This document shows positions 1-5,866 of a stretch of 5,866 bases of DNA, piece by piece. The notes under the pieces were generated by a model. It ran no database searches, had not been told where the DNA came from, and saw only the letters and a list, made by a program, of their open reading frames with translations. The DNA is from a virus. Taxonomy: Duplodnaviria; Heunggongvirae; Uroviricota; Caudoviricetes. The position numbers and the translations under genes were made by a program. The stretch is taken from IMG/VR virus record IMGVR_UViG_2660237951_000003, positions 1 to 5,866 of that record, one strand, 5' to 3'. Every line of letters begins with the position of its first letter. Positions within the stretch are counted from its first letter, which is position 1.

Positions 1-36
1 AAAAACCATCTTGTTAAATCGGTTCTTTAATATCTC

Positions 37-63
37 ACCCGGCCACCGCGCCGGGTTTTCTTT
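37..63 (+). terminator. Rho-independent terminator ending a transcript that enters from upstream of the window
   Basis: Perfect 7-bp stem ACCCGGC (37-43) / GCCGGGT (50-56), 6-nt loop, then TTTTCTTT. Its position corresponds to a terminator between an immunity region and pL. Confidence 0.6.
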
Positions 64-239
64 GCCTCTCGATCCCCCACCTAAAAAACATAACTCATTG
101 TATTTATTGAAAAACTGATTGATACAACTTGCTAAACCACGCAATCCAGATCTCCCTCAAATCTCTTTATTTATCCTGTCGAATTCCTACAACAAAATAA
201 AACACCATAAGAATCAATACGATATTTGAAAATCAAAAG

Positions 240-285
240 AATTTATCATTTTGCTATTGCCATTAATTTATCATTCCGATAAAGT
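240..285 (+). promoter_or_regulatory. Candidate operator/promoter region (pL/OL-like)
   Basis: Direct repeat AATTTATCATT at 240-250 and 265-275. The second copy lies in a 17-bp dyad TTTATC-attcc-GATAAA (267-283). Possible sigma70 elements TTGCCA (257-262) and TAAAGT (280-285) with 17-bp spacing. AT-rich context about 70 nt upstream of the boxB hairpin. Confidence 0.3.
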
Positions 286-353
286 TTGCCCATCAGCAGG
301 ACGCACTACTCACCAGGGCGGTGAATATACAACGATTCGAATATGAATCTACG

Positions 354-368
354 GCGCTGACAAAGCGC
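354..368 (+). promoter_or_regulatory. boxB-like RNA hairpin (nutL-type N-utilisation site)
   Basis: GCGCT-GACAA-AGCGC, a 5-bp GC stem with a GACAA pentaloop. From memory this is identical to the boxB RNA used with the P22 N peptide. It sits in the leader about 260 nt upstream of the N-like gene. No clear boxA (CGCTCTTTA-like) is seen next to it. Confidence 0.55.
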
Positions 369-629
369 AATAACCAAAGTGAACTTTGGGGTGTGGTGAA
401 GCCAGCTAGTCACTGGCAAGTGCTTACCTACTGTTGAGCGGTGAAGCGCTCCCAACGCTAGCAATAGCGTGGACGAGATGGGGAGCCGCGGGCGATAAGG
501 CCGCCATAACGCGCACGTTGTCGCATGGAAAAATCACTGGGGTGCCGGTTATACCCCTCCGAATGAGACTCAACAAGCTGGAGCTAGACTACCAGCCACC
601 ACACCACCAAAGTTCATCAGGAGGTCTAT

Positions 630-1013
630 ATGACACGCAGAACTCAGTTCAAAGGCAATTCACGTTCTCGTCGTCGTGAGCGTTTAAAGGCAAAGGCATT
701 AGCTAACGGCGTACTGGCCCGCGAAGAAGCAATAAGTTCAGAAGTATTACACCGCCCTACTCTAAGCAGAGCGCAGATTCAGGCTAAAGGTACTCACGAA
801 ACGCCTGAGCGCATAGAAGACGCTAAGCCAATTAAGTTCATGGCACAGGACGTGATCTGGCAACAGAAAGAATACAGACGCAATCTGGAGCGAGCGGCCA
901 TTGTGTACGCGAATGAGTTTGGACATAAGCAACCAGAAACTGGTGTATGTCTTCCAAACGTAGCCATTTACGCGGCAGGCTACCGGAAATCAAAACAACT
1001 GACAGCGAGGTAA
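630..1013 (+). CDS. N-like transcription antitermination protein (P22 gp24 / lambda N family)
   Basis: ATG at 630 with AGGAGG (619-624) at 5-nt spacing. N-terminal arginine-rich motif GNSRSRRRERLKAKALANG resembles the N-protein ARMs (lambda TRRRERRAEKQAQWKAAN; P22 GNAKTRRHERRRKLAIER, both from memory). Size of 127 aa and position just downstream of a boxB hairpin fit. Confidence 0.6.
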   Translation: MTRRTQFKGNSRSRRRERLKAKALANGVLAREEAISSEVLHRPTLSRAQIQAKGTHETPERIEDAKPIKFMAQDVIWQQKEYRRNLERAAIVYANEFGHKQPETGVCLPNVAIYAAGYRKSKQLTAR

Positions 1014-1241
1014 GTGGTGAATCAGACATACATTCCATCATGCTTGAGAAATCTGCCAAAGCAGAAAGCAAAGCCCCGCAAGCAAGCCATAAAGGACGCT
1101 AAGGCAGAGGTTATTGATCAAGCAATACAATTGCTCAGGAAGGAGTTAAGAAGTGGCAAGCTCGAAGGAATGATGATGCCCTATCAGCGCGGATATCTAT
1201 CGGCGATTAGTAAGTTGGAAGTATTGAAGAGTGAATTATGA
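1014..1241 (+). CDS. Hypothetical small lysine-rich protein (75 aa); start is GTG 1014 or 1017
   Basis: ORF abuts the N-like stop (TAA 1011-1013 then GTGGTG). GAGG at 1007-1010 gives poor spacing, so translational coupling is likely. No recognisable family. Confidence 0.45.
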   Translation: MVNQTYIPSCLRNLPKQKAKPRKQAIKDAKAEVIDQAIQLLRKELRSGKLEGMMMPYQRGYLSAISKLEVLKSEL

Positions 1242-1302
1242 ACTATCTGAATTTCCGGATGGTTCATTGTTTTGGCAGCAAACCACTTATTTGAGGTGAA
1301 AT

Positions 1303-1746
1303 ATGAGTACTAATGGATGGTATTACCTGCATCAAAATGGTGATCTTATTTATAAGCCATCACCAGATGCAATTATTGATATTCGTGATTCTGATTTAGC
1401 GGTTTGCTCATGGCCATTAGATGTTAGCAGCCGTAAAACTGCATGGGACATTCTGGTTGAGTCCATGGCTCTTGGTGCCAACAAAGAGCGCGTTAATGAG
1501 CTGGCTAGCAAATGGAATTGCAATGATGATGACGCTGATAAATATGCAGAGGTCGTTGGCGTGACAATCGAGTTAGATGGAAACGTTTGGTGTGCACACG
1601 CTCATAATTTTGTTGATTTACAGGAATCTCCTGCTGGATTCGGCAATACCAAGCTTGAGGCGATGGCTTCTCTTGCTGAGCAACTTGGTTTATCAGGCGG
1701 CCACATGTGGAGAAGTTCATTTTCTGATTTGGTTGAGGCCGCATAG
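1303..1746 (+). CDS. Hypothetical acidic protein (147 aa)
   Basis: ATG 1303 preceded by GAGGTGA (1293-1299). By my count about 23 Asp+Glu against 10 Lys+Arg, including an NCNDDDADKY patch. The stop lies in the loop of an intrinsic terminator. Confidence 0.65.
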   Translation: MSTNGWYYLHQNGDLIYKPSPDAIIDIRDSDLAVCSWPLDVSSRKTAWDILVESMALGANKERVNELASKWNCNDDDADKYAEVVGVTIELDGNVWCAHAHNFVDLQESPAGFGNTKLEAMASLAEQLGLSGGHMWRSSFSDLVEAA

Positions 1747-1760
1747 TCGGCCTTTATTTT
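1736..1760 (+). terminator. Rho-independent terminator directly after the 147-aa ORF
   Basis: Stem GGCCG (1737-1741) / CGGCC (1748-1752), loop CATAGT containing the TAG stop, then TTTATTTTT. Confidence 0.6.
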
Positions 1761-1790
1761 TGGCATAAACAACAGAATAAACACTGCACT

Positions 1791-1818
1791 GTGTATTCAT
1801 TCCAACGAGTGAATACAC
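1791..1818. repeat. Perfect 9-bp inverted repeat GTGTATTCA-n10-TGAATACAC
   Basis: Arms at 1791-1799 and 1810-1818 with a 10-nt spacer, in the intergenic space between two terminators. Could be an RNA hairpin or a dimeric protein-binding site. Confidence 0.5.
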
Positions 1819-1880
1819 GGAGCAATGTCGCTCGTAACTAAACAGGAGCCGACTTGTTCTGATTATTGGAAATCTTCTTT

Positions 1881-1906
1881 GCCCTCCAATGTGAGGGCCT
1901 TTTTAT
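1881..1906 (+). terminator. Second rho-independent terminator
   Basis: Stem GCCCTC (1881-1886) / GAGGGC (1893-1898), 6-nt loop, then CTTTTTATAT. Confidence 0.55.
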
Positions 1907-1919
1907 ATGCATACCAATA

Positions 1920-1940
1920 ACGCTTCACTCGAGGCGTTTT
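1920..1940 (+). terminator. Third terminator-like hairpin (weaker), 30 nt upstream of the cIII-like start
   Basis: Stem CGCTTC (1921-1926) / GAGGCG (1931-1936) with one G-U pair, loop ACTC, then TTTTCGTT. It could instead be an mRNA structure affecting translation of the downstream gene. Confidence 0.35.
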
Positions 1941-1970
1941 CGTTATGCAATCAAACAGAAGGAGCATCCT

Positions 1971-2141
1971 ATGCAACAGTTCGCTATTGCAGGGGCGGCA
2001 TCGGTTCGCCCTTTCAACCCGATTTTATCGGTACAGCATTCACGAAAAAATATTTTAACCGGAGCAGACTTTAAACAACCAAGAATGAAAAGTTTGCTCG
2101 AAAAGCTTTGGGATATTTTGAAACAACAAGGCCGTCCATGA
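1971..2141 (+). CDS. cIII-like small protein (56 aa)
   Basis: ATG 1971 with AGAAGGAG (1957-1964) at 6-nt spacing. The longer TTG-start ORF from 1866 would span a terminator hairpin and is rejected. N-terminus MQQFAIAGA and C-terminal SLLEKLWDILKQQGRP resemble lambda cIII (MQYAIAGW...SLLERITRKL...LIDILNQPGVP, from memory). Position before the recombination genes matches lambda. Confidence 0.45.
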   Translation: MQQFAIAGAASVRPFNPILSVQHSRKNILTGADFKQPRMKSLLEKLWDILKQQGRP

Positions 2142-2296
2142 GTTTTACGGATAACTGGTCAGACGAAGAATTCATTCGTCAGATGAAAGAATTAATCGGT
2201 AACGAAGGAGATATTCATGTCACTTGCAACCACAGTGAAGGAGAGCAAGTTACAGAGACGCATGTACACGCAGAAAGCTCTCTGGTATCGCCATAA
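2138..2296 (+). CDS. Hypothetical small acidic protein (52 aa), translationally coupled to the cIII-like gene
   Basis: ATG 2138 overlaps the TGA of the upstream gene (ATGA). About 11 acidic against 2 basic residues. It occupies the position kil holds in lambda, but no sequence identification is possible. Confidence 0.45.
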   Translation: MSFTDNWSDEEFIRQMKELIGNEGDIHVTCNHSEGEQVTETHVHAESSLVSP

Positions 2297-2395
2297 TGGT
2301 GACCGCGAAGGAATGCGGGTATGCCTTAATTTGTCCCGAGTCGAAGTATTAAACCAGCGTTATTTCCTTGGGCCATGTCCATTCTGAGGTGAATT

Positions 2396-3103
2396 ATGGA
2401 TTTGAATAAATTCGATGAGCCATTCAGCCCTGAAGATATCGAATGGCGAATACAGCAAAGCGGTAAAACACGCGATGGCAAAGTGTGGGCTATGGTGCTG
2501 GCTTATGTCACGAACCGGGCAATCATGAAACGCCTGGACGATGTTTGCGGCAAAGCAGGATGGCGCAATGAATACCGCGATATTCCCAACAACGGCGGCG
2601 TTGAATGCGGCATATCAATAAAGATTGATTCCGAATGGGTAACCAAATGGGATGCTGCTGAAAACACGCAGGTAGAAGCCGTCAAAGGTGGTCGTTCCGG
2701 TGCAATGAAGCGCGCTGCCGTTCAGTGGGGAATCGGTCGGTATCTGTATAACCTTGAGGAAGGTTTCGCACAAACATCTCTCGATAAAAAGCAGGGGTGG
2801 TACAGGGCAAAACTGAAGGATGGAACAGGATTTTACTGGCTCCCTCCATCGCTTCCGGGGTGGGCAATCCCAGCATCAGATAACAAACCATCACCAGAAA
2901 ATACCAACCAGAAATCTCCATCGGTTGACTGCGAACAAATCCTGAAAGACTTCAGCGATTATGCATCAACAGAAACTGACAAGAAAAAACTCATCGAGCG
3001 TTATCAGCGTGACTGGCAATTAATGGCTGGCAACGAGGAGGCGCAGGCTAAATGCGTTCAGGTAATGAACATCAGAGTTAACGAACTAAAACAGGCGGCA
3101 TAA
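2396..3103 (+). CDS. Rad52-like (Rad52/22 / Sak family) single-strand annealing protein with a distinct C-terminal domain
   Basis: ATG 2396 with GAGGTGA (2386-2392). The core motif EAVKGGRSGAMKRAAVQWGIGRYLYN matches the Rad52-family signature (EAV...KRA...G.G..LY), with GKAGWRNEY upstream. A Pro/Ser-rich linker (PPSLPGWAIPASDNKPSPENTNQKSPS) precedes a charged C-terminal domain of about 70 aa. The stop abuts the SSB start (TAAATG). Confidence 0.7.
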   Translation: MDLNKFDEPFSPEDIEWRIQQSGKTRDGKVWAMVLAYVTNRAIMKRLDDVCGKAGWRNEYRDIPNNGGVECGISIKIDSEWVTKWDAAENTQVEAVKGGRSGAMKRAAVQWGIGRYLYNLEEGFAQTSLDKKQGWYRAKLKDGTGFYWLPPSLPGWAIPASDNKPSPENTNQKSPSVDCEQILKDFSDYASTETDKKKLIERYQRDWQLMAGNEEAQAKCVQVMNIRVNELKQAA

Positions 3104-3610
3104 ATGGCAAGCAGAGGCGTAAATAAGGTGATTATCCTTGGTCGGGTAGGACAAGACCCGGAAGTTCGATACTCACCATCAGGAACAGCGTTCGCTAACC
3201 TGACAATAGCCACGTCAGAACAATGGCGAGATAAAAATACTGGCGAGCAAAAGGAATTGACTGAATGGCATCGTGTTGCTGTATCCGGGAAACTGGCTGA
3301 GGTCGTGGGGCAGTATGTGAAAAAAGGTGATCAGATTTATTTCGAGGGAATGCTGAGAACCAGAAAGTGGAAAGACCAGTCAGGGCAAGACCGTTACACA
3401 ACCGAGGTTCATGTCGGAATTAATGGTGTGATGCAAATGCTTGGCGGCATTGGCGACAGCAAACAACAAGCAGCCAGCAGGCAATCACAGAAGCCACAGC
3501 AGCAATCATCACCAGCACAACACAACGAACCTCCGATGGATTTTGACGACGATATACCCTTTGCACCAGTAACTCTCCCCTTCCCTCGTCACGCTATTCA
3601 CGCAATTTAA
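3104..3610 (+). CDS. ssb: Single-stranded DNA-binding protein (SSB), phage-encoded, with a 15-residue extension after the DDDIPF motif
   Basis: N-terminal OB fold is close to E. coli SSB ([18 protein letters not shown]...EWHRV...GQDRYTTEV). Short Gln-rich linker, then [11 protein letters not shown] followed by [15 protein letters not shown] before the TAA at 3608-3610. Confidence 0.9.
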
Positions 3611-3623
3611 TCAGGAGAAAATC

Positions 3624-3920
3624 ATGCCAGCGCCTCAGTATGGTGCGGATGACCCGCGCCGCTGTTCCGGCAATTCCGTATCGGAGGTGCTGGATAAATT
3701 CAGGAAAAACTACGACCAGATAATGTCTCTACCGCAGGAAACGAAAGATGAAAAGGAATTTCGCCATTGTATATGGCTTGCAGAGAAAGAAGAACGCGAG
3801 CGAATTTACCAGACATCAATCCGACCATTCCGCAAAGCCACATATACCCACTTCCCTGAATATATCGACCAGCGCCTGCGTAATTACCGCTCACGCTATG
3901 GCGCTATCAGTAATGACTGA
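3624..3920 (+). CDS. Hypothetical protein (98 aa)
   Basis: ATG 3624 with AGGAG (3613-3617) at 6-nt spacing. Charged and helical in its C-terminal half. No recognised family. Confidence 0.6.
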
Positions 3921-3930
3921 GGAATTTACC

Positions 3931-4098
3931 ATGAGAGGACTTGCATACAATCCCGGCATTCTTCCGGCAGAAATGATTATTCGCCAACGCGTAAGGCCAA
4001 TGCCATCGAGAGAGGAATTGCTTAAGAGAAATAGTTTCGGTTCTGTTAACGACAACAAATATCTGAATGCGATGTGGCGCAAAGGAGGCAACCAGTGA
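3931..4098 (+). CDS. Hypothetical small protein (55 aa); alternative start ATG 3913
   Basis: ATG 3931 preceded by GAGGAA (3919-3924). The in-frame ATG at 3913 has no Shine-Dalgarno sequence. The stop overlaps the next gene's GTG (GTGA). Confidence 0.45.
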
Positions 4099-4349
4099 GT
4101 AATTCAGCACGACTACAGCTTGGTTTTTCACCGCTATCAAAAACTATCATGCTGGCAAAAATGCGCGATGTTGAAGGTGGACGTATGCGCGTTGGCAATG
4201 ATCCAGGTCGTGATGTTACCAATGAGGCTGCTCAATTGGTGTGGCGACTGGTCATGGCTGAAGGTGGTGAGATCGCGTGGGAGCTGGATGATGGTTCTCG
4301 CATGGTGTTGAAGGCAGAAAAGCAGGAGGCAACCAGTGAGCAAGATTGA
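4095..4349 (+). CDS. Hypothetical protein (85 aa, GTG start)
   Basis: GTG 4095 with AAGGAGG (4082-4088) at 6-nt spacing. The ORF-track start at 4074 is also GTG but has no Shine-Dalgarno sequence. No recognised family. Confidence 0.5.
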
Positions 4350-4713
4350 CTATCAGGCACTGCGTGAAATCGCAGCGGCAGCAGTTGGCGCACATGAGCG
4401 CCTTAGTGTTATGCCGCCTGATGACATTTTCGATATCTCACTGGCAGAAGGAACTCAGCTTGATGCAGATATCACTGCCTTGAACGCGCTGAACTCCGCA
4501 GCCAGTCCAGCTACCGTGCTGGCGCTACTGGATGAACTGGAAGCCGCAGAGAAGCGAATCGCTGAACTGGAAGCGAAGCTCGATAGCGCAGATAAATTGC
4601 AAGATAGCGCATTTCGTCATGGTCTTCAGCATGGCTTCAGTTTAGGTCAAACGGATAATCAGGCTGGATTTGAAGAGTGCTTATCTGCCTATGGCACCGG
4701 TAAAGGAGAGTGA
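4336..4713 (+). CDS. Ea22-like (ead/Ea22-family) coiled-coil protein (125 aa, GTG start)
   Basis: GTG 4336 with AGGAGG (4324-4329). N-terminal [13 protein letters not shown] and the heptad-like LALLDELEAAEKRIAELEAKL segment resemble prophage Ea22-like proteins as I remember them. It lies downstream of the recombination genes, as ea22 does in lambda. Confidence 0.45.
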   Translation: MSKIDYQALREIAAAAVGAHERLSVMPPDDIFDISLAEGTQLDADITALNALNSAASPATVLALLDELEAAEKRIAELEAKLDSADKLQDSAFRHGLQHGFSLGQTDNQAGFEECLSAYGTGKGE

Positions 4714-4715
4714 AT

Positions 4716-4988
4716 GTGAAAAATTATCTCAGCAATTTAGCCAGCATGCTTCAGGGGATTGCAGGTGTCATTTCAGACGGCGAGCGGGTGCAGAAAGAGT
4801 GCCCTGCGCACTTAAAGTCAGCACTACTCGAGGCTTCTCACGCGCTAGATGGTCAATCGGTCAGGGTCAATTATCCGCCTAATGGAAAGCCTGAAATTGT
4901 TAATGCCCGCGGACACCATCGACCGCTTACCTTCCGGGAACGAGTGGCAATCCGCTTACTTGGTGGCAGGACGGAGATTCGCCCATGA
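4716..4988 (+). CDS. Hypothetical protein (about 90 aa; start GTG 4716, alternative GTG 4710)
   Basis: AAAGGAGAG (4701-4709) precedes GTG 4716 at good spacing. The stop overlaps the next ATG (ATGA at 4985-4988). Confidence 0.5.
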   Translation: MKNYLSNLASMLQGIAGVISDGERVQKECPAHLKSALLEASHALDGQSVRVNYPPNGKPEIVNARGHHRPLTFRERVAIRLLGGRTEIRP

Positions 4989-5791
4989 GCACTATTACCA
5001 AAGAACTGGCAAAGCTGTTCAGAAAAATTACGAATTCTGAAATTGATGCGGAGGGAAACGCTCATGTTGTTTTATCTCCTGCTGATAGCCTCCTGATTAA
5101 TAATGCGCGTATCGCGCTGGCATCGCTCGAAGCGGAGCCTGTGGCGTGGGCGCACAGATTAATCAACAAGCGTAACGGAGTCGTTCACCCTTGGGTTTAC
5201 GGTAGCGCAGAGGCGTGTCCAAGCGAGGGGGATATCTTCAATATTGAGGTAATGCCGCTCTACACCGTCCCTCCAGCGCCGGTATCTGTGCCCGCTGCGA
5301 TGGAAATGGATGATGACTTTGACAGCGCGTTTGAACACGGAAAAGCTGTCGGCTGGAACGCCTATCGCGCCGCCATGCTTCAGGCCGATGGTACCCTCAC
5401 CAATGAAGGTACCATGCAGTTGTCCGGTAATTCCGAACAAATCGAACCCGTAAGTAATCGTGATGAGTTGCCGTTGGACTATCTGCAAGGTCACAAAGAC
5501 GGCCTTGAATGGGCGGCGCAACTGGCAGAGGCCAATCATCCGCAAACAGGTGACTGGTTATACGACGACCCAATCGATCTTGCCAGGGCGATTCGCAAAG
5601 GTCCGGATATGCCTACTGTTCAGGCTGGCAACTCTCCGGTAACTCCGGATGGTTGGGTTATGGTGCCGAAGGAGCCAACTCAGGCCATGATTAAAGCGTG
5701 GCTATCAGAGATTGCTAACTTTCGCGGTCATGCTGCTGGTTACAGGGCTGCTCTTGAGGCAGCACCGCAGCAGGAGGTTAACCGTGGCTAA
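4985..5791 (+). CDS. Hypothetical prophage protein (268 aa), possibly a modular Ea22-region protein
   Basis: ATG 4985 coupled to the upstream gene. Contains an acidic patch (AAMEMDDDFDSAFEHG) and a C-terminal segment DGWVMVPKEPTQAMIKAWLSEIANFRGHAAGYRAALEAA. No confident family assignment. Confidence 0.6.
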   Translation: MSTITKELAKLFRKITNSEIDAEGNAHVVLSPADSLLINNARIALASLEAEPVAWAHRLINKRNGVVHPWVYGSAEACPSEGDIFNIEVMPLYTVPPAPVSVPAAMEMDDDFDSAFEHGKAVGWNAYRAAMLQADGTLTNEGTMQLSGNSEQIEPVSNRDELPLDYLQGHKDGLEWAAQLAEANHPQTGDWLYDDPIDLARAIRKGPDMPTVQAGNSPVTPDGWVMVPKEPTQAMIKAWLSEIANFRGHAAGYRAALEAAPQQEVNRG

Positions 5792-5823
5792 CCTGCAACT
5801 TGCCGTCAAAGGTGAATAACAAT

Positions 5824-5848
5824 CCTCGCACTCGCGGGGATTTCTTTT
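5824..5848 (+). terminator. Terminator-like hairpin after the last gene
   Basis: Stem CCTCGC (5824-5829) / GCGGGG (5834-5839) with one G-U pair, loop ACTC, then ATTTCTTTT. Confidence 0.4.
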
Positions 5849-5866
5849 ATCTGAACTCGCTACGGC

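Follow-up and report, generated by a model that had tools for sequence, protein, structure and literature searches.

An H-19B-type nutL–N module and a long-range leader helix with an exchangeable interior at the probable start of an early-left operon in a lambdoid prophage

The stretch of DNA described here, positions 354-1013, lies in a window of 5,866 nt (the whole stretch of DNA that was analysed) and contains a boxB hairpin, a long leader and an open reading frame (ORF) of 127 codons, which are preceded by a promoter-like site and followed at a distance by a cluster of terminator-like hairpins. The features of this region are as follows, in order of position.

257-285, + strand: predicted pL-type early-left promoter found by promoter scan, with -35 TTGCCA, a 17-nt spacer and -10 TAAAGT
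292, + strand: putative transcription start, the A of ATCAGCAGGACGCACT, 6 nt past the -10 hexamer and at the head of a conserved initial sequence
311-323, + strand: leader hairpin CACC-AGGGC-GGUG, the positional homologue of CACC-AUGAA-GGUG, which in lambda stands just before boxA
325-333, + strand: the boxA slot of lambda and P22, after the CACC..GGUG hairpin, which reads AUAUACAAC here and holds no boxA
334-349, + strand: nutL spacer hairpin GAUUC-GAAUAU-GAAUC, a dyad symmetry typical of H-19B-type nut spacers
354-368, + strand: boxB GCGCU-GACAA-AGCGC (GCGCTGACAAAGCGC), predicted binding site of the arginine-rich N terminus of N
374-389, + strand: local hairpin CCAAAG-UGAA-CUUUGG, which competes with the long-range helix for CUUUGG
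379-398, + strand: 5' arm of the long-range helix, GUGAACUUUGGGGUGUGGUG, including a GU-rich boxC-like tract and homologous to lambda +83..+96
399-596, + strand: interchangeable leader interior ("filler", 198 nt) in its Sf6/HK544 version, the longest of the 31 versions found
597-617, + strand: 3' arm of the long-range helix, CACCACACC-A-CCAAAGUUCAU, with A606 bulged, the "CA-rich tract" of the initial annotation
619-624, + strand: Shine-Dalgarno sequence of N, AGGAGG, conserved in all H-19B-type leaders
630-1013, + strand: N antitermination protein, 127 aa (Pfam PF25694, phrog_271)
1735-1938, + strand: three terminator-like hairpins with T runs (1735-1754, 1881-1898 and 1919-1938), upstream of recombination genes

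The site at 257-285 is the sole sigma-70-like site returned by the promoter scan on the + strand of positions 1-2100, and it is embedded in an operator region of the H-19B/Stx1-phage type, where positions 37-401 are near-identical to H-19B, AU5Stx1 and mEp506. From A292 onwards the sequence reads ATCAGCAGGACGCACT, a conserved sequence with which the lambda pL transcript opens. It comes after the lambda pL promoter in lambda, HK544 and HK97, and lambda, HK97, Sf6, the EDL933 Stx2 prophage and P22 all have it downstream of operator/promoter sets that are unrelated. Because 257-285 is the only promoter-like site and the conserved pL initial sequence begins at A292, the boxB hairpin probably lies inside the pL transcript. 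The elements stand in the order promoter (257-285), boxB (354-368) and N (630-1013), with N as the first pL gene downstream of nutL, and the synteny of this pL-start region agrees with that of H-19B, HK97, lambda, Sf6 and P22.

It had been proposed in the initial annotation that the 127-aa ORF carries an arginine-rich motif like those of N proteins, and such a motif, GNSRSRRRERLKAKAL, does occupy residues 9-24 of the protein. Comparison with the N families points the same way, as the ORF matches the Pfam profile PF25694 (N_peptide) over residues 2-127 with 57.5 bits and E=2.1e-15, the curated cut-off being 27.9 bits, and it also matches phrog_271 ("anti-termination protein N-like") with E=3.1e-39. 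No residue distinguishes the protein from N of the EDL933 Stx2 prophage (933W), of Min27 and of Stx1-phage (100% identity); it is 98.4% identical to HK97 N, and identical at 124 of 127 residues to H-19B N, with which it shares the same N terminus. P22 gp24 resembles it in the arginine-rich motif, GN(A/S)(K/R)(T/S)RR(H/R)ER, and in the C-terminal 30 aa, which are 67% identical, but differs in its length of 100 aa and in a middle part that BLASTP does not align.

The hairpin at 354-368 is, as had been suggested, a P22-type boxB, being identical at 15 of 15 positions to boxB of P22 nutL and equally to that of H-19B nutL, and it is a stem-loop with the GNRA-like pentaloop of a nut site. Since a perfect 5-bp stem with a 5-nt loop occurs 8 times on the + strand of the 5,866-nt window and is not rare per se, the significance of this boxB lies in its identity and context, not in the hairpin alone. 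Among 226 N leaders a GACAA loop is accompanied by a GNSRSRRRERLKAKAL-type N terminus in 80 of 80 cases, with other loop types going with other N termini, which supports the earlier view that hairpin and protein are a matched pair. On these sequence comparisons, the ORF at 630-1013 is assigned as the N antiterminator and the hairpin as its predicted cognate boxB, of the P22/H-19B type. By analogy with the 98% identical H-19B N, the protein would be expected to carry out nut- and NusA-dependent antitermination, and the terminator cluster at 1735-1938, downstream of which lie genes for Rad52-like, SSB and anti-RecBCD proteins, is likely to provide the first targets of the N-modified polymerase. 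H-19B N and nutR serve as an experimental antitermination system in two papers (PMC3526286, PMC4499122).

Positions 292-393 of the transcript are H-19B nutL base for base, spacer dyad and boxB included. The spacer hairpin at 334-349 is present in both the minimum free energy (MFE) and centroid folds; its stem is retained in Salmonella relatives, where the loops differ, and in nutR of this family GGAC-AUUC-GUCC takes the corresponding place. On the 3' side of boxB, a GU-rich boxC is found as GGGGUGUGGUG at 388-398, which aligns with GGGGUGUGUG of lambda, a sequence that we take to be the lambda boxC. Nut sites are stated to include boxC in one report (PMC2724277).

A boxA (CGCUCUU(U)A) 5' of boxB is a further mark of a nut site, and none is present here. 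In 292-353 the best match to CGCTCTTTA has 4 mismatches in 9 positions, which 87% of shuffles equal and which is therefore chance level; no match with two or fewer mismatches occurs in the same interval, and searches upstream of boxB with several consensus forms of boxA gave chance-level matches only. The mismatch counts against CGCTCTTTA elsewhere are 0 for P22, where this perfect boxA stands 13 nt upstream of boxB, 1 for lambda and 1 for VT2-Sakai, and CGCTCTTTT is retained at nutR in a prophage that has this leader, the form seen in nutR of the family being CGCT(A/C)TTTT. The lack of a recognisable boxA had thus been seen correctly, and it is unusual when set against lambda and P22, but H-19B nutL is equally without one. 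As nutL here is identical to that of H-19B, the missing boxA is a published property of the H-19B system, linked to its known biology, and no new anomaly. H-19B, which was studied by Neely and Friedman (1998, 2000) and in the Sen laboratory, has an N with published lower host-factor requirements, and boxA, NusB and S10 are reported to be dispensable in its case.

The resemblance to the H-19B group, which comprises the Stx1 phage H-19B itself and likewise 933W (as the EDL933 Stx2 prophage record) and HK97, extends over nutL at 292-393, N, the operator/promoter region and the lack of boxA at nutL, and the sole difference is in the leader interior, which is 83 nt long in H-19B and 120 nt long in the EDL933 Stx2 prophage and HK97, whereas the 216-nt Sf6/HK544 version is found here. 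The leader at 369-629 is GC-rich, as had been noted (54.4%, compared with 47.9% for the whole window), and its RNA is structured, with a z-score of -4.3 for the fold of 292-650 against shuffles. Several hairpins had been noted in it; the interior at 401-596 taken alone has no excess structure (z=-0.33, with 68 of 200 shuffles as good), so that its hairpins are what composition yields. One of them, GGGGT/ACCCC, does exist, but at 539-557 and not at 548-566.

The excess stability of the leader comes from a single long-range helix, not from internal hairpins, and the region that it spans, 379-616, has a z-score of -4.49 against shuffles. In this helix, which reaches from the boxC region to just 5' of the Shine-Dalgarno sequence of N, 379-398 pairs with 597-617 in 20 bp interrupted by the bulged A606, and it is present in both the MFE and the centroid fold. 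In a set of 62 distinct arm pairs, pairing holds for 92.2% of cells, compared with 36-41% when the arms are slid against each other, and in 11 of the 19 helix pairs both partners vary. At 0.436, the covariation score exceeds the 0.06-0.12 of the slid controls and is reached by none of 500 shuffles; the CUUUGG/CCAAAG part of the helix is invariant across the arm pairs. The shortest version of the helix (leader L025) has about 12 bp and a 5-nt closing loop. All leader types have the local hairpin at 374-389, and in P22 a single compensatory swap has taken place in it.

An equivalent helix, pairing +83..+96 with +186..+201, appears in the MFE fold of the lambda N leader, where CUUUGG and GGUGUG.. 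face ..CACACC-A-CCAAAG with the same bulged A. Lambda also has the same order of elements (NUTL, RNase III-sensitive hairpin, N ribosome-binding site), the same first 16 nt of the transcript, and similar spacing to boxB and to the Shine-Dalgarno sequence, while it differs in its boxB loop (GAAGA, compared with GACAA here), in the specificity of N, in having a boxA, and in its filler, to which the one found here is unrelated and twice as long. The P22 leader helix has the same architecture (UUUGG-ACUGGCG / CGCCAGU-A-CCAAA).

In lambda, N is reported to autoregulate its own translation and RNase III to relieve this regulation (Steege 1987; Kameyama 1991; Wilson 1997, 2002, 2004). The sites at which RNase III reportedly cuts the lambda leader, +88/89 and +197/198, would leave a 3' overhang of 2 nt over the conserved CUUUGG/CCAAAG pairs, and their counterparts here would lie near G390 and A609. 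In one study, lambda nutL is placed about 200 nt upstream of N, the RNA between NutL and N is described as highly structured, and N together with Nus factors at NutL is described as repressing N translation (PMC5725501). Two others present RNase III as a positive regulator of lambda N mRNA that processes the N gene leader (PMC9032294, PMC5371410, citing Kameyama 1991, Steege 1987). From the homology of the two helices we infer that 379-398/597-617 corresponds to the lambda N-leader hairpin whose cleavage by RNase III relieves the autorepression of N translation, although it is in lambda alone that the cleavage and its effect on N translation are known. The post-transcriptional control of N that had been suggested for this leader would fit, through the known lambda mechanism rather than a new one, as the CA-rich tract is the 3' arm of a helix that is RNase III-sensitive in lambda. 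This reading is weakened by the shortest helices, as about 12 bp is short for an RNase III substrate, and conservation of the helix might serve another end. The local hairpin at 374-389, as a competitor for the 5' arm, also counts against it.

Under the mechanism proposed here, transcription would start at about A292 and the first 100 nt would form an H-19B-type nutL, made up of boxB and two small hairpins and lacking boxA. Through its arginine-rich N terminus, N would bind the GACAA-loop boxB on the nascent RNA and, with NusA, would let RNA polymerase pass the terminators at 1735-1938 and reach the recombination genes, probably, like H-19B N, without the boxA/NusB/S10 module. The RNA between nutL and the ribosome-binding site would close as the 20-bp helix, looping out the 198-nt filler and setting the nutL-held N-Nus-polymerase complex beside the N ribosome-binding site, where N would repress its own translation. 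Cutting of the helix by RNase III would then uncouple nutL from the N message and relieve the repression. What the present analysis itself establishes are the sequence identities, the helix with its covariation, the lack of boxA and the exchange of modules, while the parts of the scheme that concern the start of transcription, the Nus factors used, cleavage by RNase III and autoregulation are carried over from work on lambda and H-19B.

The interior of the helix behaves as a separate module. The filler at 400-595 is found with 99.5% identity in 19 phage records with lambda-type nutL and N, Sf6 and HK544 among them, and the filler of the EDL933 Stx2 prophage (933W) and HK97 is likewise found with both N types. 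The sequences of HK544 and HK106 are said to stem from a 2007 study by Degnan. At least 31 unrelated fillers, from 16 to 216 nt in size and one of them tRNA-like, occupy this slot in N leaders. No Rfam match was obtained when 4227 families were compared with the whole window at E<=1, no PHROG family matches the filler interior, and the six near-identical variants of the filler that are available contain no compensatory pairs. The filler is a swappable module without a visible sequence-specific role, and the conserved arms double as recombination joints. Within the N-leader helix lies a hot spot for the exchange of modules, with dozens of unrelated fillers that are common to differing N specificities and are occasionally tRNA-like; no description of such a hot spot was found in the searchable literature.

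The 354-1013 stretch very probably opens the early-left (pL) operon of a mosaic lambdoid E. coli prophage, with an H-19B-type nutL, N, and a leader helix that closes off a swappable filler. Its early-left control region combines published modules: nutL of H-19B, an N of the 933W type and the leader filler of Sf6 and HK544. As an H-19B-type nutL–N unit for antitermination it is ordinary and already well studied, and the value of the region itself, a textbook lambdoid control region, is small.

A different role for the helix can be envisaged, in which it is a processing slot whose interior is freed by RNase III (or by RNase P for tRNA-like fillers) early in infection as a discrete, stable and structured RNA with a function in trans, such as that of an sRNA, a tRNA mimic or a decoy. 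The slot is likened here to rrn operons, in which boxC and its complement flank 16S rRNA. This analogy is also drawn in one paper (PMC8632103), and the E. coli rrn leader (boxB-boxA-boxC), as described there and in another (PMC2724277), is indeed similar in having a nut-like element followed by a GU-rich boxC that pairs with a distant complement, and an RNase III stem around a large insert; the rrn insert, however, is functional 16S rRNA and the rrn system is boxA-dependent, whereas a short filler without evident function and no boxA are found here. Some other fillers do resemble tRNA: filler L061 scores as a tRNA (Rfam RF00005, 34.8 bits with a gathering threshold of 29, E=1.8e-4; tRNA-Pro by ARAGORN), with the conserved arms as acceptor stem and the bulged A plus CCA as discriminator plus CCA, and in fillers L018 and L116 a canonical T arm, GCUGG-UUCGAYU-CCAGC, directly abuts the 3' arm, with compensatory changes between the two. 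The filler studied here retains the same 5-bp stem as L018 and L116 (577-581/592-596), but it has no excess structure, no Rfam match at E<=1 and no covariation among its six variants, and, unlike L061, the window has no ARAGORN tRNA gene or tRNA-like cloverleaf; relaxed ARAGORN thresholds over all 92 leaders added only weak, unreliable calls. The 31 fillers are moreover unrelated and some are just a loop of 16-17 nt, and therefore a filler is not required, while the known prophage anti-sRNAs map elsewhere, to the PR' moron site, according to Tree et al. (PMC4104026). Excision of the present filler as a trans-acting RNA is accordingly considered improbable. The same low probability is given to a broader proposal, by which the covarying boxC helix would serve lambdoid N leaders generally as a cargo slot. 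At least 31 unrelated structured inserts, some tRNA-like and the 198-nt insert being one cargo, would be excised from it by RNase III or RNase P as discrete RNAs at the very start of infection and would act in trans, for instance by mimicking tRNA or as decoys that counter host defences.

Still less probable, and by a clear step, is the reading implied in the initial annotation, by which the CA-rich tract is a free single-stranded translational enhancer or a regulator-binding site just upstream of the Shine-Dalgarno sequence. CA-rich leaders can enhance translation, and the tract, correctly placed at 591-609, does lie 10-28 nt upstream of the Shine-Dalgarno sequence; it is not free, however, but fully paired in the MFE fold and likewise in the centroid fold; in 62 leaders its sequence changes together with that of the 5' arm, and other versions of the 3' arm (CAUCGCAUC, CUGUAUUCACC and CGCUUUC) are not CA-rich. 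A by-product of the analysis is thus that the tract is accounted for as one strand of the conserved helix, whose covariation is unusually clean.

A small leader protein encoded by the ORF at 434-679 (81 aa) is scarcely credible and this ORF was rejected as a gene, for although the frame is open and its counterpart in phage Bas106 is annotated as a 60-aa hypothetical protein in one record, it has a TTG start and no Shine-Dalgarno sequence, overlaps the start of N, varies in its end point by context, would be shifted in frame by the 1-nt deletion of the known variant L075, and has no Pfam-style or PHROG family, the other 30 fillers being unrelated. In a collection of E. coli genomes, no complete genome covers 80% or more of the window, and the exact leader combination at 290-640 is present in 6 of 5426 genomes.

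The window represents the early-left operon of an E. coli lambdoid prophage or phage, and its N region is a known system, in which a nutL-N module of the H-19B/933W type (H-19B being the Stx1 phage whose nutL-N system has been studied experimentally) is combined with a lambda-type N-leader helix and with the filler, or stretch enclosed by that helix, of Sf6 and HK544. The initial annotation, a matched N-type antiterminator and boxB with a structured leader and no recognisable boxA, was correct as an observation and essentially right in its interpretation, for a system already known.

Features of the N region and of one comparison leader
257-285, + strand: sigma-70-like promoter, TTGCCA-17-TAAAGT, the only such site on the + strand of 1-2100
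311-323: hairpin in the 292-650 fold
334-349: spacer hairpin GAUUC-GAAUAU-GAAUC in the 292-650 fold
354-368: boxB, GCGCTGACAAAGCGC, 15/15 identical to boxB of P22 nutL and H-19B nutL
G379-G398 with C597-U617: long-range helix of 20 bp with A606 bulged, in the 292-650 fold
630-1013: N ORF, followed by small ORFs
1735-1938: terminator-like hairpin cluster, 3' of the small ORFs
369-450, - strand, of IMG/VR contig IMGVR_UViG_3300011794_000001 (lambdoid N leader L061): tRNA-like element

Downstream of the terminator-like cluster lie genes for a Rad52-family recombinase, an SSB and a P22-type anti-RecBCD protein. None of the complete E. coli genomes searched holds at least 80% of the window, and the exact combination at 290-640 is found in 6 of 5426 of them; the window is a mosaic of modules in wide circulation. 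The two ORFs between N and the cluster (1014-1241 and 1303-1746) encode a 75-aa product that matches phrog_5305, of unknown function (E=6e-37), and a 147-aa product with no match in Pfam or PHROG.

As had been proposed, the ORF at 630-1013 encodes an N protein: over residues 2-127 its product scores 57.5 bits with Pfam PF25694 ('Transcriptional antitermination N peptide'; cut-off 27.9 bits, E=2.1e-15), and it also matches phrog_271 (E=3e-39). The same sequence (100% identity) is found as N in the EDL933 Stx2 prophage (933W), in Min27 and in many Stx1 phages; identity to HK97 N is 98.4%, and the experimentally studied N of H-19B agrees at 124 of 127 residues, including the whole N terminus, whereas only the C-terminal 30 residues align with P22 gp24 by BLASTP (67% identity, E=3e-10). 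The hairpin at 354-368 is indeed a P22-type boxB, and its match to N was examined by recording, for 226 N leaders taken from reference phages and from two viral-contig scans, which boxB hairpin accompanies which N-terminal sequence of N (first 26 residues). All 80 occurrences of a GACAA-loop boxB are accompanied by an N terminus of the ...GNSRSRRRERLKAKAL type, while GAAA-tetraloop boxBs pair with ...GSAAGRRRERRAA... and GAAGA- or GAAAA-loop boxBs with lambda-type MDAQTRRRERRAEKQ... N termini. As the loop type tracks the N-terminus type, the pairing of N with boxB is backed comparatively, beyond mere resemblance. In Salmonella phage SPN9CC (L009), where nutL sits about 95 nt 5' of N, the protein is 86% identical to that of the window and has the N terminus ...GTSRARRRERLKAKAL; this type goes in five of five cases with a different boxB, GCUC-CGUCAAC-GAGC (4-bp stem, 7-nt loop), and may represent natural variation in specificity within the P22/H-19B class.

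The promoter at 257-285 would place the transcript start at about A292, and from A292 onwards the sequence reads ATCAGCAGGACGCACT, which is how the lambda pL transcript begins. This sequence is kept, directly behind promoter/operator sets that differ widely, in lambda, HK544, HK97, Sf6, Bas106, the EDL933 Stx2 prophage and P22, and in HK97 authentic lambda pL is joined to an H-19B-type nutL at exactly this start point. Because of the promoter site and the kept initial sequence, boxB probably lies inside the transcript, some 62 nt behind its predicted 5' end. Just 5' of the operator region, at 37-56, ACCCGGCC-ACCG-CGCCGGGT forms a strong terminator-like hairpin with a T run behind it. This hairpin is kept in H-19B, AU5Stx1 and mEp506, and occupies the position that the HK544 annotation gives to Timm, which terminates the repressor-operon transcripts.

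No recognisable boxA accompanies boxB, since the best match to CGCTCTTTA in 292-353 has 4 mismatches and 87% of shuffles are equally good; the shorter and rrn-type consensus forms likewise gave only chance-level matches there. This had been called unusual, which holds in comparison with P22 nutL, where boxA is perfect, and with lambda and VT2-Sakai, each with 1 mismatch; in the slot 3' of the conserved CACC-loop-GGUG hairpin, lambda has CGCUCUUAA and the window AUAUACAAC. It is not, however, peculiar to the window, as H-19B nutL equals window 292-393 base for base. The H-19B nutR retains a boxA-like CGCTATTTT (L007 5630-5680), and a CX12 prophage with an identical leader (L255 1560-1625, - strand) has a nutR with CGCTCTTTT, a spacer hairpin and boxB UCGCUGACAAAGCGA, so that the common type, boxA-like CGCT(C/A)TTTT, GGAC-AUUC-GUCC and this boxB, confines the loss to nutL. 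In H-19B, BOXA, NusB and S10 are reportedly dispensable for N, and NusA required; the absence of boxA at nutL is real and already explained by H-19B biology. In CX12 (E. coli, NZ_CP073719.1; L255 4840-5223), RefSeq annotates no N gene 3' of the leader; the only entry there is a pseudogene of 23 codons, 'regulator, missing N-terminus'.

The leader is GC-rich as described (54.4% at 369-629, against 47.9% for the window), and its CA-rich tract lies at 591-609, while the GGGGT/ACCCC hairpin, placed at 548-566, is actually at 539-557. Structure is present in the fold of 292-650 (z=-4.3), which comprises boxB, the spacer hairpin, the 311-323 hairpin and the long-range helix; the internal hairpins are what composition gives by chance, as the fold of the interior by itself (401-596) is equalled by 68 of 200 shuffles (z=-0.33), whereas the helix element (379-616) has z=-4.49. 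The leader signal is thus the long-range helix, with the CA-rich tract as its 3' strand. Lambda has it too, with GGCUUUGGGGUGUGUG (+81..+96) pairing with CACACACC-A-CCAAAGC (+187..+202) in its MFE structure and an identical bulged A, as does P22 (UUUGG-ACUGGCG / CGCCAGU-A-CCAAA). Among 62 distinct arm pairs from the 226 leaders, aligned without gaps (in the rare leaders with several CTTTGG candidates, the best-pairing one was chosen), 92.2% of helix cells form standard pairs, against 36-41% with the 3' partner slid by 1-3 columns. Both-sided changes occur at 11 of 19 pairs, and the covariation score is 0.436 (0.06-0.12 in slid controls; reached by 0 of 500 shuffles). The lower six pairs, CUUUGG/CCAAAG, are invariant, and the upper eight take forms such as GGUGUGUG/CACACACC, GAUGCGAUG/CAUCGCAUC, GGUGAAUGCAG/CUGUAUUCACC and GAAGGCG/CGCUUUC.

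The interior is swappable filler, exchanged at the conserved arms. Window 400-595 recurs at 99.5% identity in 19 phage records, among them Sf6, Sf101, HK544, HK446, HK633, mEp213, mEp043, Bas106 and vB_EcoP-720R6; in Sf6, HK544 and Bas106, the records inspected, both nutL (with boxA and a GAAGA-loop boxB) and N are of the lambda type. Conversely, H-19B, the EDL933 Stx2 prophage, HK97, AU5Stx1 and mEp506 have the window's nutL and N but shorter, unrelated interiors. The 86 distinct interiors cluster into 31 versions, unrelated to one another and 16-216 nt long; that of the window is the longest, and it occurs 17 times with lambda-type and 5 times, the window included, with H-19B-type N, and the EDL933 Stx2 prophage/HK97 version is likewise found with both. 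The shortest versions (L025, L021, L122) are bare 12-bp bulged hairpins with a 5-nt loop, so that filler is not needed for the role of the helix. The helix as a covarying clamp round a hypervariable slot is a modest comparative extra.

That the leader encodes a small protein (ORF 434-679) is unlikely, as this ORF starts with TTG without a Shine-Dalgarno sequence, overlaps the N start, belongs to no family found and would be frame-shifted by the 1-nt deletion in variant L075. It is quite improbable that the filler is a functional RNA excised from the leader, although the fillers of some other leaders resemble tRNA. The L061 filler passes the Rfam gathering score for tRNA (34.8 bits, threshold 29, E=1.8e-4) and is called tRNA-Pro(agg), 82 nt, by ARAGORN; its acceptor stem is made up of the conserved arms, and its discriminator and CCA of the bulged A with CCA. 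In the L018 and L116 fillers (versions C09 and C27), a canonical T arm, GCUGG-UUCGAYU-CCAGC, directly adjoins the 3' arm, and three stems show compensatory changes between the two fillers. The window filler, however, has no Rfam or ARAGORN match and no structure above chance (401-596), and its variants carry no informative variation. The window retains the same 5-bp stem as this T arm (577-581/592-596), but with a 10-nt loop. A free CA-rich translational element is contradicted by the pairing and covariation, and in many homologues the 3' arm is not CA-rich at all.

For the swappable-filler helix, a role as in the lambda N leader would be expected by homology. There, a hairpin sensitive to RNase III lies between nutL, which comes first, and the N ribosome-binding site. 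The lambda cuts, which we take to be at +88/89 and +197/198, fall on the computed numbering on opposite strands of CUUUGG/CCAAAG, with the 2-nt 3' overhang that RNase III would leave, so these positions are self-consistent. The homologous sites in the window would be G389^G390 and C608^A609, and cleavage at the latter would give an N message beginning 10 nt 5' of the Shine-Dalgarno sequence. In lambda, N and Nus factors at NutL, about 200 nt upstream, are described as repressing N translation (PMC5725501, citing Wilson 1997, 2002), the RNA between nutL and N as highly structured (PMC5725501), the leader as processed by RNase III (PMC5371410, citing Steege 1987), and N expression as raised by RNase III (PMC9032294, citing Kameyama 1991). 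The GU-rich 5' arm corresponds to what is termed boxC in the nut literature (PMC2724277), and in rrn operons boxC is given as one strand of the RNase III stem round 16S rRNA (PMC8632103).

A local hairpin at 374-389, CCAAAG-UGAA-CUUUGG, uses the same CUUUGG that pairs with 607-612 in the long-range helix, so that the two pairings are mutually exclusive. Every leader type has an equivalent, UCAAAGC-AGAAG-GCUUUGG in lambda and, with a compensatory swap, CCAAAC-GAGAUUG-GUUUGG in P22, and this hairpin could act as a switch or as an intermediate in co-transcriptional folding.

Follow-up and report, generated by a model that had tools for sequence, protein, structure and literature searches.

The early-left operon and ORF147

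The window, that is, the whole stretch of DNA analyzed here (5,866 nucleotides, positions 1 to 5,866 of IMG/VR record IMGVR_UViG_2660237951_000003), corresponds to the early-left (pL) arm of a temperate phage resembling P22 and lambda. A consensus scan of the window returned a single promoter-like site, at the pL position (257-285), and none before ORF147, bearing in mind that weak promoters could escape such a scan. Upstream of N lies a nutL-like, boxB-like hairpin (GCGCU-GACAA-AGCGC, 354..368, + strand), which we take to match the P22-type boxB; a boxA consensus was not found near it, and matches elsewhere occur at chance level. The first gene of the operon encodes an N-like antiterminator (630..1013, +; Pfam N_peptide, 2e-15; phrog_271). 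It is followed by orf75 (1014..1241, +; phrog_5305), which encodes a small basic protein of 75 residues (+8, pI 9.9) and whose GTG start (1014-1016) abuts the TAA stop of N (1011-1013). This gene belongs to the phage backbone: it is kept whichever cassette comes next and is not co-inherited with ORF147.

ORF147 occupies positions 1303..1746 of the + strand (ATG start, 147 aa), an assignment drawn from the ORF list, homologues, and codon selection, and is preceded by a Shine-Dalgarno sequence, GAGGTG, located 4 nt 5′ of the ATG (1293..1298, +). It is carried by the pL transcript, on the same strand as its neighbors and in the interval between the N-like gene and cIII, in keeping with its initial description as an early gene. 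The stretch beyond the terminators is not empty; it holds the previously overlooked cIII gene (1971..2141, +; 56 aa; phrog_550, E 1e-22), which forms the right-hand end of the N-to-cIII accessory interval. Pfam is blind to this gene, and in some genomes RefSeq labels an ORF of identical type ‘hypothetical protein’. The cIII stop codon overlaps the start of an Arf-like ORF (ATG 2138; listed from TTG 2108 to 2296). Downstream of cIII are encoded, in order, this Arf-like ORF, a Rad52/Erf-like annealing protein, SSB, Abc2 (anti-RecBCD), DUF2737, DUF7446, and an Ead/Ea22-like protein.

The ORF147 product carries a net charge of -13 (23 D+E, 10 K+R) with a pI of 4.41, and the sequence NCNDDDADKY spans residues 72-81, exactly as first described. 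The acidic protein is soluble, and its sequence shows no membrane segment. The original inability to place it in a family was upheld by every resource searched. Neither Pfam nor PHROGs gave a match at E≤0.1-1, the Ral family model included; the PADLOC defense-protein models gave none at E≤1; NCBIfam gave no match; and a lenient Pfam scan of 100 family members produced no recurring one. PDB sequence and profile searches, run with full-length ORF147 and with its C-terminal module alone, yielded solely non-significant ‘DG-x-WCA’ matches to fibronectin type II repeats. ORF147 is nevertheless a real gene, with 205 homologue clusters, 1,092 representative clusters, and a dN/dS of 0.05-0.07.

Terminators and hairpins flanking the gene

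Three terminator-like hairpins follow ORF147, all on the + strand. The first (GAGGCCG...CGGCCUU plus a U tract; hairpin 1735-1754, with tail 1735..1763) overlaps the ORF147 stop codon. The second (GCCCUC...GAGGGC plus CUUUUUAU; hairpin 1881-1898, with tail 1881..1907) has a folding energy of -10.7 kcal/mol, and the third (AACGCUUC...GAGGCGUU plus UUCGUU; hairpin 1919-1938, with tail 1919..1946) one of -9.9 kcal/mol. A further stable hairpin with a U-rich tail, UUGUUUUGG, fills the gap between orf75 and ORF147 (hairpin 1238-1267, with tail 1238..1275, +; -16.2 kcal/mol, z -4.0). It is more stable than each of the three downstream terminators and is part of the backbone, being found also in prophages with other cassettes. 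It could serve as a partial terminator or as a processing or translation-control element, and it could attenuate whatever gene fills the slot behind it.

These features refine the proposed placement of ORF147 between the N-like gene and a terminator cluster. The terminators do lie 3′ of the gene, but ORF147 does not directly follow N, orf75 and the 1238-1267 hairpin standing between the two. The related proposal that the gene is transcribed independently of N fits phages CL707 (100% identical protein) and phiv205-1 (97%), in which N and the gene are separated by only 8 nt. In the window, N-independent expression is not assured, because the stable hairpin and orf75 precede the gene.

Between terminators 1 and 2, in backbone DNA common to other prophages, the + strand can form a long, near-perfect hairpin (1781-1828; 14-bp perfect core, -24.9 kcal/mol, z -5.7) that lacks a U tract and might be processed by RNase III or bound by a protein. 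A boxA-like CGCTCGTA stands behind it at 1829-1836, a pattern whose matches occur at chance level. An Rfam search of the window returned nothing.

A single-gene cassette in a variable accessory slot

Among 5,426 complete E. coli genomes, ORF147 is present in only 12, always annotated as hypothetical, while its flanking DNA is present in 3,328; no homologue was found on plasmids. Comparison with sister prophages, whose N-orf75 region and downstream backbone are 98-99% identical to the window, shows where the exchange took place: homology ends at 1305, in the start codon, and returns at 1734-1737, at the stop codon and terminator stem. In its place the sister E. coli prophages encode unrelated acidic ORFs of ~60 residues (L068 1623-1805; L070 1664-1852) that belong to phrog_37822 or phrog_8831, to which no function is assigned. 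The slot accordingly accommodates at least three interchangeable orphan genes. Carriers with a different N (CL707, phiv205-1, and others) share positions 1271 to at least 1776. ORF147 is thus exchanged between phages as a single-ORF cassette. Because homology with gene-lacking prophages resumes at 1734-1737, the first terminator hairpin (1735-1754) belongs to the backbone and not to the cassette, with only the coding sequence being exchanged.

The N-to-cIII interval here is therefore a variable accessory slot. In lambda and P22 this interval is occupied by ral, and in lambda also by sieB. The initial comparison with the ral/sieB position was apt as far as the variability of the interval is concerned, but the alternatives seen are phrog_37822 and phrog_8831 genes rather than ral or sieB; Ral in particular was considered as an alternative occupant and rejected on these grounds. 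Overall, ORF147 is an accessory gene in the pL operon of this P22/lambda-like phage, immediate-early and dispensable. Two insertion elements were seen at related loci. In the E. coli 19KM2326N prophage the ORF147 homologue is broken near its 5′ end by an IS3 element (L010 2761-3989), as would be expected if the prophage can do without the gene, and in phage CL707 an IS10 lies ~160 nt downstream of the gene (L001 3845-5055).

The term ‘moron’ that had been applied to ORF147 is harder to sustain. A classical moron needs its own promoter, and the consensus scan found none 5′ of the gene; a terminator with a U tract is present directly 3′ (1735-1754), but as part of the shared backbone. The same observations bear on the idea that ORF147 is a true moron in the manner of sieB or rexAB, i.e. 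an exclusion or defense gene expressed from the prophage to protect the lysogen. Its interval is that of sieB in lambda, its distribution is sporadic and cassette-like, and it is followed by a terminator. Yet the sole promoter-like site of the window is at pL, whose transcript is shut off by repressor in lysogens; no PADLOC model matches the protein; and the soluble, acidic product shows no membrane segment in its sequence. We regard this reading as most improbable.

Position within the operon also raises the possibility that ORF147 modulates N-dependent antitermination or the choice between lysis and lysogeny: in several E. coli phages, whose N alleles differ, the gene directly follows N, and it stands just before cIII. 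Against such a role, family members are common in phages from phyla in which they have no N-like gene close by, and few phages with this N and cIII carry ORF147, which is dispensable. The chance that this is its function seems slight.

A family under strong selection across phyla

A search of 5.8 billion proteins retrieved 205 clusters with 54-93% identity to ORF147. Nearly all of these proteins are 144-160 residues long, and every source name shown for them is ‘hypothetical’ or ‘uncharacterized’. A profile search of 1.84 billion cluster representatives extended the family to 1,092 proteins at E≤1e-3 (clustered at 50% identity), 305 of them at E≤1e-10. Homologues are encoded in Enterobacterales, Xanthomonadales, Burkholderiales, Caulobacter, Acidobacteriota, Gemmatimonadota, Spirochaetota, Planctomycetota, and a Negativicute, and wherever the flank suffices the context is a prophage or phage. 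The temperate phages and prophages that carry the family span at least six bacterial phyla. It is new to the databases searched: neither the family nor its C-terminal module is represented in Pfam or PHROGs.

Conservation across this range is high, with 50-60% identity spanning enterobacterial to acidobacterial and planctomycete prophages. Codon-level comparison of homologous loci gave a dN/dS of 0.05-0.07, read against synonymous sites that are saturated already at 74-78% protein identity. The family is under strong purifying selection across phyla.

Close homologues share 23 invariant positions, and the invariant aromatic and Arg residues among them include Y7, Y8, H10, R28, W37, R44, W48, R63, and W71. 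In a 100-member alignment reaching down to 30-50% identity, the core contracts to Y8, L9, L15, W37 (invariant), R44, G58, A59, L67, W71, D77, G114, and A120. This set is largely hydrophobic or structural, with one Arg and one Asp. Because such a core is unlike a catalytic constellation, we infer that ORF147 is a binding protein and not an enzyme.

One kind of binding protein to be weighed here is a small-molecule sponge, which would sequester an immune signal derived from a nucleotide or some other conserved metabolite. If the ligand were universal, conservation across phyla would be accounted for; the close homologues have many invariant aromatic and Arg residues; and ORF147 is a small stand-alone protein expressed early. 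However, conservation of several of those polar residues is lost in the wider family, and the predicted structure bears no likeness to Tad1, Tad2, Acb2, or other solved sponges. A sponge is accordingly very unlikely.

Predicted structure and two mobile modules

An AlphaFold2 model built from a 52-sequence alignment is confident (mean pLDDT 91, pTM 0.86). It comprises strands 5-10 and 15-18, helix 23-28, strand 33-39, and helices 44-56, 61-70, and 75-85, followed by strands 87-92, 95-100, and 111-114 and helices 117-127 and 140-146. Foldseek comparison of the model with the PDB gave a best E of 0.35, and comparison with the BFVD viral models gave nothing at E≤1e-3. The model shows no similarity to solved anti-restriction, anti-CRISPR, or sponge proteins, and the structure-based search for anti-restriction or anti-CRISPR relatives that had been suggested for ORF147 thus came back empty. 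As modeled, the fold has no detectable solved relative.

The model separates into two parts. The N-terminal ‘GWYYLH’ domain (aa 1-85; 1303..1557, +) consists of a beta-beta-alpha-beta unit followed by three helices, and its family-wide conserved residues are Y8, L9, L15, W37, R44, G58, A59, L67, W71, and D77. Within it, the ‘acidic patch’ NCNDDDADKY (aa 72-81; 1516..1545, +) is conserved solely in the core C73-x-D75-x-D77-A78, which caps the N-terminus of helix 75-85. The C-terminal module (aa 87-131; 1561..1695, +) is a beta-beta-beta-alpha unit that in ORF147 reads DGN-x-WCA...LQESPAGFG-x-T-x-x-EA, with the consensus DGN-x-WCA...NLQ-[ED]-[SG]-x-AGFG-x-[TS]-x-x-EA.

Each part also occurs in the company of other sequences. 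The GWYYLH domain also precedes at least one different C-terminal region, itself unannotated. The C-terminal module was found in 233 IMG/VR loci, mostly as stand-alone phage miniproteins of 48-86 residues that form at least 1,322 clusters, and also behind two kinds of Cys-rich/zinc-ribbon N-termini and a short helical N-terminus (the ‘WCALYGENLQDGVAGFGDSP’ subfamily). Its contexts are arrays of small early phage genes. The proteins carrying it gave no match in Pfam, PHROGs, or PDB sequences, and a deep search retrieved unannotated miniproteins only; material on this module comes from IMG/VR loci L071-L149 and proteins P0293-P0412. ORF147 thus combines two independently mobile modules.

The search for informative domain fusions in the family yielded just the KTSC domain (two cases), Cys-rich tails, and unannotated C-termini. 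The C-terminal KTSC domain (PF13619), carried by two distant members (P0165 and P0178), is the only annotated fusion and itself has no assigned function; a few members (P0123, P0124) end in Cys-rich tails. An internal duplication of the two beta-rich halves (‘DIRDSD’ vs ‘DLQESP’) was considered and rejected, with an hhalign probability of 0.8%.

Charge and the DNA-mimic hypothesis

The acidity of ORF147 had led to the proposal that it is a DNA mimic of the Ocr/ArdA type, its acidic surface blocking type I restriction-modification or other DNA-targeting defenses. This member is indeed acidic (net -13, pI 4.4), its gene is transcribed early from pL and lies where lambda and P22 carry ral, and its D75-x-D77 motif is conserved. 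Acidity itself, however, varies across the family. The median net charge is -7 (range -14 to -2) among 52 close members and -4.5 (range -20 to +9) among 100 distant ones, 19% of which are neutral or basic (≥0). Because strong acidity is not a family trait, the argument for a mimic is weak. The conserved residues are mostly aromatic and hydrophobic and do not form acidic arrays, and the model has no fold likeness to any solved mimic. At ~-0.09 charge per residue, ORF147 is presumably also much less acidic than Ocr or ArdA, which counts further against mimicry. The proposal is not borne out by these data, and we consider it improbable.

Genomic neighborhoods

Genomic neighborhood analysis reveals no conserved partner gene: in a clustering of 1,445 ORFs from 68 loci, the commonest neighbor cluster was present in 21 of 49 loci. 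Recombination is the recurrent theme, at least as a descriptive count, with a recombination-module gene (RecT, Erf, Rad52-like, Bet, YqaJ, PD-(D/E)XK, or Gp157) within 6 kb in at least 30 of the 49 loci. The gene overlaps its neighbors by 4 nt in some phages. In Xanthomonas phage Tenjo the homologue overlaps the gene before it, and RecT-exonuclease-SSB begins 3 nt beyond its end; in E. coli JNQH497 gamL-bet-exo lies two genes downstream of it.

These arrangements raise the possibility that ORF147 is a recombination or replication accessory, which would bind or modulate the phage single-strand annealing protein, exonuclease, or SSB, or protect DNA ends. The Tenjo and JNQH497 loci and the frequency of recombination genes point this way, and a conserved target would explain the strong sequence conservation. 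On the other hand, at least five unrelated recombinase families occur nearby, none of them consistently; three terminators and cIII separate ORF147 from the recombination genes in the window; most phages with the same recombination genes do without ORF147; and the early regions of temperate phages carry recombination genes anyway. Weighing both sides, a recombination accessory seems unlikely, if far from implausible.

Counter-defense genes also occur near family members, namely Abc2 (in the window), GamL, Lar, a phage Dam methylase, and a Gad2 homologue. The last of these is encoded directly upstream of the ORF147 homologue in Pseudoxanthomonas prophage CP114978 (L004 7121-7861), where it matches Pfam Gad2 (anti-Gabija), and the two genes occur together again on another contig (L005).

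The large ORFs seen upstream encode TolA-like coiled-coil proteins of low complexity. In enterobacterial phages, a TolA-like coiled-coil protein rich in Glu, Ala, and Arg (phrog_1376) is a recurrent neighbor, seen in 8 loci and named ‘cell envelope biogenesis protein TolA’ in RefSeq (L009 5452-6423, L015 7235-8260, L003 2589-4004). The ‘DUF820’ protein upstream of the Tenjo homologue seems by eye to be of this kind too, but BLAST did not link them.

Proposed function

The reading we prefer, with a probability of roughly 0.4, is that ORF147 binds a conserved factor of the host or of DNA metabolism stoichiometrically when infection or induction sets in, and so serves in host takeover or counter-defense. 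Its gene, contained in the terminator-bounded operon of the N-like antiterminator, would be expressed immediate-early. The product is a small, soluble, two-domain protein with no dedicated partner gene. Its GWYYLH domain probably supplies specificity, and the C-terminal module probably provides a generic surface for protein-protein contact or oligomerization. The target would most likely be a host protein, or a DNA-metabolism factor, that is conserved across bacteria and that ORF147 modifies or neutralizes as soon as infection or induction begins. On this view ORF147 is a host-takeover or counter-defense factor, as opposed to a mimic of the Ocr/ArdA type. The slow evolution of ORF147 suggests a conserved target in preference to an inhibitor chasing a fast-evolving defense protein.

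Several observations weigh against the binder reading. ORF147 has neither homology nor fold likeness to characterized anti-defense or host-takeover proteins, and conservation across phyla with a low dN/dS is unusual for inhibitors of rapidly evolving defense proteins. The adjacency to recombination genes and the 4-nt overlaps fit phage DNA metabolism equally well, the non-enzymatic character is deduced from conservation patterns only, and the 1238-1267 hairpin may limit N-independent expression here.

A bolder version would have ORF147 found a phylum-spanning class of early effectors, in which a GWYYLH specificity domain and a generic miniprotein module together bind a universally conserved bacterial factor (e.g. 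a DNA-repair, replication, or immune hub), with a fold and mechanism without precedent. We consider this conceivable but rather unlikely.

Variable accessory regions between conserved phage genes, the ral region among them, have been surveyed by Silas et al. (bioRxiv 10.1101/2023.04.06.535777; PMC12373910), who found them enriched in counter-defense genes and in triggers of abortive infection. Signature peptides of the ORF147 family are absent from the supplementary files examined of both Silas et al. papers, so the family was apparently not included in those screens. Full-text literature searches by phage name, accession number, and signature peptide returned nothing on the family.

If ORF147 does neutralize a host factor, its conservation (50-60% identity across phyla, dN/dS ~0.06) implies a target common to very different bacteria, which would make it a more general tool or probe than most narrow-spectrum anti-defense proteins. 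The family adds to what is charted of phage ‘dark matter’ a group of more than 1,000 clusters with a confident predicted fold unlike solved structures, together with the larger miniprotein family of the C-terminal module. Breadth, conservation, and an unmatched predicted fold lift ORF147 above the average hypothetical phage gene, with no specific or surprising mechanism indicated. As a single ORF in the cultivable phages phiv205-1 and CL707, it is easy to test.

Comparison with known systems

Ocr of T7 and ArdA resemble ORF147 in being small, acidic, and made at the very start of infection. They differ in fold, no match being detected, and the charge of ORF147 is moderate and variable within its family; its architecture is mixed alpha/beta with two domains.

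The C-terminal module has the beta-beta-beta-alpha core topology (strands 87-92, 95-100, and 111-114; helix 117-127; pLDDT 87-96) of the HicB-N/UPF0150-like fold. Its structural matches to HicB-N/TTHA0281 (UPF0150) and dsRBD-like small alpha/beta modules all fall below usual significance, and ORF147 has no sequence or profile match to them and no toxin partner. No HicA-type toxin gene adjoins family members, and no neighbor is conserved in the 49 loci; a HicB seed taken from locus L007 found no solved relatives; and the basic RNA-binding motif of the dsRBD is absent from ORF147. HicB-like homology of the module is accordingly a weak structural hint drawn from the model.

Close parallels are ral and sieB/gene 17 of lambda and P22, which share with ORF147 the same operon, the same interval from antiterminator to cIII, early expression, and the format of small, variable, single-gene units. 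No sequence or family relation connects them in Pfam or PHROGs, and Ral, at ~66 residues, contrasts with the 147 of ORF147. Moreover, sieB has its own promoter, whereas the consensus scan showed none for ORF147, and ral and sieB are narrowly distributed, whereas ORF147 spans phyla. What is new here is the protein family; what is known is its kind, the variable early accessory genes of temperate phages.

What the first reader, a model, noticed from the sequence alone, without database searches (positions are those of the whole stretch)
3104..3610. SSB whose conserved DDDIPF tip is buried under a 15-residue C-terminal extension
Bacterial and phage SSBs normally end exactly at ...DDDIPF, and the free carboxylate of the terminal Phe is what partner proteins (exonuclease I, RecQ, PriA, the polymerase chi subunit, and others) recognise. 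Here the frame continues in-frame through [15 protein letters not shown], which contains a second LPF, before the stop. Either this is a natural variant with altered partner binding, perhaps letting the phage SSB coat ssDNA for its own Rad52-like recombinase without recruiting host factors, or it is a stop-codon mutation or sequencing error.
Basis: partly seen in the sequence, partly recalled or inferred. Interest (0 to 1): 0.55.

Follow-up and report, generated by a model that had tools for sequence, protein, structure and literature searches.

The report
Phage SSB with conserved capped tip
This prophage single-stranded-DNA-binding protein carries 15 extra residues after the normally terminal DDDIPF tip; the extension is a conserved, apparently undescribed feature of many phage and plasmid SSBs, not an error, and probably changes which proteins the SSB can recruit.

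Summary
ORF 3104-3610 is a canonical SSB through ...[11 protein letters not shown] (F153, 3560-3562), then reads on through [15 protein letters not shown] (3563-3607).

It is not an artefact. The same junction occurs in phages HK75, mEp235, mEpX2, epsilon34 and ECP1, and in 297 of 5426 complete E. coli genomes.

It is a conserved module. 111 of the 120 closest protein clusters carry a 15-residue tail, and diverged versions occur in Proteus, Providencia and Vibrio phages, virulent Vequintavirinae, and IncN and IncC plasmids. Tail conservation resembles the OB fold, not the linker. Identical peptides are encoded with 7-9 synonymous changes.

In Sf6- and Huey-type phages an HNH-like endonuclease gene sits between the IPF codon and the tail. 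There the ssb gene ends canonically and the nuclease ORF reads into the tail. The nuclease family otherwise lacks the tail, so the tail belongs to ssb.

Function is inferred only. One extra glycine on E. coli SSB abolishes chi and primase binding, so the cap should block canonical tip docking. The conserved tail is probably a new docking peptide or a degron. The tail is not tied to Erf. I found no description of it in the searchable literature.

The parts
3104..3610 (+). ssb gene, 168 codons plus TAA
   Evidence: ORF list. Pfam PF00436 E 1.6e-36. PHROG 44. 99.6% identical to HK75 gp31.
3104..3445 (+). OB-fold ssDNA-binding core (residues 1-114)
   Evidence: AF2 model pLDDT about 75-89 with OB strands E8-E114. 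Aligns to E. coli SSB 1-115.
3446..3526 (+). Gln/Pro/Ser-rich disordered linker (residues 115-141)
   Evidence: pLDDT about 30. Column entropy 1.55 bits, the least conserved part of the protein.
3527..3562 (+). Canonical acidic SSB tip [12 protein letters not shown] (residues 142-153), here internal
   Evidence: Sequence. Identical to the E. coli SSB C-terminus, and canonical models end here. Entropy 0.22 bits.
3563..3607 (+). 15-codon extension [15 protein letters not shown] (residues 154-168), the conserved cap
   Evidence: Sequence. A 15-residue tail is present in 111 of the 120 nearest clusters. Entropy 0.47 bits. pN/pS about 0.24, with 0 nonsynonymous versus 7 synonymous changes against L143. 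Diverged versions occur in phages and plasmids.
3566..3610 (+). Segment that in Sf6- and Huey-type phages forms the last 14 codons plus stop of the HNH-like endonuclease ORF
   Evidence: Huey L001:3401-3445 and Sf6 gp26 C-terminus ...[22 protein letters not shown]. About 97 ssb-fused versus 32 nuclease-fused copies in IMG/VR. 297 versus 107 E. coli genomes.
3563..3565 (+). Codon gca (A154): the position of the ssb stop codon, and so the insertion point of the nuclease cassette, in relatives
   Evidence: Window ccctttGCAcca versus Huey ccatttTAAtca...gaggaaCCA. One nuclease allele keeps ...PDEAPVTL.
2396..3103 (+). Erf/Rad52-like single-strand annealing protein gene, abutting ssb
   Evidence: Pfam PF04098 E 4.8e-26. 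Annotated Erf-like in HK75, Sf6 and Huey.
3613..3617 (+). AGGAG ribosome-binding site of abc2, 2 nt after the ssb stop
   Evidence: Read from the sequence. Inference from spacing to the ATG at 3624.
3624..3920 (+). abc2 anti-RecBCD gene
   Evidence: Pfam PF11043 E 9.3e-60.

Best explanation
The window carries the HK75-type recombination module (erf-ssb-abc2) of a lambdoid prophage. Its SSB belongs to a large, previously unremarked class of SSBs encoded by mobile elements. In this class the canonical acidic tip (D-F-D-D-D-I-P-F) is followed by a conserved roughly 15-residue disordered peptide, with consensus [AS]-P-[VI]-[TG]-L-[PQ]-[FY]-[PG]-[RK]-[HN]-x-[IVL]-[HY]-x-[ILMF]-COOH. Shown here: the extension is real, ancient, kept at a nearly constant length, and under purifying selection at the protein level. 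It also predates, and is independent of, the HNH-like nuclease gene that splits it from ssb in Sf6- and Huey-type phages. Inferred: the Phe no longer carries the free alpha-carboxylate that host partner pockets (chi, DnaG, ExoI, RecQ, PriA and others) require. The capped tip therefore cannot dock in the canonical way, and this SSB coats ssDNA without plugging into the host SSB interactome in the usual manner. Because the tail itself is conserved, it most likely acts as a second short linear motif. That motif would be either a docking peptide for a conserved factor, probably host-encoded, or a C-terminal stability or degradation signal. Where the nuclease cassette is inserted, ssb regains a canonical free tip and the nuclease inherits the tail.
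For: Real and widespread. 111 of the 120 nearest protein clusters from Klebsiella, Citrobacter, Enterobacter, Salmonella, Kluyvera and E. coli carry a 15-residue tail. The tail also occurs in 14 species-representative genomes, including Proteus, Providencia, Moellerella and Buttiauxella. It is found in 115 phage records and 103 plasmid records. These include IncN pTR4, an IncC plasmid, Vibrio phages, Vequintavirinae (409-413 aa carriers with no Pfam domain) and a Phapecoctavirus. Selection: tail entropy is 0.47 bits against 1.55 for the adjacent linker. pN/pS is about 0.24, and identical peptides are encoded with 7-9 synonymous differences. Disordered linear motif: AF2 pLDDT is about 30 with no docking on the OB fold. 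Masking: SSB+Gly abolishes chi and DnaG binding and slows growth (PMC3045619, PMC3632105). Tail belongs to ssb and not to the nuclease: 77 nuclease homologues end shortly after ...KPIYP(E/D). Only the E. coli/Shigella subset next to ssb reads into the tail, and its tail variants match local SSB tail variants. The closest nuclease relatives also sit after ssb but use their own stop codon and have no tail.
Against: No binding, stability or genetic experiment exists for any capped SSB. The Genome Research 2025 survey states that these SSB-1 proteins are unstudied. Viable phages (Sf6, Huey, ES18) carry an uncapped SSB of the same family, so the cap is not essential. The acidic tip stays as conserved as in canonical SSBs although it is internal. 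This suggests either that it is still used, so masking may be incomplete or reversible, or that it serves an intramolecular role. The pN/pS estimate uses sequences partly found with a pattern that fixed several residues, which biases it downward. No partner was identified, and no phage gene consistently co-occurs with the tail.
Confidence: 0.6

Rival explanations
1. The tail is a neutral relic. An HNH-like endonuclease gene once lay between ssb and abc2, and a deletion removed it together with the ssb stop codon. This fused ssb in frame to the last 14 nuclease codons, and the extension has no function of its own.
For: In Huey and Sf6 the identical 45 nt form the 3' end of the nuclease ORF. Deletion hybrids (SSB N-terminus fused to nuclease C-terminus, P0131 and P0134) and a decayed nuclease remnant (phiKp_30) exist. 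Within E. coli phages the tail DNA is almost invariant.
Against: The nuclease family natively ends at ...KPIYP(E/D)xx without the tail. The tail is far more widespread than the nuclease: it occurs in Morganellaceae, Vibrio phages, IncN and IncC plasmids and virulent myoviruses, where no such nuclease is adjacent. It shows length constancy, low entropy and an excess of synonymous change.
Confidence: 0.04
2. The extension is a sequencing or assembly error, or a private stop-codon mutation in this one genome.
For: Close relatives (Huey, Sf6, ES18) do stop exactly at codon 154.
Against: The junction is identical in HK75, mEp235, mEpX2, epsilon34, g341c, ECP1 and CP-1639, in 297 complete E. coli genomes and in about 97 IMG/VR contigs.
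Confidence: 0.01
3. The tail is mainly a C-terminal degradation tag. Its exposed, largely non-polar end with nearby basic residues (...R-H-A-I-H-A-I-COOH) would be recognised by an AAA+ protease such as ClpXP, FtsH or Lon. This would keep a potentially dominant-negative foreign SSB short-lived, and likewise the nuclease when it inherits the tail.
For: The tail is disordered and terminal. The last residues are always [HY]-x-[ILMF] or similar. Two unrelated proteins, SSB and the nuclease, carry it. The resemblance to the MuA-type ClpX signal (...RRKKAI) and to the rule that non-polar C-termini destabilise proteins is from my own knowledge and was not tested here.
Against: A degron usually needs only the last 3-6 residues, yet the N-terminal half A-P-[VI]-[GT]-L-[PQ]-[FY] is the most conserved part. 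No experimental stability data exist.
Confidence: 0.2
4. The tail is a pro-peptide. A protease removes it after F153, unmasking a canonical DDDIPF tip at a chosen time or place. This would explain why both tip and tail are conserved.
For: The internal tip is as conserved as in canonical SSBs (entropy 0.22 bits). The F|A-P junction is nearly invariant. In IncN plasmids the capped ssb lies next to an SprT-family metalloprotease gene.
Against: No protease gene is consistently linked in phages. No processing has been reported. This is pure inference.
Confidence: 0.1

Closest known systems
Escherichia coli SSB (PDB 1eqq/4mz9) and canonical bacterial, phage and plasmid SSBs (PF00436, TIGR00621)
   Same: The OB-fold core aligns over residues 1-115. 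There is a disordered linker, and the tip [11 protein letters not shown] is identical.
   Different: Canonical SSBs end at the Phe. This one continues for 15 conserved residues, so the Phe carboxylate is in a peptide bond.
Engineered E. coli SSB+Gly (Naue et al. 2011 and 2013; PMC3045619, PMC3632105)
   Same: The C-terminal Phe is no longer terminal. This is the only experimental precedent for a capped tip. It lost detectable chi and DnaG binding and supported only slow growth.
   Different: SSB+Gly is an artificial one-residue cap on the host protein. Here the cap is a natural, conserved 15-residue peptide on a mobile-element SSB. Its own sequence is under selection.
Sf6 gp27 (SSB) plus gp26 (endonuclease), and the equivalent phage Huey genes
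   Same: Same erf-ssb-(nuclease)-abc2 module. Huey ssb is 98% identical in DNA, and the same 45-nt tail precedes abc2.
   Different: There ssb stops at IPF, and a 155-159 aa HNH-like nuclease ORF (PHROG 2340) is inserted and reads into the tail. The GenBank note on Sf6 gp26 ('14 contiguous amino acids identical to ... E. coli SSB') is explained by this shared tail.
HK620 SSB and its cognate Sak4 (Hutinet et al. 2018, PMC5928155)
   Same: A Rec-module phage ssDNA-binding protein whose C-terminal residues mediate a specific partner interaction.
   Different: HK620 SSB is not a bacterial-type SSB. It ends in a free NDYPPF and has no extension. The tail studied here is not tied to one recombinase family.
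Beta-clamp-binding motifs QLxLF and QLxLxL (as summarised in PMC4564189)
   Same: The tail core x-[VI]-[TG]-L-[PQ]-[FY] has hydrophobic residues at motif positions 2, 4 and 6. It lies in a disordered terminus, like many clamp-binding motifs.
   Different: The conserved Gln at position 1 is absent (Pro or Cys instead). The conserved second half of the tail is not explained, and no binding evidence exists.

Membership tests
Bacterial-type SSB (PF00436 / TIGR00621) | N-terminal OB-fold SSB domain | tested here: met
   Pfam E 1.6e-36. TIGR00621 scores 166.9 bits against a cut-off of 53.95. AF2 gives an OB fold. Alignment to 1eqq has E 6.6e-58.
Bacterial-type SSB (PF00436 / TIGR00621) | Disordered linker followed by the acidic-hydrophobic motif D-D-D-I-P-F | tested here: met
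   Residues 115-141 have low pLDDT. [11 protein letters not shown] at residues 143-153 is identical to E. coli.
Bacterial-type SSB (PF00436 / TIGR00621) | The I-P-F motif is the extreme C-terminus, giving a free Phe alpha-carboxylate | tested here: not met
   15 further codons precede the stop. All canonical models end at F153.
Bacterial-type SSB (PF00436 / TIGR00621) | Homotetramer that binds ssDNA and recruits chi, ExoI, RecQ, PriA and others through the tip | not testable with these tools
   Needs biochemistry. SSB+Gly data suggest loss of tip-mediated recruitment.
Capped-tip mobile-element SSB class (defined here) | DDIPF followed by about 15 residues matching [AS]P[VI][TG]L[PQ][FY][PG][RK][HN]x[IVL][HY]x[ILMF]-COOH | tested here: met
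   The window tail [15 protein letters not shown] fits every position. The class is documented.
Free-standing HNH-like homing endonuclease cassette (Sf6 gp26 / PHROG 2340) | Nuclease ORF with the H-H-C-D-Y...C-x-x-C-H-x-E-W-H core between ssb and abc2 | tested here: not met
   The window has only 13 nt between the ssb stop and the abc2 ATG and no nuclease ORF. Only the shared 45-nt tail is present.
Free-standing HNH-like homing endonuclease cassette (Sf6 gp26 / PHROG 2340) | Window allele is the cleavable, nuclease-less 'empty site' | not testable with these tools
   Presence/absence polymorphism in otherwise 98% identical genes is consistent with homing. Cleavage specificity is unknown.
Beta-clamp-binding motif (QLxLF / QLxLxL) | Gln at position 1 | tested here: not met
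   Position 1 is Pro (Cys in mEp554) in all tails seen.
Beta-clamp-binding motif (QLxLF / QLxLxL) | Hydrophobic residues at positions 2, 4 and 5 or 6, in a disordered segment | tested here: met
   [VI] at position 2, invariant L at 4 and [FY] at 6. The segment is disordered. Consensus taken from PMC4564189.
Beta-clamp-binding motif (QLxLF / QLxLxL) | Physical binding to the DnaN cleft | not testable with these tools
C-terminal AAA+ protease degron (ssrA-like or MuA-like) | Exposed non-polar C-terminal residues, with basic residues upstream for the MuA type | tested here: inconclusive
   The tail ends -H-A-I, -Y-V-I, -H-C-I, -Y-A-L or -H-C-M, with R/K and H upstream. There is no LAA. The motif definitions come from my own knowledge.

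The most novel reading that the evidence does not exclude
The 15-residue cap is a second, dedicated SSB tip used by mobile elements of Enterobacterales and Vibrionales. It switches the SSB off for the host's canonical tip-binding enzymes (chi, primase, ExoI, RecQ, PriA). At the same time it docks the SSB, and in Sf6-type phages the adjacent nuclease, onto a different conserved host hub. One candidate hub is the beta sliding clamp, through the x-[VI]-x-L-x-[FY] core. That would define a new class of SSB C-terminal interaction code shared by temperate phages, virulent myoviruses and conjugative plasmids.
Probability: 0.3. Interest if true: 0.75.

Novelty: new variant of a known kind. Interest (0 to 1): 0.6.

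Why it matters
The accepted view of bacterial SSBs is that the free C-terminal Phe is the universal handle for more than a dozen genome-maintenance enzymes. Adding a single glycine cripples it. Here a large natural class of phage and plasmid SSBs keeps that handle perfectly conserved but buries it under an equally conserved 15-residue peptide. This makes a concrete question testable: how do mobile elements insulate or re-route their own ssDNA intermediates (recombination, conjugative entry, replication) from the host SSB interactome? There are practical consequences too. These SSBs are annotated as ordinary ssb. Recombineering and SSB-tail matching tools assume a terminal tip. The nuclease gene that splits the module is left unannotated in RefSeq E. 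coli genomes. The natural polymorphism also offers ready-made isogenic comparisons: a capped SSB, or an uncapped SSB plus a nuclease carrying the tail.

Tried and rejected
1. Erf-specific private handle: rejected. The tail occurs next to P22-Erf-like, short ERF, RecT plus exonuclease, Sak4-like ATPase and RdgC/HD genes, and on plasmids.

2. Tail as a relic of the nuclease gene: rejected after inspecting the C-termini of 77 nuclease homologues and the loci of the closest tail-less ones.

3. Intramolecular docking of the tail on the OB fold: the AF2 monomer with a 108-sequence alignment gives pLDDT of about 30 for residues 115-168, so there is no support. A tetramer or complex could not be modelled.

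4. Nucleotide-level element (RNA structure, or coupling to abc2): not supported. The peptide is conserved through many synonymous changes, and the downstream gene differs (abc2, DnaQ-like exonuclease or others).

5. Search of 1.84 billion cluster representatives with the last 35 residues: only 14 hits, mostly fragments, uninformative.

The 44-residue version returned only short partial proteins, so the range of carrier domains had to be taken from tblastn hits instead.

7. PDB sequence search with tip-plus-tail peptides: only the canonical tip matched, and no solved complex contains the tail.

8. Literature: searching the motif strings found nothing. Papers on HK620 SSB, lambdoid Rec modules, plasmid SSB transfer and Enc34 SSB do not mention the extension.

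Full report
**1. The observation**

The window encodes, on the + strand, an N-like antiterminator (630-1013), an Erf/Rad52-like annealing protein (2396-3103), the SSB in question (3104-3610) and Abc2 anti-RecBCD (3624-3920). This is the left-operon recombination module of a lambdoid phage. It is the 'HK75 type' (anti-RecBCD + SSB + annealing protein, no nuclease) in the classification of PMC12315714.

Pfam SSB covers residues 6-104. TIGR00621 and two NCBIfam equivalogs, and the alignment to E. coli SSB (1eqq/4mz9), all terminate at F153. The last 15 residues are therefore a true addition to a complete canonical SSB.

**2. Not an artefact**

The gene is 99-100% identical in phages HK75, mEp235 and mEpX2 and in many E. 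coli chromosomes. It is 89% identical in Salmonella phages epsilon34 and g341c, always with the same end. A 100-nt probe across the IPF/tail junction is covered at 80% or more in 297 of 5426 complete E. coli genomes.

**3. The tail is shared with an endonuclease ORF in sibling phages**

Phage Huey has an ssb 98% identical to the window's, but it ends ...MNFDDEIPF-TAA. Fifteen nucleotides later a 155-codon ORF starts, and its last 14 codons plus stop are the window's 3566-3610. Sf6 has the same layout (gp27 SSB ...DSDIPF*, gp26 ...[22 protein letters not shown]). This explains the old GenBank remark that gp26 shares 14 contiguous residues with an 'E. coli SSB'.

The inserted protein matches PHROG 2340 'endonuclease' and has an H-H-C-D-Y...C-x-x-C-H-x-E-W-H core, but no Pfam hit. 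I call it HNH-like, following PMC12315714.

Of about 129 exact copies of the 45-nt tail found (IMG/VR plus loci already held), about 97 are fused to ssb and about 32 end the nuclease ORF. In E. coli genomes the split is 297 to 107. Both forms occur upstream of either abc2 or a DnaQ-like exonuclease gene.

**4. Which came first**

If the tail were native to the nuclease, the window's extension would be a deletion scar. It is not native.

- Among 77 homologues of Sf6 gp26, the family ends a few residues after ...W-H-K-x-N-x-P-I-Y-P-(E/D), with assorted short tails. Only the E. coli/Shigella members adjacent to ssb read on into P-[VI]-T-L-P-F-P-R-H-A-I-[HY]-A-[IL].
- Their tail variants (…HAIYAI, …[13 protein letters not shown]) are the same variants seen on SSBs.
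- The closest tail-less relatives (83-86% identical) also sit directly after ssb in Erf-SSB-nuclease modules, but use their own stop. Their SSBs end DFDD(Q/S)DIPF*, the same variant tip that accompanies the Sf6-type nuclease.

The mobile unit is therefore [last ssb codons + stop + nuclease]. In E. coli phages it replaced the tip codons of a capped ssb and left the tail to be read by the nuclease. Homing is a reasonable inference from this presence/absence polymorphism, but it was not tested. Decay products exist: SSB-nuclease hybrid ORFs (P0131, P0134) and a roughly 200-bp remnant in Klebsiella phage phiKp_30.

**5. The extension is a conserved family feature**

A whole-protein search returned 120 nearest clusters. 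Of these, 111 carry a 15-residue tail, with about 30 sequence variants. Examples are [45 protein letters not shown] and SPVGLQYGKHRVYAL.

In a 108-sequence alignment of tail-bearing proteins (selected for having the tail), every tail is 15 residues. Mean column entropy is 0.47 bits for the tail, against 0.32 for the OB fold, 0.22 for the acidic tip and 1.55 for the linker just upstream. P155 and L158 are invariant.

A degenerate DNA pattern found the junction in 14 species-representative genomes. These include Proteus mirabilis, P. cibi, Providencia stuartii, Moellerella, Buttiauxella, Kluyvera, Lelliottia and a Symbiopectobacterium plasmid. The Morganellaceae form is APIGLPYPRHAIYVI.

tblastn with the 27-residue tip-plus-tail hit 115 phage and 103 plasmid records. 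Inspected examples:

- IncN pTR4 SSB: ...[23 protein letters not shown]
- An IncC Providencia plasmid: ...APIGLPYPRHAIYVI
- Vibrio phage V039C: ...APVGLQYGRNLLHVI
- Vibrio phage Valp1: ...APIGLQYPAIVHCM (14 residues)
- mEp554: ...SCVGLQYGKHRIYAL
- Phapecoctavirus, 308-aa protein: ...APIGLQYGRNFLHCF
- Vequintavirinae, 409-413-aa proteins: PVP-SE1 gp39 ...APIGLQYGRNFIHCI and ABPH49 ...APIGLQYARHAIHAI

The carriers include E. coli-like SSBs, strongly diverged PF00436 SSBs, and PHROG 4477 proteins with no Pfam domain whose family profile ends at IPF.

At the DNA level, 13 distinct tails give pS 0.57 and pN 0.14. The window peptide is encoded identically in L143 with 7 synonymous changes, and in L139 with 9 synonymous changes and 1 conservative change. 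Some of these sequences were found with a pattern that fixed several residues, so the ratio is biased downward. The synonymous-only pairs and the pattern-free protein sample are not affected by that bias.

**6. What it probably does**

AF2 with the deep alignment models the OB fold confidently and leaves residues 115-168 disordered (pLDDT about 30). The tail therefore behaves as a terminal short linear motif rather than a folded element, at least in a monomer.

Experimental precedent is clear on one point. E. coli SSB extended by a single glycine loses measurable binding to chi and to DnaG, and supports only slow growth. This is because the Phe carboxylate and the closing of the pocket are lost (PMC3045619, PMC3632105). 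By inference, a 15-residue cap prevents canonical docking of the tip.

Because the tail is itself conserved, simple masking is not the whole story. I consider a new docking peptide most likely. The partner is probably host-encoded, because the neighbouring recombinase varies (P22-Erf-like, short ERF, RecT plus exonuclease, Sak4-like, RdgC/HD) and the module also sits on conjugative plasmids and virulent phages (and later).

Candidate readings:

- A clamp-binding-like core x-[VI]-x-L-x-[FY] (compare QLxLxL, PMC4564189), which lacks the canonical Gln.
- A non-polar, basic C-terminal degron.
- A removable pro-peptide, which would explain why the internal tip remains so conserved.

None could be tested here. 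Viable phages with the uncapped allele (Sf6, Huey, ES18) show that the cap is not essential.

**7. Comparison and novelty**

Domain-wise this is a member of the bacterial SSB family, but it fails one defining feature: a terminal IPF. The closest functional analogue is the artificial SSB+Gly mutant.

I found no paper describing the extension. The motif strings are absent from the searchable library. The most relevant surveys treat these proteins as ordinary, unstudied SSB-1. I therefore rate it a new variant of a known kind. It is already visible in public annotations but unremarked. The class itself is what is interesting.

Noticed in passing
L005:2067-2546 (E. coli HZDC01); hits H84-H86: The intact 159-codon HNH-like endonuclease ORF between ssb and the next gene is left unannotated ('none') by PGAP in RefSeq E. 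coli genomes. About 107 complete genomes carry it.
   Followed up: partly
P0131 (139 aa) and P0134 (178 aa), E. coli: Proteins annotated as SSB whose N-terminus is an SSB OB fold and whose C-terminal half is the nuclease C-terminus including the tail. They appear to be in-frame deletion hybrids of the ssb-nuclease pair.
   Followed up: no
L006:2351-2554 (Klebsiella phage phiKp_30): About 200 bp of decayed nuclease gene, with start and end retained and the middle deleted or frameshifted. It lies between a canonical-tip ssb and a DnaQ-like exonuclease gene, with the tail sequence now non-coding or out of frame.
   Followed up: partly
L004:2396-2560 (E. coli EC931): A rearranged prophage in which the last 59 nt of the capped ssb (from codon I151) abut a truncated lambda-family holin pseudogene. 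This is a deletion junction inside ssb. An IS5 lies 700 bp downstream.
   Followed up: no
L143 (CACSKA010000001.1, labelled Chryseobacterium sp. 18061): A 799-kb contig of a 'Chryseobacterium' assembly carries an Enterobacterales-type Erf-SSB(capped)-DnaQ-Abc2 prophage module. Its tail peptide is identical to the window's but has 7 synonymous differences. Mislabelling or contamination is possible.
   Followed up: no
L150:2005-3353 (IncN plasmid pTR4): The capped ssb of IncN plasmids lies tail-to-tail with an SprT-family zinc metalloprotease gene, in the anti-restriction/establishment region. A protease next to a capped SSB may be worth testing for tail processing.
   Followed up: no
L152:1355-2584 (Salmonella phage PVP-SE1 gp39); L156:340-1581; L157:658-1584: Large proteins (308-413 aa) of virulent Vequintavirinae and Phapecoctavirus have no Pfam domain (tested for gp39; PHROG 4477, function unknown) but end in [11 protein letters not shown] plus the 15-residue cap. 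This suggests they are the ssDNA-binding hub proteins of these phages.
   Followed up: partly
window 3101-3106 and 3608-3626: Tight gene packing. The erf stop TAA is directly followed by the ssb ATG. The abc2 AGGAG lies 2 nt after the ssb stop, with the ATG 13 nt after it. The module is probably translated as one unit.
   Followed up: no
window 1303-1746, 4710-4988 and 4985-5791: Three sizeable + strand ORFs (147, 92 and 268 aa) have no Pfam hit. 4336-4713 is Ead/Ea22-like and 630-1013 is an N-type antiterminator. These are typical lambdoid early-left accessory genes of unknown function.
   Followed up: partly
L153:2117-3086 (phage mEp554): The annotated 'endonuclease VII' CDS starts 62 nt inside the 3' end of the capped ssb, in another frame. 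Either the annotated start is wrong or there is a genuine overlap with the tail-coding region.
   Followed up: no

Follow-up and report, generated by a model that had tools for sequence, protein, structure and literature searches.

Results

Gene content and coding status of the region

The window, by which we mean the whole 5,866-nt stretch of Caudoviricetes DNA analysed here (IMG/VR record IMGVR_UViG_2660237951_000003), carries five small genes on its plus strand between positions 3624 and 4988: ORF1 (3624–3920, ATG start, 98 aa), ORF2 (3931–4098, ATG start, 55 aa), ORF3 (4095–4349, GTG start, 84 aa), ORF4 (4336–4713, GTG start, 125 aa) and ORF5 (4716–4988, GTG start, 90 aa). Upstream, a gene for a Rad52/22-like protein (2396–3103) is followed by the SSB gene (3104–3610, plus strand; Pfam SSB E = 1.6e-36, phrog_44), which is syntenic with HK75 gp31, and then by ORF1. 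Downstream lies the gene for a 268-aa protein (4985–5791, plus strand; phrog_60, 12449 and 660), and 3′ of it a terminator-like hairpin (5821–5842, plus strand) with a 9-pair stem and a T-rich tail that is a consensus match only. The coding fraction of 3624–4988 is essentially 100%. The initial annotation described five consecutive frames packed with overlapping junctions. The frames do follow one another on one strand with the lengths given, save that ORF3 encodes 84 rather than 85 residues. The internal junctions from ORF1 to ORF5 measure +10, −4, −14 and +2 nt and that between ORF5 and the 268-aa gene −4 nt, so that overlap is found at three of these five junctions and not at the two with spacings of +10 and +2 nt.

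Each start has an SD-like motif 5–8 nt to its 5′ side (AGGAG, GAGGA, AGGAGG, AGGAGG and AAGGAG for ORF1 through ORF5), and the chosen starts fit the N-termini and lengths seen in homologues. Among distinct alleles in related loci, pN/pS is 0.33 for ORF1, 0.37 for ORF2, 0.14 for ORF3, 0.26 for ORF4 and 0.13 for ORF5, the last based on 1184 synonymous and 471 non-synonymous differences. All five reading frames are under purifying selection and the ORFs are real; because this selection is seen in every frame, the five lie far beyond chance. An Rfam search of the region returned nothing at E ≤ 1, a tRNA search returned none, and no convincing internal terminator or promoter was found in the region. 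Two weak terminator-like hairpins in the interior of ORF4 are within chance expectation, and the whole window holds 10 such hairpins compared with 5.5 ± 2.5 in shuffles. An 18-nt inverted repeat (3607–3624 / 5083–5100) considered as a mobile-element boundary is 83% complementary and lies off the breakpoints described below, and was treated as chance.

The view that only the 125-aa product of ORF4 is recognisable is contradicted by Pfam matches to ORF1, ORF2 and ORF3 (E = 9e-60, 7e-30 and 1e-18, respectively). A separate NCBIfam profile search gave no matches for the five ORFs. The only gene left without a match to a Pfam or NCBIfam family is ORF5, and even here phrog_14964 covers the full reading frame.

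A conserved Abc2–DUF2737 pair

ORF1 is Abc2, the closing gene of an HK75-type recombination module. Its residues 1–98 align to model positions 1–97 of 97 in PF11043 (P22 anti-RecBCD protein 2; 199.3 bits, cutoff 25), its PHROG match is phrog_656 ('abc2 anti-RecBCD'), and comparison with chain A of PDB 8b1t/8b1u (E = 3.4e-54) gives 86 identical residues in 98 aligned columns. Identity is ~88% to P22 Abc2 and 93% to HK75 gp30, and the IRPFRK motif is kept, P68 included. The P22 protein is a structurally characterised modulator of RecBCD that was solved on RecBCD, its mechanism has been described, and its Pro68 engages PpiB (PMC9836394); the ORF1 allele is predicted to be active as well. The gene had been listed as unassigned, and the Pfam, PHROG and PDB matches now place it in the recombination module.

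The module of the window reads, in order, gp33-like gene, Rad52-like annealing protein, SSB and Abc2, and this order matches the HK75 map (cIII-kil-gp33-Erf-SSB-Abc2-DUF2737-...-xis-int), the gp33-like gene upstream included. Recombination modules of the HK75 type combine an anti-RecBCD protein, SSB and an annealing protein, with no nuclease (PMC12315714). ORF1 is a full-length homologue of the P22 and HK75 proteins with Pro68 conserved and, as in HK75, comes directly after the genes for a Rad52-like annealing protein and SSB. Unlike the situation in P22, abc1 and arf are absent from the window, and the annealing protein is of the Rad52/22 type, as in Sf6 and HK75, rather than resembling P22 Erf.

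ORF2 belongs to DUF2737, residues 1–51 aligning to positions 1–51 of the 53 in PF10930 (103 bits, cutoff 25), and matches phrog_1117 (E = 3e-37). Its homologues include HK97 gp38, HK75 gp29 and Sf6 gp23, and the predicted protein is basic (pI 10.9). DUF2737 follows Abc2 in 65 of 66 Abc2-anchored viral loci, directly in 37 and past one inserted gene in 18, and in the reverse direction Abc2 lies upstream in 72 of 79 DUF2737 loci. ORF1 and ORF2 are thus a conserved, near-constant pair, contrary to their earlier grouping with variable genes. The range of DUF2737 among the listed matches is narrow, being essentially Escherichia, Shigella and Salmonella, and a literature search on the family produced one passing mention.

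Three exchangeable genes

ORF3 is a member of DUF7446, with residues 7–79 aligning to model positions 2–70 of 70 in PF24233 (67.1 bits, cutoff 24.1, E = 1.3e-18), and also matches phrog_1578 (E = 9e-34). The family occurs in only 4 of the 66 Abc2-anchored viral loci, and its mean column identity is 82% across seven genera (Escherichia, Salmonella, Citrobacter, Enterobacter, Klebsiella, Raoultella and Hafnia). Carriers include lambdoid and P22-like phages, phage genomes of ~108 kb, phage records of 46–95 kb from varied hosts, and a Salmonella integrase/TraF_2 island in which the gene is sometimes duplicated. An AF2 model (pLDDT 50.8), whose input alignment was shallow and held no sequence below 79% identity to the query, was judged unusable; comparison of the family profile with PDB sequences gave nothing below E = 0.07, and a literature search found no mention of the family.

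ORF4 encodes a short, chimeric coiled-coil protein of the Ead/Ea22-like kind. It scores 75.6 bits against PF13935 (Ead_Ea22; cutoff 27, E = 7e-21), with residues 2–89 reaching only model positions 1–100 of 139, while its C-terminal 40–60 residues match other PHROGs (1138 and 32305). The full-length gene was found in none of the 66 Abc2-anchored loci. Of 36 close loci, 25 have its C-terminal part (~aa 62–125) next to ORF5; the N-terminal part varies. Against all PDB chain sequences ORF4 matched designed coiled coils only (E ≥ 0.4), so that a counterpart of the C-terminal domain of lambda Ea22 is not apparent. At 125 aa, ORF4 does not conform to the three-domain build of lambda Ea22 with its dimeric mixed alpha-beta C-terminal domain, a domain proposed to present a ligand loop (PMC10834534). 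The Ead_Ea22 family is defined chiefly by an N-terminal segment and coiled coil, and mEp213 carries two Ead paralogues in tandem.

ORF5 matches phrog_14964 over positions 1–90 of 90 (E = 6.4e-63) and encodes a basic protein (pI 10.0) absent from all 66 Abc2-anchored loci. Its family comprises 62 clusters at 90% identity and 105 representatives at 50%, nearly all of ~80–110 aa; none of 48 members of phrog_14964 has an informative Pfam family. A fold search with its AF2 model (pLDDT 78) gave no match, and the family profile found nothing below E = 0.07 among PDB sequences, where single-sequence queries had likewise given no informative match. Relatives occur as far afield as Pbunavirus, phages of Stenotrophomonas and jumbo phages of Xanthomonas/Erwinia, and the distant ones always lie among small genes, almost all annotated as hypothetical. 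The gene usually has an Ead-like gene on one side and a relative of the 268-aa protein on the other. Among 36 close loci, 30 have an N-terminal homologue of the 268-aa protein next to ORF5, and a single cluster takes in 58 downstream neighbours. The ATG of the 268-aa gene overlaps the ORF5 stop (ATGA), and translational coupling of the two is part of the explanation that we favour below. The 268-aa gene is itself mosaic, nucleotide coverage by related loci dropping stepwise near 5040, 5150 and 5400, and the protein is of the kind labelled EaA in some phage records. Phage records that match ORF5 call its product hypothetical or mislabel it EaA. The position between Ead and EaA-like genes raised P22 EaC as a candidate identity, which was rejected on length, P22-type eaC having at least 193 codons, and on these record labels.

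Short conserved junctions mark the breakpoints of similarity

ORF3 is a sporadic, rare cassette flanked by a 20-nt direct repeat (D1), the two copies of which are 95% identical and spaced 241 nt start to start. Copy 1 (AGGAGGCAACCAGTGAGTAA, 4083–4102, plus strand) supplies ORF3 with its SD and its GTG start and ORF2 with its TGA stop, and copy 2 (AGGAGGCAACCAGTGAGCAA, 4324–4343, plus strand) supplies ORF4 with its SD and its GTG start. Exchange breakpoints gather at gene junctions bearing this recurrent linker (GGAGGCAACCAGTGAG) and the Sf6 'bsq3' boundary sequence described below. Of 167 loci, 46 contain the 16-mer core of the linker, in each case on the plus strand, and at all junctions inspected it connects differing upstream genes (DUF2737, an HK97 gp37-like gene and others) to differing downstream genes (Ead, DUF7446 and others). 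In mEp213, for example, the order is DUF2737-linker-Ead, compared with DUF2737-linker-DUF7446-linker-Ead in the window. A further element, 32 nt long (GTGAGCAAGATTGACTATCAGGCACTGCGTGA, 4336–4367, plus strand), is the conserved 5′ end that Ead-type genes share, the equivalent of 'bsq3' of Sf6. Positions 4337–4366 of the window are identical to TGAGCAAGATTGACTATCAGGCACTGCGTG in Sf6, which is annotated bsq3 in the Sf6 record, and in many loci the sequence diverges beyond the Ead-type 5′ end.

Nucleotide coverage, counted as loci matching at ≥ 88% nucleotide identity, changes abruptly along the region, which is highly mosaic from ~4100 rightward. On the Abc2 side the matching loci fall from 64–80 of 80 (positions 3650–4050) to 4 of 80 (4150–4300), and ORF5-anchored matches rise from 6 of 46 at 4400 to 26 at 4550–4650 and 41–45 at 4700–5000. 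Breakpoints pile up at 3600–3640, 4060–4120, 4320–4360, 4480–4560, 4680–4700 and 5000–5020, and megablast matches to phages break at ~4324–4375. The loci compared are the best 80 matches of each scan, and the sample is therefore biased toward close relatives. At least 80% of the stretch is covered by none of 50,697 phage records and by only 3 of 5,426 E. coli genomes, and all five genes occur together in none of 330 fetched loci; every one of the five is nevertheless 96–100% identical to a gene in some sequenced phage or viral contig. The proposal that this is a hotspot of variable genes accordingly holds for ORF3, ORF4 and ORF5 (4, 0 and 0 of 66 Abc2 loci) and fails for ORF1 and ORF2 (65 of 66).

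Discussion

We consider it very likely that the region is the distal pL operon of a lambdoid prophage, made up of a conserved ORF1–ORF2 pair followed by exchangeable ORF3–ORF5 cassettes. The earlier placement between the recombination genes and xis/int is borne out by synteny with HK75, HK97, Sf6, mEp213 and an E. coli prophage beside ybhC, in which the HK75 gene order is kept and ends at xis/int. Because of this synteny, positions 3624–4988 are best placed in the distal part of an N-antiterminated early-left (pL) operon in a prophage of the HK75/HK97/Sf6/P22 kind, where the five genes would be co-transcribed from pL. Lambda needs no gene of this operon other than N to form plaques (PMC10695390), and the genes described here may be dispensable too. 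As with the exo-xis region of lambda and the 'ea' genes of P22, the site in the pL operon lies between the recombination genes and xis/int, and the lambda region likewise has small, tightly packed genes, dispensable in that phage, with one coiled-coil gene of the Ead/Ea22 family. The window differs from lambda in that orf60a, orf61, orf63 and ea8.5 are all absent and in that ORF4 is shorter than Ea22, with no detectable lambda-type C-terminal domain; DUF2737, DUF7446 and phrog_14964 are without a studied counterpart among the ea genes of lambda and P22.

In the mechanism we propose, ORF2 would be inherited with Abc2 almost without exception, and phages would trade the ORF3–ORF5 cassettes through homologous recombination at short junction sequences that are conserved. 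The first exchange site would be the SD/start/stop linker AGGAGGCAACCAGTGAG that forms the direct repeat around ORF3 and the second the 32-nt 5′ end shared by Ead-type genes (Sf6 'bsq3'), with further recombination probably occurring inside the Ead coiled-coil region. The exchanges would probably be catalysed by the phage's own Rad52-like recombinase; recombinases of this type drive the formation of mosaics where homology is short and diverged (PMC3945230). Recombination at the junctions, which we infer from the sequence comparisons, would use 16–32 nt. Homology of this length is at the low end of the experimentally demonstrated range. Conservation of the linker could reflect selection for translational coupling, for a recombination substrate, or for both. 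The junction resembles Sf6 bsq3 in that the 5′ end of ORF4 is the same except for a GTG in place of an ATG start, and in that similarity between phages breaks there. It is unlike the Sf6 and HK620 boundaries in that a second, shorter linker of 16–20 nt, with SD, start and stop, flanks the single gene DUF7446. No description of the linker was found in the papers searched, and it may simply belong to the known boundary-sequence phenomenon.

Roles in host takeover, exclusion or anti-defence are plausible but conjectural for the remaining genes. A more specific proposal, compatible with the cassette model and adding a functional claim to it, is that ORF3 (DUF7446), ORF5 or both are host-directed effectors, that is counter-defence, host-takeover or exclusion proteins binding a conserved host or defence target; we regard this as possible but tentative. 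The ~82% conservation per column of DUF7446 across seven genera and its spread over very different mobile elements would fit such a role, as would the reach of ORF5 relatives to Pbunavirus, Stenotrophomonas phages and the Xanthomonas/Erwinia jumbo phages, and the target might then be conserved across Enterobacterales for DUF7446 and across Gammaproteobacteria for ORF5. Also in its favour, Silas et al. (bioRxiv 2023 / Nat Commun 2025) screened accessory regions for counter-defence genes and triggers of abortive infection; neighbourhoods of Abc2 and DUF2737 are tabulated there, Abc2 serves as a control gene, and the adjacent P22 gene abc1 triggers a P4-encoded abortive-infection locus. The searched supplementary text of that study, in which 200 genes were tested, yielded no peptide strings of ORF2, ORF3, ORF4 or ORF5 and lends no support to their inclusion in the tested set. 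Against an effector role, neither protein resembles a characterised anti-defence protein, and the DUF7446 model is unusable. Profiles of PADLOC-DB defence systems gave no match to ORF1, ORF2, ORF3 or ORF5 and for ORF4 only a marginal coiled-coil match to PbeC (E = 0.003). Longer family members offer no informative second domain; all that they add is DUF7167 or an evident read-through fusion, N36+DUF2737 for example. Wide distribution with strong conservation would fit many other roles equally well.

A role for DUF2737 as a working part of the recombination/anti-RecBCD module, for example as an Abc2 cofactor replacing P22 Abc1 or Arf, appears rather unlikely on present evidence. The near-obligate co-occurrence of the two genes in both directions, the narrow taxonomic range and the small, basic protein are consistent with it. 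P22 in addition needs Abc1 and Arf, whose roles are unknown, for full recombination activity (PMC9836394), and abc1 is missing from the window. However, an unrelated gene separates Abc2 from DUF2737 in 18 of 66 loci, a survey of lambdoid Rec modules leaves DUF2737 out of the module (PMC12315714), and a 2026 study of OLD cloned the HK75 Rec locus as Gp33-Erf-Gp31-Abc2, without DUF2737. The two genes may also stay linked simply because no recombination junctions lie between them. In one locus (L095) DUF2737 stands behind a RecT-type module that has no Abc2, and the link to Abc2 may therefore be positional, not functional.

We likewise doubt that ORF4, possibly with its neighbours, tunes the lysis-lysogeny decision in the manner of the lambda exo-xis genes. 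Its score well above the Ead_Ea22 threshold and its equivalent genome position argue for such a function, and Ea22 is pro-lysogenic in both lambda and Phi24B despite divergent C-termini (PMC7093339; PMC10834534). Yet the protein has only 125 residues and stops at model position 100 of 139, it lacks PDB matches beyond designed coiled coils, and the family to which it belongs is defined mostly by an N-terminal segment and coiled coil; tandem paralogues such as those of mEp213 also argue against a single fixed role. The suggestion that some of these small ORFs are chance frames or decayed remnants of a defective prophage that encode nothing, to which their shortness, the three GTG starts and a frameshifted ORF3 copy in one related locus might lend colour, is refuted as far as sequence evidence reaches by selection and conservation (pN/pS of 0.13–0.37 in all five with many synonymous changes, full-length homologues of conserved length in many genera, an SD motif at each start, and profile matches spanning the full length) and its probability is close to nil.

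The distal pL cassette model is mainly a correction, since the region holds a known anti-RecBCD gene and catalogued families rather than five unknowns, and the early-left arm of lambdoid phages has long been recognised as a dispensable and mosaic region. Within it, the DUF7446 cassette in its direct repeat of linkers provides a clear example of how genes of this sort could come and go while the translation of their neighbours is spared. Because the conserved pair is set apart from the exchangeable cassettes, DUF2737 becomes the best candidate for a still-missing part of the Abc2 recombination system. DUF7446 and phrog_14964 are small, strongly constrained and widely travelled, and are reasonable entries for screens of counter-defence genes or triggers. 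An effector role, if true, would explain why such self-contained cassettes occur in temperate, virulent, jumbo and ~108-kb phages and in integrative islands. Phage loci that target RecBCD are of current interest as triggers of retron, Gabija and OLD defences, and the neighbours of Abc2 are therefore worth adding to such assays.

Five genes in the early-left operon

The window is, as its sequence indicates, a lambdoid prophage's early-left operon, in which N (630-1013), a Rad52/22-type annealing protein (2396-3103) and SSB (3104-3610) are followed by ORF1-ORF5 and a 268-aa gene. The initial annotation described five consecutive reading frames on the + strand at 3624-4988, and these are genuine genes: ORF1 (3624-3920, start ATG, 98 aa), ORF2 (3931-4098, ATG, 55 aa), ORF3 (4095-4349, GTG, 84 aa rather than the 85 aa first given), ORF4 (4336-4713, GTG, 125 aa) and ORF5 (4716-4988, GTG, 90 aa). 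All five starts have an SD-like motif 5-8 nt 5′, and the N-termini and lengths of homologues agree with the start sites chosen. The successive junctions from ORF1 to the 268-aa gene measure +10, -4, -14, +2 and -4 nt, the last of these genes starting at 4985 within the ORF5 stop (ATGA). Comparison of the window with distinct alleles of related loci gave pN/pS of 0.33, 0.37, 0.14, 0.26 and 0.13 for ORF1 to ORF5, with 1184 synonymous versus 471 non-synonymous differences for ORF5. Searches across the stretch found neither an Rfam family nor a tRNA, and no promoter or terminator inside it was convincing; PADLOC defence proteins gave only a marginal coiled-coil match for ORF4. The 125-aa frame had been considered the only recognisable one; in fact ORF1-ORF3 also match Pfam and ORF5 matches phrog_14964.

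Abc2, DUF2737 and the recombination module

ORF1 matches Pfam PF11043 (E = 9e-60) and phrog_656 ("abc2 anti-RecBCD"). Its alignment with P22 Abc2 (PDB 8B1T/8B1U; E = 3e-54) runs over the full length of the chain; 86 of 98 columns are identical, and Pro68 is conserved. Sequence comparison thus identifies it as Abc2. Gene order in the window matches that of HK75, cIII-kil-gp33-Erf-like-SSB-Abc2-DUF2737-...-xis-int, an order also found in an E. coli prophage that ends at xis/int next to ybhC. A recent survey describes the HK75 type of lambdoid recombination module as anti-RecBCD, SSB and annealing protein with no nuclease (PMC12315714). Because the window holds this gene combination, ORF1 belongs to the recombination module and not, as initially proposed, to an unassigned cluster. 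Directly 5′ of the annealing-protein gene lies a small acidic 62-aa ORF (2108-2296, +; likely true start ATG 2138) that is 92% identical to HK75 gp33, so that all members of the HK75-type locus (gp33, annealing protein, SSB and Abc2) are present in the window. A 2026 preprint (10.64898/2026.07.10.737580) reports that HK75 Gp33 alone sets off P2 OLD toxicity and proposes that this protein is a new inhibitor or manipulator of RecBCD.

ORF2 is DUF2737 by profile (PF10930, E = 7e-30), a basic protein of 55 aa (pI 10.9) whose listed matches all come from Escherichia, Shigella and Salmonella. Its neighbourhood was surveyed in IMG/VR loci fetched with four anchor genes (best 80 hits per scan), every window protein then being located in each locus; the sets were Abc2 (n=66, counting loci with 2.5 kb or more of downstream sequence), DUF2737 (n=79), DUF7446 (n=73) and ORF5 at ≥93% identity (n=36). 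DUF2737 is present in 65/66 Abc2-anchored loci, directly 3′ of Abc2 in 37, past one inserted gene in 18 and with a variant N-terminus in 10, and Abc2 lies upstream in 72 of the 79 DUF2737-anchored loci. Such close linkage suggests that the two proteins may share a function. The same tight linkage would favour DUF2737 as a cofactor of RecBCD hijack by Abc2; however, DUF2737 is also found after a RecT-type module that has no Abc2 (locus L095), an unrelated gene may intervene between the two, and published accounts of the recombination module omit it. We give a fairly low joint probability to two possibilities: that DUF2737 has this role, or that a host-directed effector not yet described is encoded by DUF7446 or ORF5.

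Probable exchange of ORF3-ORF5 at gene junctions

The locus counts show that the term "variable accessory cluster", applied initially to all five genes, is right for ORF3-ORF5 and wrong for ORF1-ORF2: in the Abc2-anchored loci DUF7446 (ORF3) occurs in 4/66, and full-length ORF4 and ORF5 in 0/66 each. DUF7446 has DUF2737 immediately upstream in 30 of its 73 loci and an Ead-type start immediately downstream in 21. ORF5 adjoins the C-terminal part of ORF4 in 25/36 loci and the N-terminal end of a protein related to the 268-aa one in 30/36; when its flanking ORFs were clustered, 62 of the upstream neighbours formed a single Ead-like group and 58 of those downstream a single group akin to the 268-aa protein. 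All five genes occur together in none of 330 loci, and no phage record among 50,697 covers at least 80% of 3624-4988. Only 3 of 5,426 complete E. coli genomes reach that coverage; in these the match is broken into at least two pieces, and DUF7446 is not annotated.

Nucleotide comparison with Abc2-anchored (80) and ORF5-anchored (46) loci shows coverage that changes in steps along the window. Matching Abc2-anchored loci number 64-80 of 80 at 3650-4050 and 4 of 80 at 4150-4300, and matching ORF5-anchored loci number 6 of 46 at 4400, 26 at 4550-4650 and 41-45 at 4700-5000. Breakpoints are concentrated in the intervals 3600-3640, 4060-4120, 4320-4360, 4480-4560 (where the Ead coiled coil is encoded), 4680-4700 and 5000-5020. 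ORF3 is bracketed by a 20-nt direct repeat, AGGAGGCAACCAGTGAGTAA at 4083-4102 and AGGAGGCAACCAGTGAGCAA at 4324-4343, with a spacing of 241 nt; each copy contains the SD and GTG start of the downstream gene, and copy 1 also the TGA stop of the upstream gene. The 16-mer core of this linker is found in 46/167 loci, on the + strand only, and at inspected junctions it joins DUF2737, an HK97 gp37-like gene and others upstream to Ead, DUF7446 and others downstream. The linker GGAGGCAACCAGTGAG recurs at many different junctions of lambdoid early-left operons in constant orientation, and we found no description of it in the papers searched.

Phage mEp213 has the arrangement DUF2737-linker-Ead, whereas the window has DUF2737-linker-DUF7446-linker-Ead. 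Recombination between linkers would cleanly add or remove the DUF7446 cassette. The PDP110P2 match stops at window position 4367, and those of mEp213 and mEp043 begin at 4324. The feature "bsq3; boundary sequence" in the Sf6 record corresponds to the first 32 nt of ORF4, immediately 3′ of linker copy 2. Rad52-like phage recombinases drive mosaic formation using short, diverged homology (PMC3945230); such a gene lies 1.2 kb upstream in the window, and we infer that its product may act on these junctions.

Properties of the variable genes

DUF7446 (PF24233, E = 1e-18) is very strongly conserved (mean column identity 82% over seven genera) yet sporadic, and is found in unrelated elements. Its carriers include lambdoid and P22-like phages, ~108-kb phage genomes, phages of Klebsiella, Yersinia, Proteus and Aeromonas, and a non-lambdoid integrative island of Salmonella enterica chromosomes (L163-L167), in which an integrase and a TraF_2-like gene are accompanied by a row of small genes; the island variant in L167 has two copies of DUF7446. 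Its AF2 model (pLDDT 50.8) is too poor for use.

ORF4 scores above the Ead_Ea22 threshold, although its match is limited to model positions 1-100 of 139. It is a chimera: after a conserved Ead 5′ end come an N-terminal segment that varies, then a heptad coiled coil (LLDELEAAEKRIAELEAKL), and last a C-terminal part of ~60 residues that keeps company with ORF5. Compared with PDB sequences, ORF4 shows nothing related to the C-terminal domain of lambda Ea22, and the analogy by which it might share the pro-lysogenic role of Ea22 is therefore weak. Several related phages and prophages have a pair of Ead/Ea22-like genes, in tandem or close to it (mEp213, L003 2373-3454; E. coli prophage L168, 4472-5996), and in L168 a 90-aa 'hypothetical' gene lies between them.

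ORF5, a basic protein, matches phrog_14964 over its full length (E = 6e-63) and no Pfam or NCBIfam family. Its family is small and consists almost wholly of standalone proteins; within 1.84 billion proteins it numbers 62 clusters (90% identity) and 105 representatives (50% identity), and the C-terminus is strongly conserved (NARG..R..T.RER.A...LGG.TEIRP). Pbunavirus, Stenotrophomonas phages and Xanthomonas/Erwinia jumbo phages encode relatives that are 42-47% identical, and its role is hence not confined to lysogeny; the small genes beside these relatives are almost all annotated hypothetical. Structural neighbours of the AF2 model (pLDDT 78) were uninformative.

The 268-aa protein (4985-5791, +) is itself mosaic: its first ~55 nt go with ORF5, and similarity to related loci falls stepwise at about 5040, 5150 and 5400. 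It matches PHROGs 660 and 5117 in its N-terminal part and 60 and 12449 in its C-terminal part, with no Pfam match, and relatives in the early-left region are labelled DUF551-domain proteins in RefSeq.

Upstream, window 1-300 is AT-rich (GC 0.36) with a strong terminator-like hairpin at 37-56, and presumably separates the immunity genes or pL from N. A 147-aa acidic ORF at 1303-1746 (+; pI 4.4, GC 0.40-0.44), flanked by terminator-like hairpins (1238-1267, 1735-1754), resembles a moron-type gene inserted between N and the cIII region. With no match in Pfam, PHROG, NCBIfam or PADLOC and a presence in only 2/330 related loci (L095, L307), it is more orphan than any of ORF1-ORF5.

Close copies of the five genes are distributed over different phages. 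Abc2 and DUF2737 reach 96-97% identity in HK544 and mEp506 and 98-100% in IMG/VR viral contigs; copies at 96-100% identity exist for DUF7446 in PDP110P1/P2 and vB_EcoP-683R2 and for ORF5 in mEp213, mEp043, Louie and Dewey; and ORF4 is 97% identical in IMG/VR loci and about 80% in mEp213. The stretch, which is tightly packed, mosaic and presumably expressed early, is the counterpart of the exo-xis region of lambda and of the "ea" region of P22. All lambda pL genes except N are dispensable for plaque formation, and hence so is the lambda counterpart (PMC10695390); most early-left genes of P22-like phages are without known function (PMC8022706). For each gene, some sequenced phage or viral contig has a version at 96-100% identity; novelty is limited to the gene combination, and a new combination is what is expected of lambdoid phages.
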